DNA of 62,992 nt, the filler included, from Candidatus Babelota bacterium (lineage in GTDB: Bacteria > JAGOBX01), in NCBI GenBank assembly GCA_017999075.1. It is 11 parts of 11 records of this genome, joined end to end, with 100 filler letters (N's around TTAATTAATTAA, not from the genome) between each part and the next. Parts side by side here need not be neighbours in the genome. Positions count along the whole stretch, not along the records: positions 42,613 to 45,459 come from JAGOBX010000539.1; 10 more parts are not named here. One strand, given 5' to 3'. A program made the position numbers and the translations under genes. Position 1 is the stretch's first letter. Every line of letters begins with the position of its first letter. This document shows, in pieces, positions 1 to 62,992 of this stretch. The notes under the pieces were generated by a model. The model did no database searches. It had not been told where the DNA came from and saw only the letters and a list, made by a program, of their open reading frames with translations.

Positions 1-155
1 CATTAATAATGTTTATTAAAACTTCTAAAAACCCGAAAAATGCTGTGAATTTTGAATGCAATTTTCAAGTTAAATAATTATAAATGAAATTAAGGAAATG
101 TCTAACAGAAATTAAAGTTTGACCAAAATACATATTTTAAAAATTAAAAATACTT

Positions 156-183
156 TTGACATAAAAAAATATTGGTCTATAAT
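156..183 (+). promoter_or_regulatory. sigma70-type promoter, TTGACA-N16-TATAAT
   Basis: Perfect -35 (156-161) and -10 (178-183) hexamers about 60 nt upstream of the ORF at 244. Confidence 0.7.
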
Positions 184-243
184 AATAACTTAACAGTTTT
201 ATAATTTTGATAATATCGGCAACTTTTTTGTATTATTCAACTT

Positions 244-585
244 ATGAAAATTAAATTAGACTTTAGAAATTTTTCTTTGAATGCTGATTTGTTCGATACT
301 GAAATTAGCAAAAAATTCTATGAACGCCTGCCGCTGACGGTTAATGAACTTACGCGCTGGGGCAATGAACTCTACGGCTCTATAGGTATTGATTTAGGCG
401 AAGAAAAACCTGTTCATTTAATTTCGGAAGGCGGGCTTGCCTATACAAACCGCGGTAATTATCTTTGCTTATTTTTTGGGCAAAAACCTGCTTGGGCTGT
501 TGAATATATCGGTAAAATACAAGGCGATGAATGGCAGAAATTGATAAAAGCTGATACTGACAGTTTAACGATAACACAAGCATAG
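244..585 (+). CDS. cyclophilin-like fold protein (DUF369/TM1367-like)
   Basis: 113 aa; pattern 'FYERLPL..ELTRWGNELY...GGLAY...NYLCLFFG' typical of this family. Confidence 0.7.
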   Translation: MKIKLDFRNFSLNADLFDTEISKKFYERLPLTVNELTRWGNELYGSIGIDLGEEKPVHLISEGGLAYTNRGNYLCLFFGQKPAWAVEYIGKIQGDEWQKLIKADTDSLTITQA

Positions 586-669
586 AAATGATTGCAAAGC
601 ATAAGTCGCGTTTTCAGAAAATCTTTCTTAACTGTTAAGATTTATAAAATAAATATTTATGGGTAATCA

Positions 670-1617
670 ATGAATATTCAAAAAAACAATAATAAAACAA
701 TCGAATGGCTGCTTGATTCTGATGATGTTTCAATAAGATATCGAACATTGACTGAACTGCTTGACATTCCTGAAACAGATAAAAAAGTTTCATCCCTTAA
801 AAGACAAATATCAGAGAGTAAACCTGTGAAGGATATTTTGGATAATATGCATCCGGATGGTTATTGGCTGCAGAAAAAGTCTACAACAGGCGAAATGATT
901 GGTGATGCTATAGAATACGGAGCCTTTGCAACTACACATTTCTGCCTGTCATATTTAGCGGAATTGGGAATGACAAAAGAAAGTCCTGAAATAGCAAAAG
1001 CCTGTGAACGATACCTGAATCTTCAAAAAGAAGACGGCGACTATTGGAATCATATGTCCTGTCTGACCGGATACAATATCCGTACATTTATCAGATTAGG
1101 ATATAAAAATGATTTCAGAATTCAGCGTTCAATAAATTTATTGCTTTATACTAACCGTTTTGACAACGGCTATCTTTGCGATATGCACGAAAAGAGAAAC
1201 AAAAAAAGTAAAAGTTGCATCAGAGGCGCAGTTAAAGTTCTTTTGGCGTTTGCTGAACTGCCTGAGTATTGGAATCATCCGCGTGTTAAAAACTTAATAG
1301 ATTATTTTTTAAAAAGAGATGCTATTTTTAAAACTGCTGATAAAAATAAGATAGTAAATGAAGATATAAACCGCTTATCATATCCAATAATTTGGCGTGC
1401 GAATATTTATGAAATATTATATGCTTTGAGTAAAATGGGTTATGGAAAAGAAAGACGGTTGGAACGCGCATGGAGTCATTTAGAAGCGAGGCAGACTAAT
1501 AATGGAAAATATATACTTGATTGGACTCCTGTTCAATGTCCCTGGAAAATAGGAAAACGTAAACTTGAAAATAATTGGGTTACGTTTTATGTTTTGCTCG
1601 CAATGAAATATAAATGA
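670..1617 (+). CDS. prenyltransferase/squalene-cyclase-like alpha-alpha barrel hypothetical protein
   Basis: 315 aa; QW-like repeats (MHPDGYW, LQKEDGDYW, RQTNNGKY) and C-terminal 'NNWVT' motif. Confidence 0.6.
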   Translation: MNIQKNNNKTIEWLLDSDDVSIRYRTLTELLDIPETDKKVSSLKRQISESKPVKDILDNMHPDGYWLQKKSTTGEMIGDAIEYGAFATTHFCLSYLAELGMTKESPEIAKACERYLNLQKEDGDYWNHMSCLTGYNIRTFIRLGYKNDFRIQRSINLLLYTNRFDNGYLCDMHEKRNKKSKSCIRGAVKVLLAFAELPEYWNHPRVKNLIDYFLKRDAIFKTADKNKIVNEDINRLSYPIIWRANIYEILYALSKMGYGKERRLERAWSHLEARQTNNGKYILDWTPVQCPWKIGKRKLENNWVTFYVLLAMKYK

Positions 1618-1759
1618 TTTAACCTAAAAACTGAAAGGGAAATTTCAAAATTTAAAATGGCGCACAAAATATAGCTTGGCTAATTATTAGGATTCATTAT
1701 GGAAGTGTTTCCAAACTTTCCTAAAAAAAAGATTTTTTTCTGCTAATCATCGCGAATAA

Positions 1760-2761
1760 AACTAAAAAAAATCCTGATACAAACGAGATAATTCCTCCAA
1801 AGCATAAAGTGTCTCCTGACTTCATATGCAAGGATTATGCAATTATTATTTTTTAAAAAAGATGTCTGAAAAAATCGGACTAACTTCAGCATTAAGAAAA
1901 GTATATCCTGAAACAATAAATGAAATACTAACTTGCGCAATGTTTGGCATATCAGAAGAACACCCGTTGTATCTATGTGAAGCATGATCTGATATTACAG
2001 CAGTTGATTGCTAAAGCAATCTATATTCACAAAGACTCAGTGAATTATTACGGGATATCGGAATAAACGACAATCAGAGATATAATTTTTTTAATGAATG
2101 GCGTGAAACCAACACTGATACCAAACATATTGTTTTTGATATTTCTTCTATATCATCGCATAGTAAAAATATTGATTATGTTGAATGGGGAAAGAATAAG
2201 GACGATAAAAAACTTCCGCAAGTTAATATCGGTTTGGTATTGGGCGAGCCATCCGAACTGCCGTTATATTATACAACGTATCCCGGCAGTATAAAAGATG
2301 TAAGCACATTAAAAAACCTGACAGCTCATAATATATGGTTAAAATTAAAGAAAACCATATTTCGTTCTTGACCGCGGATTTTATAGCGGACCTAATATAA
2401 AACAATTATCAGACGAGGGTTTTACTTTCATTATGCCTCTGCCTTTTTCAACGAATATTTCAAAAGATTTGATAAAAAATTACAGCAAAACAATTACGCA
2501 TCATTCTAAATCCTTTATGTACAATGATTCAATATTTTTTTCGAAGGCAGATTATTTTTGTTTTTTATTTCGCTTATCATATATGCCGCTATAGATAAGA
2601 TTATGAGAAAAAATAACCTTTACAAGAAATATTCATTAAACGAAATGATTTATGAATTAAAAAAAATTAAACTACTGAAACTTCCAGATGGTCAAAAAAT
2701 TATTTCAGAAATTTCAAAAAAGCAAAAAGATATTTTTAAAATTTTTAATATACAATTTTAA
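1760..2761 (+). mobile_element. degraded IS1634-family transposase (frameshifted, internally deleted)
   Basis: Fragments in shifting frames: KKNPDTNEIIP; IVFDISSISSHSKNIDYVEWGKNKDDKKLPQVNIGLVLGEPSELPLYYTTYPGSIKDVSTLKN; DRGFYS; C-terminal EGRLFLFFISLII...SEISKKQKDIFKIFNIQF. Confidence 0.8.
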
Positions 2762-2783
2762 AAAATTTAGATACAGGCATAAT

Positions 2784-3179
2784 TTATACTGATTTCGGAA
2801 TAATTATTTTTATTCCAGGGCAGTCATTCTTTACATAATCAAGATATGAATCATCTTGAATAATTTTTTTCCAGTAAGGATATGTTTTGCATTGATGAGG
2901 TCTACAATCATATATTAAGCATTTATTTTTTTCTGTTAAAAAAATGCATCTGTAATCAGATTCGTTTTTTTTTATTTCTATAAGAGTTGTTTTAAGATTC
3001 TCTTTTTTAGTATATTTTTTTTTAAAATCTTTTAACGGTATTCCTAAAAAATCAGATATATTTTTTTGTTCTGTATCTGTAAGCCATACATAACCTGTTG
3101 CTCCAGAACAGCAATTCCCGCATTGAATACAATTGAATTGTATTCTGTCTGTTTTAATTGATTTTATAATTTCATTCAT
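2784..3179 (-). CDS. YkgJ-family CxxCxxCC cysteine-cluster protein
   Basis: FNCIQCGNCC, CIFL, CLIYDCRPHQCKTYPYW motifs. Confidence 0.85.
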   Translation of the reverse strand: MNEIIKSIKTDRIQFNCIQCGNCCSGATGYVWLTDTEQKNISDFLGIPLKDFKKKYTKKENLKTTLIEIKKNESDYRCIFLTEKNKCLIYDCRPHQCKTYPYWKKIIQDDSYLDYVKNDCPGIKIIIPKSV

Positions 3180-3192
3180 AATTCTGATAATA

Positions 3193-6100
3193 TTATATTT
3201 TTACCAATTTTATATTTTCTTTTTTTAATTCTTCAAACAATTCATCAACCGGAGGTTCGTAAGGTTTTATTCTTATTTGGTTGTCGAGATAAAAATAAGT
3301 TACAAAATCAGTGACGTGATCTACTTTAATTTTTGCTGTGGAAATTGTTAACCGAATTCCTGTAAAACATTTTTCACTAACACAAATTTTGCCGTCTTTT
3401 CCTTTTTCAATTATTTCAGCAAGAATTTTTCTATCTTCAACAAGTTTTTTCAAACGTTTAACAATTTCTTCATCTTGATTTCTAAGTTTATCCAGCATTT
3501 CTTCATGTTTTTCTGTAAATTCATTTTTAGCCTTTAACTCCAACAACCGTTTTATATCAAGCCGTCCGCTTTTATAAAATTTTTCAAGTGAAACAATATA
3601 TGTTTCACTTTTTTTCATTTTTTCGAAAACTTCAGGATCAGAACCAGCTTCTACAGTTGTAACAGTAGCAATTTTAGAGCCGAGAATTTTTGCAAATACA
3701 GATTTACCGGCTCTTATTATTCCGCCGACAATCAATCCTTTTCCTCCTGTCAATACCACGACATTTTGCGCGGCATTAACAACACTGTGCATCAAAGAGT
3801 TTGATACTATGACATTTCTCCTGCAGAATACCGTAGCCTGTTCAATAAAATTTGTAATCATATTGCCTTTAACTGTTATCTTGCATTTATAGTTTCCTGA
3901 AATTCCGCGTCTAACATAAAGATTATTTCCGCATTCTACAGTTGCACCTTCAATATTTGAAACATAAATATCTCCGCCTGCTTTTACACTGAATCCTTCT
4001 TTTATAGTTCCGCTTATTATAACTGTTCCGGGAAACGTTATATTCCCGGTTCTATTATCTATATTGCCTATTATATGCAAAGCTTCTTCAACATAAAATT
4101 TGTAACCTTCACGGAACGCCATACCGCTAATCTGCGCAGAAATTTTCAAACCGTCTTCTGATAATACCGCATTTTTACCTGCGCGCAATTGAAAATTTTT
4201 ACCTTTTGGCGGAGAAATTTCCTCGCCAAAAACATTGATTCCAGGAGTCCCTTCTTTTGGCGGAATTTTTTTCACTATAAGATCTTTTGACCTCACAGAA
4301 TCAAGCGGTTGAATTCCATAAATTTCTTCAAGTTGTTTTTCTTCTGAAGATTTTTCTTTATTTTGATTAACAAAAGGAAACAACAGCACTGCGTCCTGGC
4401 CAGAAACAGGATTTATTCCTTCCGAAATTAATAATTCCATCTTTTTTTTCAAATTTTTTAATGAATTTTTTATCAGGTCAAGATTCGGTTTATAAATATT
4501 TTTTTCAATAATTTTATTTTTTATCTCATCATAATCTACTGGAAGTCCACCATATTGCGGAGGAATTAAAGTTATATAAACCTGCATTTTATCAGAAGAA
4601 ATATTAAAAAAATATTTTCCGTCAAGTTCGGGTTCAGGCTGACGAGGACCTATTTTAACTTCTTCTGCCGAACTTTTTTCCATTTCATTTTTCAATATTT
4701 CCAAATCAATCCCGGAATTATAATTAAATTCCCTTAATTGCTGAATTGCTTCTTCAACTTTCGCTTTTTTCCCATTGCCTCTCGGAGGAAATGAAGTCAG
4801 CATAAGCCCTTTTATTGTATTCAATATAACAAAAAAACCGTCTAAATCTTTCCGTTCTTTTCCTTTTTTAAAAATCTTAATTACATAAGTTTGTTTTTTT
4901 AAATTTAAAAAACTTTTATTTGGATGCTGTAATATTTCATAATCAAGATCGTCTTCCGAACATTGAAAATGTTCCACTCCTTTCTGCATGCACTCTTTAA
5001 TTGAAGCTCCAGCTATCTGTATAGGATAACTATTTTTAATTTTAAAGAACATTTGCCTCAAAGCATTTTTATCTTCATTTTTTCCGATCAATATCGCATT
5101 AAGGCGTAATATTTTTTTTGACTGCGACATATATCTGTCAACATCAATAAATAATGCATTCTGAGAAGGTATATTTAAAAATTTCACAGCAAGCTGATAC
5201 AATAATTGCGAATCATATCCTTCAAAAAGAGCGTTTTTCCTTAATTTCAAGTTTTCAAAAATAACCGGTTGGCCGGATTCTGTTTTTATAGAATCATTGG
5301 AATAAATTATTTTTTCAATATCAGGTTTTACAAATCCTTCCATAACTATATTTTCAAAAGAACTTGAAAATGCTATTTTTTCATATTTTTTTTCAATAAT
5401 TTTTTCTATTCCGTCAAGAACAATCTTAACTCCTTCAACTATATTTCCGTCAACTCCGACAATCCGGCGGCCATTATTATTAATTATAGAATCAAAGGGT
5501 TTTACTTTTTCAGAAAGTTCTGTCAAAGTTTTATTAATTTGAATTATAGATTCTGTTTTTTTAGAAAATCTGGAATCAGTCTGAGGAACATTATTTTTTT
5601 TCAATTGCTCTATTTCATTCTTTAAAGTAATTAAATTCCGTTCACAGAATTTTTTTTGGTCAATAATTTTATTATATTCGTCTCTTTCATTTTTAAACAT
5701 CCCCAAATTTATAGAAATAGGTTCGCTGTCAAGCACAACTTTTGTTTTATTAGCTGGAATATATAACAGACTGCATAATTCCGAAAAATATTTTTTTTTA
5801 TGATTAACGGATTCTATGTGATTTTCTATTTGTTCAAGCCGTTCAAGTGATTTATCATCAAGTTTTTCACTTTCAATTTTTTTGCGTTCATCTTCATATT
5901 TTCTTATATCCGCATCCAAAAAAGATAATTTTTCTTTGTATCTTTTTAACACAAAAACATAATCAGCAGAAACTTCTTCTTCAGACCCAGGAGTAGAATA
6001 TTTTGCAAAATATTCGTTTATTTTATCAAAATTAATTTTAGGATATATTTCATCCGCATTTATTTTCAATGTATTATATCGGTTCTTCAAATTATCTATA

Positions 6101-6990
6101 TTTTTATAATATTCTTGTGCGCGTTTATCATCAACAGCATTCGACACAAGAAAATTTTCTATGTCATTGATTTCCTTTTCAAGTTGATCCATTGACAAAA
6201 TGTATTCCAGCAAAACTTTAATCTGGCTGTCTTCTATTCCGGTTTCAAGCGTGTATATCGATTCTCGCCTGCTTCCTATCCTGTTTGCTGAAACTTCATT
6301 TCTTATAAACAATTCACTACGTTCAATTGCTCTTTCTCCAGGACCTGTCAGAATCAAGGACTTTCCACTTTCAATAAAACAATCTTTTATAATATCTTCA
6401 ACAATTATATTCCCTGAACATTTTATGTTAGTTGATTTTTCTATTCGAGGAGTTTTGATATTACCTCCGCAGTTTAAAAACCCATTTTGGAAATTGAATA
6501 TTCCATCTCTAGATATAATATTACCACCGCAGTTTAATTCAGAATCAAGAATTTTATATGTAAAAATATCGCCGGTAACATTTATAATTGAACCCGAATC
6601 TATTATTCCATGAACTATAACGCTTCCATCAAAATCAATGTTACCGGTACCTAATTCAACTGATGCGTCAGAATCTATTTCTATGACAGGCAAAACATTA
6701 AGCTCATTATGTTTCCATTGAATTAATCCTGATATAGTTGAAAAAATTTTCGTTCCGTCAGAAGATATGGCAACATTTTTACCAGGGATAATACCCGTAT
6801 CATTTTTGGTTCCTGTTTTATCAATGAATGAATATAACAATTGTCCTGGCGCAACTTCAAGATATTTTTTTTCAATTATTTCAAAAATCGATATTGAATC
6901 AAATAAAAACAAATATCTTCCAAAAGAATACACCAATTCATTATTTGTTTCATTTATGTCAGATATTATAAACAACTGGCGGTCAGGCAT
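3193..6990 (-). CDS. FapA/DUF342-family protein with two DUF342 modules and a central Jag_N-like domain
   Basis: 1265 aa; two 'TGNI(D/T)F.G.VI..G.I' beta-helix starts, each followed by a coiled coil; central 'GASIKECMQKGVEHFQCSEDDLDYEILQHPNKSFL' resembles Jag_N. Confidence 0.8.
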   Translation of the reverse strand: MPDRQLFIISDINETNNELVYSFGRYLFLFDSISIFEIIEKKYLEVAPGQLLYSFIDKTGTKNDTGIIPGKNVAISSDGTKIFSTISGLIQWKHNELNVLPVIEIDSDASVELGTGNIDFDGSVIVHGIIDSGSIINVTGDIFTYKILDSELNCGGNIISRDGIFNFQNGFLNCGGNIKTPRIEKSTNIKCSGNIIVEDIIKDCFIESGKSLILTGPGERAIERSELFIRNEVSANRIGSRRESIYTLETGIEDSQIKVLLEYILSMDQLEKEINDIENFLVSNAVDDKRAQEYYKNIDNLKNRYNTLKINADEIYPKINFDKINEYFAKYSTPGSEEEVSADYVFVLKRYKEKLSFLDADIRKYEDERKKIESEKLDDKSLERLEQIENHIESVNHKKKYFSELCSLLYIPANKTKVVLDSEPISINLGMFKNERDEYNKIIDQKKFCERNLITLKNEIEQLKKNNVPQTDSRFSKKTESIIQINKTLTELSEKVKPFDSIINNNGRRIVGVDGNIVEGVKIVLDGIEKIIEKKYEKIAFSSSFENIVMEGFVKPDIEKIIYSNDSIKTESGQPVIFENLKLRKNALFEGYDSQLLYQLAVKFLNIPSQNALFIDVDRYMSQSKKILRLNAILIGKNEDKNALRQMFFKIKNSYPIQIAGASIKECMQKGVEHFQCSEDDLDYEILQHPNKSFLNLKKQTYVIKIFKKGKERKDLDGFFVILNTIKGLMLTSFPPRGNGKKAKVEEAIQQLREFNYNSGIDLEILKNEMEKSSAEEVKIGPRQPEPELDGKYFFNISSDKMQVYITLIPPQYGGLPVDYDEIKNKIIEKNIYKPNLDLIKNSLKNLKKKMELLISEGINPVSGQDAVLLFPFVNQNKEKSSEEKQLEEIYGIQPLDSVRSKDLIVKKIPPKEGTPGINVFGEEISPPKGKNFQLRAGKNAVLSEDGLKISAQISGMAFREGYKFYVEEALHIIGNIDNRTGNITFPGTVIISGTIKEGFSVKAGGDIYVSNIEGATVECGNNLYVRRGISGNYKCKITVKGNMITNFIEQATVFCRRNVIVSNSLMHSVVNAAQNVVVLTGGKGLIVGGIIRAGKSVFAKILGSKIATVTTVEAGSDPEVFEKMKKSETYIVSLEKFYKSGRLDIKRLLELKAKNEFTEKHEEMLDKLRNQDEEIVKRLKKLVEDRKILAEIIEKGKDGKICVSEKCFTGIRLTISTAKIKVDHVTDFVTYFYLDNQIRIKPYEPPVDELFEELKKENIKLVKI

Positions 6991-7034
6991 ATTATTTCCT
7001 TATTATTTTTTAACAGGGCTCATAGTTAATTCAT

Positions 7035-8309
7035 TTATTTTTTTAATGTTTCAACATCATCTAATAAATGGACTACCATACCGCTGCGCAGTTTCGGCTC
7101 AAACCATGTTGATTTTGGAGGCATAATCTGTCCTGCATCAGCAATATCCATTAGTTCATCTAATGATGTAGGATACATTGAAAATGCTACTGCATATTTT
7201 CCTGAATCAACTAATTTTTCAAGTTCAGCTGAACCGCGGATACCTCCCACAAAATTAATTCTATTGTCTGACCTCGGATCTTTTATTCCCAGAAGAGGAT
7301 TAAGTATATTTTTCTGCAATATTGAAACATCAAGAGAATCAACAGGAGAATCATTATCATATATTTCTTTTTTCGGTTGGAGTTTATACCATTTTCCATT
7401 TATATACATTCCGATATTTTTTGTTTCTGCCGGAGAAAAACATTTTTCGTCAACAGGCGTTATTTCAAATTTTTCTTTTATTTTTTCAAATAAAACTTGC
7501 TCTGTCAAACCGTTTAAATCTTTAACCACCCTATTATAAGGCATTATTTTAAGCTGATTATCAGGAAACAGAACTGTAAGAAAATAATTATATTCTTCTT
7601 TGCCGTTGTGATTATTATTCTCGGATTTCTTTAATGCTCTAACTCTGTATCCTGAAGCTGCTCTGTGATGACCGTCCGCAACATATAATGCAGGAACTTT
7701 TTTAAAAGCAGAACAAAGTTTTTTAATAAGTTTGTCGTCGGTAATTAAATATAACGTATGCCTGACTTCCAATCCGCTGTCTGCAGTTGAAAAATCATAA
7801 ACCGGAATAGTATCCAGGCACGAATTAACTAAATCATCGATTTTCTTACGGCTGCGGTAAGTTAAAAAAACAGGTCCGGCATTGCAGTTTGTTTCATAAA
7901 CATGACGGGCTCTGTCGTCTTCTTTATCTTTACGGGTTAATTCATGTTTTTTTATAAGATTTTTTTCGTATTCATCAACTGAAGCGCAGGCTAATAATCC
8001 AATCTGAATATGATTTCCCATTTGTTGTTTATAAATATACAGGCAAGGTTTATTCTCTATAAGAAGATAACCTTCGTCTATAAATTTTTTAAAATTACTT
8101 TTAGCAGTTTCATAAACCTTATCACTATATAAATCAATTTTAGGATCCAAATCTATTTCAGGTTTTGTAACATGAAAAAAACTGTATTTATTTCCTTCCG
8201 CGAGTTTTCTGGCTTCGTCAGAATTTAAAACATCATACGGTAAAACAGCTAATCTGCTTGCAATTTCCGGATTAGGTCTTAATCCTCTGAAAGCTTTTAT
8301 TGTAGACAT
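7035..8309 (-). CDS. DUF1015-family protein
   Basis: PYDV, IKKHELTR, YVADGHHRAAS, MPPKSTWFEPKLRSG signature motifs. Confidence 0.92.
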   Translation of the reverse strand: MSTIKAFRGLRPNPEIASRLAVLPYDVLNSDEARKLAEGNKYSFFHVTKPEIDLDPKIDLYSDKVYETAKSNFKKFIDEGYLLIENKPCLYIYKQQMGNHIQIGLLACASVDEYEKNLIKKHELTRKDKEDDRARHVYETNCNAGPVFLTYRSRKKIDDLVNSCLDTIPVYDFSTADSGLEVRHTLYLITDDKLIKKLCSAFKKVPALYVADGHHRAASGYRVRALKKSENNNHNGKEEYNYFLTVLFPDNQLKIMPYNRVVKDLNGLTEQVLFEKIKEKFEITPVDEKCFSPAETKNIGMYINGKWYKLQPKKEIYDNDSPVDSLDVSILQKNILNPLLGIKDPRSDNRINFVGGIRGSAELEKLVDSGKYAVAFSMYPTSLDELMDIADAGQIMPPKSTWFEPKLRSGMVVHLLDDVETLKK

Positions 8310-8394
8310 GATTATAAATCCCCCTTGAAAAATAATGAGAATAAATAATATAAAATTTTTTAATAAAAATCAATCTTTAAATTATGAAATAATA

Positions 8395-8422
8395 TTGACT
8401 TATTTTTTTGTATCAGTATAAT
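8395..8422 (+). promoter_or_regulatory. sigma70-type promoter, TTGACT-N16-TATAAT, very short leader
   Basis: -35 at 8395-8400, -10 at 8417-8422; ATG at 8433 with no SD. Confidence 0.6.
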
Positions 8423-8432
8423 ATGAAACATT

Positions 8433-9416
8433 ATGAAAAAATATATGGTGTTATTCGGGTCAAACGGATATTTTGGACATTATATATGCCAGGAATTGAT
8501 AACCCAGGGATATAATGTTATAGCATTTAAATTTCCGCATTTCAGATCTACTATTATTGAGCATCCGGATGTGGAATATTTTGAGTTCGATATCAGAACG
8601 GACCCGGCCGATAAAAAAGAATATTTTAAAAAAATTTTTGAAGGTAAAAGTATAAAAGGATTAATTAATGCGGCAGCTCTTCTTGGAGCATCAGATTACG
8701 ATTCTAATTATAAAACAAATGCTCTTGGAGTAAAAAATCTTGCAGAACTCGCAAAAATGTTTAATATCCCCAGATTTGTTCACGTAAGCACTGTTTGTGT
8801 AATCAAACCTATAAAAGGACCTTACGGAATAGCAAAAATGGAAGGAGATAATTTTTTAAAAAATTCCGGAATAAATTATACTATTTTTATTCCTGCATTG
8901 TTATTAGGTGTGGAAAGTCTGGGTTTGGGTAGAATTCTAAAAAATGTTTTCAAATTACCTTTTTTCGTCCCTTTAATAGGCGGCGGAAAAGAAACTCAAC
9001 ATCCTATTTACATAAAAGATTTTGCCCATTACATTGTCAAATGCGTTGAAACAGAAAAATGTATAAATAAAATTTATCAAATAGGCGGAGATACGGTAAT
9101 TTCTTTTAAAGAGTTTGTAGAAATGATTTTAAAATTTAAGAACAGAAAAAAAATTTTTATAACATTTCCTGTTTTTATAGCAAAAATAATAGCTAAATAT
9201 TTTCAGTTAACACAAAAACGGCCTTTATTTACACTCGAACATATTAAAGGAATTCTGCAGGATTCTAATCTGGATACTTCAGAACTTGTAAAAGACCTTA
9301 ATTTTAAACCAACGCCATTGAATACCGCATTAAAAGAATGCCTTGATAAACTCGGGGATAATTGGAACTATTATTTAAACGGATGGAATGAACGGGTTAT
9401 AAAAATCGGCAAATAA
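8433..9416 (+). CDS. NAD-dependent epimerase/dehydratase (extended/atypical SDR)
   Basis: GSNGYFG Rossmann motif, INAAA, YGIAK (YxxxK), QHPIYIKD. Confidence 0.85.
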   Translation: MKKYMVLFGSNGYFGHYICQELITQGYNVIAFKFPHFRSTIIEHPDVEYFEFDIRTDPADKKEYFKKIFEGKSIKGLINAAALLGASDYDSNYKTNALGVKNLAELAKMFNIPRFVHVSTVCVIKPIKGPYGIAKMEGDNFLKNSGINYTIFIPALLLGVESLGLGRILKNVFKLPFFVPLIGGGKETQHPIYIKDFAHYIVKCVETEKCINKIYQIGGDTVISFKEFVEMILKFKNRKKIFITFPVFIAKIIAKYFQLTQKRPLFTLEHIKGILQDSNLDTSELVKDLNFKPTPLNTALKECLDKLGDNWNYYLNGWNERVIKIGK

Positions 9417-9420
9417 ATTT

Positions 9421-10296
9421 ATGGATAATAATAAAACAAAATTCATCAGTGTAGTAATCCCTGCTTATAATGAAGAAGATTCCATATCTGTTTTAATATC
9501 TAAATTAAAACAGTTTGAAAATATTCTCGAAATAATTGTTATTGATGACGGTTCTTCTGACAATACATCTTTAAAAGCCGAAGAAGCCGGTGCCACAGTT
9601 ATTAAACAGCCTTATAACATAGGTAATGGAGCCGCAATAAAAAAAGGAATACTTAACGCCAAAGGAGATTATGTTCTTTGTATGGACGCTGATCTTCAGC
9701 ACCCGCCTGAAGAAATTCCAAATATGATAAAACATTCATATAAATACGATATGATAGTCGGATCGCGCACATCAGAATCAGGAGTTTCAAAATTCAGGGG
9801 ATTTGGAAATTTTTTCTTAATAAAAATAGCTGAATTCATTTCAGGTTATAAAATTCCTGATTTAACTTCAGGGTTCCGCCTTATAAATCGGGAAAAATGC
9901 CTGAAAGTAATTCATTTATTTCCAAACCAATATTCTTATCCTACTACTGTCACATTGGCTTTTTTCAATAATGGTTACGCAATAAAATATCTGCCGATGA
10001 AAACTATTACAAAACGGCAAACAGGAAAAAGCAATATAAAACCTTTTCGGGATGGAATAAGGTTTATAATAATTATATTGAGAATAGTAATGTTGTTCAA
10101 TCCTTTAAAAATTTTTCTACCAATTTCTTTTTTTATGTTTCTCGCCGGAACAATACAAAGCAGTTACGCTATTTTTTTTCTTAAGACCGGAATAAAACAA
10201 GCTTCAATAATATTTTTTGTAAGTTCAATATTAATATTATGTTTTGCAATGCTCGCAGAACAGATTTCTCAACTAAGAAAAAATATATATTTATAA
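9421..10296 (+). CDS. glycosyltransferase family 2 (DPM1-like) with C-terminal TM helices
   Basis: SVVIPAYNEE, IDDGSSD, MDADLQH, DLTSGFR. Confidence 0.92.
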   Translation: MDNNKTKFISVVIPAYNEEDSISVLISKLKQFENILEIIVIDDGSSDNTSLKAEEAGATVIKQPYNIGNGAAIKKGILNAKGDYVLCMDADLQHPPEEIPNMIKHSYKYDMIVGSRTSESGVSKFRGFGNFFLIKIAEFISGYKIPDLTSGFRLINREKCLKVIHLFPNQYSYPTTVTLAFFNNGYAIKYLPMKTITKRQTGKSNIKPFRDGIRFIIIILRIVMLFNPLKIFLPISFFMFLAGTIQSSYAIFFLKTGIKQASIIFFVSSILILCFAMLAEQISQLRKNIYL

Positions 10297-10297
10297 A

Positions 10298-11431
10298 ATG
10301 AAACTTTCTAACTATACAAGATTATTAAAAGACATTTCAATAACAAGATTAAACAGGTTTTCAGGGAACCCGTCAAAACTTAAGATGTTGTATTACGCTA
10401 TCACATGGAGATGCAACAGCAATTGTATATTCTGCGATGTGAAAAAATTAAATCGAAAAGACTTAAAAGAATTAACATCTAAAAACATCGGTAAAATTTT
10501 CGAAGATAAATATTTAAAAAGGCTTGAATATTTAAAAATTACTGGTGGCGAGCCTACTGTAAAAGAAGATTTGATAGATATTATAACAGAAATTTATAAT
10601 AAAAGCAAACCATCTTATATAGGCATAACTACCAATGGATTGAACACAGATATTATAAAAGATCTGGTAGGTAAAATTACAAATTTCGATGTTTCTCTAT
10701 CCCTAAGAATCAGTGTGGACGGAATAAACGAAAATTATAATAAAATCAGAAATTGCGGTGGCAATGCATTTGAAAAAGTCACAAAAACATTGGAAACTTT
10801 GAAACAATTTCAAAATAAAAAAAATCTAACTATAGGTATTAATCAAACGGTAAGTGAAGAAACTCTCAATAATATTGATGACGTAAAAAAATTATCTGAA
10901 AATCTCGGATATGAATATTATTTATTTTTTGCTCTTCCAACAAGAAATTTATGGAAACCAGATACTAAAACAATTCTATCTAATGATATTAAAGATTATC
11001 TGCCGGTTGAAAAATTTTCAAATGACCAAATTGAAAAAATTTTCAAAAACAATATAAATCAATCCACATTAAGCCTTTTAACCCATAAAAACAGTGAAAA
11101 TTTACTGAGTTTAAAATATTATCAAGATGGGTTTTACAACAGAATTAAATTAAATAAAAAAAAACCTAACAGCCCATGTCTTGCATTATTTAACAGATGC
11201 ATTCTTGACCCTTACGGCAATATTCTTACATGCAACTATATTACAAATCCAGTCGGCAATGCATCAGAAGACGGCTTCTCAAAAGTATGGAATTCAGAAT
11301 CTTCAAAGACAAACAGAAAATTAGTTAAAAACTGCGATAAATGCTGGCTCGGATGTGAAGTTATACCAAACGCAATTTACTCAGGCGAAATTATCAAATG
11401 GATATTGTCTCAACTTTTAAGCGGAAAATAA
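10298..11431 (+). CDS. radical SAM protein with SPASM/Twitch domain
   Basis: CNSNCIFC (CxxxCxxC), TGGEP, C-terminal C..DPYGNILTC..CDKCWLGC. Confidence 0.9.
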   Translation: MKLSNYTRLLKDISITRLNRFSGNPSKLKMLYYAITWRCNSNCIFCDVKKLNRKDLKELTSKNIGKIFEDKYLKRLEYLKITGGEPTVKEDLIDIITEIYNKSKPSYIGITTNGLNTDIIKDLVGKITNFDVSLSLRISVDGINENYNKIRNCGGNAFEKVTKTLETLKQFQNKKNLTIGINQTVSEETLNNIDDVKKLSENLGYEYYLFFALPTRNLWKPDTKTILSNDIKDYLPVEKFSNDQIEKIFKNNINQSTLSLLTHKNSENLLSLKYYQDGFYNRIKLNKKKPNSPCLALFNRCILDPYGNILTCNYITNPVGNASEDGFSKVWNSESSKTNRKLVKNCDKCWLGCEVIPNAIYSGEIIKWILSQLLSGK

Positions 11432-11465
11432 AATTATAAATTAATTTCCAGAAAAAATCTGAATT

Positions 11466-12554
11466 CTAAATGTCGCAGCAAACAGGGTAAGAACCGAGAT
11501 ATTTAATAAACGAACAATAATTATCTAATTTTTTCAATACAGCCTGAATTTTAGGGTCATCTATGTGTCCAAAAAAATCAATAAAAAACACATAATTCCA
11601 CGCAACATTTTTATAAGGTCTTGATTCTATTTTAGATAAACTTATTTTGTTTTTAGCGAACGGTTCAAGACATTTATACAAAATCCCAACCCTGTCTTTA
11701 GCAGCAAATGCTATAGACGTTTTATCATTTCCGCTAATTGAATTTTTTTGTTTTCCGATAACATAAAATCTTGTCATATTATTTTTATAATCTTCAATTT
11801 GTTCAGCAAGAATATTAAGCTTATAAATTTTAGCTGAAAGCGAACTGCTTATAGCTGCGCAATTTTTCTTTTCAGAAACAATTTCAGCTGCAAGAGAATT
11901 GCTTTCTACAGGAATCAGCTTTATATCTTTCTTCAAATTATTTATTATCCAATTTTCACATTGTCCGAAAGATTGCGGATGTGAATAAACTGTATCGATT
12001 TTTTTCAAACTTGATTCTTTTGAAATTAAAAAATGCGATACTTTAATCATAAGTTCGCCAGATATTGTTAACGAAGTAGTCAATAATTTATCAAGAGTAT
12101 ATGTTACTACTCCATTATTAGAATTTTCTATAGGCGCTATTCCGTAATCACCATTATTTTTTTCTACTTCTGTAAACACAGAGGAAATTGAATTTGCATA
12201 TATCAAATCCGATTCAGGAAATTTGGTTTTAGCGGCTATATGTGTAAAAGATCCTTCAGGCCCAAGATATATAATTTTGAGTTTCCGTTCAATTAATCTT
12301 GACGCAGCCATTACATTTGAATATATATTTTCAAGAAAAACTTCAGGGAATCCTTTATTTAATGATTTTATGCTGTTTAATATTTCATTTTCTCTGGCAG
12401 GATCAAAAACAGGTAAATTCAATTTTTTTTTTATTTTACCTATCTTTTCTGCGTATGACAATCGTTGATCAAGAAGCGAAATAATTTTTTTATCAATAAC
12501 ATTAATGTTTTTCCGTAATTCAGATATATCTAATTTATTATTTTTTAATACCAT
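11466..12554 (-). CDS. pheA: bifunctional chorismate mutase/prephenate dehydratase
   Basis: N-terminal CM (LRKNINVIDKKII..DPARE), YLGPEGSFTH, PIENS, NMTRF, ACT domain with IESRP. Confidence 0.95.
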   Translation of the reverse strand: MVLKNNKLDISELRKNINVIDKKIISLLDQRLSYAEKIGKIKKKLNLPVFDPARENEILNSIKSLNKGFPEVFLENIYSNVMAASRLIERKLKIIYLGPEGSFTHIAAKTKFPESDLIYANSISSVFTEVEKNNGDYGIAPIENSNNGVVTYTLDKLLTTSLTISGELMIKVSHFLISKESSLKKIDTVYSHPQSFGQCENWIINNLKKDIKLIPVESNSLAAEIVSEKKNCAAISSSLSAKIYKLNILAEQIEDYKNNMTRFYVIGKQKNSISGNDKTSIAFAAKDRVGILYKCLEPFAKNKISLSKIESRPYKNVAWNYVFFIDFFGHIDDPKIQAVLKKLDNYCSFIKYLGSYPVCCDI

Positions 12555-13204
12555 TAAACACTATATCCTTTTCTTTATTATTTAAAATCAAATATTGCCC
12601 TGGAGCAATACGGATATCAAACAAAGAAAATCCGCCTATAGACACTCTGGTAAGTTTTATTACAGAATGATTTATTATGTCACACAATTTTCTTATAACA
12701 CGATTCTGCCCTGAATATATTGATATTTCAACCCAAGAATTGGATTTCAAAGTCTTTAATATTTTAGCAGAAACACATTTAACAGTTTTACCCTCAAATC
12801 TGATATTCTTTTTCAGTTTATCAAGTTCTTCTTTCGTAGGCACTCCTTCAACTTTAGCGTGATATACTTTTAAAATTTTATTCGAAGGATGCTGTATAGC
12901 CTGGGCATAATCTCCGTCATTAGTCAATATTAATAAACCTTCGGTATCATAATCAAGCCGGCCTACAGGATACAAGTTTTTCCACCCTCTGATTTTCATC
13001 AAATAATCCATAACAGTAGTTCTGCCTTTATCATCAGAAACAGAAGTTATACAACGTTTTGGTTTATAAAATAACACATAAAGTTTCTTAGTAAATTGAG
13101 ACAAACGAAGGATTTTTCCGTTATATTTTATAATATCAATATCAGGATCAATTTCTTCAAACGGATTTAAACATGATATATTATTTACTGTTACCAATCC
13201 ATCC
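12538..13204 (-). CDS. rluB: RsuA/RluB-family pseudouridine synthase, 5' end missing (N-terminus is on the contig ending at 60091)
   Basis: YKPKRCITSVSD, YPVGRLDYDTEGLLILTNDG, GQNRVIRK. Confidence 0.8.
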
Positions 13205-13304
13205 NNNNNNNNNNNNNNNNNNNNNNNNNNNNNNNNNNNNNNNNNNNNTTAATTAATTAANNNNNNNNNNNNNNNNNNNNNNNNNNNNNNNNNNNNNNNN
13301 NNNN
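13205..13304. other. artificial contig linker N44-TTAATTAATTAA-N44
   Basis: Identical 100-nt linkers also at 26395-26494, 39566-39665, 42513-42612, 45460-45559, 48396-48495, 51327-51426, 54256-54355, 57182-57281 and 60092-60191. Confidence 0.99.
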
Positions 13305-13608
13305 TTTCAAACTTATTCTGATTATCTTTTATAGCTAAATTTGAAAGTGTAATTATCGCTCCCCACTTCAGAAATTTATTTTCATTATCAATTAATTTTA
13401 CAAAAAAATCAAAATATGGATAAATTAACTACGGCTTTTGTTCACTTATTAACCGAAGGATTTTTTCACATCCGAATTTTATACTTCCTTTTTCATTTTC
13501 AAGAGCATTTATAACTTTCTCAATTTGCTCCGGATTCTTTATTATTTGAGATACAATTTCATTTATATCTGATTTTTCTTTAATTTTATTTATTATATTT
13601 TTTTCCAT
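13305..13608 (-). pseudogene. HEAT/ARM-like helical protein with in-frame TAG at codon 60; runs off the contig
   Basis: MEKNIINKIKEKSDINE...KFGCEKILRLISEQKP*LIYPYFDFFVKLIDNENKFLKWGAIITLSNLA; TAG at 13431-13429. Confidence 0.6.
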
Positions 13609-13891
13609 TTAAATATAATTTTCATTTAACAAAACTTTACTAAAAATTTTCCGAATTCAAATCTGTTCTAATTTATATACTAAATTATATACTATGTCAA
13701 TAAAATAATGGGTTGGTTTTAAAAAAGATTTCACAAGGAGGATGCCGCTTTTTGAGGACGCCGCAGGCGGTGTCAGAAATCCGGACGAAGCATGAGCAAA
13801 AAGCCGAAGTTGAACTAAAGCGTTAAGCTGCATTTTCCTGTTTATAGTTGTTGGAACAGAATAATCCAATTGTAAGGCGGCTTGCCGAATA

Positions 13892-14124
13892 TTATCGGAA
13901 ATCCCAGTCAAATTGAGACAATTTGTCAAGTTGTCCTTGAGCATATTTCGAATATACAATTTTATATTCCATTTTTTTCCATTTCTTCTTGCGTCAACAT
14001 TTTACCTTTTGTTTTTTTGCTTTTTCTAACCATTTAAGACAAGATATAGTCTTCAGCAATTTCAAGTAAATCCTGCATACTCTGATATTTTGTAAAAAAT
14101 GGCAGAACTGCCATTTGGAAACAT
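13892..14124 (-). pseudogene. decayed type II toxin-antitoxin pair (Phd/YefM-like antitoxin C-terminal half plus RelE-like N-terminal stub)
   Basis: SAIFYKISEY/frameshift/QDLLEIAEDYILS*MVRKSKKTKGKMLTQEEMEKNGI* overlapping the ATG at 13972 of MEYKIVYSKYAQGQLDKLSQFDWDFR*. Confidence 0.55.
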
Positions 14125-14165
14125 TCCCTTATTATAAAAAAACTACAGAATGAAAATTCTTACTA

Positions 14166-14193
14166 TTGACTTTTATTAAATATCTAATACAAT
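14166..14193 (+). promoter_or_regulatory. sigma70-type promoter for speB-speA, TTGACT-N16-TACAAT
   Basis: Near-consensus hexamers about 90 nt upstream of speB. Confidence 0.55.
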
Positions 14194-14279
14194 AAACCAA
14201 AATTTTTTAATCCAGAAATAAACATAAACAGGATAAATCGAAAAAAATTATTTCAAAGTTGTCATAAAAGATTTTTTAT

Positions 14280-15155
14280 TTGGAAATAAAAATGTTGATT
14301 ACAGAAAATAATTTATTTATATCGCAGCGAACTTACAGTGCTGAAACTAAAATAGGAATACTTGGACTTCCTTATGACTGCACATCAAGTTTCAGGCCAG
14401 GGTCAAGATTTGCGCCAAATGCGATACGCACTGTCTCAAACAGTATAGAAACTTACTCTCCGGCATTAAAAAAAGACCTTGAAGATATATATTATACTGA
14501 TTTCGGAGATGTCCCTATAATTTTCGGAGATGCAGAAAAAAATCTCGAAATTATAAAAAAGTATCACAAAGAAATAATTGATAAAAATATTAAAGTTGTG
14601 GGGATAGGCGGTGAACATCTTGTAACATATCCGCTGGTGAAAAACTTAATAAAAAAAAATCCTCAAAAAAAAATTACAGTTTTACAATTTGATGCTCATT
14701 TGGATTTACGTGATGATTATCTTGGAAATAAAATGTCTCACGCTACAGTGATGAATCTTCTATTAAATGAACCTTCTGTAGAAAAAATAATTCAAATCGG
14801 AATACGTTCCGGAACCAGGGAAGAATTTGAAAAACAAAACAGAGAACCAAAAATACAGGAACTTTTTTCTCCTGAAACCTTAAAAAATTATTTAGATGAA
14901 TTTTGTCTGAACTCCTCAATTTATCTAACAATAGATATAGATGTATTAGATCCTTCTATAATTCCGGGAACCGGTACACCTGAAGCAGGAGGACTGACAT
15001 ACAAAGAAATGCTTGAATATTTAAAAATAATTGATAAATATAAAATATGCGGAGCAGATTTAGTCGAATTATCACCTCAATACGATTTATCAGGAAATTC
15101 AAATGTTGCAGCGGCAAAATTATTACGAGAAATTTTATTGATAGCAGGTAACTAA
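14280..15155 (+). CDS. speB: agmatinase (true start may be ATG 14292)
   Basis: TSSFRPGSRFAP, GGEHLVT, FDAHLDLRD, TIDIDVLDP, PGTGTPEAGG; directly upstream of speA. Confidence 0.93.
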   Translation: MEIKMLITENNLFISQRTYSAETKIGILGLPYDCTSSFRPGSRFAPNAIRTVSNSIETYSPALKKDLEDIYYTDFGDVPIIFGDAEKNLEIIKKYHKEIIDKNIKVVGIGGEHLVTYPLVKNLIKKNPQKKITVLQFDAHLDLRDDYLGNKMSHATVMNLLLNEPSVEKIIQIGIRSGTREEFEKQNREPKIQELFSPETLKNYLDEFCLNSSIYLTIDIDVLDPSIIPGTGTPEAGGLTYKEMLEYLKIIDKYKICGADLVELSPQYDLSGNSNVAAAKLLREILLIAGN

Positions 15156-15157
15156 AT

Positions 15158-17062
15158 ATGGGATGGAATATTAATGACTCTACAAAATTATATAATGTAG
15201 ACAACTGGGGATCAGGATATTTTACTGTAAACAAACGAGGGAACATTTCAGTTCATCCCAACAAAAATTCAAAAAATTTCATTGATCTGAAAAGTTTGAT
15301 AGATGATTTAATAAAACGTAAAATCAAACCTCCGATATTATTAAGATTTATGAATATACTTGAAGACAGAATCGCAATAATCAATAAAGCGTTTAAAAAT
15401 GCAATCGAAGAAAATAATTATCCGGCAAATTACCAGACTTTTTACCCGATAAAAGTTAATCAGCAGAGACAAGTTGTGGAAGCTATAGCTAAATGCGGAA
15501 AAAAATTTGATATCGGATTGGAAGTGGGTTCAAAACCCGAACTTATAGCCGCATTATATGTTGCATCTGACAAAAGTATTCCGATATTATGCAATGGATA
15601 TAAGGATTCAGAATACATTGAAACAATTTTGTATGCCACAAAAATAGGTTATAAAATCACAATAGTAATAGAAAAACTTTTTGAACTCCAGTCCATAATA
15701 CATTTATTTGAAAAAAGCGGAATTAAACCTACCCTCGGAATCAGAGTAAAACTTTCCACTAAAGGCACAGGAAAATGGGCTGCATCCGGAGGGGAAGAAT
15801 CCAAATTCGGATTAAAAATTTCAGAAATAATAACTGCTATAGATTTATTGGAAAAAAGCGGATTGATAAATTGTTTAAAACTTGTTCATTTTCATATAGG
15901 CAGCCAGATAACAAAAATTGATAAAATAAAAAACGCTTTAATTGAAGGAGCAAGAATTTATTCTGAAATGATACGACTCGGAGTAGGGCTAGAATATATC
16001 GATATCGGAGGAGGACTTGGAGTTGATTATGACGGTTCAAAATCAAGTTATTTTTCAAGCGCCAATTATTCAGTCGATGAATACGCCAATGATGTAATTT
16101 TCCAAATTAAAAGCATTTGCGATCAGGCCAATATCAAATGTCCTAATATAATATCAGAATCCGGAAGAGCCATAGTCGCTCATTATTCTGTTCTTGTTAC
16201 TAATATTCTGAATTCAAAAAATACTATGACTACTCCAATAGGAAAACTTTTTGAAACAAAACCGCAGAAAATGTCTCCGACAATAAAAAAACTATATGAT
16301 ATATATGAAAGTATTGACAAACATTCTTTGCGCGAAGATTATCACGACACCATTCAATTGATTCAGGAAGCTGTAAGTCTATTCAATCTCGGTTATTTGA
16401 ATCTTAATGACAGGGCTGCTGCAGAATTATTATATTCAAAAATTGTAAAAAAAATCTATGCTATAATCGAAAAATTAAAAGTAGTTCCCGAAGAGTTGCA
16501 GAATTTCAGACTTCATTTGCGGAAAACATATTTTGCAAACTTTTCTTTGTTTCAATCACTTCCTGATTCCTGGGCAATTGACCAATTATTTCCTATAATG
16601 CCTATTCAGCGGCTTGACGAAAAACCTGAAGTTATTTGTTCAATAGCTGATATAACTTGCGATTCAGACGGGGAAATCACTAAATTTGTAGGACCAAACG
16701 GCAAAAACGAACACCTTCCTATTCATAACATTGAATCAAAAGAAGGATATTATATAGGATTCTTTTTAATAGGCGCATATCAGGAAATACTTGGAGATAT
16801 GCATAATTTGTTCGGAGATACTAATGCAGTTCATATAACATTCAATAAAAAAAATGATTATAAAATAGAAACAGTTATTGTAGGCGACGCAATATCAGAA
16901 AGTTTAAAATATGTTCAATATAACGGTTCTGAAATATTAAAAACTATAAGGGAAAACCTTGAAAAAAGCGTGGCGCAACGAAAAATTTCAATAGAGGAAA
17001 GCATACATTTTCTTGAATTATTCGAAAAAAACCTTAATGCATACGCTTATTTGTTTGATTAA
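15158..17062 (+). CDS. speA: biosynthetic arginine decarboxylase
   Basis: YPIKVNQQRQVV, GLEVGSKPEL, HFHIGSQI, NFSLFQSLPDSWAIDQLFP, DITCDSDG, GAYQEILGDMHNLFG. Confidence 0.97.
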   Translation: MGWNINDSTKLYNVDNWGSGYFTVNKRGNISVHPNKNSKNFIDLKSLIDDLIKRKIKPPILLRFMNILEDRIAIINKAFKNAIEENNYPANYQTFYPIKVNQQRQVVEAIAKCGKKFDIGLEVGSKPELIAALYVASDKSIPILCNGYKDSEYIETILYATKIGYKITIVIEKLFELQSIIHLFEKSGIKPTLGIRVKLSTKGTGKWAASGGEESKFGLKISEIITAIDLLEKSGLINCLKLVHFHIGSQITKIDKIKNALIEGARIYSEMIRLGVGLEYIDIGGGLGVDYDGSKSSYFSSANYSVDEYANDVIFQIKSICDQANIKCPNIISESGRAIVAHYSVLVTNILNSKNTMTTPIGKLFETKPQKMSPTIKKLYDIYESIDKHSLREDYHDTIQLIQEAVSLFNLGYLNLNDRAAAELLYSKIVKKIYAIIEKLKVVPEELQNFRLHLRKTYFANFSLFQSLPDSWAIDQLFPIMPIQRLDEKPEVICSIADITCDSDGEITKFVGPNGKNEHLPIHNIESKEGYYIGFFLIGAYQEILGDMHNLFGDTNAVHITFNKKNDYKIETVIVGDAISESLKYVQYNGSEILKTIRENLEKSVAQRKISIEESIHFLELFEKNLNAYAYLFD

Positions 17063-17149
17063 GATTAAACACGAACCGTGCTGATTTTATAATATTTACA
17101 GCGGCCGAACATTATTCTATTATTTTTTTAATAAAAAAAATATCAAGTT

Positions 17150-18523
17150 ATGGAAAACCAAAAATTAAAATTATTGATAGTTGATGATGAAATTTTATTG
17201 AGTGAATTTCTCGAAATAACTTTTAAACGTCAGGGTTATGAAATATATGTCGCCCATAATATCAAAGACGGTTATAATTTATTTTTAAAAAATCTTCCTG
17301 ATATAGCGATACTGGACTATAAACTTCCTGACGGGTCCGGAATGGATTTATTAAAAAAAATTACTGATAAAAAAAACGACATCACAATTATTCTAATCAC
17401 AGCTTACGGAAATATAGATACTGCTGTGGAAGCAATGAAAATCGGAGCTGCAGACTTTGTTACCAAACCTTTTTCTGCAGAACAAATAATTTCTTCAGTA
17501 GAACGCGGAATAATTAAAACAAAAAATAAATCATCAGATAACAAAAAAAATAATTTAGGCGGCGGAACTGTCATAATCGGAAACTGCAGAAAAATAAAAG
17601 ATATTTTTAATATAATGGATAAAGTGTCAAAAAACGATACTACAGTTTTAATAACAGGGGAAAGCGGAACAGGCAAAGAGCTTGTGGCAAGATATATTCA
17701 TTATAACAGCGACCGAAATGCCAATCCTTTTGTTACTGTAAATTGCAGCGCAATACCCGACACATTGCTTGAATCAGAATTGTTCGGCCACAAACGAGGT
17801 TCGTTTACAGGAGCTTACGCAGATAAAATAGGATTGTTTGAAGCTGCTGACAAAGGCGCTATTTTTCTTGATGAAATAGGAGATATTACTCCTGCTCTTC
17901 AAGTTAAACTTTTAAGAGTCATCGAAGAGAAATATATTACGCCTATAGGTTCTACTTCTTCAAAAAAAATAAATTTAAGAATATTAGCCGCAACAAATAA
18001 AAATCTGGAAAAAGAAGTTTTATCAGGAAATTTCAGAGAAGACTTATATTACAGGCTTAATGTAATAGATATCAAATTACCTCCTTTGCGGGAAAGAGAA
18101 AACGATATAATGCTTCTTGCCAATCACTTTATAAAATTATTCAGTTTGCAATATAAAAAAAACATTACAGGTTTTGACAGCATTGCAATTGAAGCTATAA
18201 AAAAATATTCATGGCCAGGAAATATAAGAGAACTTGAAAATATTATTAAACGAGCTGTTATTCTTTCAGAAAAAAATATAATATCAGTTGACGATATGTT
18301 TGGTTCTATTCCTGATTTCAATAAAATAAAAATTACGGCTAATGATAATATAATTATCCCGGAAACAGGAATTGATTTAAATGATATACTTTATGAAACA
18401 GAAAAAAAATATATTTTCAAAGCTTTAGAAAAATCTAACGGCCAGCAAAATATCGCCGCGCAATATCTGAATTTAAATAGAACCACTCTTATAAGCAAAA
18501 TGAAAAAATTCAAAATAATCTAA
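17150..18523 (+). CDS. sigma54-dependent NtrC-family response regulator
   Basis: Receiver domain (VDDE, LDYKLP), GESGTGKE, GSFTGA, C-terminal Fis-type HTH. Confidence 0.95.
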   Translation: MENQKLKLLIVDDEILLSEFLEITFKRQGYEIYVAHNIKDGYNLFLKNLPDIAILDYKLPDGSGMDLLKKITDKKNDITIILITAYGNIDTAVEAMKIGAADFVTKPFSAEQIISSVERGIIKTKNKSSDNKKNNLGGGTVIIGNCRKIKDIFNIMDKVSKNDTTVLITGESGTGKELVARYIHYNSDRNANPFVTVNCSAIPDTLLESELFGHKRGSFTGAYADKIGLFEAADKGAIFLDEIGDITPALQVKLLRVIEEKYITPIGSTSSKKINLRILAATNKNLEKEVLSGNFREDLYYRLNVIDIKLPPLRERENDIMLLANHFIKLFSLQYKKNITGFDSIAIEAIKKYSWPGNIRELENIIKRAVILSEKNIISVDDMFGSIPDFNKIKITANDNIIIPETGIDLNDILYETEKKYIFKALEKSNGQQNIAAQYLNLNRTTLISKMKKFKII

Positions 18524-18524
18524 A

Positions 18525-19532
18525 ATGAACAAACCTCATATTCAAAACCTTTCATATAAAATTTATAATAAAACCTTATCATTTATCTCAAACAATGATT
18601 TTATAATACGTTCAATCAACAGTTATTTTTCAGTTTATAATAATCTTCATAAATTCCGGTGTGTAGAAAATATAAATATAGAATTATATGACGTAAATTT
18701 TCATTCTGCCAAACTAAATAAAATTTCAAAATTTGAAACTGCATCCAATTCTTTTTTAGCAGAGCATAAAAACAGATTTAAAATATACAGGGTTAACAGA
18801 AATATATACTGCATAAATTTTTATAACGGATTGTCTAAAATATTTATTGATATAAAAAATTGCAAAGCTGAAGGTTATATCGTAAACCCTGAACGGTTTG
18901 GACTGGATTTTATTCCTAATTTTATTATAATTGCTCTGATAGAAATATTGTTTAAATTTAAAAATATTTTTTTTATTCATTCTTCGGCAGTAGTAAAAAA
19001 CGGAACGGCAATTCTGTTTCCCGGTTCTTCAGGAAGCGGCAAATCAACTCTTGCTTTTTATATGATGTCAAAAAAATTCAACCTTATTTCAGATGACAAA
19101 TGTTTCATCTACAATAAAAATGAAGAAACAATAGAAATTTCCGGATTATTACAGCCTGTAGATATAATTAAACGAAAAGATGATTTTTTAATTAACTCAG
19201 GATTAATAAAAAAAGTTTTTAATAAATATTCTGAAGACGAAAAAAGATTCATAATTACAGAATTTAAAAAAAATTCTGTTGATTTTACCGGAAAAATCAA
19301 ATTCATCATTTTTCCGAAAATCGGCGAAAAGTTCAATGTTAAAAAAATTTCTAAAAATAATGCATTGACCAGTTTGTTTAAAAACAGCATTACTCCAAGA
19401 TTAAACATTAATCTTAAACAGCATTTTGAGATTCTATACAAAACAATTGAAAATTCCGAGTGTTATAGTATCATTGTATCATCTGATTTAACAGAATTTT
19501 ATAAATTTATTAAAAAGGCATTACATTATTAA
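18525..19532 (+). CDS. HPr-kinase-related P-loop kinase
   Basis: IHSSAV..ILFPGSSGSGKST..LISDD, the HprK-type His / Walker A / DD signature. Confidence 0.75.
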   Translation: MNKPHIQNLSYKIYNKTLSFISNNDFIIRSINSYFSVYNNLHKFRCVENINIELYDVNFHSAKLNKISKFETASNSFLAEHKNRFKIYRVNRNIYCINFYNGLSKIFIDIKNCKAEGYIVNPERFGLDFIPNFIIIALIEILFKFKNIFFIHSSAVVKNGTAILFPGSSGSGKSTLAFYMMSKKFNLISDDKCFIYNKNEETIEISGLLQPVDIIKRKDDFLINSGLIKKVFNKYSEDEKRFIITEFKKNSVDFTGKIKFIIFPKIGEKFNVKKISKNNALTSLFKNSITPRLNINLKQHFEILYKTIENSECYSIIVSSDLTEFYKFIKKALHY

Positions 19533-20195
19533 GTGAACAATTCAGAAATTAATTTTTCTTATAAATTTTCCGAACTCTTAAAAGGAATAATACGAAGCTC
19601 TGATTTTATACTGGATATAGGTTGTAATAAAGGGAGTCTGCCTGAAACATATTTCAACCCTAATTCTATTATTATAGGACTTGATAACAATATTAATTAT
19701 CTTTCTTCGAACAGAACTGTTAATCATAAAGTGGCAGGAAATATTAATTATTTGCCGTTTCTTAAGGGAAAATTTGATTTTGTTATTATGAAATATGTCC
19801 TGGAACACATTGACACTCCGGAAATATCCGTAAAAAATTTACAGCACTTATTAAAATCAAACCAGTTTGTTTATGTTGCAGTTCCAAAATTTTATGCGTT
19901 TCAGGATACATTGTACAGAATACTCGGATGGATTGCGGAAAAAACCGGAACCGGCAAACAAGCTCATATACAAAAATTCACATTCGGTTCATTATGCAGA
20001 TTGTTTTACGATAATGGTTTTGTTCTTGTAGAATTCTTTGAAGCTCCTGCAGGTTTATCATTTCTTGATAAAAATAATTTCAGAAAACAACTCAAAAAAA
20101 TTGTCTGTCTGTTTTTAAAAATCTTTTTTTTATTAACAGGAAAAAATATGCTCGAACGTAACGAAATGCATTTTATATTTTGCAGATTTGATTAA
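19533..20195 (+). CDS. class I SAM-dependent methyltransferase
   Basis: ILDIGCNKG, LPF..FD.V...VLEH. Confidence 0.85.
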   Translation: MNNSEINFSYKFSELLKGIIRSSDFILDIGCNKGSLPETYFNPNSIIIGLDNNINYLSSNRTVNHKVAGNINYLPFLKGKFDFVIMKYVLEHIDTPEISVKNLQHLLKSNQFVYVAVPKFYAFQDTLYRILGWIAEKTGTGKQAHIQKFTFGSLCRLFYDNGFVLVEFFEAPAGLSFLDKNNFRKQLKKIVCLFLKIFFLLTGKNMLERNEMHFIFCRFD

Positions 20196-21171
20196 AAATA
20201 TGGATACTTTAACTCATTTTTTAAGTGGAAACATATTATATATGTTTTTTAAAAATAATTCTTATCCAAAACAGGATAACCAGAAATTATACGCACTTTC
20301 TATTATATCTTCCGTATTACCTGATTTTGATTTGATTTATAAATTATTCGGTTCTATCCAGTATTATAAAAATCACAGGGGCATAACCCATTCTATTATT
20401 TTAATCTCAATATTATTAATTTGCTCATATTTTTTTTGCAAAAAAAAAACAGGCATCAAACTTAATAAATATTTTTTAATAATTTCCATTAATTTAATGT
20501 TTCATTTATTTCTTGATTTAACCAATTCTTACGGAACCATGATTTTTTCTCCTTTTTCAAATTACCGGGTTTCATGGGACATTTTTTTTATAATGGACTT
20601 TATTATAATACTGCTGTTTTCATCAGCGCTTCTTATTAATCGAATTTTAAAAAAATATGCGCTTCATAAGTATATAGCATCAGTGTCAATATTTATTTTT
20701 TCAGCTTATTTTTTATATTCATTGTTTTATGGGAAGTATATCGCCAAAAAAGTCGAATATATTCTCAATGGAACAGGCCAAAAAATCACTTCTGTATTGC
20801 CAGGTAAATTATGGGCTTTCAACAAAACTGTGATTTTAGAGGATGATTCGCATTTTTATGCTGCAGAATATCTGCCCGACAGATTTATTGCAACTCAATT
20901 TCCAAAATTTTCATTAAGCATTATTGAAAACGATTTCATTTTTCAAAAAATAATCAATACTAATATTTTAAAATTTTATCTTGATTTTTCCAGGTTTCCA
21001 GCATACAAATTAACTTATAATTCGGATAATATCGAACTTTTAATTTATGATTTAAGATTTTACGACGAGCATTTAAACCCTGATAATTCTATGTTCGGAT
21101 TGAATTTCAGGTACATAAAAAAAACAGATACTTTAACGTTCAAATTCAATAAATTAACCGGAATTATATGA
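20188..21171 (+). CDS. YdjM/DUF457-type membrane metal-dependent hydrolase (start probably at MDTLTH)
   Basis: MDTLTH, LPDFD, HRGITHS, HLFLDLTNSYGT. Confidence 0.88.
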   Translation: MIKNMDTLTHFLSGNILYMFFKNNSYPKQDNQKLYALSIISSVLPDFDLIYKLFGSIQYYKNHRGITHSIILISILLICSYFFCKKKTGIKLNKYFLIISINLMFHLFLDLTNSYGTMIFSPFSNYRVSWDIFFIMDFIIILLFSSALLINRILKKYALHKYIASVSIFIFSAYFLYSLFYGKYIAKKVEYILNGTGQKITSVLPGKLWAFNKTVILEDDSHFYAAEYLPDRFIATQFPKFSLSIIENDFIFQKIINTNILKFYLDFSRFPAYKLTYNSDNIELLIYDLRFYDEHLNPDNSMFGLNFRYIKKTDTLTFKFNKLTGII

Positions 21172-21995
21172 AAAGCAAAACCAAACAATTCGGACAAAAT
21201 TTTTTAACTGACAAAAATATTATAAGAAAAATCATAAAATATTCAAAAATCGATTCTGCAGATTCCGTAATTGAAATAGGCCCAGGAAAAGGAGCTCTTA
21301 CTTCTGAATTATTAAAAATATGCCGGAAACTTACATTGATAGAGATAGATTCTTTTCTGATTGAAAACGAGTTAAACGATTTAACCGCTAATCATCATAA
21401 TGTTCAAATTGTCAATTCTGATTTTTTAAAATTAGATTTATTAACATATTTAAATTCTAACTGTATCATCATAGGAAACCTTCCGTATTCTTCAGCATCA
21501 AAAATCATAATGAAAATAGCCGAATCAACATCTGTATACAAAATAAAACATTGCATTTTTATGATACAAAAAGAAATGGCTGACAGAATCTTGGCTAACC
21601 CTTCATCTCCAGGCTATAACGCATATACTGTTTTACTTAGTATGAATATGATTCCTGAATTTTTATTTGATGTATCTCCATCATGTTTTTACCCAAAACC
21701 CAAAGTTCTTTCGTCAGTAATAAAATTATGTCCAAATCTTAAATATTCAGAATTATCAGAAAACTTTAAAACAAACTTTTCAAAATTTGTGCATTCCGCA
21801 TTTGCAAACAAGCGAAAAACATTAATTAATTCTGTTTCTCATAACTTGAAAATAGATAAAAATAAAATAATAGAATCGTTAATAAAATTAAATTTAAAAC
21901 CAGAATCAAGAGCTGAAGAACTTACTCTTCCTCAATTTTTGAAATTATTTGAATCTATTATCCCAGTCTTTCCAAACCGGATCGAATCCAAATGA
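21168..21995 (+). CDS. rsmA: 16S rRNA m6,2A dimethyltransferase
   Basis: FGQNFL, EIGPGKGALT, GNLPY, MIQKEMADR, F.PKPKV.S, RKTL, RAEEL. Confidence 0.95.
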   Translation: MKSKTKQFGQNFLTDKNIIRKIIKYSKIDSADSVIEIGPGKGALTSELLKICRKLTLIEIDSFLIENELNDLTANHHNVQIVNSDFLKLDLLTYLNSNCIIIGNLPYSSASKIIMKIAESTSVYKIKHCIFMIQKEMADRILANPSSPGYNAYTVLLSMNMIPEFLFDVSPSCFYPKPKVLSSVIKLCPNLKYSELSENFKTNFSKFVHSAFANKRKTLINSVSHNLKIDKNKIIESLIKLNLKPESRAEELTLPQFLKLFESIIPVFPNRIESK

Positions 21996-23051
21996 TTTAA
22001 CAAGCTCAAATATCTCATATGGAGTTCTTTCATCAGAAACCTTGAATTGTTCTTCGGCATTATCAGTTTCTGAATACCCTCCAGGATTGGTTTTCGAACC
22101 TGCGCTGATCTGAGTTATTCCTGCATAAATAAGTTTATTTCTCAGTTCAGAGTTTTCACGCGTCGATAAATTCAAACCCGCATCAGGAAAACAAATTCTT
22201 ACAGCACAAATAAGCTGAGCTAAATTTTTATCGGTTACAGGCATAACCGGATTAAATCCTGAAGCTGCCGGCCTAATTCTCGGAAAAGAAAAATTAATTC
22301 TCGATTTCCAGTATTTTTTCATTATATATTTTGCGTGCATATACATATACGCCGCATCTATTCTCCAATCATATAATCCAAGCAGTATTCCAAAACCAAG
22401 ATCTCTGAAACCTGATTTTCCGCCGCGTTCTAATGCGCCAAGTCTGAATTCGTAATCCCGTTTTTTTCCTGCAGGATGCATTTCAGCGTAAACCTTTTCA
22501 TTATATGTTTCCTGATATAACGCCAATCCATCAACTCCGATCATAGTTAACTCTCTATATTCTTCTTCTTTCATCGGATAAATTTCAATAGCAATATACG
22601 AAAAATATTTCTTCAAAATTTCAACTGACTTTTTTAAATATTCAAGGTTAACTTCATTCGGCACAGAACCTGATACTAACAAAATACTGTCAAACCCTGA
22701 TTTTTTTATTATTGCTGATTCCTGTTCTATTTCATCAAAACTTAATGTTTTCCTTGAAATTTTATTTACCGCATTAAAACCGCAGTACAAACATGAATTC
22801 CGGCATTTATTCGAAACATATAATGGGGCGTACAACTTAATTATTTTTCCAAATCTTTGAATTTTAATTCTGTTTGCAGTTTCAGCAAGTCTTTGTATAT
22901 ATTTCTCTGCGGCTGGAGAAATCAATGTTATAAAATCATCTATTCCTGAAAATATACGGGTTGAAAATTTTTTTTCAACATCTTCTTCTTTGACCGCAAA
23001 AAGTTTTTCTGTGATATAATTCTCATCAAATTCAAAATACATACTGCGCAT
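21945..23051 (-). CDS. thiH: 2-iminoacetate synthase (radical SAM)
   Basis: LYAPLYVSNKCRNSCLYCGF, YQETY, HPAGKKRD, SFPRIRP, SAGSKTNPGGY, PVWKDWD. Confidence 0.93.
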   Translation of the reverse strand: MRSMYFEFDENYITEKLFAVKEEDVEKKFSTRIFSGIDDFITLISPAAEKYIQRLAETANRIKIQRFGKIIKLYAPLYVSNKCRNSCLYCGFNAVNKISRKTLSFDEIEQESAIIKKSGFDSILLVSGSVPNEVNLEYLKKSVEILKKYFSYIAIEIYPMKEEEYRELTMIGVDGLALYQETYNEKVYAEMHPAGKKRDYEFRLGALERGGKSGFRDLGFGILLGLYDWRIDAAYMYMHAKYIMKKYWKSRINFSFPRIRPAASGFNPVMPVTDKNLAQLICAVRICFPDAGLNLSTRENSELRNKLIYAGITQISAGSKTNPGGYSETDNAEEQFKVSDERTPYEIFELVKSFGFDPVWKDWDNRFK

Positions 23052-23057
23052 AATATT

Positions 23058-24737
23058 TTACATTTTACCGTGTTTTAAAATCGAAATTAAAAGCCAGAAC
23101 CCCATTAATCCTGCAGTTATAAAACCCACTATTCCTATTATCGGCACCTCATTCCATTTAGGAGGAATTCCTGACAGAACTATTAAAGAGGAACCTATTA
23201 TTATAGCGGCAAGAACTATCGCAAAGACAATCCTGTTGCTGATATTGTCAAAAGTCTTCAAAACAGGTTCAATGCCTCTGTGTTCAAAAATAAATTTAGT
23301 TTCTCCGTTTTTCAGCTGAATCATCAGGTCATTCAGATCAGCAGGCAAATCTTTGATGCTGCTTGATAAATTTATAATGGTGGAGTACAGTTCTTTTCCT
23401 ATTGATATAGGAGAAAGACGTTCCAGATATATTTTTTTTACAAAAGGTTTGATATGACTTATCATGTTAAATTCCGGGCAAAGTTTAGAACCTACTGATT
23501 CTATGAGTATCAATGATTTTATCAATACATAAAATGACGGAGGAATAGTTATTTTGTGTTTTATAAGAATTCCAAGAAATTCTTTTAACAATTGCCCTAC
23601 ATTTATTTCATTTAACTGTATAAAAAAATATTTATTCACAAAATCCGATATGTCAAGCGTCAAAGAATCATAATCAAATTTTGAGCGTTTTGATAAAGCC
23701 AATACTGTTGACAATAATTTTTTTTCATCATTATTTGTTATTGCCAAAATTATATCGCATAATTGATCACGCTGAAGCCGAGTCAATGCTCCAAACATTC
23801 CATAATCAAGAAAACATATTTTTCCGTCAAGCATTATAAAAATATTACCTGGATGCGGGTCAGCGTGAAAAAAACCATATTGAAATATCTGTTTTAAAAA
23901 CAAATCTATTCCGCGTTTGGCTATAATCGAAGAATCTAATCCGGTATCATTAAGTTTGTCAATCTGTGAAACCTTTATACCGTCTATATGTTCCATTACT
24001 ATTATTGCAGGCGCGGAAAATTCTCTATAAACTTTAGGAACATATATTGTAGTGTCGGATTTAAAAAAATTTCTAAACCGTTCTATATTGTTTATTTCAT
24101 TTACAAAATCAAGTTCTTTCAATATTGTTTTTGAAAATTCTTCTATTATCGACTTAGGTTTTACAACAGACATTCCGGTAATATATTTTTCACTTAACCC
24201 TGCAAGGTGCATCATAATTTCTATATCTATTTCAAGTTTTTTTTTCAAATCAGGACGCTGAATTTTAACCACTACCTTTTCACCTGTATGCAATTCTGCC
24301 ATATGGACCTGGGCTATCGAAGCTGAAGCTATCGGTTCCTGTTCGAATTTTTTAAAAATAGTTTCAACAGATTTATTAAGTTCGGTTTCTATAACTTTCA
24401 CAACTGTACCGGTCTCCTCAGAAGGAACCTCATCCTGCAATTTTTCTAATTCCTGTATAAGTTCAAAAGGAAGCATGTCAGGACGAGAACTCATAATCTG
24501 TCCGAATTTTATAAAAGCCGGTCCTAATTCCTCAAACACTTTTCTTATTCGTTCCCATCTTGAAAAATTCTGTTCAGACCTGTATTTAGCTGATAATTCT
24601 CTAATATCAATAAATTTCGGCAGATTTATTTTTTGCAGCAGATCAATAAAACCGTATTTTATCAATATAGAAAGTATTTCCCTATATCGATTTATATGCC
24701 GATATGTTTTGGTAATCTTGGTTAAATTGTTAAACAT
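23058..24737 (-). CDS. AarF/ABC1/UbiB-family kinase
   Basis: EELGPAFIKFGQ, PIASASIAQVH, VVKIQRP, FFHADPHPGN, LDYGM. Confidence 0.93.
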   Translation of the reverse strand: MFNNLTKITKTYRHINRYREILSILIKYGFIDLLQKINLPKFIDIRELSAKYRSEQNFSRWERIRKVFEELGPAFIKFGQIMSSRPDMLPFELIQELEKLQDEVPSEETGTVVKVIETELNKSVETIFKKFEQEPIASASIAQVHMAELHTGEKVVVKIQRPDLKKKLEIDIEIMMHLAGLSEKYITGMSVVKPKSIIEEFSKTILKELDFVNEINNIERFRNFFKSDTTIYVPKVYREFSAPAIIVMEHIDGIKVSQIDKLNDTGLDSSIIAKRGIDLFLKQIFQYGFFHADPHPGNIFIMLDGKICFLDYGMFGALTRLQRDQLCDIILAITNNDEKKLLSTVLALSKRSKFDYDSLTLDISDFVNKYFFIQLNEINVGQLLKEFLGILIKHKITIPPSFYVLIKSLILIESVGSKLCPEFNMISHIKPFVKKIYLERLSPISIGKELYSTIINLSSSIKDLPADLNDLMIQLKNGETKFIFEHRGIEPVLKTFDNISNRIVFAIVLAAIIIGSSLIVLSGIPPKWNEVPIIGIVGFITAGLMGFWLLISILKHGKM

Positions 24738-24743
24738 TTGAAA

Positions 24744-25055
24744 TTATTTTTGTTGTTCCAAATATGAAATTTTTTTTTCAAGTTCCTCTATTTTATTATT
24801 AAGTTTTAAAATTTCATCATTAGTAGGAACTTTAAGTTTTTTTAATAATTCAGAGGTTACTGTTTCAATCTTGTGTTCAAGAGTTTGTTTAGCTTCATTG
24901 GATTTGCTTAAAAGTTCATCAAACAACTTTTTCCCGTCTTCTTCGCTTAATTTAGCAGTCTTAACAATTTCATCGCAAATTCCTTTTATTTTTTCCTTAT
25001 TAATCATTGTCATTCCTATTCCTGATAAAACAGTTTTTTTCAATAACTCCAGCAT
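24744..25055 (-). CDS. phasin-like protein, typical partner of UbiB-family kinases
   Basis: MLELLKKTVLSGIG..LSEEDGKK..VPTNDEILKLNNKIEELE. Confidence 0.8.
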   Translation of the reverse strand: MLELLKKTVLSGIGMTMINKEKIKGICDEIVKTAKLSEEDGKKLFDELLSKSNEAKQTLEHKIETVTSELLKKLKVPTNDEILKLNNKIEELEKKISYLEQQK

Positions 25056-25088
25056 AAGAATCAGCCTCCTTATTTTTATCTTAACATA

Positions 25089-26246
25089 TTATGATTCTAT
25101 CCTTGGTTTAGGATATGATTTATCTGCGGTAATTTCTCTGGCATATTCACTATTCCAACTTATATCAAACACTTCGCGTAAAGTTTTTACAGGTTTTTTC
25201 CCGATTATTCCAATCCCCACATTTCTTGAATTTATAAAGTAATCAGGTTCAAGATTACTGCTGGTCAACCAAGCTTTCTCATTATCCATAACCATATATT
25301 TAACATGATGTACACGTGAAAAAGGAACAAAATTTCTACCCAGCGTCGGAATATCCATATACCTGACCTCAACATTAGGTATCAAAGACAAACTTTGAAC
25401 AAATGGTAAACTTTCCTGTTTAAGACTCCAGTGCGATGTTAATAATTTAACTTTTATTTTCTTGCTTGCGGCAGCTTCCCTTATTGCAGCATCGTAATTT
25501 TTTAAATATAATCCCGGACAGTATTGGCTGTTAGGCGAATACTCCATTATATGAATTAAAATTTCTTTCCTGGCATTTTCAATTAATTCCATAACAAGTT
25601 CAAGTTCTGTTATAAATTTTTTAGGCGTCAAAGCCTCAGGAGAAACTACGGGATAAACTGAAATATTATCTGATCCTTTAAGTTTAATCGGCTTATCCGG
25701 AATTTTAGATTCATCTTTAAAATTATTCGGTTTGACATTAGTGTCCGCAAGTTTCCAGTCATATTCAAACAATTGGGTCAATATATCTGCAAATTGACTG
25801 TTTACAACTCTAACTCCTAAATTCTGACTGTGTTTCAAAGATTTCCAATCAAAATTATGGCTTCCAACAAAACAGTCTTCACCGTCAATAACTAAATATT
25901 TGGCATGCATTACTCCAGCGCCCATCATTTTGGTTACATCAAGAAACTTAACTTCCATATTGCCTATATTTTCAAAAAAATTCACATTTGTCGGATAACT
26001 GTTATAATACATCGCATCATTTATCATTCTTACTTTAACGCCTTTATTTTTGGCAGCATCTATAATCATTCCGAATATCGGATAAAGGTCTTCACCTTTA
26101 GGGCTTGAAATATAAAACTGGCAAATATCTATTGTTTTCTTAGCTTTTTTTATCATATCAGGCCATACCTGCTGCGCAGTTCGTATTTTTGAATGCTTTA
26201 AATTAGTTCCTATCGGAACATTTTCTACAAACTCAAATTTTTTCAT
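25089..26246 (-). CDS. phospholipase D superfamily protein (PLD3-like, two HKD motifs)
   Basis: GVMHAKYLVIDG..FVGSHNFDWKSL and VHHVKYMVMDN..TSSN. Confidence 0.88.
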   Translation of the reverse strand: MKKFEFVENVPIGTNLKHSKIRTAQQVWPDMIKKAKKTIDICQFYISSPKGEDLYPIFGMIIDAAKNKGVKVRMINDAMYYNSYPTNVNFFENIGNMEVKFLDVTKMMGAGVMHAKYLVIDGEDCFVGSHNFDWKSLKHSQNLGVRVVNSQFADILTQLFEYDWKLADTNVKPNNFKDESKIPDKPIKLKGSDNISVYPVVSPEALTPKKFITELELVMELIENARKEILIHIMEYSPNSQYCPGLYLKNYDAAIREAAASKKIKVKLLTSHWSLKQESLPFVQSLSLIPNVEVRYMDIPTLGRNFVPFSRVHHVKYMVMDNEKAWLTSSNLEPDYFINSRNVGIGIIGKKPVKTLREVFDISWNSEYAREITADKSYPKPRIES

Positions 26247-26496
26247 CAGCTTAACCTCCGTACAAATCCTGGTTTTCTAAAAAAATAGAATTTATGAACC
26301 CTGATTCATAAAAATAAAAAAACACGCAAATAATAAAACTATTTCAAAAATACAATTATATATTTAAAAAAAATTATACAATAATATTTTATTANNNNNN
26401 NNNNNNNNNNNNNNNNNNNNNNNNNNNNNNNNNNNNNNTTAATTAATTAANNNNNNNNNNNNNNNNNNNNNNNNNNNNNNNNNNNNNNNNNNNNGT

Positions 26497-27945
26497 ATAG
26501 TATTAAATTTATTTTTTGCAGATATTGGATCAGCTTTTACCCCAATTAGTATTATTCCCCCACATTTATTTGAATTTGATGATAAAATTAATAATGAAAT
26601 GATTGATTTTTCGAAAATAAGAAGTATTAATTATTTTGATGTTGAATTGCTGTATAAACAAAATTATTTATATAATCAAAAACAACAAAAAGAAGAAACA
26701 AAAATAAAATTGACTGAATCTGAAGCTGATATTTTATTTAAACCATTCGGTCAATATTTTTTTTTCACTTATTCTGCCAATAATCTGAAATTTGAAGGGA
26801 AATCAGCTTCTGAAAAACATAATTTGAGTTTAAAAATAAAAAATAAAAATTACGATATTGCAGGATTGGGTTTAATAACCGAATATGCTGAAGGATATAT
26901 AAATAAAGATATAAATGATGATAAAAATGGTTTTTCTAATTTAATTGCTGGCATAGGAATTAAAAAATATTTTAATTTAACTTATTTTCAAACCAAAAAA
27001 AATGAAGACATAACACTGGATTTTAGCTACAAAAATGAAAATATTAATGTTGAAAATAAAATTTTTCCTGAAAATTATGGAATTAAAGCATATATCTCTT
27101 TTGAATCATTGTGTAAGTTTACTTTTTTTTCAAGAAAAAGCAGTTTAAAAGACGACATTGATAAAGAAGAAATAAACAATAAATTTAACACTTTAAATAA
27201 CGGAGAAGGAAGAGATAAGATATGGAGTTTTTATATTAATATTTCTGATAAATTCAATTTCGAATATAAAACCGAAAAACATAATAGTAAATTTTATACC
27301 AGTATTTTTGAAAAAAGTAATATTCACAGCAAAATCATTAATGTGTTTGCAGAAAATGAAAAACAGGGCAAAAAATTATTCATTAATTGGCATTATTCAA
27401 ATAATGACACTGGAAATTTTATCAAAGCAGGTATTTCTAATTGCAGAGCTTCATCTTATGGAAGCGGATATTTTGACGCGTCGTATTATATCGATTTTTT
27501 TTTAAATGTAATGTCAGGGGACCGTACAGGTTATTTTAATTTTGAATATGATTATTATGATATTGAAATAGCTTGGTCTAAAAATTTTAAAAAAAAGTGG
27601 GTCATTATGCCAGGTATTACAATCTATAATTTTAAAAAGTTTAAACTGTTTTATGAATATTATGAACCTTATCTTGGCGGTTTTTTGATAAGAAATCGTG
27701 AAAATAAATTAAAAGAGTATGATAGATTAATTCTTGCAGATTTAAGTGTGTTGGTCAAATATAATTTTAATTTCAACACTTTTTTAAGTATGAATATGGC
27801 TCAGTTCGCGCCTATAACAATTAAAGAAAAAGAGTTTGCTGAAAATAGCAGTACAAGAGTAAGCACTATATCAGAACATTATGAGGAATATAAAAAAATA
27901 CGTGGAGGGTTTAGAATTTTATGCGCGATAGAATATAAATATTAA
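26497..27945 (+). CDS. putative outer-membrane beta-barrel protein, 5' end missing
   Basis: Frame is open to the contig start with a signal-like segment (IVLNLFFADIGSA); rich in Tyr/Phe/Asn; ends in an alternating strand with a terminal aromatic (FRILCAIEYKY). Confidence 0.5.
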   Translation: MVLNLFFADIGSAFTPISIIPPHLFEFDDKINNEMIDFSKIRSINYFDVELLYKQNYLYNQKQQKEETKIKLTESEADILFKPFGQYFFFTYSANNLKFEGKSASEKHNLSLKIKNKNYDIAGLGLITEYAEGYINKDINDDKNGFSNLIAGIGIKKYFNLTYFQTKKNEDITLDFSYKNENINVENKIFPENYGIKAYISFESLCKFTFFSRKSSLKDDIDKEEINNKFNTLNNGEGRDKIWSFYINISDKFNFEYKTEKHNSKFYTSIFEKSNIHSKIINVFAENEKQGKKLFINWHYSNNDTGNFIKAGISNCRASSYGSGYFDASYYIDFFLNVMSGDRTGYFNFEYDYYDIEIAWSKNFKKKWVIMPGITIYNFKKFKLFYEYYEPYLGGFLIRNRENKLKEYDRLILADLSVLVKYNFNFNTFLSMNMAQFAPITIKEKEFAENSSTRVSTISEHYEEYKKIRGGFRILCAIEYKY

Positions 27946-28008
27946 AAAATAATAATTTCAAAATATTGTATTAGAAAATTGAAAAAATGGTTTGAACACA
28001 AATAAATG

Positions 28009-28055
28009 AACTGTTTCAAAAATATATAACTGTATTTCTGAAACGGTTTTTTTAT
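28009..28055 (+). terminator. probable intrinsic terminator
   Basis: Imperfect inverted repeat aactgtttcaaaaata / tatttctgaaacggtt followed by a T-run. Confidence 0.5.
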
Positions 28056-28069
28056 TTTGGAAATTGCGG

Positions 28070-28097
28070 TTGACTTTTAATGTTATTATTATAAAAT
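28070..28097 (+). promoter_or_regulatory. sigma70-type promoter for hisS-aspS, TTGACT-N16-TAAAAT
   Basis: Near-consensus hexamers upstream of hisS. Confidence 0.55.
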
Positions 28098-28173
28098 TAC
28101 GCATTGATTTTTGGTATTAATATTTTTTGGGTTAACATAAAAAAATATATTTTTAGATGAAAATGTAATAAAA

Positions 28174-29448
28174 ATGAGTATTTTGAGTAATATAAAAGGC
28201 GTTAAAGATATTTTTGATAATGAAATATTGCTGTTCAGAAAAATTGAACGATTGTTTAATGAAATATCTGAAAAATACGGATATTCAGAAATGCGAACTG
28301 CTATACTTGAATATACCGAACTGTTTAGCCGAGGAATAGGAGAATTCACAGATATTGTAGAAAAAGAAATGTTCACGTTAACTGACAGTAAAGGGAAAAA
28401 AATAAGTTTAAGGCCTGAAAACACGGCAGGCGTTGTAAGATCGTTTATTCAAAATGGATTGTTTAATTTGCCTGGAATAAAAAAATATTTTTACATAGGA
28501 CCAATGTTCAGGCATGAACGGCCTCAGGCAGGGAGGCTTCGTCAATTTCATCAGATTGGTTGCGAGGCTTTCGGAGCGGATTCTCCAATTATTGATGTAG
28601 AATGTATTCAATATGCTTGTGAACTGATATCCGGCCTTGGAATAAAAAAATATGATCTGCAGATTTCATCTGTAGGCTGTCCAGTATGCAGAAAAGAATA
28701 CAATTCGAGACTTGTTTCATATCTTTATTCTTATAAACAGGGTTTATGCAGTAATTGTAATCAGCGTATGGAAAAAAATCCTTTGAGAGTTCTTGATTGC
28801 AAAGAAGGAAATTGTCAGGATATAATTGCTGGAGCTCCTAAAATAGTCGATAGTCTTTGTCAGGAATGTTCGGATAATTTTAATGAAATTTTGGGAATCC
28901 TTAAAAATAGCGGTGTAAATTTTTCTGTTAATAAGCGTTTAGTGAGAGGACTTGATTATTATACAAAAACAGTATTTGAAATAGTATGCGAAGGGCTTGG
29001 TTCACAAAATACTGTATTGGCCGGAGGCAGATACAATAATTTAGTAAAACAGCTCGGCGGACCTGAAATACCTGCTGTAGGCTGGGCTTCTGGAATAGAA
29101 CGGCTGGTTATGATATTGTCTTCTAACGGATATCATAATACAGAAGGCATTAATCAAAAAAATGTATTTTTAGTTTATGACGAATCGGTTAAACATGAAA
29201 TAAATGAATTATTGACTAAGTTTCGTAAGAATAATATAAGAGTTTTGATAGATTACGAATGTAAAAGTTTTAAATCTCAGTTCAGGCTAGCGAACAAACT
29301 TGGATGCGAGTATGTGTTGATATTCGGGGGAAATGAAATGAAATCAGGTATAATCAAATTAAAAAATTTTAGCAATGGAACTGAGACAGAAATATTGATT
29401 ACGGAATTGATTGAAAAAATAAAACCATTAATTTTTTATTCTAAATAA
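28174..29448 (+). CDS. hisS: histidine--tRNA ligase
   Basis: LRPENTAG, GPMFRHERPQAGRLRQFHQ, LVRGLDYY, AGGRY, GIERL. Confidence 0.97.
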   Translation: MSILSNIKGVKDIFDNEILLFRKIERLFNEISEKYGYSEMRTAILEYTELFSRGIGEFTDIVEKEMFTLTDSKGKKISLRPENTAGVVRSFIQNGLFNLPGIKKYFYIGPMFRHERPQAGRLRQFHQIGCEAFGADSPIIDVECIQYACELISGLGIKKYDLQISSVGCPVCRKEYNSRLVSYLYSYKQGLCSNCNQRMEKNPLRVLDCKEGNCQDIIAGAPKIVDSLCQECSDNFNEILGILKNSGVNFSVNKRLVRGLDYYTKTVFEIVCEGLGSQNTVLAGGRYNNLVKQLGGPEIPAVGWASGIERLVMILSSNGYHNTEGINQKNVFLVYDESVKHEINELLTKFRKNNIRVLIDYECKSFKSQFRLANKLGCEYVLIFGGNEMKSGIIKLKNFSNGTETEILITELIEKIKPLIFYSK

Positions 29449-29467
29449 ATAAAAACGGGGAATTGAT

Positions 29468-31234
29468 ATGAAAAGAACTCATTATTGTACTGATTTATCT
29501 TTGAAAAATTTGAATGAAAAAGTTTGTGTATGCGGCTGGGTACAAAGGAGACGCGATCATGGAGGGCTGATTTTTATTGATTTGAGGGATAGAACAGGAA
29601 TACTCCAGATTGTATTCAACCCTGAATATTCGGTTGAAGCTCATACTGCCGCTCACACTTTACGCAGTGAATTTGTTGTTCTTGCAAAAGGAACTGTTAT
29701 TAAACGAAGCCAGGAAACAATTAATCCTAAAATGATAACCGGCGAGATTGAAATTGCCGTTAATGAACTTGAAATATTGAATTCAAGTAAAACTCCGCCG
29801 TTTATGCTTGAAGAAGATGTTAAAATTAACGAAGATCTGCGTTTGAAATACAGGTATCTCGATTTGCGCAGAGAATCTGTTATGAAAAAATTTATTATTC
29901 GTCATAAAGCCGCGATTATAGTCAGAAATTATCTTAATGAAAAAAAATTTTTGGAGATTGAAACTCCAATGCTTACCAAGAGCACTCCGGAGGGAGCTCG
30001 AGATTATCTTGTTCCAAGCAGGGTTAATCCAGGAACTTTTTATGCGCTGCCTCAAAGCCCGCAATTGTTCAAACAATTATTTATGGTTTCAGGTTTTGAC
30101 AGGTATTTTCAAATTGTTAAATGTTTTCGGGATGAAGATTTGAGGGCTGACCGTCAACCTGAATTTACACAAATAGATATGGAAATGTCTTTTATTGAAC
30201 AGGAAGATATATTTGAGATTATTGAAGGAATGCTGCAAAAAATATTCAAAGAAATAAAAGGAATAGATATTCCCCAACCTATCAGAAAAATGGATTATGA
30301 AGAAGCTATTGAAAAATATGGTTCTGATAAACCTGATTTAAGATTCGGAATAGAATTGAAAAATATAACAGATTTAATTATTGAATCTGAGTTTCAGGTT
30401 TTAAAAAATGTGGTTGCCGATGGAGGAATTGTAAAAGGCCTTACAATTCCTGGAGGAGCCTCATTGTCAAGAAAAGAAATTGATGACCTGATAAGTTATG
30501 TGGGTAATTTCGGAGCTAAGGGCATGGCCTGGTTTAAAGTTACGGAATCAGGACTGGATTCAAATATAAAAAAATTCTTTACTGAAAAAATATTGAAAGA
30601 TATTCAGGAAAGAATGGAAGCTAAGCAAGGGGATTTGGTTTGTTTTGTTGGTTCATCGCCGAAGATTGCTAATTCAGCTCTTGGAAATTTAAGACTCCAT
30701 ATAGCGGAAAAATTGAATCTTATCAATAAAAATAAATATGAGTTTGTATGGATTTATAATTTTCCGTTATTTGAATACGATGAACAAACAAAGCGTTATG
30801 CGGCAATGCACCATCCTTTTACATCTCCAACTGATGATACAGTTCAGTATATGGATTCGGATCCTTCAAAAGTAAGGGCTAAAGCATACGATATAGTTTT
30901 GAATGGAAGCGAGCTTGGTGGAGGGTCAATACGAATTTATAAAAATGAAGTCCAGAAAAAAATGTTTAATGCGTTAAGAATTACAGAAGAAGATGCTGAA
31001 ATTAAGTTTGGATTTTTATTAAACGCATTACAATATGGAGCACCTCCTCATGGCGGAATAGCTTTGGGTATGGACAGGTTGATAATGCTTCTTACAGGAG
31101 CAGATTCTATTAGAGATGTAATCCCTTTCCCGAAAACACAGAAAGCAACTTGTTTGATGACAGAAGCTCCATCTAAAGTTGAACAAGAACAATTAAAAGA
31201 ATTGTTTTTAAAAATAACCGTTGAATCTAAATAA
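29468..31234 (+). CDS. aspS: aspartate--tRNA ligase (H in RRDHGG suggests the non-discriminating type)
   Basis: RRRDHGGLIFIDLRD, STPEGARDYLVPSR, LPQSPQLFKQ, PPHGGIALG. Confidence 0.97.
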   Translation: MKRTHYCTDLSLKNLNEKVCVCGWVQRRRDHGGLIFIDLRDRTGILQIVFNPEYSVEAHTAAHTLRSEFVVLAKGTVIKRSQETINPKMITGEIEIAVNELEILNSSKTPPFMLEEDVKINEDLRLKYRYLDLRRESVMKKFIIRHKAAIIVRNYLNEKKFLEIETPMLTKSTPEGARDYLVPSRVNPGTFYALPQSPQLFKQLFMVSGFDRYFQIVKCFRDEDLRADRQPEFTQIDMEMSFIEQEDIFEIIEGMLQKIFKEIKGIDIPQPIRKMDYEEAIEKYGSDKPDLRFGIELKNITDLIIESEFQVLKNVVADGGIVKGLTIPGGASLSRKEIDDLISYVGNFGAKGMAWFKVTESGLDSNIKKFFTEKILKDIQERMEAKQGDLVCFVGSSPKIANSALGNLRLHIAEKLNLINKNKYEFVWIYNFPLFEYDEQTKRYAAMHHPFTSPTDDTVQYMDSDPSKVRAKAYDIVLNGSELGGGSIRIYKNEVQKKMFNALRITEEDAEIKFGFLLNALQYGAPPHGGIALGMDRLIMLLTGADSIRDVIPFPKTQKATCLMTEAPSKVEQEQLKELFLKITVESK

Positions 31235-31292
31235 AAAAATACCCGTGACTTTGTAAAAAATCTGTTTATTACAAAGTCACGGGTATTTTTTT
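31233..31292. terminator. bidirectional intrinsic terminator with a 24-bp perfect stem
   Basis: aaaaaaatacccgtgactttgtaa-N12-ttacaaagtcacgggtattttttt between convergent stop codons. Confidence 0.9.
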
Positions 31293-31989
31293 ATTTTTTT
31301 TCAGTCAGTATTTCCAAAATTTCTTCAGGAGTCAATGTTTGACTTACTTTTGATAATTCTTTTTTTAATTTTGAGACAATAAGTATGTCTGTCAAATGTT
31401 TTTCAGGAATATCTATGTAAGGTTTTAGAATATCCAGTAATTTTCTGATTACAGAAATTTCTCTATATTTATAATCCGGTTTTCGTATTTCAAATGAGTT
31501 GTTTCTCAATAGTACCGGATGTAAAATATCACAAAATTCTTGCTTTAAATCTTTTGAAATACACAGAGATATTTCAGGTGGAACATAATCAAACTGAATA
31601 GCACAAAACACGTCATATCCTGAAGTTTTAGGTTTTCCTGATCTAAGTATAGTTCCGCATATTCTGTTAGATTTAATGTCAATATCGTCATAATCGAATT
31701 CCAAGGTTATTTCTTTGCCTACAATATGCGGAATTAAATCTTCACAAACAGATTTTAATTCGTTAGGCAAAATAAAAATTGCTCCGCATCCTTGCAGATT
31801 ATAACCTTGTGTAATTCCTTTAATAGTGATACTTTCAGTTTCACCTGAATTCCATTGAACCATAAAGTTTAAATTTATACTTCTGTTTTTATTTAATACA
31901 CGCCTTCTAGGTTGATTGAAATTATTTCCGGCGATTTGTTTTTCAACAGCATTACTTAACATTTTAAATTCTCTCCTTGGTTTACCCAA
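31291..31989 (-). CDS. PilZ-like domain protein (degenerate motifs)
   Basis: N-terminal QPRRR, 'GITQGYNLQGCGAI', 'ICGTILR', 'CAIQF' strand pattern; start codon uncertain. Confidence 0.5.
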   Translation of the reverse strand: MGKPRREFKMLSNAVEKQIAGNNFNQPRRRVLNKNRSINLNFMVQWNSGETESITIKGITQGYNLQGCGAIFILPNELKSVCEDLIPHIVGKEITLEFDYDDIDIKSNRICGTILRSGKPKTSGYDVFCAIQFDYVPPEISLCISKDLKQEFCDILHPVLLRNNSFEIRKPDYKYREISVIRKLLDILKPYIDIPEKHLTDILIVSKLKKELSKVSQTLTPEEILEILTEKK

Positions 31990-32040
31990 AAAATAAAATC
32001 GGGTTAGTTTAGATATAAAATAAAAAAAAACAAGTGTTTT

Positions 32041-33678
32041 TTATTTCTTTTTTTCTCTTGCTTTGGTTATGGTGATTTTTTTTCCGTCTTTTGGTTTTTT
32101 AAACAGTGAAAGAAGTTTTTCGCCTGTTTCAAAAGGAACTGTTGCGAAAGAAAATTCGTTCATAACCGCAATGTCATCAATTTGATTATCTTTGATTTTA
32201 TCGTTATCTCGGATAAATTGAGAAATTTTTTTAGGATTATATCCGTCTCGTTTTCCAAGACTTAAATATAATCTCATACGGTCGCCTTTATCTAAAGCAT
32301 TACCGGAAAAACCTTTTGAAAAAGATTCTTTTTCTTTTGAAAAGAATTCCTGTATTTGATTATATTTTTTTTCGTCAATTTCATTTTCAAACAAAATTTT
32401 TATCATAGCAGCCACTATTTTTTCAGGGTCGCTTTCTTTTATAAGAGTTTTAGAAATTTTAAGATATTTATGATCAATATTTTCAGAAATGCAACTTTTG
32501 ATTTTTTCAATAATTCTGTTGCTTTTTGAATTTATTATTTCTTTAATTTCCGGCAATTTTTTTTTAACAATTACAGTTTTTGCAATCCTTTGAATAAAAG
32601 CGAATTTTCTGAATTCTGACGGCGGCACAAATGTAACTGCAATCCCTTTTTTTCCTGCCCTGCCTGTCCTGCCTATGCGGTGAATGTAAGATTCCGGATC
32701 CTGCGGCAGAGAATAGTTGATTACATGACTGAGTTCGTATATATCCAGCCCGCGTGCAGCTACGTCAGTTGCTACAAGGATATTGAACCTGTGAGTTTTA
32801 AATCCATTTAATACTTTATTTCTCTGAAATTGAGTTATATCGCCATGAAGAGCTTCGGCAGAATAACCTCTTCTGAACAGTTTTCCTGATAATTCATCCA
32901 CTTCAACTTTTGTTTTACAGAAAATTAAACCGTAAAATTCAGGTTCAATATCAATAATACGGCATAATGCTTCGAACCTGTCTTTTGAACTGATTTCATA
33001 ATAAATTTGTTCAGTTAAATCAGTAGTTGGTTGTTCTTGCTTAATAGCAGCCATTTTTGTTTCACGCATATATTTTTTAGCAAGCTGTCTTATTTTATCA
33101 GGCATTGTAGCTGAAAAAAGAGCTGTGCGTTTTTCAGGATTTACAGATTTCATTATTTTTTCCATATCATCAATAAATCCCATATTGAGCATTTCATCAG
33201 CTTCATCAAGAACTAAAAATGAAACTTTATTTAAAACCAGTGATTTGCGTTTTATATGGTCAATTATTCTTCCTGGAGTTCCGACAACTATATCAACCCC
33301 TCTTTTTAACAAATCAAGCTGTGTTTTCATTGATTGCCCGCCGAATATAGGGATTATATGCAATTTACGTTTACCTTTAAGAGAATTTATTTCGTCAGAA
33401 ACCTGAAGAGCAAGTTCGCGTGTCGGTGTTAATATAATAGCTTGTACGAATTTAGCATTTTCCTGCATTTGTTCGATTATAGGTAATGCAAATGCGGCTG
33501 TTTTTCCTGTGCCGGTTTGAGCCTGTCCTATAATGTCAAATTCATTTTTTAGCATTAATGGTATTATTTCGGATTGAATGGGAGTTGGTTTTTCAAATCC
33601 TTTTGATATTAAAGCTTCAATTGATTGAGCGTTTAATCCTAATTTTGTAAAATCATTTGTTGAATTCATTTTAATCAC
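32041..33678 (-). CDS. DEAD-box RNA helicase with DbpA-type RNA-binding domain
   Basis: AQTGTGKT, PTRELA, DEADEM, SAT, HRIGRTGRAG; C-terminal RLYLSLGKRDG. Confidence 0.95.
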   Translation of the reverse strand: MIKMNSTNDFTKLGLNAQSIEALISKGFEKPTPIQSEIIPLMLKNEFDIIGQAQTGTGKTAAFALPIIEQMQENAKFVQAIILTPTRELALQVSDEINSLKGKRKLHIIPIFGGQSMKTQLDLLKRGVDIVVGTPGRIIDHIKRKSLVLNKVSFLVLDEADEMLNMGFIDDMEKIMKSVNPEKRTALFSATMPDKIRQLAKKYMRETKMAAIKQEQPTTDLTEQIYYEISSKDRFEALCRIIDIEPEFYGLIFCKTKVEVDELSGKLFRRGYSAEALHGDITQFQRNKVLNGFKTHRFNILVATDVAARGLDIYELSHVINYSLPQDPESYIHRIGRTGRAGKKGIAVTFVPPSEFRKFAFIQRIAKTVIVKKKLPEIKEIINSKSNRIIEKIKSCISENIDHKYLKISKTLIKESDPEKIVAAMIKILFENEIDEKKYNQIQEFFSKEKESFSKGFSGNALDKGDRMRLYLSLGKRDGYNPKKISQFIRDNDKIKDNQIDDIAVMNEFSFATVPFETGEKLLSLFKKPKDGKKITITKAREKKK

Positions 33679-33870
33679 TTCTCTTTATATAATATTGAAA
33701 TAATTTCCGATTGGAATTCTTATATTAGATTCTTATAACCAACTGATTTATAAAAACGCAATGCGGTTTTAATGTGAATTTGAAATTATAATAAATATTA
33801 ATTTAGTATAATTTTCGATTGGTAAAGCTTTTTATAGGAAAATCAAATCGTTTTCATTTTATAAAAAAAT

Positions 33871-33899
33871 ATTATACAAGAATTTTTGAATATTGTCAA
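33871..33899 (-). promoter_or_regulatory. consensus promoter TTGACA-N17-TATAAT for the DEAD-box helicase
   Basis: Perfect hexamers on the minus strand, about 190 nt upstream of the start. Confidence 0.75.
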
Positions 33900-34019
33900 T
33901 GTTTTTTTTATGCTATTTAAACTTTTAAAAATAATTAAGGTTAAAAATCTTGATTTTGTTTTTATAGAAATATAAAATTATTAAAGAGTTTAATAGTAAA
34001 ATTATATTCGTACAAAACA

Positions 34020-35705
34020 ATGGAAACAAAAAAAAGTGACGATATGAATATTACTGAATTTCTGAATATTGCTGAAATTCAGTTGATGATGGATGATTTT
34101 TATAAATTAACCAATATCGGTATTGGAATTATTGATTTGCAGGGGAACATATTGGTTTCAACAGGCTGGCAGGATATATGCACAAAGTTTCATCGGGTTC
34201 ATCCGGAAACCAGAAAAAATTGTATTGAAAGTGATGTTTATCTGAGTAAAAATGTAGAAAAAGGAGTATATTTGCAATATAAATGTAAAAATAATATGTG
34301 GGATATAGTTACTCCTATAATTATAAATGGAAAACATTTTTGTAATTTATTTCTTGGACAATTTTTTTTTGATGATGAAACACCTGATGTTGAAGCTTTT
34401 GCTGCGCAGGCTGATAAATACGGGTTTGATAAAACTAAATACATTGAAGCTCTTAATAAGGTGCCGCGATGGAGCAGGGATACTGTAAAAAACGTTATGA
34501 ATTTTTATTCTAAATTTGCAGTTTTTATTGCTGATTTAAGCTATAATAATTTAATGATTAAAGAAAGCGAAAGTAAATACAGGACACTATTAGAAAATTT
34601 ACCGCAAAAAATATTTTTAAAAGATGTAAATTCAGTATATATATCATGCAACAAAAATTATGCAAATGATTTAAATATAAAACCTGAAGAAATAGTTGGG
34701 AAAACTGATTATGATTTCTATCCTAAAGAATTTGCCGAAAAATATCGTAAAGATGATAAAAGATTAATTGAAACCGATACTGCTGAAGTTTTTGAAGAAG
34801 AATATATTCAAAATGACAAAAAGTTTTGGATAAATACTTTTAAAATACCTGTTAAAAATATCCATAATGAAATAACAGGGATATTAGGAATATTTCATGA
34901 TATAACAGAAAAAAAAGAATTAGAAAAACAATTGCTGCAATCAGAAAAATTATCTGCTGTCGGTAAATTAACGGCAGGCGTGGCTCATGAATTTAACAAT
35001 CTGATGGCTATAATACAAGTAAATAATGAAATAATAAATTATATTTCAAAAGAAAAAAATGATGAAGAACTTAAAAATTGCGCTAAAGTTATTTCTGAAA
35101 CAATACATAGAGGAAAATCTATTGTATTAAATATGATGACATTTGCAAAACCAAAAGAACCTGAAAAAAATTTTTATTATATACGGGATATTTTTAATGA
35201 AACAATTAAACTTCAGGAAAAAGAACTGGCTCTGGAAAATATTACGATAAATATGAAATTTAGCGGATTGCGAACAAAAATATTTGTTGATAAATCTCAA
35301 ATAGAACAAGTTTTTTTGAATATGATTATAAATGCGCGCCATGCAATTATTCCTAAAGGAAAAGGAACGATAGAAATTGAATCTGATATTGAAAATAAAT
35401 TTATAGTGTTTTATATTAAAGATAATGGCATCGGAATACCTAATGATAAAATTAAGAATATTTTCGAACCGTTTTTTACAACTAAAGGCGCGATGGCTAA
35501 AGATAGTCTGGGAATTAAGGGGACAGGCTTAGGATTAAGTGTTTCTTACACTATAATAAAAAATCATGGGGGAAATATAGAAGTTGAGAGTGAAGAAGGT
35601 AAGGGAACTGTTTTTAAAATTATTTTGCCTATAAAAGATACAAAAATTAAAGATGATGATTATATTGAAACAATGGAAGAACCGCTAAAAAATAGCTTGA
35701 GATAA
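34020..35705 (+). CDS. PocR-PAS sensor histidine kinase
   Basis: PocR-like (GWQDICTKFHR, YKCKNNMWD, LFLGQF), PAS (GKTDYDFYP), AHEFNN H-box, DNGIG, FEPFFTTK, GTGLGL. Confidence 0.92.
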   Translation: METKKSDDMNITEFLNIAEIQLMMDDFYKLTNIGIGIIDLQGNILVSTGWQDICTKFHRVHPETRKNCIESDVYLSKNVEKGVYLQYKCKNNMWDIVTPIIINGKHFCNLFLGQFFFDDETPDVEAFAAQADKYGFDKTKYIEALNKVPRWSRDTVKNVMNFYSKFAVFIADLSYNNLMIKESESKYRTLLENLPQKIFLKDVNSVYISCNKNYANDLNIKPEEIVGKTDYDFYPKEFAEKYRKDDKRLIETDTAEVFEEEYIQNDKKFWINTFKIPVKNIHNEITGILGIFHDITEKKELEKQLLQSEKLSAVGKLTAGVAHEFNNLMAIIQVNNEIINYISKEKNDEELKNCAKVISETIHRGKSIVLNMMTFAKPKEPEKNFYYIRDIFNETIKLQEKELALENITINMKFSGLRTKIFVDKSQIEQVFLNMIINARHAIIPKGKGTIEIESDIENKFIVFYIKDNGIGIPNDKIKNIFEPFFTTKGAMAKDSLGIKGTGLGLSVSYTIIKNHGGNIEVESEEGKGTVFKIILPIKDTKIKDDDYIETMEEPLKNSLR

Positions 35706-35747
35706 AAAAAATATTTCGTGTAGTTTGTCAATGAAAAAATTGAGTTT

Positions 35748-38714
35748 TTACCAGAAAAATTGATAGTTTATTTCAGGTAATTCGGAATTTTGTTCGAATT
35801 CAATTTTAATTACTACCATAACTTCCAAATCTACGGGCAAAATAAGGTTGGAAGCATTTAATAATCCTTCGAAAATTTGTTTCAATTTTTTGTTTTTTAA
35901 GACATCTCCGTCAGCATATTTTATTTTTTTTAATTTGCCGTTATTTTCAAAATATAGTTCTATATCTCCAAATAATTTTTGTGATTGCATTGATTGTTTG
36001 ATTTTTTCTTTATAACCAGGAAAAGTTTTTTTTAATTTTAAATTTAATGTGTCCTGAGATTTTTTTTCAATAAGTTTTAAATACTCAGGATTCATTTTAT
36101 ATTTTTTGTAAGTAAGGTTTAAATTTACATTAACTCTTCCTTCACCGCCAGCCTGCTGATTATCTACATTATCAGATAAATATTTGGAATTTGCATTTTT
36201 AAGTTTATATTTTGTTACATCAAGTTTATTAGCGTTTGCAGCAGCAGTTTTATTTTGAGTTTCACCATCAAAATTTTTACTGGTTTCAATTTTTGATTCT
36301 TTATTTGTTGAAGTATTTTTGGCAATAAATAATTTTGCCTGTTCTTGACCTCCTGAAGTTTTATAAGAAGGTATTTTAAATTCTGAGTTATTTTGAGTAT
36401 TTGAAGGTTGCTGAGCTGAAAGATTTGTATTGATAACGGTTTTTCCTCCTGATATTTTTTCGGCGGCAAGAGAATTTTTTTCTGATGAATAAATGTTTTT
36501 ATTAATCATAATAGCTGAACCTGTTTTTGATGACTTTTCTGATCTTGAAGAAGTTTTTTCCGTAACTGATGTTAAATTTTGAGATACTGATAATGAAGTA
36601 TTGGAAAATCCGGTTTTGTCTGCTTTTGCAACTGCTTTTTTTTGCGGTTCGAAAGATTTGCTTCCTGGTTTTTCCGGCATAGGAATACTTAAATCAATAG
36701 GAACATTATCTTTTGATTTTGAAGAAGAACTGAATGCCGCAGAATTGGTATTTGATTTAGAAGAAACGGTTTTAATTCCTGAGACATTCGAACCGGCAGT
36801 TGTAACTATTTTACTTTTTTTGGAATTAAAATCATTATAGGAATTTTCTGTATTGTAATTTTCCGGGAGTTTTGCAACTGTTATATTTTTTTTTTCTGAA
36901 AAATTCGTTGAACTTTTTGAGCTGCTTTTTAATTGTGAATATCTATGTCCTGATAATACTTCGTTTTTTTCAATTGAATATTTCATATTAGAATTTTGTG
37001 GCTTATTTGAATTGTTATCCTGATAATTTGTTTTAATTCCTGTTCCTTCATTTTTTTCGGATGCCTGCTGATTTTTATTGAATAAGTTTATTTGTTCGTC
37101 TTTTACATTATATTGTTTTAAGGAATAATCATTTTTAATGTTCTGGAAGTTAGTTTTTGAAATGGAATTGTTCGATGGCAATTTATCGGTTTTATTTCGG
37201 TCGCCAGAGACGTTTTTAATTTGAATATTATTGTAATTTGATTTGTCATCTGCATTTTTGGTTTCCTTTATAATTTGTGAAGTCCCTGTTTTATAATTGA
37301 ATTTTTGTTGTACTGATGAAACTGAAATCGGAGCATTTGCATCGTGGATATATTTTTTTGAATTCAAGGCATCGGCTCGTTCTTTATTTTCTACATTAAA
37401 ATTTTTCGAGAACCCGGCAGTTTTTAAATTTGAATTATCATGATTATTTTTTATTTCTTTCTGCTTGATATCAACTGAATATTTTTTTTTTGAGAAAGTA
37501 GAATTGTCAGGATATTTTATTTCTGATTGCCCCGATGATATTGAAAATGTATAATTTTTTTCGTTGTTTTCATACTGAGCTGATTGTTTATAATTTTTAT
37601 TTGTTTCAGATAAAAGTGCTGATTTAGAGGTTTGTATATTTTTGGCATTTTGCGGAGTGTATTCTGATGTTTGCGTTTTTTTCATGGAATTATATTCGAT
37701 AACATTATTTTTTGTTTTGCTGAACATAGAAACATTCACATTTGATGATTTTGAAGGTATCAGTTCTGATTTTTGCTTTGGAACATTGATTTCGCCGGCG
37801 ATGTGCCTTGAATAATTTTCAGAAGTTTTGTGTGAATATTCAGGAGTTGAACGGGTTATTGAAAATTTTTCATTTTGCTTTACATTCTGTTCTGATTCTT
37901 TAATTTTTGTTTCAGAAGAAAAGAATCCTTTTGATTTATCAGGGAAATTAACTTGTTTTGAATAAGACTGATATTGATCTTCTGATTTGTTTAACGAATT
38001 ATTTTTTTCTGAAGAAATTGTTTTTTTTTCAAATAAAGTAATGTCATTTTTTGTTGTCCTGCTGTTTAAAGATTTTTCTATTTCAATATTAGAATGTTTT
38101 TTTTCAATGTTTTCTGAAACGGCTGTTTTTTCAAGTTGTTTCTGCTGTAAATTTATACTTTCTTTTTTTTGAGAGATAGAAGATTCAAATATTTTTTTAC
38201 TGAAATTTTCAAATTTTGTTTTTTCTGCGGATATTTCTTTGTTTGTCTTGATTTCTATCTGCTGTTTTATAATTTCATTTTTTTCAATTTGGGGAGTTTC
38301 TGTTTTTTTAAACATTTCAATACTTTTAGTCTGCTCATAAGATTTAACCTGCTGAATAGGTACATCGGCGTATTTTTGGGATTTTGTTATTTTTTCTTCT
38401 GCAGGAGTTATTTCTTCTTTGATTTTTTTATCAATAGTTTTTTCTTGTTTTTTTTCGTCGATTTTGATTTTTATCTGCTCGTTTTTTTTTACCTGTTTTT
38501 TTAAAATTTCGGCAGGCCGTTTAACAATCTGTTCGTTTTCTTCTATAAGTTTGAACTTTAATTCGGTTTCTTCTTTTGTTTTATCAGGATCGCGCGACAA
38601 GTATATATTCCCCAAAAACAACAAGATTAAAATATGACATAGTATAGATAACCAGATAAATTTTTTGAGATTGAGTTGCTCCGAATCAATCTCTAATAGA
38701 TAATTTTTATTCAT
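35748..38714 (-). CDS. very long TonB/TolA-like protein
   Basis: N-terminal TM with SxxxH (SILCH), about 800-aa K/S/N/E low-complexity region, compact C-terminal domain; overlaps the exbD stop. Confidence 0.65.
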   Translation of the reverse strand: MNKNYLLEIDSEQLNLKKFIWLSILCHILILLFLGNIYLSRDPDKTKEETELKFKLIEENEQIVKRPAEILKKQVKKNEQIKIKIDEKKQEKTIDKKIKEEITPAEEKITKSQKYADVPIQQVKSYEQTKSIEMFKKTETPQIEKNEIIKQQIEIKTNKEISAEKTKFENFSKKIFESSISQKKESINLQQKQLEKTAVSENIEKKHSNIEIEKSLNSRTTKNDITLFEKKTISSEKNNSLNKSEDQYQSYSKQVNFPDKSKGFFSSETKIKESEQNVKQNEKFSITRSTPEYSHKTSENYSRHIAGEINVPKQKSELIPSKSSNVNVSMFSKTKNNVIEYNSMKKTQTSEYTPQNAKNIQTSKSALLSETNKNYKQSAQYENNEKNYTFSISSGQSEIKYPDNSTFSKKKYSVDIKQKEIKNNHDNSNLKTAGFSKNFNVENKERADALNSKKYIHDANAPISVSSVQQKFNYKTGTSQIIKETKNADDKSNYNNIQIKNVSGDRNKTDKLPSNNSISKTNFQNIKNDYSLKQYNVKDEQINLFNKNQQASEKNEGTGIKTNYQDNNSNKPQNSNMKYSIEKNEVLSGHRYSQLKSSSKSSTNFSEKKNITVAKLPENYNTENSYNDFNSKKSKIVTTAGSNVSGIKTVSSKSNTNSAAFSSSSKSKDNVPIDLSIPMPEKPGSKSFEPQKKAVAKADKTGFSNTSLSVSQNLTSVTEKTSSRSEKSSKTGSAIMINKNIYSSEKNSLAAEKISGGKTVINTNLSAQQPSNTQNNSEFKIPSYKTSGGQEQAKLFIAKNTSTNKESKIETSKNFDGETQNKTAAANANKLDVTKYKLKNANSKYLSDNVDNQQAGGEGRVNVNLNLTYKKYKMNPEYLKLIEKKSQDTLNLKLKKTFPGYKEKIKQSMQSQKLFGDIELYFENNGKLKKIKYADGDVLKNKKLKQIFEGLLNASNLILPVDLEVMVVIKIEFEQNSELPEINYQFFW

Positions 38715-39132
38715 AATTTATTTTATCTGTTTTTTTAGCGGCAAATGAAATATCCTGCACCCCAGATTCTTTTGCAATATCAATAACCTGTATTATAATT
38801 TCGTAATTTACTTTTTTATCCGCTTTGACTGTTATTTGAGGTTTTCCTCCGTTTTCTATGTTGGAAAAAATTTTATTTTTTAACCCGGTTTTATCTACCT
38901 TGTCATTGTTGAAATAAATTATGTTGTTTTCGTCAACATAAACCGTCATTTCATGCTGCTGAACAGTTTTTGAATTTTTTGCTTCAGGCATTTTAACCCG
39001 CATGCCGGGATGCACTACAAGAGTAGATGAAACCATAAAAAATATTACAAGTATAAACATTACATCTATCAGTGAAGTAATATTAAGATCCTTCATTGAT
39101 TTAAGTTTTGTCGTATGCCTTAAACGTCTCAT
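38707..39132 (-). CDS. exbD: biopolymer transport protein ExbD/TolR
   Basis: LNITSLIDVMFILVIFFMV, VKADKKVNY. Confidence 0.92.
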   Translation of the reverse strand: MRRLRHTTKLKSMKDLNITSLIDVMFILVIFFMVSSTLVVHPGMRVKMPEAKNSKTVQQHEMTVYVDENNIIYFNNDKVDKTGLKNKIFSNIENGGKPQITVKADKKVNYEIIIQVIDIAKESGVQDISFAAKKTDKINYE

Positions 39133-39153
39133 TTTATTCTCCTGAATCAGAAA

Positions 39154-39565
39154 CTATTTATCGGATTTCGCACAGATATAATTTATTAGCTTGGTTGTTA
39201 TTTGTTCCATGTCCCAGTTTATGCTTTCAATACGTATCATAAAATAATTGTAAGCCGCTATTGCAGGAATGCCTACTATTAAACCGGCGGCTGTAGTGTA
39301 TAGCGCTTCTGCAATTCCGTTTGCTAACTGAGCAGGATTACTTAAACTAATATTGGATATTACAAAAAAAGCTTTTATCATTCCGGTAACTGTTCCTAAA
39401 AGACCAAGTAATGGCTCGATTGTTGCAATAATGCCTAAAAATCCGATATGACGTTCCAGTTTTGGAATCTCGGAAATTATTATTTCATCTGCTACAATTT
39501 CAAGTTTATCGCGGGTATTATCGTAATTTTCAAGGATTGCCGCTGCAATGCGGGATATAGAAGTT
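39154..39565 (-). CDS. exbB: MotA/TolQ/ExbB proton channel, 5' end missing
   Basis: Frame is open to the contig end: LERHIGFLGIIATIEPLLGLLGTVTGMIKAF..GIAEALYTTAAGLIVGIPA. Confidence 0.9.
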
Positions 39566-39665
39566 NNNNNNNNNNNNNNNNNNNNNNNNNNNNNNNNNNN
39601 NNNNNNNNNTTAATTAATTAANNNNNNNNNNNNNNNNNNNNNNNNNNNNNNNNNNNNNNNNNNNN

Positions 39666-40054
39666 ACCTTATATAAAACATCAGGATTCATGCCGTTTGT
39701 ATCAAGTTTGACAAAATATCCAAGCTGTTTTAAATATTTTATAAATGATTTAAGTCCAGGATGAATAGTTGGTTCGCCGCCGCATATCACAACTGCATCA
39801 TTAAATTTTCTTCTGATTTTCAAATTATCCATTATGTATTCGTGGGGTATGGAGATTTTATTTGTTAATAAAAATTTATTATGGCAGTATTCACATTTAA
39901 AATTGCATCCGTTTGTAAATAAAACTATAGAAATATGGCCGGGATAATCAATAAATGAATTCCATTCTATTCCGCCGAAACTTATATCTGAAAATATACA
40001 TTCATTATTATTATAGGTAGGAAGGGTATTATTGCATGTTTCGTTTTGTTTCAA
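39666..40054 (-). CDS. nrdG: anaerobic RNR activating enzyme, 3' end missing
   Basis: SFIDYPG, GCNFKCEYCHN, GGEPT, VKLDTNG; downstream of nrdD. Confidence 0.9.
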
Positions 40055-40096
40055 AGTATCCTCAAAAAACTATAAATTTTAAGTTGCTTAAAATTT

Positions 40097-40122
40097 AAGG
40101 GATTCACTAAAATGAATCCCTT
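40097..40122 (-). terminator. hairpin between nrdD and nrdG (terminator or mRNA stabiliser)
   Basis: aagggattca-N6-tgaatccctt; weak U-tract. Confidence 0.5.
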
Positions 40123-40155
40123 GAAACTTTTTTATTTATTCAACAAAACGACAGA

Positions 40156-42234
40156 TTAAACTACAGATTCATAAACAAATCTATTTTTAAATTCTTCCTG
40201 TTTCCCTTCATTCCAATTGCTTACCGGTCTTAAATAACCTACTATACGCGAAAAAACCTCAGCTTCTCTGCCGCATGTAGGACATTTATTTATTTTACCT
40301 TTAAAATATCCGTGCTCTGAACAAACACTAAAAGTCGGAGTTAAAGTAAAATAAGGAAGTTTATAAGTTGATGAAACTTTTTTCACTATTTTCTTTACAG
40401 TTTCAACATCAGGTATTTCTTCTTTTAAAAATATATGAAAAACCGTGCCGCCAGTATATAATACCTGCAAATCATCCTGATGATTTAAAGCTGCAAATAT
40501 ATCATTTGAATAATCGACAGGTAATTGAGTCGAGTTTGAATAATACGGTATCCCGTTTCCAGACGTCGCTATCATAGGAAAAACTTTTCTGTCAAGTCTG
40601 GCCAATCTGTAAGAAGTTCCTTCAGCAGGAGTGGATTCAAGATTATACAGATTCCCTGTTTTTTCCTGATAACCCATAATCCTCTCGCGCATAAAATTCA
40701 ATATTTCTTTTGCAAATTCTTTCCCTTCTTTTTCACCTATATCTTTACCCAAAAAATTAAGACAGCACTCATTGCCGCCAACTAATCCGATAGTCGAAAA
40801 ATGGTTAACCCAATATTGTTTGTTTTTCTGATAAATATCTTTTAAGTAATATTTTGCATAAGGATATATTCCGCTTTGTGTTGTAGCTTCCAAAAATCTG
40901 CGTTTAATCTCAAGACTCTCACTTGCCGAATCCATCAGCAACCCCAGTCTGTTAAAAAATTCTTCTTTATTTTTGGCTATATAGCCTATTCTCGGCAAAT
41001 TTATTGTAACTACACCTATGCTTCCTGTCAAAGGATTTGCTCCGAATAACCCGCCGCCTCTGCTTAATAATTCACGGTTGTCAAGACGAAGCCTGCAACA
41101 CATACTTCGTGCGTCTTCAGGATTCATATCAGAATTAACAAAATTAGAAAAATAAGGTGTTCCGTATTTAGCAGTCATTTTCCATATTAATTCATAATTA
41201 GGATTATCCCAGTCAAAATCTTTTGTAATATTGTAAGTGGGTATAGGGAAAGAAAATACCCTGCTGGAAGCATCGCCTTCCAGCATAACTTCAGCAAACG
41301 CCTTATTTATCAAATTCATTTCTTCCTGGAAGTCGCCATAAGTTTTATTTTTAATTTCACCGCCTATAATCACAAACTGGTTTTTTAAAATTTCAGGAGG
41401 CTGAAGATCCATTGTAATATTTGTAAAAGGAGTCTGAAATCCTACTCTTGTTGGAATATTTAAATTAAAAATAAATTCCTGAAGAGACTGTTTGATTTGG
41501 TCATAATCCAGTTTATCATAATATATAAAAGGAGCAAGATACGTATCAAAATTTGAAAATGCCTGGGCGCCGGCAGCTTCTCCCTGAAGAGTGTAGAAAA
41601 AATTAACAATTTGACCTAAAGCGGTTCTGAAATGTTTCGGGGGTTTACATTCAACTTTTCCCGGAACTCCGCGGAAACCGTTGGCAAGAAGGTTGAACAA
41701 ATCCCATCCGCAGCAGTAAACCGCAAGTATATTAAGATCGTGAATATGGTAATCTCCTGAATTATGAGCATCTCTTATATGTTTAGGATAAATCTTATTC
41801 AGCCAGTAATTAGCGCTTATAGAAGATGCAACATAATTATTTAATCCTTGTATCGAATAAGTCATGTTGCTGTTTTCACTCACACGCCAATCCATACGGT
41901 TAAGGTACTTATCTATTATTTGAGTCATATCTTCAAATAATTTATCTGTCTGTTCAATATTTTTATATTGCATTCTGTAAAGAGAATATGATTTCGCAAT
42001 ACGCCACAATCCCTGATTCACAAACTCTTCTTCAACTATATCAGATATAGTTTCAATATCTATAACAGTTTTGCTTTTATACATTTCATTCAGTTTGTTT
42101 AAACAATTATCATATATTAAAACTGTTTTTTCTTTTGAAACATTGAATTGAGAACAAACTTTTTCAATAGCATTTTTCATTTTTAAAGGGTTATCCGCAA
42201 CGATATCTCCATTGCGTTTTTTAATGTACTTCAT
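40156..42234 (-). CDS. nrdD: class III anaerobic ribonucleoside-triphosphate reductase with ATP cone
   Basis: IKKRNG ATP cone, HIHDL, YCCGW, RSMCCRL, TPAEG, C..HG..CPTC, glycyl-radical SRIVGY. Confidence 0.96.
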   Translation of the reverse strand: MKYIKKRNGDIVADNPLKMKNAIEKVCSQFNVSKEKTVLIYDNCLNKLNEMYKSKTVIDIETISDIVEEEFVNQGLWRIAKSYSLYRMQYKNIEQTDKLFEDMTQIIDKYLNRMDWRVSENSNMTYSIQGLNNYVASSISANYWLNKIYPKHIRDAHNSGDYHIHDLNILAVYCCGWDLFNLLANGFRGVPGKVECKPPKHFRTALGQIVNFFYTLQGEAAGAQAFSNFDTYLAPFIYYDKLDYDQIKQSLQEFIFNLNIPTRVGFQTPFTNITMDLQPPEILKNQFVIIGGEIKNKTYGDFQEEMNLINKAFAEVMLEGDASSRVFSFPIPTYNITKDFDWDNPNYELIWKMTAKYGTPYFSNFVNSDMNPEDARSMCCRLRLDNRELLSRGGGLFGANPLTGSIGVVTINLPRIGYIAKNKEEFFNRLGLLMDSASESLEIKRRFLEATTQSGIYPYAKYYLKDIYQKNKQYWVNHFSTIGLVGGNECCLNFLGKDIGEKEGKEFAKEILNFMRERIMGYQEKTGNLYNLESTPAEGTSYRLARLDRKVFPMIATSGNGIPYYSNSTQLPVDYSNDIFAALNHQDDLQVLYTGGTVFHIFLKEEIPDVETVKKIVKKVSSTYKLPYFTLTPTFSVCSEHGYFKGKINKCPTCGREAEVFSRIVGYLRPVSNWNEGKQEEFKNRFVYESVV

Positions 42235-42612
42235 ATTATAAATCCTCCAGAAATGCCGGACTACAATAAAATTTTAAATAATTATTCCGGCTTGTCAGGC
42301 AAATATTGTTTAAAATTTGCCAAACATAAATAATAAATGTTTTCCGTGCTGAAAAGCATAGTCATCATCATTATTATTAATTTCATTAAAATCGTCGTGA
42401 TAATTATTATTTTCTAATGAAATCAGTTTTAAATTATTTTTAATATACAATTTTTAAAGATATTAGTTTTTATGGCGTGTGGGGATTCTGCGGCGCATAC
42501 GCACATGACACCNNNNNNNNNNNNNNNNNNNNNNNNNNNNNNNNNNNNNNNNNNNNTTAATTAATTAANNNNNNNNNNNNNNNNNNNNNNNNNNNNNNNN
42601 NNNNNNNNNNNN

Positions 42613-42723
42613 ATCACAGACAGGATCAAGAACAGCAGCGCTGCAAAGACAAAAATAAAAAAATTTTTTAAATTTATGTATTTCCAATTCCGGTTTTACA
42701 TATTCTTTTTTTTTATTTTCCAT
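42613..42723 (-). CDS. putative RiPP precursor peptide, 3' end missing (not in the ORF track)
   Basis: MENKKKEYVKPELEIHKFKKFFYFCLCSAAVLDPVCD...; YxxPxL leader motif, Cys-rich C-terminal part. Confidence 0.7.
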
Positions 42724-42732
42724 AACAAAAAT

Positions 42733-42760
42733 ATTATATCCGTAATGTTAAAAAAATCAA
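42733..42760 (-). promoter_or_regulatory. promoter TTGATT-N16-TATAAT for the putative precursor, nearly leaderless
   Basis: -10 ends 9 nt before ATG 42723. Confidence 0.55.
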
Positions 42761-42808
42761 TAAAATTATATATTTTCAGGTTTATAATTATATCTTTGCG
42801 GATAAGAA

Positions 42809-43180
42809 TTAATTTTTATTTTTTTGAAAAACAATAACCGGATTTTCATTTGAGTAACCGCTGCAGTTAAAATATTCGCAATGTCCCTTTTTTTGATTAT
42901 TATATACATTCAAAAACAGTGCGCCGTTTCCTGCAAGATAATATTTTACCAATGAGGAATTATAACAAGTCCATTTGAAAAAAAATAAGGTGCCGGTAAT
43001 TATTTTTATTGCTTTAAATATCCGAAAAGCATTTTTAATATGAATTTTATCTATTTTTTTTATATTGTTTCCATTATTCACGAAATTTAATGGCGCTTTA
43101 TGAAAATATACAAGCATGGCTGCAGTAAATACATTAATAAATAATAAAACAAATGAATAAATTTTTTTTAAATGACGCAT
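42809..43180 (-). CDS. divergent lasso-peptide B2-like (transglutaminase-fold) peptidase, 123 aa
   Basis: Likely start ATG 43180 (MRHLKK), just past the upstream stop; 'WTCYNSSLVKYYL...LFLNV...KKGHCEY' parallels the B2 'CL.RSL....L...GV....HAW' pattern. Confidence 0.5.
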   Translation of the reverse strand: MRHLKKIYSFVLLFINVFTAAMLVYFHKAPLNFVNNGNNIKKIDKIHIKNAFRIFKAIKIITGTLFFFKWTCYNSSLVKYYLAGNGALFLNVYNNQKKGHCEYFNCSGYSNENPVIVFQKNKN

Positions 43181-43193
43181 TACTCTTGATTCA

Positions 43194-43916
43194 TTACTTT
43201 GTTTCGCTTGTAATATCTGAATTAACAGATTCGGTTTTATCTGCAAATGCTTTCATAAAACTGTTATTAATATTTTTTTTTTTATAATAATCAACAGCTC
43301 TAATGATTGCATTTTCCCAATCATCCCCATATTTTTTTTTGAATTCCTGAATTATATGAAGTTTATAAAAGTAAATGTCTTCGGAAGTATTGACATCTTC
43401 GGAAGATTGAGAATCTGTATGTGAAATCATTCCATTTGAATTTTGTGAAGGACCGCGGAAATTTTCAGCAGGCAATTTAATATGGTTTGAAGTTGCAGTA
43501 TAATTTTTAAAAATCGAATTGTCCTGAATTTTTTTTTTACTTTTTTCGAACTCCACAAAAAAGAAACTAAATGTAATGGCTGCAATAAAAAAAATAATTG
43601 AAGCGTACATTTTGAATTTAACTGTGAAAAAATGTTCTATATTATGATAAAAATTTTCGATTGAAATTTCATGTTGTTTTCTGAATTTTAAAAAGATAGG
43701 CCCTAAAATTTTGTAAAGCAGAATATCGAAAAGATTTATGTAAGAAAGATCTATTTTATTGAATTCATTTTTGTCAATTATTGTAGTAAATAATTGAATG
43801 ACTGAATAAATCACTCCAAATATAATTAAAGATAAAATTAAACCGGCCCATCCGAACAGTTTAAAACAGATAAGACTTAAAAATAATAGAATGCCGGCGT
43901 TTAAAAAAATAACCAT
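43194..43916 (-). CDS. hypothetical membrane protein
   Basis: 240 aa; about 3 hydrophobic segments, then a polar C-terminal domain. Confidence 0.6.
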   Translation of the reverse strand: MVIFLNAGILLFLSLICFKLFGWAGLILSLIIFGVIYSVIQLFTTIIDKNEFNKIDLSYINLFDILLYKILGPIFLKFRKQHEISIENFYHNIEHFFTVKFKMYASIIFFIAAITFSFFFVEFEKSKKKIQDNSIFKNYTATSNHIKLPAENFRGPSQNSNGMISHTDSQSSEDVNTSEDIYFYKLHIIQEFKKKYGDDWENAIIRAVDYYKKKNINNSFMKAFADKTESVNSDITSETK

Positions 43917-43925
43917 AAATTATAT

Positions 43926-45143
43926 TTATAACCTGATTCCCATATTCGTTTCAATATATTTAACATATTGAGGTATTAAAGATAATCTTTCCGAACTTTT
44001 CATAAATCCGCTTTTTAGACCGTTTAATTCAATTGTACACAAATCATTAAAGTTTAAATTATGATACAAATAAGCTATAAAATTTTCTTTTGTTTTAGTA
44101 GTATTTGAAACCAGTCTGTTATCCTGGCATATAACTATCCTTAATCTGTGTTTTTTAAAAAATTCTCCTATAGGATGGTTTTTATATTCTTTGATATTCT
44201 CACAAGTTTGTATATTGCTTGTTATACATACCTCTACAGGTATACGTTTCATTCCTTTTACATATTCCAGCAAATCAAGATTGTCAAGAAGATTGGTGCC
44301 ATGTCCGATTCTATCCACTCCGCAATCAACTATAGCTTGTTTTATACTTTGCCATCCGAACGCTTCACCTGCATGACAAGTATTGTATAAACCTGCTTTT
44401 TGAATCAGTTTATATGCTTCAACAAAATTTTTTGCCGGATATCCTTTTTCCGGTCCTGCGATATCAAACCCCACCACACGTTTTATTCCATCTACTTTAT
44501 TGGCATTAACTGCAAGTACAGCAGTATTTCTTGCTACTTCTTGAGCAAGTTGCTTATTGTTGAAGCAAGAAAAAAAAGTTGCTATTTTTTTATGATACGG
44601 GGACATCGTAGAAGAAAATATCCTTACTCCGCATAAAATCATATTTGATTTTATTCCAAAATCTTTTTCTGCGCGTTCCAGTCCTGTATTGACTGCGCGC
44701 ACTACTTCATAAGGTTTTAATTTTTTATGCGTATAATTCATCGGAGCGAACCTCAGTTCAAAATATATCACATTTTCATTTGCCAAATCTTCTGCGAGTT
44801 CATAAGCTGCCCGTTCAAGTGCATATTTTTCCTGAAGAAGAGGTTCGGTTATTTTTCCAAAAACTGTAAGATACCCTTCGAGATTATCATATTTGTCTTT
44901 TGAAACGATTTTTGATAATTCCGGTTTTGTATAAGCGGGCAATTCAAATTTTTGTTCTTTGGCAAGTTCAATTATTGTTTCTACTCTGAGAGAACCTCCG
45001 AGATGCAGATGTAAATCAACTTTAGGGAGCGAAAATATTTTTTCTATGATATTTCTGTGTTTACTGAAAAATTTTAAGTCAATTTTTGTCAAATCGGAAA
45101 GTTCCTTGTTTGATAATTTTTTTACATTATATTTACTGAACAT
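43926..45143 (-). CDS. add: adenosine deaminase family protein
   Basis: LPKVDLHLHLGGSLR, YFELRFAP, GFDIAGPE, TCHAGE, RIGHG, EVCITSN, QDN. Confidence 0.88.
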   Translation of the reverse strand: MFSKYNVKKLSNKELSDLTKIDLKFFSKHRNIIEKIFSLPKVDLHLHLGGSLRVETIIELAKEQKFELPAYTKPELSKIVSKDKYDNLEGYLTVFGKITEPLLQEKYALERAAYELAEDLANENVIYFELRFAPMNYTHKKLKPYEVVRAVNTGLERAEKDFGIKSNMILCGVRIFSSTMSPYHKKIATFFSCFNNKQLAQEVARNTAVLAVNANKVDGIKRVVGFDIAGPEKGYPAKNFVEAYKLIQKAGLYNTCHAGEAFGWQSIKQAIVDCGVDRIGHGTNLLDNLDLLEYVKGMKRIPVEVCITSNIQTCENIKEYKNHPIGEFFKKHRLRIVICQDNRLVSNTTKTKENFIAYLYHNLNFNDLCTIELNGLKSGFMKSSERLSLIPQYVKYIETNMGIRL

Positions 45144-45233
45144 ATTTTATAAAAAAACTCCTTATTAAAAAATTATAAATGAATTATACAAATAATAAAA
45201 TAATGATAAGAATTTCATTTGTATTTAATCATA

Positions 45234-45261
45234 ATAATATTTTGAAAAATAAAATTGTCAA
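45234..45261 (-). promoter_or_regulatory. promoter TTGACA-N16-TATTAT for the deaminase operon
   Basis: Minus-strand hexamers about 90 nt upstream of 45143. Confidence 0.5.
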
Positions 45262-45384
45262 TGTATAAAAAAAACTTGTTTTTTTTTATATGGAAATATA
45301 TTATATAAGAGTTATAGGAGTTTATAAATTGAGCGCAATTGAAAAAATGAATCAATATAATAAAAATTTAGGAGGCGCCTGCTA

Positions 45385-45459
45385 ATGAATAAAAAAATAA
45401 TAATAATTGAAGATGACGTTGATTTATTGGAAACCGTCAAAGTACGTTTGGAAAAAGAG
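45385..45459 (+). CDS. response regulator receiver domain, N-terminal fragment
   Basis: SD AGGAGG then MNKKIIIIEDDVDLLETVKVRLEKE, cut by the linker. Confidence 0.8.
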
Positions 45460-45559
45460 NNNNNNNNNNNNNNNNNNNNNNNNNNNNNNNNNNNNNNNNN
45501 NNNTTAATTAATTAANNNNNNNNNNNNNNNNNNNNNNNNNNNNNNNNNNNNNNNNNNNN

Positions 45560-46622
45560 TTATAAGGTATTTAGGTATTTGTTTGTGATATAATTCGACT
45601 TTATCATTATCTTTTATCATTGCTATTAAAGTTAATATTAATACTGCAAAAGTTGTGGTTTTGATTCCACCTGCTGTGGAACAAGGAGAACCTCCGATAA
45701 ACATTAACGCTATAGAAGTTAATAAACTGGATTGTGATAATTCTGCTATATTTAAAGAATTGAATCCCGCTGTTCTGCAGGTTACAGATTGAAAAAGCGA
45801 TGCGAGTAATTTTGATGAAATATCGCTGAATTGTTTTAATTGATTGTCAAATTCAAATATAAATATAAGTATTGTGCCTATAATAATCAGTATTCCGGTT
45901 GCAATTAAAGTTAATCTTGTATGGAGAGATATAATAATTTTTTTTTTTTGTTTGTGTCTGTTGGAAAAATAATTTTGAAGCTCGAATACTACAACAAATC
46001 CTATGCCGCCGGTTATAATAAGAGAGATTATAGTCAGATTAATCCACACATCGCTGTTGTAGTCTGATAAATTGTTTGAGAAAGTTGAAAAACCTGCGTT
46101 GCAGAAAGCTGAAACAGAATGGAAAACGCTTGTAAATATTGCTTTTTTTATTGAAAATTTATTTACGAATTTTACAAACAAAAGTAAAAATCCTGTAAAT
46201 TCTACCGCAAAAGTAAATAATACAACATATTTTATTATATCTTTTATTTCATTAAACTTTGACTGACCGGTAATTTCACCTGCAATAATAGAATCTTTTA
46301 TTGTTAATTTTTTTGAAAATATGGATAAAAACAGCAGTGAAAAAGTCATTATTCCCAGTCCTCCGATTTGTATCAGAGATAAGATAATTAATTGACCTGT
46401 TTTTGTAAAATCCTTTGGAGTATCCTTGACAATCAGACCTGTCACGCAGACAGCAGAAGTCGAAGTATATAACGCATCTATATATTTTATAGGCTTGACT
46501 GTTGCAAAAGGAAGCGATAAAAGAAAAGAACCCGTTAGAATAATAATTAAAAAACTTAAAAATATTATTCTAGCCGGGTTAATGGAGCTTTCTTTTGGTG
46601 TGTTTGGGTTATCTCCAATCAT
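45560..46622 (-). CDS. TrkH/KtrB potassium uptake membrane protein, 3' end missing
   Basis: TSAVCVTGL, QIGGLG, SAFCNAGF, TCRTAGF, STAGGIK pore-loop motifs. Confidence 0.93.
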
Positions 46623-46651
46623 TTGAAATCTCCGTTTTTGGTGATTTCATT

Positions 46652-47017
46652 TTATTTCTTTTCAGATAATGCTTTTTTGGCTGCATCAACTATTTTTTCA
46701 AATGCAGGTTTATCATTAATAGCAAGTTCAGAAAGAGTTTTTCTGTTTATTATTATTTTAGCTGCATCAAGTCCTTCAATTAATCTATTATAGCTTAATC
46801 CTAAAGCTCTTGAAGCAATATTAATCCTTGTAATCCATAATCTTCTGAATCCGCGTTTTTTTTGTTTTCTTCCTTTGTATGCATTTTGAAATTTTTTTAC
46901 AACAGCCTCTTTTGCTGTTCTGTAATGATTTTTTCTGCTTCCAACAAATCCTTTAGCGCGTCTGAAAATTTTCTTTTTTTGTTTATCGCTGTTTGAACTG
47001 CTTTTTGAACGTGGCAT
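46652..47017 (-). CDS. rplT: 50S ribosomal protein L20
   Basis: AKGFVGSRK, GRKQKKRGFRRLWITRIN, INRKTLSELA. Confidence 0.97.
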   Translation of the reverse strand: MPRSKSSSNSDKQKKKIFRRAKGFVGSRKNHYRTAKEAVVKKFQNAYKGRKQKKRGFRRLWITRINIASRALGLSYNRLIEGLDAAKIIINRKTLSELAINDKPAFEKIVDAAKKALSEKK

Positions 47018-47037
47018 AGTAAAAACCTCCGGTAAAT

Positions 47038-47067
47038 GTATTGTGATAATATATTATATCACAATAC
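47038..47067. other. 11-bp hairpin between rpmI and rplT
   Basis: gtattgtgata-N8-tatcacaatac. Confidence 0.5.
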
Positions 47068-47098
47068 TTTGATTGAATTTTAATATAAAGTTATAAAA

Positions 47099-47299
47099 TT
47101 ATTTATGATAAGGCATAGTTAAAATTACATTTTTTGAATTTGATTCATTCATCATTACGCCTTTTTTTAAGTTGCGTTTGCGTTTACGAGTTTTTTTTGT
47201 CAGAATATGACTTTTATTAGCTTTCCAACGTTTGATTTTTCCGCTTTTCATTAATTTAAAACGTTTAGCGGCGCTTTTTTTTGTTTTTAGTTTTGGCAT
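47099..47299 (-). CDS. rpmI: 50S ribosomal protein L35
   Basis: MPKLKTKKSAAKRFK..SHILTKK. Confidence 0.97.
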   Translation of the reverse strand: MPKLKTKKSAAKRFKLMKSGKIKRWKANKSHILTKKTRKRKRNLKKGVMMNESNSKNVILTMPYHK

Positions 47300-47366
47300 A
47301 ACAGATTAACCTCCGGTAAAAATTAAAATGCGGAAAATACAGCGCATTTTAAATTAAAAAATTTAA

Positions 47367-48116
47367 TTATTCATTGTCTTCAGTTTCATCAATTTCATCT
47401 TCGTCAATTTCCTCAACCTCATCGATCTCATCAATTTCTTCAGAAATATCATCATCTATCTCTAAATTGTTTTCATCAGAAATATCTTCATCTTCATTTT
47501 GTTCGATATCCATTTTTTTGACTGATATTTTTTCTGATTTTGATGATTTAATAACAGGTTTGGTTGATTGTTTTTTTGGAGCTATACACATACTTAAAGT
47601 AGAACCGTCCATTTTTAATTCCTGTTCTATTTCTGCTAATTCAGATAATGTTGAGAAAAAATTTTTCATAAGTTCAATTCCTCGTTCTGAATACATTCTT
47701 TCTCTTCCTCTGAACCGCATTGAAATCTTTACTTTATCGCCTTCATTCAAAAATTTTATAATATGTCCGCGTTTATGTTCAATATCATGTTCGCTTATTT
47801 TTGGAGTCAATTTTATTTCTTTAAGTTGCGACACTTTTTGTTTTTTTTTCGATTCTTTTAATTTTTTCTTTTTTTCAAACAAAAATTTGCCGTAATCAAG
47901 TATTTTACATACAGGCGGATTGGCATTAGGGCTTATTTCAACTAAATCAAGTTCGACGTTTTCAGCCATTCTAATAGCATCAGATAATGATACAACACCT
48001 TTTTGCTCTCCAGTTTCGCTAATAAGCCTCACATTCGGAGACATAATTCTTGAATTGATTCTGAATAAATCAGTCTTTTTAAAATTTCTATCCTGCTTTT
48101 TGATAAATTTAGAAAT
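47367..48116 (-). CDS. infC: translation initiation factor IF-3, probable ATT start, acidic C-terminal tail
   Basis: INSRI..VRLI..LDLVEISPNANPPVCKILDYGK..FRGRE; SD GGAGGTG (48129-48123) positioned for ATT at 48116. Confidence 0.93.
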   Translation of the reverse strand: MSKFIKKQDRNFKKTDLFRINSRIMSPNVRLISETGEQKGVVSLSDAIRMAENVELDLVEISPNANPPVCKILDYGKFLFEKKKKLKESKKKQKVSQLKEIKLTPKISEHDIEHKRGHIIKFLNEGDKVKISMRFRGRERMYSERGIELMKNFFSTLSELAEIEQELKMDGSTLSMCIAPKKQSTKPVIKSSKSEKISVKKMDIEQNEDEDISDENNLEIDDDISEEIDEIDEVEEIDEDEIDETEDNE

Positions 48117-48130
48117 ATTAATCACCTCCA

Positions 48131-48352
48131 TAAAAAAAAACGGCAAGAATCATATCTTGCCGTTTATATACACTTTCAACTTAATTTTGTAAAGGATATA
48201 TAATAAACCTGCAATTTAAAACAAAAAACAAAACTTTTAAATTACAGAATTATTTATAAAACCCTTTTATAATTCAAATAAGTTAAACCCTCAAAATACT
48301 TGATTTTGTAAATCAAGATATACCGGGTGAGAAGTAATAAACGACTTCTTCT
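48131..48352 (-). ncRNA. L20-leader-like ribosomal protein leader with attenuator
   Basis: 5' AGAAGTCG..ACTTCTCACC motif and terminator aaacggcaaga-tatgat-tcttgccgttttttttt immediately before the infC SD. Confidence 0.7.
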
Positions 48353-48695
48353 TAAATTTTAAATATTAGTTTATAAGTTAAAAGAAAAATTGTTANNNNN
48401 NNNNNNNNNNNNNNNNNNNNNNNNNNNNNNNNNNNNNNNTTAATTAATTAANNNNNNNNNNNNNNNNNNNNNNNNNNNNNNNNNNNNNNNNNNNNAAAAA
48501 GCAAAAAGCGTGTTTGAAATGTAAATAAATTTTTTTGATAAATTATTGGGTTAAATGTCAATAAGTAATTGAATCCGAACTATACGTTCGGATTTTTAGA
48601 AGTTTTCTATTGTTTTTTATGCGAAATTTCGAAAACTTCAGAAACCAAGATTTTGCTAATGCTTAATACTGGTTAAATGATTGAGAGGTAATTTT

Positions 48696-49655
48696 ATGTG
48701 GATTTATTGGGAAAGAATTGTTGATTATATTGTATATTCCGCAATGGGATTAGAGAAAAACGCATTGTCAGGAGCATTACATTTTTTTATTTATGATACT
48801 GTTAAAATTTTTTTATTATTAAGCGTTATAATTTTTATAGTATCTTTTTTGCGGACATATATTACTCCTGAAAAGACGCGCAGAATACTCGGCGGTAAAA
48901 ATGTTTTTTTAGGAACTATTCTCGCATCAATATTGGGAATTTTCACTCCATTCTGTTCCTGTTCAGCTATTCCTTTATTTATTGGATTTGTTGAAGCAGG
49001 CGTTCCGCTTGGTGTTACATTTTCGTTTTTAGTCGCGTCGCCGATGATAAATGAAATAGCGGTCGGGCTTCTACTTTCAACTTTCGGCGCAAAAGTTATG
49101 GTAATGTATATTGGAACTGGATTGCTTATAGCAATAATCAGCGGAAATATAATTTCATATTTAAAATTAGAGAAATATGTTGAAGATTTTGTATATAAAA
49201 CTAAGGTAGGCGCGGGTATGCCTGAAACAGGATATACAATGGGCGGCAGGATACAATACGGATTAAATTACACTGGAGAAATAATTAAAAAGGTCTGGTA
49301 TTATATTTTAATTGCAATCGGTATTGGCGGATTTATGCACGGGTTTGCTCCTGCGGGTGTATTGTCGAAATGGGTCGGCGCAGGCAATATTTTTGCAGTA
49401 CCGTTGGCTGTAATTGTCGGAGTTCCTTTGTATGCAAATGCTGCCGGAATCATACCTATTGTAAAAGAACTTACTCGTCTCGGCGTTCAGACCGGCACCG
49501 CATTAGCGTTTATGATGGCAGTAACCGCATTATCTCTGCCTGAATTTATTATTCTGAAAAAAGTATTGAAAATCAGATTATTGCTTACTTATTTCGGAAT
49601 TATATCAGCCGGCATTATATTTGTTGGTTATTTATTTAATTATATTATGAAATAA
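48696..49655 (+). CDS. DUF318/ArsP-like permease
   Basis: FFIYDTVKI, TPFCSCSAIPLFIGF, SPMINE, GVPLYANAAG, LSLPE; SD GAGAGG before ATG 48696. Confidence 0.92.
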   Translation: MWIYWERIVDYIVYSAMGLEKNALSGALHFFIYDTVKIFLLLSVIIFIVSFLRTYITPEKTRRILGGKNVFLGTILASILGIFTPFCSCSAIPLFIGFVEAGVPLGVTFSFLVASPMINEIAVGLLLSTFGAKVMVMYIGTGLLIAIISGNIISYLKLEKYVEDFVYKTKVGAGMPETGYTMGGRIQYGLNYTGEIIKKVWYYILIAIGIGGFMHGFAPAGVLSKWVGAGNIFAVPLAVIVGVPLYANAAGIIPIVKELTRLGVQTGTALAFMMAVTALSLPEFIILKKVLKIRLLLTYFGIISAGIIFVGYLFNYIMK

Positions 49656-49691
49656 AAGAACACTTTTAAAAAAAATTGGAGGTAATGAAAA

Positions 49692-49925
49692 ATGAAAATT
49701 GAAGTTTTAGGGACAGGTTGTGCAAAATGTAAAACGCTTTTTAATGCTGCTCAGGATGTTGTTAAAGAATCAGGGCTTGCATGCGAAATTGATAAAGTCG
49801 AAGACATTACAAAAATTATGGGATATGGCGTTATGATGACTCCTGCGCTTGTTGTTGATGGAGAAGTAAAAGTTGCGGGCAGAATTCCATCTAAAGATGA
49901 AATAAAAAAATGGATAAAACCATAA
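49692..49925 (+). CDS. small redox-active disulfide protein 2 (MTH895-like thioredoxin)
   Basis: MKIEVLGTGCAKC..YGVMMTPALVVDG. Confidence 0.93.
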   Translation: MKIEVLGTGCAKCKTLFNAAQDVVKESGLACEIDKVEDITKIMGYGVMMTPALVVDGEVKVAGRIPSKDEIKKWIKP

Positions 49926-50028
49926 GCATAGTTTCATTTAAATTATGAATTAAAAACCATGAAAAAAATGAATTTTTCGGTAATTTTTTTCAAAATAGAA
50001 TTTTACATTTTTTCAGGAGATGATTTTT

Positions 50029-50403
50029 ATGTCAGAAAAAAACAATTGCTGCTGCGGCGGCCAAAAAACTTTAATAATGGCTTGCTCAGGCGGGTCTAAT
50101 GTTGGTCAGGTTTCAAATAATGTAATGATTGAACTTGATAAAGCAGGAAAAGGCAGCGCGTATTGCCTTGCCGGAGTAGGCGGAGATTTATCAGGATTTA
50201 TTCAATCAACAAAATCCGCTAAAACTATTTTGATAGATGGCTGTCCTGTTGGCTGCGCTAAAGCGGTATTTAAGCGGCATAATTTATCTGCGGATAAATA
50301 TTTTGTAATTACAGATTTGGGAATAGAAAAGAATCATAATTTCGAAAAACTTTCTGAAGAAACAAAAATTGCGTTTGAAAAAATTGTTAAAAAATTGGAT
50401 TAG
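50029..50403 (+). CDS. DGC-domain putative zinc-binding protein
   Basis: ACSGGSNVGQ, CLAGVG, IDGCPVGCA; SD AGGAG favours ATG 50029. Confidence 0.9.
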   Translation: MSEKNNCCCGGQKTLIMACSGGSNVGQVSNNVMIELDKAGKGSAYCLAGVGGDLSGFIQSTKSAKTILIDGCPVGCAKAVFKRHNLSADKYFVITDLGIEKNHNFEKLSEETKIAFEKIVKKLD

Positions 50404-50414
50404 TTTTTAGGCAA

Positions 50415-50447
50415 TTAACCACCAAAGGCACCGAATGACACCGAAAA
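50415..50447 (+). repeat. 33-bp periodic repeat, copy A (upstream of the GxxExxY gene)
   Basis: ttaaccaccaaaggcaccgaatgacaccgaaaa; 29/33 identical to 50874-50906. Confidence 0.85.
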
Positions 50448-50465
50448 GAAAGGAAAAGAAATAAA

Positions 50466-50837
50466 ATGGATGAAATTTACGAAAAAGAATTAAGTGATAA
50501 AATAATTGGCTGCGCTATAGAAGTTCATAAAGAATTGGGATTTCGATTTTTGGAAAAAGTATATGAAAATGCAATGATGATAATTTTCAGAGAAAAAAAT
50601 ATTTATGCGGTTCAGTAAGAAAGTATTAAAGTCTATTTTCATAATGAAATAGTAGGTGATTATTCGCCTAATATTTTGGTTAATAATAAAGTGGTCATTG
50701 AATTAAAAACTGTCAATGTAATTACAAATAAACATAAAGCACAACTGATAAATTATTTAAAATCTACAGGTTTGAAAGTAGGATATATTTTAAATTTTGC
50801 TAATGAAACTTTAGAATTTAAAAGAATGGTTTTTTAA
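50466..50837 (+). pseudogene. GxxExxY-family (PD-(D/E)xK-like) protein with premature TAA at codon 51 (not in the ORF track)
   Basis: MDEIYEKELSDKIIGCAIEVHKELGFRFLEKVYENAM..AVQ*ESIKVYF..VGDYSPNILVNNKVVIELK..HKAQLINYLKSTGLKVGYILNF..LEFKRMVF; TAA at 50616-50618. Confidence 0.88.
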
Positions 50838-50906
50838 TTCGGTGAGGTTAGGTCAACTCGGCGGTAAAAATTCTTAACCACCGAAGACACTGAATAACAC
50901 CGAAAA
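50838..50906. repeat. inverted copy (50838-50867) plus direct copy B (50874-50906) of the periodic repeat
   Basis: ttcggtgaggttaggtcaactcggcggtaa followed by ttaaccaccgaagacactgaataacaccgaaaa. Confidence 0.8.
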
Positions 50907-50925
50907 AAATAGGAGGAAAAAATTT

Positions 50926-51326
50926 ATGCGCTTTTTAAAAATTTTATTAATTGTCCTTTGGATGGCTTCTACTTTTACAGGTTGTGAACACGGAACAAAT
51001 ATTCCAGTTGACAGTCAATCAGACCAGATGAATGCAGCGGTAAATCAGCAAAATGCCGATGTCCAACCACAAAATCAAACACTTGCTGCTACAGAACCGG
51101 TAAAACAAAATCCTGCAAATACGCAATCCGCTAAAGCGGTTGAAAATAAAATCAAAGTAACATTTATTGAACTCGGTTCAGTAAATTGCATTCCTTGCAG
51201 AATGATGCAGCCGGTAATGAAACAAATTGAAGAAAAATATAAAGATAAAGTCAAAATTATTTTTTATGATGTATGGACTCAGGAAGGTCAGCCATTCGGA
51301 CAGAAGTACGGAATACAGGCGATACC
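50926..51326 (+). CDS. thioredoxin-family lipoprotein, 3' end missing
   Basis: Signal peptide with lipobox FTGC; ELGSVNCIPCRMMQP; YGIQAIP. Confidence 0.88.
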
Positions 51327-51426
51327 NNNNNNNNNNNNNNNNNNNNNNNNNNNNNNNNNNNNNNNNNNNNTTAATTAATTAANNNNNNNNNNNNNNNNNN
51401 NNNNNNNNNNNNNNNNNNNNNNNNNN

Positions 51427-52565
51427 ACGTTGAAACAATTGAATTGTTTATAAAAGATATAAACTTAAAGTATAATGTAAATTCTAAAATTGCGTCGGGC
51501 GGCGGAAGAATGAAAATTACTATGGATAGATATGAAGCTGATTGGAACATGGTAAAAATAGGGTGGCAGACTCATGTGAAAGGAGAAGGACGTAAATTCA
51601 GAACAGCCAGGGAAGCTATTGAAACTTATCGGAAAGAAAATCCTGGAGTTATAGATCAGGATTTGCCGCCATTTGTAATATCTGATGAGACAGGGGCTGC
51701 TTCAGGTGCTGTTAATGATGGTGATTCAGTTATATTTTTTAATTTCAGAGGAGATCGGGCAATTGAAATAAGTAAAGCCTTTGAATCTGATGATTTTGAC
51801 AAGTTTGAACGAGGTAAAAAACCTGATGTGATTTATGCGGGAATGATGGAATATGACGGGGATGCACATATACCAAAAACTTTTCTTGTAAATCCTCCGG
51901 CATTAGATAAAACAATAGGTGAATTGTTTGCAGGCAACGGAATAAAACAGTTTGCTATTTCCGAAACACAAAAATTCGGACATGTAACCTATTTCTGGAA
52001 TGGAAACAGAACAGGAAAATTCAGCGATAAATTTGAGGAATATGTCGAAATTCAGTCTGATATTCTGCCGTTTGAACAGAGACCATGGATGAAGGCTGCT
52101 GAAATTACTGATAGGGTTATGAAGGAAATTAAAACTAAAAAATGGGATTTTATAAGATTAAATTTTGCAAACGGAGATATGGTAGGTCATACAGGCGTTT
52201 ATCAGGCAGCGGAAATTGCTGTTGAAACAGTGGATTTGTGCCTGGGTAGAATTTTAAAAGTACTTGAAGAATCTAAAGGGATTGCAATAATAACTGCTGA
52301 TCACGGTAATGCTGATGAGATGTATGAACTTGATAAAAAAGGCACTATAAAAATCAATAAAGATACAAATGAACCAAAAGCTAAAACTTCTCATACATTG
52401 AATCCTGTTCCTTGTATAATATTTGATCCTTTGTATCAAGGAGAATATGTTTTAAATGAATCTTTAAAAAATCCAGGTCTGACCAATGTAACTGGAATGT
52501 GCATTGAATTGCTGGGTTATGTAAAACCTGATTTTTATGATGAATCGCTTATATCAATAAAATGA
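51427..52565 (+). CDS. gpmI: 2,3-BPG-independent phosphoglycerate mutase, 5' end missing
   Basis: TMDRY, FNFRGDR, SETQKFGHVTYF, NGDMVGHTG, TADHGN, TSHTLNPVP. Confidence 0.95.
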
Positions 52566-52657
52566 TGGTTTAGTCAATTCAGGATTGATTTTAATAATTT
52601 GACATGGAAAAATTTTTTTTAATCAGGATATTTTTCAAAAATAATTTTTTATAGTTG

Positions 52658-53623
52658 TTAAATCATCAAATTAATGAAATTAGATTTATCAGTTTTCTTT
52701 ATATAAAAAGATTTATTTCCGCATACAACTTTAGTTTCAGAATTTATTTCAGCATCTGAATATGAAACCAGTATATTTGCTGCAAGCATAAGATTTGCTT
52801 CTGAAAAATTATGAAGCAAAACTCCGATGGGGCCTGCAACATCAGGAGTATCAATTATATAATCATTAAATTTTAATTTTTCTATTTCATTGTTTTCTTT
52901 TTCGTTGCGTCCTATTATAAAACGGCAGTTGTCATTTAATTTAAAAATCCGCCCGAATTTTAATAATTCTAATTCTTCGCGCCGCGGCTTAGAGTTAATT
53001 GAAATTAAATCCTTTAATCGTAAAGAAAAATTTTTATCAGTAAGCAGACATCCTCCGGCAGGAGTAGGATAAGATTTTATATTGAATTTTTCTGCGAGTT
53101 CAAATTGTTTTTTTCTGGATCTGCCATTAATATCTAAAAGTTTAGTTCGATCAATTTTACCTTCTTTTTCTGGAATTGACGGGTCAAGTAGTTTTGCGGA
53201 TAAAGGTCTCAAAATATACCCTTCGTAACCCGACAATTTTTCAACTTTTTTTAAGGAAATTTTGTTTTGCGACATTGGACGTTCGTTTAATACTTCTCCT
53301 GAAAATATGAAATCATAATCAAGTTGTTTCATTAAATCCCCTGCTTTTTTAAACATTAAAGCATGGCAGTCAATGCAAGGATTCATATTTTTTCCATAAC
53401 CATAACGCGGATTTTTTAACATTTCAAAATGTTCTTCTGTAAAATCAATGATTTTTATTGGTATATTTAAAAAATCTGCGGCTGAAATTGATTTGTCAGC
53501 CGAAAAAAAGGGGGTAATAAAACTTAACCCCAACACTTCTATATCTAAAGAAGCCACAAGTTTTATTGCAAGGCAAGAATCAAGACCGCCTGACAATAAA
53601 CCTATAGATTTTATTTTTTTCAT
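52658..53623 (-). CDS. ThiI/MnmA-like PP-loop tRNA thiolation-family protein
   Basis: LSGGLDS, YGKNMNPCIDCH, GEVLNERPMSQ, PAGGCLLTD, IGRNEKEN. Confidence 0.85.
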   Translation of the reverse strand: MKKIKSIGLLSGGLDSCLAIKLVASLDIEVLGLSFITPFFSADKSISAADFLNIPIKIIDFTEEHFEMLKNPRYGYGKNMNPCIDCHALMFKKAGDLMKQLDYDFIFSGEVLNERPMSQNKISLKKVEKLSGYEGYILRPLSAKLLDPSIPEKEGKIDRTKLLDINGRSRKKQFELAEKFNIKSYPTPAGGCLLTDKNFSLRLKDLISINSKPRREELELLKFGRIFKLNDNCRFIIGRNEKENNEIEKLKFNDYIIDTPDVAGPIGVLLHNFSEANLMLAANILVSYSDAEINSETKVVCGNKSFYIKKTDKSNFINLMI

Positions 53624-53633
53624 TATAATGTCC

Positions 53634-54255
53634 TTATATTAATTTATTTTTCAGATTTATTTTGTAAATAAATGATTTTTCATCAGTGCCATTTATAATT
53701 TCACTGAATACTAATTTTCCGTTATTATTAAGTAAAAAACTTAGTTTTTTAAACTTATTTAAATTTATCAAATCGTGATTTATCAGGATATAAGTTATCG
53801 GATTTTTAGTCAATATATTTATTATATTGTTTTCAATTTCGGGAATTTCGCTATCTGTAAACGTGACACCAGGATGATACCATAATAGTGAACCAAAGGG
53901 TTTTTGATGGAGTATGCAGTAAAACATAAGATAGTTATGCAATATTAATAATTGATTGTTCTTATCGGAATTAACTTTTAAAAAATCATAAGTTTTTTCT
54001 AAGACGTCTTTCTGCGCCGAAGAAACATACATTCCGTTTAATGAAGGCAGATTAATTGAAAAAGTTGAATTGTTTGTTAGACAAACTTCCTGATGAGCTT
54101 TTTTTTTATAACTTGAAACTATAAAATAAAATGCAGTTATAAATGATGCTGAAAGACAAATAATAAAAATTGTTTTATTGCGTGATGTTATTTTATTAAT
54201 GTTATAAAAAAATGAAGAAACAATAATTCCTGAAAACATATAGTAGATGAAAAAA
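53634..54255 (-). CDS. C-terminal part of a membrane protein (possibly GT-C/ArnT-like)
   Basis: Hydrophobic segments followed by a soluble domain; open to the contig end. Confidence 0.45.
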
Positions 54256-54355
54256 NNNNNNNNNNNNNNNNNNNNNNNNNNNNNNNNNNNNNNNNNNNNT
54301 TAATTAATTAANNNNNNNNNNNNNNNNNNNNNNNNNNNNNNNNNNNNNNNNNNNN

Positions 54356-54491
54356 AAGATACAGCAAGCCCGTCAAAAACACCTTTTATAAAATCATCTT
54401 TTTTTTCGAATGTTTTATATTGGGTCTGAACAGCATTTAATCCCGAAATCATAATAGCCAAGAAAAATATGACAGCCAAAATTTTTTTCAT
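54356..54491 (-). CDS. secreted protein, N-terminal fragment
   Basis: Signal peptide MKKILAVIFFLAIMISGLNA, then DDFIKGVFDGLAVS; cut by the linker. Confidence 0.7.
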
Positions 54492-54509
54492 AAATTTTTA
54501 CTCCATCCG

Positions 54510-56231
54510 TTACTTTATTTTTAACAAATTGTTTTGTTCAATTTTTACTGATGCTGAGGCAAAACCAGTTACTATAAAATTACAATCCAAAGCTTTATAT
54601 TTATAATCTGGAATTTTCCGCAGATTTGATTTTTCTGTAAAAAGTTTTTCATTTACAGTCTCATGACCTGAAATCAGTATTTTGTTTTTGTAGATATATT
54701 TATCATTTTTGGTTTTATAATACACTACAATCTGATTGTTTGAGAATATTTGTTTCATATTTTTGATGTAATCGTCGAAATTTTCAGGTTCCGGCGTTAT
54801 TTTAGGAACTCTGTCTCCGGCAGTGAAATAAAATACAGCATTCTGAATATCTTCAAAATCTTCGGAAATATAAACAGGGATAGAAATAAAAGTGTCTTTA
54901 TTTGCAGTATGAGATAATTTTATATTAAAAATAATGGTATCGCCGATATTGCAGTAATCAGCGGATGCAGAAATATCTGAAATATTATATTTGAATTCTC
55001 CGTTAAAAGCTTCTGATTCGTAATATAGTTCTTGTATTTTAATATCTTTATAAGGATTACTGTATAAACGGAATGCGTTAAAAAAAATCATTAAATCGTT
55101 TAATCCGCCTGATTCATTAAACTCCCAGTTGTTAAATTCAAGAGTATAATCAGGTTTGAATTTAATTTTTAATTTTTGTTTTATTGTAAGTTTTGGACCT
55201 GTTGATTCGGCAAACGCATATTCTGAATTATATGCAGATATCAGGAATAAATAAGGGGTTAAAAATTTGTTGTCAACAATATTCAGGTTATATGTTTTGA
55301 ATAAATTCAAATCTTTATATCCGAACTTAATTTTTGTTTTAATCATGTTTGTTTTTTTATTCTGGTCAGCTACAATGCATGAATATCTGTCCTGAACAAG
55401 AGTTCCATTTTCTTTTATAGGAGAACCCATTTTCCATGAAATATTCAAATTGCTCATGATAGTGTGTATTCCTGCTGTGGCTACAGGCAAATCAGATTGT
55501 CCCCACCCGAACATAGGATGACCGAAAGCAAGAATTTGACCGCTGTCTGTTATTGCAGTAATTGTTCCTATGCTGGCAATTGACCAGTCTCCAGTAATCA
55601 ATTGAACGGAGATTGCTCCGCCTGGAGTGAATTTAACATCATCCGACCATTGCCCGGCTCCTCCTGATTCCAACGGCAGAAAATTATATTTTTCAAAAAG
55701 TTCAGGGCATTTCTGCATGACTTTTGAATTTATACCAGATAATATTAAAGGAGATTTGATAAGTGTGAATTCAATACCATTTGATTTTATTGATGAATTG
55801 CTTATGAAATTTGATTGAGTAGAAAAATTTATCGGGTGGTTATAATCATATAACATACTTTCTATAGGAGTTACTCCGGCAATAGGATCAAGAGATAATG
55901 ACCATGCATAGGCAAGAGCTCCAATTAGTTTGTTGTTTATATAAACAGGCGAGCCGCTCATTCCTGCAATTATTCTTGACTTTTCGAGATTTTGACCTGA
56001 ACATTTTATAAGAATCAAATCTCTTGATGGAGAAGTGTTTTTCAATATGGAAATAATTTCAACGCCGAATGTTTCAGGCTCTGTATTTTTAAAAACCGAT
56101 AATCCGTATCCTTTCATTCCGGGTTTCAATTCGGATACAGTCATAAAATTCAGAGAATATAATGAGTTTGAAAAAAACAATAATAAAAAAAAAGCAGCGA
56201 AAACTTTGTTATTAAAACTATAAAGATTCAT
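54510..56231 (-). CDS. SpoIVB/peptidase S55-family secreted protein
   Basis: ELKPGMKGYGLSVF, IIAGMSGSPVY, GVTPIESM, AFGHP. Confidence 0.9.
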   Translation of the reverse strand: MNLYSFNNKVFAAFFLLLFFSNSLYSLNFMTVSELKPGMKGYGLSVFKNTEPETFGVEIISILKNTSPSRDLILIKCSGQNLEKSRIIAGMSGSPVYINNKLIGALAYAWSLSLDPIAGVTPIESMLYDYNHPINFSTQSNFISNSSIKSNGIEFTLIKSPLILSGINSKVMQKCPELFEKYNFLPLESGGAGQWSDDVKFTPGGAISVQLITGDWSIASIGTITAITDSGQILAFGHPMFGWGQSDLPVATAGIHTIMSNLNISWKMGSPIKENGTLVQDRYSCIVADQNKKTNMIKTKIKFGYKDLNLFKTYNLNIVDNKFLTPYLFLISAYNSEYAFAESTGPKLTIKQKLKIKFKPDYTLEFNNWEFNESGGLNDLMIFFNAFRLYSNPYKDIKIQELYYESEAFNGEFKYNISDISASADYCNIGDTIIFNIKLSHTANKDTFISIPVYISEDFEDIQNAVFYFTAGDRVPKITPEPENFDDYIKNMKQIFSNNQIVVYYKTKNDKYIYKNKILISGHETVNEKLFTEKSNLRKIPDYKYKALDCNFIVTGFASASVKIEQNNLLKIK

Positions 56232-56330
56232 ATAAATAATTATTTTTGTAATTAAATTTAAAAAATATTTTTAAATTTAATTTAATAAACGAAAAAAAAC
56301 AACATAAAAACCATATTTGATTGTAATTAA

Positions 56331-57181
56331 TTAATTTTGTTTTGTAATTAATAAAAAAGTTAAATCGTCTTTTACAGAGAATTCGGTTAATTGTTCAATG
56401 ATTTTATTTTTTAATTTTTCAGCGCTGTAATCGGATTTGAAAGATTGATCAACAGAACTTTTTATATTGAAATAATTTTTTTCATTGTTTACCGAATCGC
56501 TTAAACCGTCAGTATATAAAAAAAATAAGTCTCCTGCTGCAAGTTTGAATTTTGTCGTATGACTGGATTTATAGTCGTCAATATATTTTTTAAATTTTTC
56601 ATCAGATAATTCTCCAATCATAGGAAATGTAGAAGAAAATTCAGTTATTTTATTTTGAGAAAAAATAAAAGCTTCAGGATGTCCGCAATTGAGTATTTCA
56701 ATTTCTCCTGTTTTAGTGTCTAATATTGAATAAATCATAGTAATCCATTTTCCAGGCGGAGTGTTGACTCTAAGAAACCTGTTTAATTCGAAAATAAATT
56801 CCGGCGGATAACTGAATTTTTTTGAAAGAAGTTTTATAGAAGTCATACCGAGAACCATAAGGAATGCAGCAGGAAAAGATTTTCCTACAACATCAGCTAT
56901 AACAATTGCTTTTTTATTTTCGTTAATATCGAAAACGTCAATAAAATCACCGCCGATTTCTTTTGACGGTTTATAATATGAAACAAAGTTAAAACCGCTG
57001 GATTCGATTTTTTCTTCAGGCATCAATTTTTTAATTACTGATATAAGTTCTGTAATTTTTTCATTTTCAATATGTTCCATCATACTGTTGAATTGTTCTG
57101 TAAAATCGTCGAATTCGTCACTAATAAAAGTATTGTTTAATACGCGGTAAGACATATTTTTATTTTTAGCTTCTTTAATAC
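56331..57181 (-). CDS. SpoIIE/PP2C-family phosphatase, probably 5' end missing
   Basis: PSKEIGGDF, IADVVGK, NCGH, LYTDGL, DDLT. Confidence 0.9.
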
Positions 57182-57281
57182 NNNNNNNNNNNNNNNNNNN
57201 NNNNNNNNNNNNNNNNNNNNNNNNNTTAATTAATTAANNNNNNNNNNNNNNNNNNNNNNNNNNNNNNNNNNNNNNNNNNNN

Positions 57282-57819
57282 AGCAGAATCAGCCTTGCCG
57301 CTGCCTGCTTTGAATTCTTATTCTGAACCAGGTACTGTATTTGAAATAGAAGCGCAGTCAGCCGGGAAAGTATCTGTGGCAGGAAGTTTCAATGACTGGA
57401 ATATGAACGCAAATTTTCTTCAGAAAGATGCCGACGGAAAATGGAGAACGCGTTTGAATCTCAAACCCGGAACTTACGAATATAAGTTTTTACAGGACGG
57501 TGACTGGGATAAATTAAATAAGGACAATAGAAAGATTACAGTTAATGCCGGAGCAGAATCAGCCTTGCCGCTGCCTGCATTGAATTCTTTTTCTGAACCA
57601 GGTACTGTATTTGAAATAGAAGCTCCGTCCGCCGGGAAAGTATCTGTGGCAGGGAGTTTCAATGACTGGAATATGAATGCAAATTTTCTTCAGAAAGATG
57701 CCGACGGAAAATGGAAAACGCGGTTGAATCTCAAACCCGGAACTTACGAATATAAGTTTTTACAGGATGGGGACTGGGATAAATTAAATAAGGATAACAG
57801 GAAAATAATTGTTAAATAA
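57282..57819 (+). CDS. protein with tandem CBM48/AMPK-type glycogen-binding domains, 5' end missing
   Basis: Two copies of AGKVSVAGSFNDW..GKW...LNLKPGTYEYKFLQDGDW. Confidence 0.88.
57282..57819 (+). repeat. near-identical 270-bp tandem repeat
   Basis: Units begin agcagaatcagccttgccg at 57282 and 57552. Confidence 0.95.
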
Positions 57820-57824
57820 GCAAT

Positions 57825-58631
57825 ATGCCGCAGCTGAACCTGCTTATTATTCGTTATGGCGCACTTGGAGATACATTAACCTTAGTTCCTTTATTGTATT
57901 TAATCAGAAAAACATTTCCTGAATTTAATATAACTGTATCAATTAATGTTATGTATTCTGAGTTTATTTCAAAGTATTGCAGTTTTATCAAAGAATTTGA
58001 TTTGAAATTTTTAAACAAACCGGATTTATCAAAATATGATTTTATATTTCCGGTTGTTTCCTCAATGAACTCAACTTTAAGCATTCATTTAAAATCTTTA
58101 AACTTGACAAATATGAATTTTGCTGATATGGAATATTGTGAAAAATCGGGGTTCCATGTTTATAAGTATTTAATAAATACGTTTTCCAATTATTATAAAA
58201 TAAATGAAAATATTGTTATGCCTTCGGATTTTTTTAGTGAGTATAATTCTGAAATTAAATTAAAAAAAATGTTATTTCATCCAGGAAGCGGCAGTAAAAC
58301 AAAAAATTTATCAAAACAGGAGATTGAAAATACTATAAAAAAATATTGTTTGAGTTATGAAAATACGGATGTTCTTATGGGTCCTGCAGAATTAAAAGAT
58401 ATTGAATTACAAAATATTTTTTTTGATTATAATTGCATCAAAAATGTTTCCGGTATGGAAAAATTAATTAAAATAATAAAACAATATTATAATTATATAG
58501 GGTTGGATTCAGGAATAAGTCATCTGGCAGGTTTATGCGGATTAAAATGCAGTATTATTTTTAAAAAAAGTAATTTTATGGTATGGAGTCCGTTTGGAAA
58601 AAATATATCAATAGATTTTTTGGGAGATTGA
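57825..58631 (+). CDS. glycosyltransferase family 9 (heptosyltransferase-like)
   Basis: LIIRYGALGD, FHPGSGSKTKN, GPAE, GLDSGISHLAG. Confidence 0.88.
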   Translation: MPQLNLLIIRYGALGDTLTLVPLLYLIRKTFPEFNITVSINVMYSEFISKYCSFIKEFDLKFLNKPDLSKYDFIFPVVSSMNSTLSIHLKSLNLTNMNFADMEYCEKSGFHVYKYLINTFSNYYKINENIVMPSDFFSEYNSEIKLKKMLFHPGSGSKTKNLSKQEIENTIKKYCLSYENTDVLMGPAELKDIELQNIFFDYNCIKNVSGMEKLIKIIKQYYNYIGLDSGISHLAGLCGLKCSIIFKKSNFMVWSPFGKNISIDFLGD

Positions 58632-58715
58632 TTTTTTTAAATTTACAAATTTGAAAAGAAAAATTTGAAAAAGACAAACGTATTTACCAATTAATAAATG
58701 CTGACATTTTTGTTT

Positions 58716-59633
58716 TCAGCGCTCAGCGGATAATTTTTTCCCTTGATATGAATTTAATAAAATAATTCTGTTTTTTATAATTTCGAGAACTTTATTTTTA
58801 TTTTTTACCCAATCAGGAGCAGTAATTCGGTCGCTGTCTGTTTCTCCTGTTAATCTATGTATAACAATCGATTCAGGTAGATATTCGAGAATCTCTACGA
58901 CTATTTCAGAATATTCTTCTGCTGTAAGGAGATTGAATTTTTTTTGTTTATAAATTTTATCAAGTTGTGTATTTTTTATAATATATAGCGAATGAATTTT
59001 GATTCCGTCAATTCCGGAAATCCCTGCAAATTTTCCTGTTTCAATCATTTGATATTTGCTTTCATAAGGCAATCCTATAATAATATGGGCAGTGGTTTTT
59101 ATATTATATTTTTTGCATAACAATACTGCTGCCAGATAATCTTCTGAAGTATGGCCACGGTTGAGCCATTTTAATGTATTATTGTTTGATGATTGAAGGC
59201 CGAGTTCAATCCATACGTCATATTTTTTGGTATATGATGAAATTAAATCAAGTATTTCATTGTTGATGCAATCTGGCCGTGTACCTATAATGATTCCTTT
59301 AATTCTGTCGTCAATAAGCGAAGAATCATACATTTTTTTTAAGGTTGAAGTATTTCCGAAAGTGTTAGAATAACTCTGGAAATATACATAAAATAATTTT
59401 GCTTTCCGCTTTTTAGAAAACATTTCCATGCTGAAATTTACTTGATCGGAAATTGATTTTATTTCTTTTGGATAATAACTTGCCCCGCTTCCGAATTCAT
59501 CGCAATAAATGCATCCGGTATTGCCGTTAATTTTATTTGGACAAGATAAACCTGTATTGAGAGGTATTCTGTAAACTTTACAGCCGAATTTATTTTTTAA
59601 ATATTTATTGAATGAATAAAATTTTTCTTCCAA
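58716..59633 (-). CDS. TIGR01212/YhcC-family radical SAM protein
   Basis: SCPNK..GCIYC, YFQSYSNT, IGTRPDC, ELGLQS, GIKIH, IHRLTG. Confidence 0.92.
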   Translation of the reverse strand: MEEKFYSFNKYLKNKFGCKVYRIPLNTGLSCPNKINGNTGCIYCDEFGSGASYYPKEIKSISDQVNFSMEMFSKKRKAKLFYVYFQSYSNTFGNTSTLKKMYDSSLIDDRIKGIIIGTRPDCINNEILDLISSYTKKYDVWIELGLQSSNNNTLKWLNRGHTSEDYLAAVLLCKKYNIKTTAHIIIGLPYESKYQMIETGKFAGISGIDGIKIHSLYIIKNTQLDKIYKQKKFNLLTAEEYSEIVVEILEYLPESIVIHRLTGETDSDRITAPDWVKNKNKVLEIIKNRIILLNSYQGKKLSAER

Positions 59634-59779
59634 CCTTTTCCCTCAAATAAATTGAATTTTTAATATTTTATTTTTTTTAACATAAAAAATATAGCTTTAA
59701 TATTTTTATATTTTTTGATTTTATAAATTTTAGTTAATTCAAATTGACAAATCAAGTTATTTATAATAATATTTTTATT

Positions 59780-60091
59780 ATGAAACTAATAAAATTTCTT
59801 GCAAGATGTGAAATTGATGCTCGCAGAAAATGTGAACAAATAATAAGGGATGGATTGGTAACAGTAAATAATATATCATGTTTAAATCCGTTTGAAGAAA
59901 TTGATCCTGATATTGATATTATAAAATATAACGGAAAAATCCTTCGTTTGTCTCAATTTACTAAAAAACTTTATGTGTTATTTTATAAACCAAAACGTTG
60001 TATAACTTCTGTTTCTGATGATAAAGGCAGAACTACTGTTATGGATTATTTGATGAAAATCAGAGGGTGGAAAAACTTGTATCCTGTAGGC
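59780..60091 (+). CDS. rluB: N-terminal (S4) part of the pseudouridine synthase completed at 12538-13204
   Basis: MKLIKFLARCEIDARRKCEQII; 59848-60091 is the reverse complement of 12961-13204 except for one base. Confidence 0.85.
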
Positions 60092-60276
60092 NNNNNNNNN
60101 NNNNNNNNNNNNNNNNNNNNNNNNNNNNNNNNNNNTTAATTAATTAANNNNNNNNNNNNNNNNNNNNNNNNNNNNNNNNNNNNNNNNNNNNAAACTTGTT
60201 CGATAAATATCCGGTTTAAATAATATAAAGATAAAGTGATTTTTAAAATTTAAGAAAAGGAATAAGGTAAATTTTT

Positions 60277-62475
60277 ATGGAATTAATATCTTCTCAAAGT
60301 AAAGTTTTTGATATAAATGCTAACATTACTCCTTCAGAAAAAATTAAGACTGAAAAAGGGAATCCGTATAGACTTGGTTCTTCCATTACTGAGAAAGGTT
60401 GTAATTTTGCAGTGTTTTCACGTCATGCAACGGATATATATTTATTATTGTATGATGATTATAAAGATGTACTGCCTTCGAAGATAATAAAATTTGATGA
60501 AAAAATAAACAGAACCGGTGATATCTGGCATATTTTTGTTTATGGAATAAAACACGGGCAATATTACGGATATGCGGTTGATGGACCATACTGGCCGTTA
60601 AAATCCGGACACAGGTTTAATGTAAATAAACTTTTAATTGATCCTTATAGTAAAGCTGTAAGCGGAAACTATAATTGGGAAAAATGGGATTCATTCGGGT
60701 ATGAATTAGCAAGCAAACACGGAGATATTTCATTTAATGAAATAAATAATTACAATTCTGAAGTGAAAAGTATTGTTATAGATGATTCAAAATTTGATTG
60801 GGAAGACGATAAACAACTGAATATCCCATTAAAAGATTCTATAATATATGAATTGCACGTAAGGGCTTTTACAATGGACAAATCTTCTAATATTAATAAG
60901 CCTGGAACTTACATGGGAATAATAGAAAAAATACCTTATTTTAAAGAATTAGGCATTACAGCAATAGAATTATTGCCTATTCATGAATTTAATGAATCTG
61001 AAGTATATACTGTAAATCCCGTAACGAAAAAAAAATTGGTGAATTTCTGGGGATATTCTACACTGTCATTTTTTTCTCCTGATTCGTGGTATTCCACTTC
61101 AGGTTGCGGTCTTGATGCAGTTGAAGAGTTTAAAACATTGGTTAAAGAACTCCATAAAGCTGGAATTGAAATAATTCTGGATGTGGTATATAATCATACA
61201 GGAGAAGGAAATGAAAAAGGCCCGACTTTAAGTTTTCGGGGATTGGATAATTCTGTTTATTATATGCTCGAAAACGGAAGATACTACAAAAATTATTCTG
61301 GATGCGGGAATACATTTAACTGTAATCATCCTGTTGTAAAACGGTTGATACTTGACAGTTTGAGATATTGGGTAATTGATATGCATGTTGACGGATTCAG
61401 ATTTGATCTTGCAACAATACTCGGACGTGATCCTAACGGTTACTGGATACCTGAGCATTCGCTTCTTGCGGATATAGCCAAAGATCCTATTTTGTCTAAA
61501 ACAAAAATTATTTCTGAAAGCTGGGATGCGGGAGGATTATATAAAGTAGGTCAATTCCCGTTCGGATGGGCGGAATGGAATGGAAAATTTAGAGATGATG
61601 TGCGTTCTTTTATTAAAGGAACGTGCGGAGCAAGTGAATTTTCAAAACGGATTGCAGGCAGTCAGGATTTATTTCATTCTACTGAAAAATATCCGTATCA
61701 CAGTATAAATTATGTAACTTGTCATGATGGGTTTTGTTTGAATGATCTTGTGTCTTATAATGAAAAACATAATGAACAAAACGGTGAAAATAACCATGAT
61801 GGCGATAATAATAATTTGAGCTGGAATTGCGGAGTGGAAGGAACTGCAGGAGTAAATGAAAAAATTATTGAACTTCGAGATAGACAAATGAAAAATATGT
61901 TTTCTATTCTTTTGATAAGTTTAGGAACTCCTATGATATTATCAGGAGATGAAGTCAAGTTTTCTAAAAAGGGGAACAATAACACTTATTGTCAGGATAA
62001 TGAATTTAACTGGATAGATTGGGAGTTGCTTTCTAAAAATCGTGAATTTTTTGATTTTTGCAAGTATATGATAAAATTCAGAAAAAGACATCCGATATTA
62101 AGGAGAAGCAGATTTTTTACAGGTGTTGACAGCGGCGGAAATAATATTCCTGATATAAGCTGGCATGGTCTGGAATTAAATAAACCTGAGTGGGAGAAAA
62201 ATCATCCGTATATAGCTTTTTTAATGAATGGTTCTCTTGTCGAATCTACAGGACAAAATTATAACGATAATGATATTTATGTTGCTGTAAATGCAAGTGC
62301 AGAAGATTTGTCTTTTAATGTTCCTGCACCGAGAAAACACAGAATGTGGTATCAGTGCGTTAATACTTCTTTAAAACCTGGATACTTTGAAACAGGGAAA
62401 GAACTGAGAATTAAATCACCTGTAATTTTAGTTAAAAGCAAAACTATTGTAATATTGATTGATAAAGGAAGATAA
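60277..62475 (+). CDS. glgX: glycogen debranching enzyme/isoamylase (GH13)
   Basis: NFAVFSRHA, IYELHV, NFWGY, DVVYNHT, NYSGCGN, VDGFRFDLA, CHDGF, GNNNTYCQDN. Confidence 0.96.
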   Translation: MELISSQSKVFDINANITPSEKIKTEKGNPYRLGSSITEKGCNFAVFSRHATDIYLLLYDDYKDVLPSKIIKFDEKINRTGDIWHIFVYGIKHGQYYGYAVDGPYWPLKSGHRFNVNKLLIDPYSKAVSGNYNWEKWDSFGYELASKHGDISFNEINNYNSEVKSIVIDDSKFDWEDDKQLNIPLKDSIIYELHVRAFTMDKSSNINKPGTYMGIIEKIPYFKELGITAIELLPIHEFNESEVYTVNPVTKKKLVNFWGYSTLSFFSPDSWYSTSGCGLDAVEEFKTLVKELHKAGIEIILDVVYNHTGEGNEKGPTLSFRGLDNSVYYMLENGRYYKNYSGCGNTFNCNHPVVKRLILDSLRYWVIDMHVDGFRFDLATILGRDPNGYWIPEHSLLADIAKDPILSKTKIISESWDAGGLYKVGQFPFGWAEWNGKFRDDVRSFIKGTCGASEFSKRIAGSQDLFHSTEKYPYHSINYVTCHDGFCLNDLVSYNEKHNEQNGENNHDGDNNNLSWNCGVEGTAGVNEKIIELRDRQMKNMFSILLISLGTPMILSGDEVKFSKKGNNNTYCQDNEFNWIDWELLSKNREFFDFCKYMIKFRKRHPILRRSRFFTGVDSGGNNIPDISWHGLELNKPEWEKNHPYIAFLMNGSLVESTGQNYNDNDIYVAVNASAEDLSFNVPAPRKHRMWYQCVNTSLKPGYFETGKELRIKSPVILVKSKTIVILIDKGR

Positions 62476-62670
62476 TCCAGTATTTTAATTTTGAAGATTT
62501 TCTGAACTTTCAATTTGTTTGTTAAAAAAACACCTGCTGGAATCAAATTATCGCTGTATAAATAATAAGTAACACCTCTGTGTATGGTGTCTGCCTTTGG
62601 AACAAGATTATCCTAACTCATAATAAGTCCATGTAAATAAAAAAGTTATACAAAAAAATATAAAGTTTGC

Positions 62671-62699
62671 TTGACAACAGAATGAAAATGAGTTATATT
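62671..62699 (+). promoter_or_regulatory. possible promoter TTGACA-N17-TATATT
   Basis: In the long intergenic region ahead of an SD (AGAGG) and ATG at 62971 at the window end. Confidence 0.4.
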
Positions 62700-62992
62700 T
62701 AGGAAAACAAGGAAAAAAGAGAAAATATAGAAAAAACAAATAAGGTTCAGGTGAGTTTATGTTTTTATTAATTTTTTTTGCATTTTATGTGATTGGAAAA
62801 ATGCATTATAATTTTTAATAGATTAAAAATACAGTATGACTTTTTTAGCTTTTATATTTGATCAAATTAATTTTTGATCAAACTAATTAAGGAATGAAAT
62901 ATGAAATTATTTTTTTATTCCCTTGATTTTTTAAAAAAAAATATTATTATTTATTAAATAAGAGGTTGTTATGATTAAAATTACAATAAAAT

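What the first reader, a model, noticed from the sequence alone, without database searches (positions are those of the whole stretch)
42613..42760. Unannotated RiPP-like precursor: YxxPxL leader with a Cys1...Asp9 putative core and its own promoter
Seen: minus-strand ORF from ATG 42723, MENKKKEYVKPELEIHKFKKFFYF-CLCSAAVLDPVCD..., cut by the contig end, with TTGATT-N16-TATAAT just upstream. Established: RRE-dependent lasso leaders such as fusilassin place Y, P and L of YxxPxL at -17, -14 and -12; class I lasso cores such as siamycin begin with Cys1 and close the ring on Asp9. Seen: counting from Cys25 as residue 1 puts Y8/P11/L13 at exactly -17/-14/-12 and an Asp at position 9, with further Cys at 3 and 12. 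The usual Thr(-2) is replaced by Tyr in an aromatic FFYF stretch. Inference: either an atypical disulfide-containing lasso peptide or a Cys-rich substrate for a radical SAM enzyme or kinase, in an undescribed RiPP class.
Basis: partly seen in the sequence, partly recalled or inferred. Interest (0 to 1): 0.85.

Follow-up and report, generated by a model that had tools for sequence, protein, structure and literature searches.

The report
Truncated precursor of radical-SAM-modified peptide
The open frame is the first 37 codons of a real 56-codon gene for a small cysteine-bearing peptide that most likely is the raw material of a radical-SAM peptide-modifying pathway, not a lasso peptide.

Summary
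The ORF is there as described (ATG 42723, minus strand, 37 codons, cut by an artificial N-linker between contigs). A metagenome protein identical over all 37 residues shows the whole gene is 56 aa (P0002); two further orphan homologues (P0003, P0005) share an invariant EIHKFKKFFYFC block, Tyr and Pro of YxxP, four Cys and a C-terminal Ser/Thr. The lasso reading fails: an acid at core position 7-9 occurs in 1 of 3 members, Leu(-12) is Pro in one, and no cyclase is linked. The leader is significantly similar (hhalign 90-94%, 0/100 shuffles) to small ORFs lying immediately downstream of homologous radical SAM/SPASM genes in 13 of the 30 loci examined, which also carry a discrete PqqD-type RRE (26/30) and an HprK-related kinase-like gene (19/30). 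Best reading: RRE-dependent, rSAM/SPASM-modified (probably thioether) RiPP precursor, possibly phosphorylated on its C-terminal Ser. The window's own partner enzymes could not be seen (contig end, no genome held) and the nearest relative genome lacks the gene. An unexplained extra: this member's core mimics a CDGSH [2Fe-2S] motif without its His. The promoter-like motif is no more than chance in this AT-rich DNA.

The parts
42613..42723 (-). First 37 of 56 codons of the precursor-peptide gene (full length known from P0002); truncated by the end of the contig
   Evidence: ORF; 56-aa protein identical over 1-37; a Logan contig continues 113 nt past 42613
42652..42723 (-). Leader-like part, residues 1-24 (K-rich N-terminus, Tyr8-x-x-Pro11-x-Leu13, invariant EIHKFKKFFYF)
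   Evidence: invariant columns in 3 family members; hhalign 93.6% and 90.6% to leaders of rSAM-adjacent peptides; 0/100 shuffles reach the score
42613..42651 (-). Start of the Cys-bearing variable part (Cys25, Cys27, Cys36; the fourth conserved Cys54 and C-terminal Ser56 lie beyond the contig end); in this member it reads like a CDGSH motif without His
   Evidence: conserved Cys; CDGSH likeness
42733..42760 (-). Promoter-like TTGATT-N16-TATAAT; present but not above chance; would give a nearly leaderless mRNA; no Shine-Dalgarno
   Evidence: 17 sites found vs 19.3 +/- 3.8 in shuffles; (SD-like motif before only 8 of 34 long ORFs of the window)
42809..43180 (-). 123-codon ORF directly upstream (85 nt before the peptide ATG), function unknown; a look-alike of lasso B2 proteases by eye only, not supported
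   Evidence: no family; hhalign P 0.075-0.099, 13/100 shuffles as good; no homologue in 400 genomes at better than E 0.0025; AF2 pLDDT 59
42513..42612 (.). Artificial linker between two contigs (N44, TTAATTAATTAA, N44); not biology

Best explanation
The ORF is the 5' two thirds of a 56-codon gene for a ribosomal precursor peptide (RiPP precursor). Residues 1-24 are a leader of the lasso/PQQ type (K-rich start, YxxPxL) that is bound by a discrete PqqD-type RiPP recognition element (inferred). That element presents the Cys-bearing C-terminal part to a radical SAM/SPASM maturase, which most likely makes Cys-derived thioether cross-links (inferred from the nearest characterised enzymes). An HprK-related kinase, where present, may phosphorylate the conserved C-terminal Ser/Thr (inferred). 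The leader is then removed (by a B2-type protease in some clusters) and the product exported by an ABC transporter. It is not a lasso peptide. Shown: the gene is real, short and conserved, and its leader is homologous to leaders of peptides encoded right behind such maturases. Not shown: any of the chemistry, or that the window's own genome holds the enzymes.
For: (1) Full length 56 aa, not the start of a long protein. (2) Family pattern typical of RiPP precursors: 3 members at 49-58% identity share an invariant 12-residue block plus Tyr8, Pro11, four Cys and a C-terminal Ser/Thr, while the stretch between Cys27 and Cys54 varies in sequence and length. (3) HMM of the family over 400 genomes: best hit (E 3.9e-4) is a 47-codon ORF with a strong SD in G114. 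It overlaps the stop of a radical SAM+SPASM gene and is flanked by a lasso-B2 protease (NF033537 39.8 bits, cut-off 33), PqqD (79 bits), a weak HprK-related kinase-like gene, NTP_transf_5 and an ABC-2 exporter. Leader-to-leader hhalign 93.6%, P 2e-7. (4) Homologues of that maturase (E<=1e-35) occur in 55 of 400 genomes. In the top 30 loci (+/-1.5 kb) tblastn finds a PqqD-type RRE in 26, the kinase-like gene in 19, B2 in 3 and NTP_transf_5 in 2. In 13 of 30 a small ORF with K-rich start, Y-x-[KQ]-P-x-[LIV] and 2-4 Cys lies downstream on the maturase's strand, 13 of 13. (5) An alignment of 12 of these (G114 left out) matches the window family's leader at 90.6%, P 1.3e-6; 0 of 100 column shuffles reach it. 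Tyr to first Cys is 17-20 residues in them and 17 in the window. (6) 9 of those 12 end in Ser; with G114 and the 3 family members, 13 of 16 end in Ser/Thr. (7) The window organism's small phylum (3 genomes held) has the system: G002 has PqqD, B2-like, rSAM (31% identical to G114's, E 1e-52) and a 66-codon ORF in one operon. (8) Closest solved relative of the G114 maturase is the sactisynthase SkfB (E 2.5e-18). (9) HprK-like kinases phosphorylate Ser in paeninodin-like and LPP RiPPs, and YxxP is essential for RRE binding there (PMC13381572, sections 6-10 and passages read).
Against: No partner enzyme is linked to the peptide in the window. The 2.8 kb upstream hold adenosine deaminase, a membrane protein and an unknown 123-aa ORF, not a maturase, whereas in 13 of 13 comparison loci the peptide follows the maturase. 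tblastn of the G114 RRE and B2 against the 63-kb window finds nothing. The window's one rSAM/SPASM gene (10298-11428) and its HprK-related-like gene (18525-19532) have orthologues in G001, which lacks the peptide, and they sit in other contexts. The closest genome G001 (ADA 92% aa) has no homologue at the syntenic site or elsewhere, and only a PqqD + B2-like remnant. The first search, of G001 and 59 other relatives, gave only chance-level hits. The three close family members come from contigs of 605-1326 bp without usable context. The G002 peptide is not significantly similar. The kinase naming rests on sub-threshold hits (27.7 and 55 bits against a cut-off of 200). No RNA holder is listed and no chemistry is known.
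Confidence: 0.68

Rival explanations
1. A CDGSH-derived, four-cysteine metal- or [2Fe-2S]-binding miniprotein. Cys25, Cys27 and Cys36 would be the three Cys ligands of a CDGSH domain whose His was lost, and Cys54 the replacement fourth ligand.
For: The family profile's best PDB hits are CDGSH proteins (3tbn_A E 5.4e-5 over two stretches, 6avj_A 0.056, 3tbo_A 0.13). Pfam zf-CDGSH hits P0002 at E 0.017, 15.8 bits. hhalign against CDGSH domains taken from 23 matches in related genomes gives 84.5% (P 7e-6), and against 9 short tandem CDGSH proteins 77.7%. 0 of 150 shuffles with the Cys columns held fixed reach the score, so it is more than Cys spacing. P0002 reads C-x-C-x8-C-D-G-S with Pro two residues before the third Cys, as in the motif.
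Against: The score is below Pfam's cut-off (29.5). The signal is carried by P0002 alone: P0005 scores 18.5 (1/60 shuffles as good) and P0003 15.6 (2/60). The near-invariant P-x-C-D-G-[SAT]-H of real CDGSH domains is kept in 1 of 3 members and the His ligand in none. The more distant rSAM-adjacent relatives lack C-x-C altogether. No CDGSH gene was found in the 3 genomes of the phylum. The N-terminal 24 residues match RiPP leaders, not CDGSH. AF2 gives no fold (pLDDT 49.6).
Confidence: 0.1
2. An atypical class-I-like lasso peptide. The leader would be cut before Cys25, a macrolactam formed from Cys1 to Asp9, and disulfides made from the remaining Cys.
For: The spacing Tyr(-17)/Pro(-14)/Leu(-12) and Cys1/Asp9 fits siamycin-type precursors. 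In humidimycin the leader MSAIYEPPALQEIGDFDELTK has the same spacing and the ring is Cys1-Asp9 (PMC7168211, passages read). YxxPxL plus Thr(-2) is the RRE signal (PMC6784204, passages). A B2-type protease and a PqqD RRE accompany the G114 homologue.
Against: Asp/Glu at core position 7-9 is present in only 1 of 3 family members (P0005 has Gly-Thr-Thr there, P0003 Gln-Gly-Thr). Thr(-2) is absent in all. No lasso model hits. The G114 cluster has no adjacent cyclase: the only Asn-synthase gene on that contig is 11.6 kb away among glycosyltransferases, passes the true asparagine synthase model (517 bits, cut-off 267) and fails the lasso cyclase model (285 bits, cut-off 525). B2 is found in only 3 of 30 related loci.
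Confidence: 0.04
3. An orphan or decaying precursor gene. It is real by descent but no longer served by enzymes in this genome, or it is a small protein of unrelated function that merely keeps a leader-like N-terminus.
For: No enzyme is linked in the window. The gene sits in a variable spot: DNA similarity to G001 ends at about 43269. G001 shows that the system decays in this lineage, with only PqqD + B2-like left. There is no SD and only a chance-level promoter motif.
Against: The frame is intact and identical in at least two further assemblies (P0002 seen on 2 contigs). Logan contigs of three runs from two studies show no differences where they cover it. The three members keep four Cys and a 12-residue invariant block at about 50% overall identity, which argues for selection.
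Confidence: 0.15

Closest known systems
Sactipeptide / ranthipeptide precursors and their rSAM/SPASM thioether synthases (e.g. SkfA/SkfB)
   Same: A short precursor with leader and Cys-bearing core. The maturase of the homologous G114 cluster has radical SAM + SPASM domains. Its closest solved relative is SkfB, and StsB, AlbA and SkfB models are among its NCBIfam hits.
   Different: No NCBIfam peptide-maturase model reaches its cut-off. The RRE is a separate PqqD protein rather than an N-terminal domain of the maturase (its CxxxCxxC starts at residue 28). The leader is of the lasso YxxP type. A kinase-like gene is usually present. No product is known.
SynChlorMet (ScmC/D/E/F) and GeoRSP cassettes of NCBIfam/TIGRFAMs (PqqD + HprK-related protein + rSAM/SPASM)
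   Same: The same three-gene core is found next to the homologous peptides: RRE in 26/30 and kinase-like in 19/30 loci. ScmC, ScmD, ScmE, the GeoRSP PqqD and rSAM models and HprK_rel_A/B are among the best hits.
   Different: All these hits are far below the curated cut-offs (e.g. ScmE 112.8 vs 400, GeoRSP rSAM 111.3 vs 400, ScmD 44.2 vs 100), so these are related cassettes, not members. What I know of these cassettes beyond the model names is recalled. No paper in the held library names them.
Lasso peptides, paeninodin-like and siamycin-like
   Same: YxxPx[L/I] leader at -17/-14/-12 from the first Cys. A discrete PqqD RRE and a B2 protease occur in some related clusters, and HprK-like kinase and NTP transferase are accessory genes (PMC13381572 section 6). 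The C-terminal Ser resembles the phosphorylated C-terminal Ser of paeninodin (recalled, not checked here).
   Different: No macrolactam cyclase, no conserved acid at position 7-9, no Thr(-2).
Linear polyphosphorylated peptides (LPP; Popov et al. 2026, PMC13381572)
   Same: [quoted passage not shown] The LPP consensus YxxPxVLxH has a His nine residues after the Tyr, as in the window's YVKPELEIH (sequence).
   Different: LPP clusters are defined by an archaeal-type signal peptidase and have no radical SAM enzyme ('radical SAM' occurs 0 times in the text). LPP precursors are not Cys-patterned, and they come from Bacillota.
CDGSH iron-sulfur domain (Pfam PF09360)
   Same: P0002 residues 23-39 fit [YF]-x-C-x-C-x8-C-D-G-S with Pro at -2 of the third Cys.
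   Different: His ligand absent. The motif is not kept in the other members. Score below cut-off.

Membership tests
Lasso peptide precursor (class I type) | Asp or Glu at core position 7, 8 or 9 to close the macrolactam, conserved among homologues | tested here: not met
   Present in P0002 (Asp9), absent in P0005 and P0003: 1 of 3
Lasso peptide precursor (class I type) | YxxPxL in the leader with Thr at -2 | tested here: not met
   Tyr and Pro are invariant in 3 of 3. Leu is Ile in P0005 and Pro in P0003. Position -2 from Cys25 is Tyr in all. The requirement comes from PMC6784204 and PMC7168211 (passages)
Lasso peptide precursor (class I type) | Asn-synthetase-like cyclase, B1 (RRE) and B2 protease encoded nearby | tested here: inconclusive
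   The window's context is missing (contig end; no genome held). In the homologous G114 cluster B1 and B2 are present but there is no adjacent cyclase
RRE-dependent rSAM/SPASM-modified Cys peptides (PqqD + rSAM/SPASM +/- HprK-like cassette) | Short precursor with conserved leader and variable Cys-bearing C-terminal part | tested here: met
   56 aa; invariant leader block; variable, indel-rich region between conserved Cys
RRE-dependent rSAM/SPASM-modified Cys peptides (PqqD + rSAM/SPASM +/- HprK-like cassette) | Leader homologous to leaders of peptides encoded beside the maturase | tested here: met
   hhalign 93.6% to the G114 peptide. 90.6%, P 1.3e-6 to 12 other rSAM-adjacent peptides, with 0/100 shuffles as good
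RRE-dependent rSAM/SPASM-modified Cys peptides (PqqD + rSAM/SPASM +/- HprK-like cassette) | Gene adjacent to PqqD-type RRE and rSAM/SPASM maturase in the same genome | tested here: inconclusive
   Not upstream within 2.8 kb. Downstream is unseen. No G114-type RRE or B2 in the 63-kb window. The whole genome is not held
RRE-dependent rSAM/SPASM-modified Cys peptides (PqqD + rSAM/SPASM +/- HprK-like cassette) | Enzymatic modification (thioether, phosphate) of the peptide | not testable with these tools
   Needs expression and mass spectrometry
NCBIfam SynChlorMet / GeoRSP systems | Cluster proteins score above the curated cut-offs of the Scm or GeoRSP models | tested here: not met
   G114 cluster: ScmD 44.2 vs 100, ScmE 112.8 vs 400, GeoRSP rSAM 111.3 vs 400, HprK_rel_A 27.7 vs 200
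CDGSH iron-sulfur domain | C-x-C-x2-[ST]-x3-P-x-C-D-G-[SAT]-H with the His ligand; Pfam score above 29.5 bits | tested here: not met
   15.8 bits; His replaced by Gly in P0002; motif not kept in P0003 or P0005. The motif wording is recalled
Linear polyphosphorylated peptides (LPP) | Archaeal-type signal peptidase I with RRE, HprK-like kinase and NTP transferase; leader YxxPxVLxHQxIxFETxxS | tested here: inconclusive
   The leader shares only YxxPx[VL]..H (sequence). No signal peptidase gene was looked for in the window. The homologous clusters carry an rSAM instead

The most novel reading that the evidence does not exclude
The window's peptide and its relatives define an uncharacterised RiPP class, spread over many little-known phyla. 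A lasso-type YxxP leader and a discrete RRE have been recruited to a SPASM radical SAM enzyme and an HprK-related kinase, giving thioether-bridged peptides with a phosphorylated C-terminal serine. In the window's own subfamily the core has either evolved from, or converged on, a CDGSH iron-sulfur binding loop. If so, a RiPP core could transiently ligate the maturase's auxiliary cluster or bind a metal itself.
Probability: 0.3. Interest if true: 0.7.

Novelty: new variant of a known kind. Interest (0 to 1): 0.48.

Why it matters
It shows that a 111-nt fragment at a contig end is a real gene of a peptide family with no model in Pfam or NCBIfam. It ties that family, through its leader, to a PqqD / rSAM-SPASM / kinase-like cassette: homologues of the G114 maturase occur in 55 of 400 sampled genomes, and the flanking genes were checked in the 30 best loci. 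I found no publication on the cassette's product. The family gives a concrete, testable case of how the lasso-type YxxP recognition signal is shared between different RiPP pathways. That question was recently opened experimentally for LPPs (PMC13381572). It also points to a conserved C-terminal Ser as a likely second modification site. For the window itself the matter is modest: one truncated gene without its enzymes.

Tried and rejected
- The whole genome of the window is not held.
- The search for related loci and the search for homologous proteins refuse a 37-aa query.
- JGI metagenome scans found nothing: a degenerate pattern of the core gave 0 matches, and in the family alignment scan 574 pattern matches held no relative.
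- The viral contig scan gave 0 relatives.
- Word-index protein searches found only the three family members. Fused or longer forms were not searched.
- Cluster look-up shows only short contigs without names.
- ESM Atlas gave no score of 0.9 or more for P0002 and nothing for the 123-aa ORF.
- Earlier findings of this scan: nothing.
- Sequencing runs: no RNA holder listed. The laid contigs do not print the letters beyond the contig end.
- AF2 of the family (pLDDT 49.6) and of the 123-aa ORF (pLDDT 59) was too poor for a fold search, so none was run.
- Complex prediction of the G114 RRE with the family leader gave no verdict (score 0.58, one control 0.56), so it is not used.
- The B2-protease reading of the 123-aa ORF is rejected as unsupported.
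- A G265 small ORF with a YxxPxM start (E 0.008) lies among glycoside hydrolase and helicase genes, and I take it as chance.
- The weak G001 hit (E 0.43) is antisense to a large surface-protein gene.
- The phyla of G001 and G114 hold only 3 and 9 genomes, so phylum-wide searches were small.
- Of the 21 regex candidates in 17 of the 30 maturase loci, I kept 13 and dropped 8: L096; L106 821-961; L110; L111; L115 2342-2548; L116 2051-2338; L122; L123 3375-3581. They lacked the K-rich start and Y-x-[KQ]-P, or lay inside or antisense to other genes. The regex background was 5.2 per 100 kb in 86 other loci, against 18.3 per 100 kb.
- Literature: no paper found for SynChlorMet/GeoRSP, nor for HPr kinase + radical SAM + PqqD + RiPP, nor for the wider term sets.
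- Supplementary files were not opened. Supplementary Data 2 of PMC13381572 (domain co-occurrence) might list rSAM-containing variants.

Full report
WHAT IS IN THE WINDOW

The window is not one piece of DNA. It is eleven contigs of a roughly 30% G+C draft genome, joined by N44-TTAATTAATTAA-N44 linkers. The finding lies on the contig 42613-45459.

On the minus strand an ATG at 42723 opens a frame that reads MENKKKEYVKPELEIHKFKKFFYFCLCSAAVLDPVCD and runs into the linker at 42612.

TTGATT-N16-TATAAT lies at 42760-42733, and its -10 box ends nine bases before the ATG. Such sites are as frequent in shuffled versions of this AT-rich contig (17 found, 19.3 +/- 3.8 expected). There is no Shine-Dalgarno sequence, but a crude count finds one before only 8 of 34 long ORFs of the window. 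The signals around the start therefore say nothing either way.

IS IT A GENE, AND HOW LONG

No whole genome is held for the window. An exhaustive phmmer search of 1.84 billion representative proteins with the 37 residues found three hits at E <= 0.001:
- P0002, 56 aa, identical over all 37 residues (E 7.7e-18).
- P0003, 51 aa (E 2.8e-6).
- A repetitive 638-aa protein without an aligned stretch, which I disregard.

A profile search added P0005, 57 aa. No further member appeared in the word-index searches.

The gene is therefore 56 codons long, and the window lacks the last 19 codons and the stop. A Logan contig of one wastewater or sludge run continues 113 nt beyond the contig end, which is room for this, though the tool does not print those letters.

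The three proteins are 49-58% identical. They share Tyr8, Pro11, an invariant EIHKFKKFFYFC block, four Cys (25, 27, 36 and 54 in P0002), a [IL]-D-A-x-G-x-C motif and a C-terminal Ser or Thr. The stretch between Cys27 and Cys54 differs in sequence and length. No Pfam or NCBIfam model reaches significance. All three come from contigs of 605-1326 bp without names.

THE LASSO READING

In the family, however:
- An acid at core position 7-9 occurs only in the window's own member (1 of 3).
- Leu(-12) is Pro in P0003.
- Position -2 is Tyr in all three.

Together with the lack of a cyclase in the homologous cluster (below), I put this reading at about 4%.

CONTEXT THROUGH RELATIVES

The closest genome found, G001 (adenosine deaminase 92% identical), shares the deaminase and the membrane-protein gene. 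DNA similarity stops at about window 43269. G001 has no homologue of the peptide there or elsewhere. Its phylum has only three genomes in the collection.

An HMM of the three proteins run over 400 genomes gave as its best hit (E 3.9e-4) a 47-codon ORF in G114. That ORF has a strong Shine-Dalgarno sequence and overlaps the stop codon of a radical SAM + SPASM gene. Around it lie:
- a lasso-type B2 protease (NF033537, above its cut-off);
- a PqqD-family protein;
- a weakly HprK-related kinase-like gene;
- an NTP_transf_5 gene;
- an ABC-2 exporter.

The only asparagine-synthase gene on that contig is 11.6 kb away among polysaccharide genes. It passes the true AsnB model and fails the lasso cyclase model. 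Leader-to-leader hhalign gives 93.6% (P 2e-7).

A chance hit at E 3.9e-4 is expected about 0.16 times in 400 genomes. Landing on a precursor-sized ORF inside such a cluster is not something chance would do.

HOW GENERAL IT IS

Homologues of the G114 maturase (E <= 1e-35) occur in 55 of 400 genomes. In the 30 best loci, each with only 1.5 kb of flank, tblastn finds:
- a PqqD-type RRE in 26;
- the kinase-like gene in 19;
- B2 in 3;
- NTP_transf_5 in 2.

A regular-expression screen gave 21 small-ORF candidates in 17 loci. Thirteen of them (one per locus) have a K-rich start, Y-x-[KQ]-P-x-[LIV] and 2-4 Cys. All thirteen lie just downstream of the maturase on its strand. The eight I dropped are listed under Tried and rejected.

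An alignment of twelve of them, leaving G114 out, matches the window family's first 20 residues at 90.6% (P 1.3e-6). None of 100 column shuffles comes near (maximum 16.0 against 31.1). Tyr-to-first-Cys spacing is 17-20 residues in these peptides and 17 in the window.

Nine of the twelve end in Ser. With G114 and the three close members, 13 of 16 end in Ser or Thr.

The window organism's own phylum has the system. G002 carries PqqD, a B2-like gene, a maturase 31% identical to G114's and a 66-codon ORF in one operon. That ORF is not significantly similar to the family. G001 retains only PqqD and the B2-like gene.

MECHANISM

Shown: a short, conserved gene, and a leader homologous to leaders of peptides encoded behind rSAM/SPASM maturases that travel with a discrete RRE.

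Inferred:
- The leader binds the PqqD-type RRE through Tyr8 and Pro11, as in lasso and LPP systems (PMC13381572, sections 6-10 and passages read).
- The SPASM enzyme cross-links Cys. Its closest solved relative is the sactisynthase SkfB.
- The kinase-like protein modifies the C-terminal Ser/Thr, by analogy with HprK-like kinases of paeninodin-like and LPP clusters. That paeninodin's site is its C-terminal Ser is recalled, not checked.
- A B2 protease or another peptidase removes the leader.

WHAT SPEAKS AGAINST IT FOR THIS WINDOW

- The peptide does not follow a maturase here. Upstream are adenosine deaminase, a membrane protein and an unknown 123-codon ORF.
- That ORF's eye-catching Cys...Gly-His pattern is not supported as a B2 protease (hhalign P 0.075-0.099; 13 of 100 shuffles as good; no homologues).
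- The 63-kb window has no G114-type RRE or B2.
- Its single rSAM/SPASM gene sits with a glycosyltransferase and an epimerase and has a 70% orthologue in peptide-less G001.
- Its HprK-related-like gene (18525-19532) is conserved across the phylum in another context.
- The enzymes, if present, lie beyond the contig end or on unseen contigs. An orphan gene remains possible.

AN UNEXPLAINED EXTRA

The family profile's best PDB hits are CDGSH iron-sulfur proteins, and Pfam zf-CDGSH hits P0002 at E 0.017. P0002 reads [YF]-x-C-x-C-x8-C-D-G-S with Pro two residues before the third Cys, but Gly where the His ligand should be.

Against CDGSH domains taken from related genomes, hhalign gives 78-85%, and no shuffle with the Cys columns fixed reaches the score (0 of 150). 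The signal is weak in P0005 and P0003 and absent in the more distant peptides. I rank a CDGSH-derived metal-binding miniprotein as a rival at about 10%, and otherwise leave the likeness unexplained.

VERDICT

This is a real, truncated gene for a RiPP precursor of an RRE-dependent rSAM/SPASM (plus kinase-like) cassette class. It is not a lasso peptide. Its partner enzymes in this genome are unverified. It is a new variant of a known kind, of moderate interest.

Noticed in passing
window 1-62992 (N runs listed): The window is a chain of 11 contigs (three of about 13.1 kb, eight of about 2.8-2.9 kb) joined by N44-TTAATTAATTAA-N44 spacers. Any feature that crosses 13205-13304, 26395-26494, 39566-39665, 42513-42612 and so on is an artefact.
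   Followed up: yes
window 18525-19532 (+): A 335-aa HprK-related kinase-like protein (TIGR04352 55 bits, below the cut-off of 200) sits behind a sigma-54 response regulator and before a SAM methyltransferase. It is homologous to the kinase-like gene of the G114 peptide cluster (tblastn E 1.3e-6). It is conserved in G001 (66%), G002 (47%) and G003 (25%) without an RRE or rSAM beside it.
   Followed up: partly
window 8427-11428 (+): Operon-like trio of NAD-dependent epimerase, family-2 glycosyltransferase and a radical SAM/SPASM protein that reaches no NCBIfam cut-off. There is a 70% orthologue in G001. Its substrate is unknown and it is probably not a peptide maturase of this finding.
   Followed up: partly
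L079 8352-10255 (-) (G002:C75): Operon of PqqD, a B2-like protease, rSAM/SPASM and a 66-codon ORF starting MKKQYKKYEL with two C-terminal Cys. It is a second candidate precursor type in the window organism's phylum, with Tyr where the YxxP proline would be.
   Followed up: partly
L080 9914-10592 (+) (G001:C60): PqqD and B2-like genes stand alone behind a molybdopterin oxidoreductase gene, with no rSAM and no small Cys ORF within about 700 bp. It looks like a remnant of the G002 operon.
   Followed up: no
L094-L123 (30 loci): 9 of 12 rSAM-adjacent precursor-like peptides end in Ser, and most have three Cys spaced 5-12 residues apart. The conserved C-terminal Ser suggests a terminal modification site.
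   Followed up: partly
window 39614-42234 (-): Anaerobic ribonucleotide reductase NrdD (692 aa, named from its sequence by eye, not scanned) with its activating radical SAM gene cut by the contig end. It is the only other CxxxCxxC gene near the finding, and it lies on a different contig.
   Followed up: no
window 49999-50400 (+): A DGC-domain protein (PF08859, 103.6 bits) with an N-terminal CCC run. It is unrelated to the finding.
   Followed up: no

Follow-up and report, generated by a model that had tools for sequence, protein, structure and literature searches.

A decayed GxxExxY nuclease gene between unit arrays: a dead cassette copy from an apparently selfish intergenic family

The analysis of a 62,992-nt stretch of Candidatus Babelota DNA (referred to below as the window) revealed a defective GxxExxY gene bracketed by short periodic repeats. 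This locus is very probably a dead member of a family of repeat-flanked GxxExxY cassettes. The explanation that we prefer, and consider probable though by no means settled, is that it is a copy, now decayed, of a widespread and apparently selfish intergenic cassette which would operate at the level of DNA.

The window is a pseudomolecule in which contigs are joined via N44-TTAATTAATTAA-N44 linkers, and the locus lies on a contig of 2.8 kb (48496-51326). The upstream host gene (50020..50403, + strand) encodes a DGC-domain, putative zinc-binding protein (Pfam PF08859, E 6.3e-30) and its stop codon is located 11 nt upstream of the first array. The downstream gene (50926..51326, + strand) encodes a thioredoxin-domain protein (PF00085, E 5.7e-7) with a hydrophobic, lipoprotein-like N-terminus and is truncated by the contig end. 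The DGC, GxxExxY and thioredoxin genes are all on the + strand, the co-directional setting typical of the cassette, and the space between the two neighbours is filled by the cassette. An earlier note on this DNA placed the insertion within an operon; four co-directional genes are present on the contig, but because the contig stops inside the thioredoxin gene the operon setting is visible for these four genes only. The Shine-Dalgarno sequences (SD) described there ahead of each gene were found: an SD-like AAGGA (50450..50454, + strand) lies 11 nt 5′ of the GxxExxY ATG at 50466, and AGGAGG (50911..50916, + strand) precedes the thioredoxin ATG at 50926. Relatives of the DGC protein with 81-86% identity exist. 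All matches obtained with this protein in a tblastn search of plasmids had at most 35% identity, and tblastx detected no match between the window flanks and the 80 GxxExxY loci described below.

Three arrays of 7-nt units surround the gene. Array A, the head array (50415..50450, + strand), consists of an outer boundary TTAAC followed by CACCAAA at 50420, CACCGAA at 50429 and CACCGAA at 50439. The spacings of 9 and 10 nt fall within the 9-11 nt period expected of a three-unit head array, and the array ends 15 nt before the ATG. Array B (50874..50909, + strand) is a second head array, with CACCGAA at 50879, CACTGAA at 50888 and CACCGAA at 50898. It is identical to A at 31/36 positions (50415-50450 against 50874-50909) and at 29/33 positions across the span compared originally; the CACCGAA-like units with a 9-10 nt period that had been claimed for A are present, three in each array. 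The third array is a degenerate inverted tail array (50838..50865, - strand). It starts at 50838, the base right after the TAA stop (50835-50837), in agreement with the original description, and thus lies 0 nt from the stop with units of the same type. Its inner unit (50838-50844) is an intact reverse complement of CACCGAA, the middle one (50848-50854) has been destroyed, and the reverse complement of the outer one (50857-50863) is CGCCGAG, with two changes. Mismatches of the inverted copy had been said to fall mainly in the spacers. This was not observed: 17/28 positions agree with B, and five mismatches at the five spacer positions are accompanied by five inside units.

The inverted copy can pair with either B or A, as had been suggested, the calculated RNA duplex energies being -26.9 kcal/mol with B and -22.0 kcal/mol with A. 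The hairpin in which the tail array pairs with array B (50838..50904, + strand) has an energy of -24.4 kcal/mol and a z of -3.49, and 0/200 shuffled sequences were equally stable. Its loop is at 50866-50876, and the outer ends of the tail array and of B both face this loop. CACCGAA occurs in the window with ordinary frequency (5 sites against 3.5 expected); it is the clustering which is unusual, all five sites being within the locus. The strict three-unit array pattern matched only A and B across the whole window. The most suitable reading of array B is that it heads a second unit next to the first or was left behind by array-to-array recombination; a target-site duplication is improbable. Restoration of a clean DGC-thioredoxin junction by recombination between A and B, as had been suggested, is plausible.

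The gene itself (50466..50837, + strand) was correctly assigned to the GxxExxY/PDDEXK_3 family: its read-through translation, with X at the in-frame stop, scored 121.6 bits with TIGR04256 (cut-off 35; profile positions 1-116 of 116) and 120.2 bits with PF13366 (cut-off 22). It had been taken for an open frame, but it contains an in-frame TAA at 50616-50618 (codon 51), where homologues have a nearly invariant Gln. Two motif residues are also substituted. The codon CGA at 50544-50546 places Arg27 in the position of the motif Gly, so that the motif now reads RFLEKVY, and AAT at 50670-50672 places Asn69 in that of the catalytic Asp; G and D are kept at these positions in 13/13 homologues. E79-L-K81 is retained. 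With the stop at codon 51 and the substitutions G27R and D69N, neither the frame nor the motif is intact, which makes the window copy a pseudogene of this family. With its gene dead, this copy is unable to act as an element at present. The listing of ORFs in the window contained no further one inside the cassette. Recoding of TAA was considered and rejected: 31/38 long ORFs in the window end in TAA, which is thus a true stop in this genome. The locus protein closest to that of the window is from locus L026 (58% identical). Both loci have the rare CACCGA unit, and the L026 arrays align with A, with B and with the inverted copy, the upstream L026 array being the counterpart of A.

To place these observations in context we surveyed 80 GxxExxY loci (635,468 nt), which come from archaea and a wide range of bacterial phyla. 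The upstream flank of each gene was compared with the reverse complement of its downstream flank by Smith-Waterman alignment, with 1176 ORFs of the same loci as controls. The median inverted score was 22.75 for GxxExxY genes (n=80) and 9.5 for control ORFs (n=1176; Mann-Whitney p=1e-37). Scores exceeded the control 95th percentile (14.0) in 62/80 loci, which shows that other GxxExxY genes do not lack such flanks, and the 99th percentile in 54/80; 18/80 loci were below the 95th percentile by this measure, and the window locus scored 14.5. Direct-repeat scores were above the control 95th percentile in 22/80 loci. A periodicity test based on exact 5-mers was passed by 39/80 loci and failed by the window locus; it proved too strict, and alignment scores were used instead. 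The anatomy first described in the window, with an array, an SD or start codon, the ORF and an inverted array right after the stop, recurs at GxxExxY genes of different phyla.

Among the 57 loci with a score of at least 18, the median distance is 8 nt from the end of the head arm to codon 1 and 5 nt from the stop to the beginning of the tail arm; some head arrays overlap the start codon. Chained units were present in 45 of these 57 loci. The unit is a 7-nt C-R-C-N-R-A-T/A, usually in three copies per arm (three in both arms in 35/45 loci), with a period of exactly 10 nt in 126/166 spacings. Identity between the arms is 93-99% at unit positions 4-6, and spacers between successive units of one arm are only 34-44% identical. 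The unit type, defined by three variable positions and represented by nine variants in total, is equal in both arms in 40/45 loci, whereas random pairing of arms gave 12 matches on average and 21 at most. On the protein tree, made by a quick method and weakly resolved (7/77 branches starred), the unit class changes 5 times against a shuffle mean of 14.8 (0/1000 shuffles as low), a pattern which simple co-inheritance would also give.

The strict three-unit pattern identified 172 arrays in the 635,468 nt and 0-2 in each of five shuffles. The majority (126/172) were within 200 nt of a GxxExxY ORF, and the remaining 46 include ORF-less (+)(-) doublets with 14-127 nt between the arrays (in L001, L017, L030, L035 and L075). 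By this pattern (+) upstream together with (-) downstream was found in 34/80 loci only. Several loci have other layouts, namely (+)ORF(+), (-)ORF(-), doublets on both sides of the gene (L080 and L045) and (+)GxxExxY(+)ORF2(-) (L003, L005 and L006), and arrays also bracket some other ORFs and host genes. Where both neighbours were found, both were co-directional with GxxExxY in 47/65 loci. The arrays fill the whole intergenic spacer, often providing the start codon or abutting the SD of the next gene. GxxExxY genes are known for large numbers of paralogues, and two copies lie at most 5.7 kb apart in L009.

A number of observations point to movement of cassettes. L011 and L033 have common host flanks (79-88% DNA identity) and cassettes of different unit types, whose proteins belong to different halves of the tree. 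Conversely, the ORFs of L044 and L078, and those of L041 and L062, are about 79-80% identical as DNA and lie in unrelated flanks. Remnant GxxExxY fragments are present in L054 and L074. The fabD-fabG junction carries a cassette in Sphingomonas parapaucimobilis and none in S. paeninsulae, and the eight other two-piece matches listed (H11-H18 and H25) also have a junction shorter by about 440-460 nt. Distant empty junctions were found for L026 and L031. In an independent set of plasmid-borne GxxExxY genes 8/8 have unit arrays, in varying configuration. Bacterial and archaeal members are intermixed on the protein tree. The ORF-less doublets, the decayed copies, the presence of different variants at one site and the empty fabD-fabG junction together point to a mobile cassette. 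The description of the window locus as a small mobile or intervening-sequence-like element is supported by the recurrence of its anatomy across phyla and by filled and empty sites of another member of the family. We could delimit neither a target-site duplication nor the exact ends of the element.

The family protein has about 120 aa and the residues E30, D69, E79-x-K81 and Q93-x3-Y97; D69 and K81 do not vary among 74 sequences, and E79 and Q93 hardly do. Its AF2 model (pLDDT 95.5) gave Cas4 SSO0001, lambda exonuclease and Hjc as best structure matches in PDB, and a sequence search of PDB produced no meaningful match. A homodimer prediction scored 0.00, which we count neither for nor against.

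In its intact form the element, of about 0.45 kb, consists of a PD-(D/E)xK nuclease gene between two inverted arrays, usually of three units each. It lies between co-directional host genes and is carried on their transcript. The arrays would be its terminal recognition sites on DNA, each 7-nt unit being a predicted binding site, and the 10-nt period would place all of them on one face of the helix. Conservation of the units at this period, with the spacers left free, fits sequence-specific binding of a protein better than it fits a maintained stem. The binder would most likely be the nuclease of the element, and we infer that it recognises the arrays. Cutting at or near them could lead to the cassette being moved or copied, and the ORF-less doublets would then be non-autonomous derivatives, related to the complete cassette as REPINs are to RAYTs. 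A more far-reaching form of this explanation, which we put forward tentatively and regard as possible rather than probable, is that GxxExxY cassettes are a hitherto unrecognised class of autonomous minimal mobile elements of bacteria and archaea. Their Cas4/lambda-exonuclease-like nuclease would read three helically phased 7-bp sites per inverted end, move a cassette of about 0.45 kb between operon genes and spawn ORF-less hairpin doublets, and the unit code would diversify together with the protein, giving rise to many specificities.

An RNA-level element similar to an intervening sequence (IVS) would account for part of the data, although we consider it unlikely. Here, the head and tail arrays would pair in the operon transcript and the stem, with regular internal loops, would extrude the ORF; once RNase III or the GxxExxY protein had cut it, the cassette RNA would be released or insulated. 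ORF-bearing IVSs of 23S rRNA, according to PMC4990558, have complementary ends and are cleaved by RNase III. In the cassettes complementary arms bracket the ORF tightly, and since the cassettes are co-oriented with their neighbours both arms are transcribed. In the window both pairings of the inverted copy and the z of its hairpin with B, as given above, indicate stability as RNA. In L007, L010 and L025 complementarity continues as far as the stop codon upstream and the bases immediately preceding the ATG downstream, and identity of the spacers between arms (51-64%) exceeds the within-arm background, which may reflect some selection for pairing. The 23S_rRNA_IVP genes with inverted repeats of their own in the same loci, and tRNA-splicing endonucleases among weak fold matches (probability 0.5-0.8), also agree with such a role. 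However, the arm mismatches have no excess of G·U over A·C (97 vs 88, p=0.56) and 317/502 are transversions, which gives no support to the earlier proposal of a protein recognising bulged RNA or single-stranded DNA stems. Conservation is confined to the units, an RNA stem gives no obvious reason for a strict 10-nt period, and the D, ExK and QxxxY residues as well as the best folds are those of metal-dependent DNA nucleases. Loci of the (+)ORF(+) and (-)ORF(-) layouts would be unable to form an ORF-extruding stem. No matching family was found in Rfam: ten GxxExxY loci gave tRNA only at the gathering threshold, and the window contig gave nothing at E<=1. Since complementarity of the spacers is not maintained and the mismatches lack a G·U bias, we favour recognition of the units on DNA by a protein, as in REPIN/RAYT, over a processed RNA stem.

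It is still less likely that the arrays and doublets are sites for a recombinase encoded elsewhere, as in integrons, with GxxExxY as the commonest cargo and with A and B flanking one cassette. Such a system would agree with the direct-repeat layouts, including (+)ORF(-)(+) in the window, the two-ORF arrangement of L003, L005 and L006 and the double doublets of L080 and L045, as well as with the loci of high direct-repeat score and the arrays around other ORFs and host genes. The hairpin of the inverted copy with B is roughly attC-like in size and bulged appearance. The core sites of attC are RYYYAAC and GTTRRRY; GTTAGGT at 50847-50853 is compatible with the latter, and reading of array B revealed no RYYYAAC partner. 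No recombinase gene, and thus no integrase ORF, was seen on the contig of the window, although at 2.8 kb the contig is short and the absence of an integrase platform is therefore weak evidence. Against a cargo role, most strict arrays are next to GxxExxY, the unit type follows the GxxExxY tree, which is unexpected for a passive cargo protein, and the commonest form is a lone cassette amid ordinary operon genes, not an array beside an integrase.

We give slightly less credit again to repeats serving the host, which, in the manner of REP sequences, would act on operon mRNA by stabilising or partitioning it or would be bound by a host protein, GxxExxY being domesticated, vertically inherited and immobile. 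Several lineages retain the cassette at one site (L008/L016/L017; L018/L019/L023 with L005/L006; L034/L040), and in same-site pairs the ORF is mostly only somewhat more diverged than the flanks, which also fits long vertical residence. The occupation of entire spacers, with start codons supplied or the next SD adjoined, and the arrays scattered through the intergenic regions of one L030 gene cluster, would be expected too. A host-serving role is disfavoured by the patchy distribution with an empty site within one genus, by pseudogenes and fragments, by near relatives in unrelated hosts and sites with bacteria and archaea mixed on the tree, and by the differing variants at one site in L011 and L033. 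Finally, a local accident, in which A and B would derive from a one-off spacer duplication and the inverted copy from chance, could draw on the likeness of A to B being greater than that of the inverted copy to B and on the absence of a further copy in the 63-kb window, but is effectively refuted by the flank scores, the strict-pattern counts and the L026 alignment, the same arrangement and unit grammar recurring in 80 unrelated loci.

Taken as a DNA-level selfish cassette, the element resembles several known systems. Closest are REP/REPIN sequences and RAYTs, for which PMC3116915 describes short intergenic repeats forming inverted doublets able to fold into hairpins and a small nuclease gene bracketed by inverted repeats; hairpin doublets of this kind are seen here in the tail array with B and in the ORF-less doublets of five surveyed loci. 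These systems also have ORF-less copies dispersed in intergenic space and a repeat type paired with the protein lineage. A RAYT is an HUH/Y1 transposase; the GxxExxY protein, with about 120 aa, is a nuclease of the PD-(D/E)xK type, and the window gene is no RAYT. The gene is multi-copy and usually inside operons, and each arm has three 7-nt units repeating every 10 nt, whereas a REP is a single imperfect palindrome. REP head sequences are GTAG or CGTC in PMC3733652, and neither was found on reading A, B or the inverted copy.

The 23S rRNA IVSs (S23p/23S_rRNA_IVP, PF05635) are, according to PMC4990558, likewise inserts of about 0.45 kb with complementary termini and an ORF of about 120 aa and unknown function; they ride on the host transcript, their ORF is prone to decay and a mobile role has long been suspected. 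The GxxExxY cassette differs in being located between protein-coding genes, in the window as elsewhere, and not in an rRNA helix, and in the family and fold of its ORF. The same source gives the Coxiella IVS a near-perfect stem of 28 bp; the GxxExxY termini, in contrast, are unit arrays with unconserved spacers, and the arms show no sign of selection for RNA pairing. Genes of 23S_rRNA_IVP with their own flanking inverted repeats occur in the same loci as GxxExxY cassettes.

Elements of the IS200/IS605 type and MITEs, as described in PMC6006769, are similar in their very small size and in a single small nuclease acting on structured or repeated ends, and they too have non-autonomous miniature derivatives. 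Their enzyme is of another superfamily, the GxxExxY ends are inverted arrays of direct 7-mers and not subterminal hairpins, and transposition of the GxxExxY cassette is putative. A small PD-(D/E)xK-type gene of the DUF559 family (PF04480) with its own inverted repeats is present between nuoD and nuoE in L060 (2821-3210); this single instance is of a distinct family, and its GC-rich flanking repeats are unrelated to the GxxExxY arrays.

We found no published description of an array-flanked GxxExxY cassette in searches by family name, array sequence and topic. "GxxExxY" returned passing or incidental mentions and nothing on the biology of the family, "PDDEXK_3" a single table row with function unknown, and the array sequences unrelated primer matches only. 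A search for PDDEXK with inverted repeats and paralogs gave nothing relevant, and those for "intervening sequence protein" and "four helix bundle" gave irrelevant matches only. The array-flanked GxxExxY cassettes appear to be very small selfish DNA elements of a family not described before.

For annotation, the arrays account for many spurious N- and C-terminal extensions, such as start codons inside arrays and the read-through in L086. The array architecture would also explain why GxxExxY genes break assemblies and are found within conserved operons, fabD-fabG, gatCAB and nuo being examples. GxxExxY/PDDEXK_3 is a very large family without an assigned function (30,568 representative clusters at E<=1e-3), and the unit-coded arrays are a concrete candidate for the substrate of its nuclease. 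If the autonomous-element reading is true, a function would be assigned to more than 30,000 sequence clusters, and the cassettes with their doublets would be a PD-(D/E)xK counterpart of RAYT/REPIN. If, moreover, the nuclease reads a diversifying 7-bp code, the family would represent a new type of mobile element and a small DNA binder of programmable specificity.

The window is a pseudomolecule of contigs placed in decreasing order of size and joined by ten N44-TTAATTAATTAA-N44 linkers (13205-13304, 26395-26494, 39566-39665, 42513-42612, 45460-45559, 48396-48495, 51327-51426, 54256-54355, 57182-57281 and 60092-60191), so genes on the two sides of a linker are not genomic neighbours. The contig holding the GxxExxY locus (48496-51326; 2,831 nt) carries four other co-directional genes: an ArsP-type permease (48681-49655), a Thioredoxin_3/ArsE-like protein (49692-49925), a DGC-domain protein (50020-50403, + strand) and a thioredoxin-domain protein truncated by the contig end (50926 onward, + strand). 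The GxxExxY/PDDEXK_3 gene (50466-50837; TIGR04256 121.6 bits and PF13366 120.2 bits in the profile search) is located between the DGC and thioredoxin genes. Protein searches found DGC proteins 81-86% identical to that of the window. On the neighbouring contig, an IF-3 gene (47367-48146, - strand) encodes an Asp/Glu-rich C-terminal tail of ~65 residues past the IF3_C domain.

Two direct repeats and an inverted copy had been described around the GxxExxY gene, and all three are present. Arrays A (50415-50450) and B (50874-50909) are identical in 31 of 36 positions, and each opens with TTAAC and continues with three 7-nt units (CACCGAA or one-base variants of it) at 9-10 nt spacing; the strict three-unit pattern matched exactly these two arrays in the window and nothing else. 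The inverted copy does begin on the base after the stop codon, at 50838. It had been suggested to pair with either A or B. Pairing with B was borne out: the hairpin has an energy of -24.4 kcal/mol (z -3.49), equalled by none of 200 shuffles, and B is the partner when the 531-nt region is folded whole. Pairing with A is stable as an RNA duplex (-22.0 kcal/mol, against -26.9 kcal/mol with B) but was not chosen in that fold.

This repeat architecture is a property of the GxxExxY family. A genome scan with the protein family gave 584 confirmed matches, and the best 80 loci, from Acidobacteriota, Planctomycetota, Pseudomonadota, Bacteroidota, Bacillota, Chloroflexota, Cloacimonadota, Methanoperedens archaea and others, were kept. 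On reading these 80, an upstream (+), or head, array such as TTAGCCACGAAnnnACACGAAnnnnCACGAA was seen nearly everywhere, with its reverse complement, the (-) or tail array, directly after the stop. Flanks were scored by local alignment of 180 nt of upstream sequence with 163 nt of downstream sequence in reverse complement, using 1176 other ORFs from the same loci as controls. The median score was 22.75 for GxxExxY loci and 9.5 for controls; 54 of the 80 loci exceeded the control 99th percentile and 62 the 95th. Other GxxExxY genes do, then, mostly have such flanks, the lack of which the earlier note would have counted against its reading. Arm geometry was taken from the 57 loci scoring at least 18, the remaining 23 being left out. 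Median arm length is 46 nt; the head arm stops a median of 8 nt short of codon 1, and the tail arm begins a median of 5 nt past the stop. Units could be chained in 45 of these loci, giving 166 spacings (10 nt in 126, 9 nt in 31 and 11 nt in 9), and three units were present in both arms in 35 of the 45. The unit consensus is C-R-C-N-R-A-T/A, and each of its positions is 93-100% identical across arms as well as from one unit to the next; spacers within an arm are only 34-44% identical. The strict three-unit pattern found 172 arrays in 635,468 nt of loci versus 0-2 in five shuffles, and 126 of them lie no more than 200 nt from a GxxExxY ORF. Only 34 of the 80 loci have strict matches both upstream (+) and downstream (-), and many arrays are degenerate or two-unit, as is also seen in the window. 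All eight genes of an independent set, plasmid-borne GxxExxY genes from cultured organisms, had unit arrays, in varied configurations, and the Sphingomonas GxxExxY ORF continues through its tail array.

Both neighbours were found at 65 loci, and at 47 of these the cassette is co-directional with the two of them; the arms would thus be transcribed and could pair. The main rival explanation is that head and tail arms may be maintained as an RNA stem, like the ORF-bearing 23S rRNA intervening sequences, which PMC4990558 describes as excised by RNase III. The arm mismatches argue against such maintenance: of 502, 97 are G·U-compatible, no excess over the 88 that are A·C (p=0.56), and transversions make up 317. 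Moreover, only the 7-nt units are conserved, the array period is that of the 10-bp repeat of B-DNA, and a stem extruding the ORF is impossible at (+)ORF(+) or (-)ORF(-) loci. Nevertheless, spacers are more alike between arms (51-64% identity) than within an arm, and at three loci (L007, L010 and L025) complementarity runs past the arrays as far as the apparent stop codon upstream and, downstream, the bases in front of the ATG; the RNA reading is retained as the main rival on these two grounds. At the same three loci TAAGAAG is found at that apparent stop and CTTCTTA directly adjoins the downstream ATG, and the apparent stop and the next start could lie at the foot of one stem.

Unit types vary by locus (CACGAAT, CACAGAT, CACGGAT, CGCGGAT, CACCGA and others). 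There are 9 types in total, and the two arms agree in type at 40 of 45 loci; under random re-pairing they agreed at 12 on average and at 21 at most. The protein tree of the 80 sequences was made by a quick method and is poorly resolved, 7 of its 77 branches being starred. Unit class changes 5 times on it (44 loci; L064, with its consensus out of register, was dropped); shuffles averaged 14.8 changes, and none of 1000 was as low. Host phylum is scattered on that tree (24 changes). Such tracking shows linkage of array and ORF rather than recognition, since shared descent alone yields the same signal. Among the best 80 of the 584 matches, the protein closest to that of the window (58%) is from L026, which shares the rare CACCGA unit and whose arrays align with A, B and the inverted copy.

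Residues kept in the family are E30, D69, E79-x-K81 and Q93-x3-Y97, which we take to be a RecB-type pattern. The AF2 model is confident (pLDDT 95.5), and its best PDB fold matches are with Cas4 SSO0001 (TM 0.57-0.60), lambda exonuclease, an uncharacterised restriction-endonuclease-like protein and Hjc resolvases; matches to tRNA-splicing endonucleases are weak. At E<=1e-3 the family comprises 30,568 representative clusters. Of the best 150 representatives, about 32 are proteins of 250-280 aa with two GxxExxY domains (e.g. P0122-P0126), which could be fusions or tandem-cassette read-through and would hint at a dimeric working unit.

Several observations point to mobility of the cassette. L011 and L033 are inserted between common host genes (79-88% DNA identity), and their cassettes have unlike unit types and proteins from opposite halves of the tree. 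The ORFs of L044/L078 and of L041/L062 are ~79-80% identical and their flanks unrelated. L009 has a second full GxxExxY copy, with a different unit, 3 kb away, and N- and C-terminal GxxExxY remnants adjoin the L074 and L054 copies. Doublets of (+) and (-) arrays 14-127 nt apart, lacking an ORF, occur in L001, L017, L030, L035 and L075. L030 also has a tandem run of 11 head arrays spaced 42-43 nt apart; its amplified arrays (4479-4975 and 5383-5740) comprise head arrays upstream of GxxExxY and several tail arrays downstream, and further arrays lie between adjoining sugar-epimerase-like genes. The best case of presence and absence is the fabD-fabG junction, which is occupied by a cassette in Sphingomonas parapaucimobilis; in S. 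paeninsulae the cassette is absent and ~33 nt separate the genes. In the other two-piece matches listed, eight (H11-H18 and H25), the matched span is ~440-460 nt shorter than the query. More distant empty homologous junctions were seen for L026 (compared with L034/L040) and for nuoF-nuoG of L031 (compared with L060). In several lineages, on the other hand, the cassette has kept its position, and its divergence only somewhat exceeds that of the flanking DNA, so residence can be long. Close GxxExxY homologues are mostly on very short contigs, often 0.5-3 kb (2.8 kb in the window), as would be expected from assembly of repeat-flanked multi-copy elements.

Other repeat-flanked genes were seen in these loci. 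In L060 (2780-3215) a gene with a DUF559 (PF04480) endonuclease domain separates nuoD-like from nuoE-like; it is flanked by GC-rich inverted repeats of its own and is a second small-nuclease cassette family inside an operon. Genes for 23S_rRNA_IVP (PF05635) lie a few kb from the GxxExxY cassettes of L009 (1400-1759, +) and L001 (8760-9170, -), both between AT-rich inverted repeats that are repetitive too but differ in kind. In L006 (5360-6085) a second head array right after the GxxExxY stop is followed by a ~215-aa ORF, and in L003 (944-1950) by a longer one; a tail array immediately ahead of gatB closes off each ORF. Neither ORF has a Pfam match, and the start codon position of the L003 ORF reads ACG in L006.

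The window GxxExxY gene, taken in the earlier note for an open frame, is dead. Codon 51, where Gln is nearly invariant, is TAA (50616-50618), Arg replaces the Gly of the G-x-x-E-x-x-Y motif at codon 27, and Asn replaces the active-site Asp of PD-(D/E)xK at codon 69. The Q, G and D are kept in all 13 aligned homologues, and D69 is invariant across 74 sequences. Recoding of TAA was ruled out, as it terminates 31 of the 38 window ORFs of at least 200 aa. The inverted array is eroded, its middle unit being gone. The window copy is thus very probably a decayed member of the array-flanked cassette family, and this one dead cassette has A as its head and the eroded inverted copy as its tail. B and the tail array are oriented outer end to outer end and hence are not a doublet of the deleted-ORF type; B probably heads an adjoining unit, in the manner of L006, or else is a product of array-to-array recombination.

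No Rfam family was found for the cassette, either on the window contig or in ten of the other loci, and a literature search, with subscription journals largely outside its reach, found no published account of repeats around GxxExxY genes. The closest known systems in logic are REPIN/RAYT and ORF-bearing rRNA intervening sequences; unlike the former, the GxxExxY locus has no Y1 transposase, a defining feature of REPIN/RAYT, and unlike the latter it lies outside rRNA. We rate the family architecture as that of an apparently selfish intergenic element of a known kind, in a form that, as far as we could find, has not been described previously.
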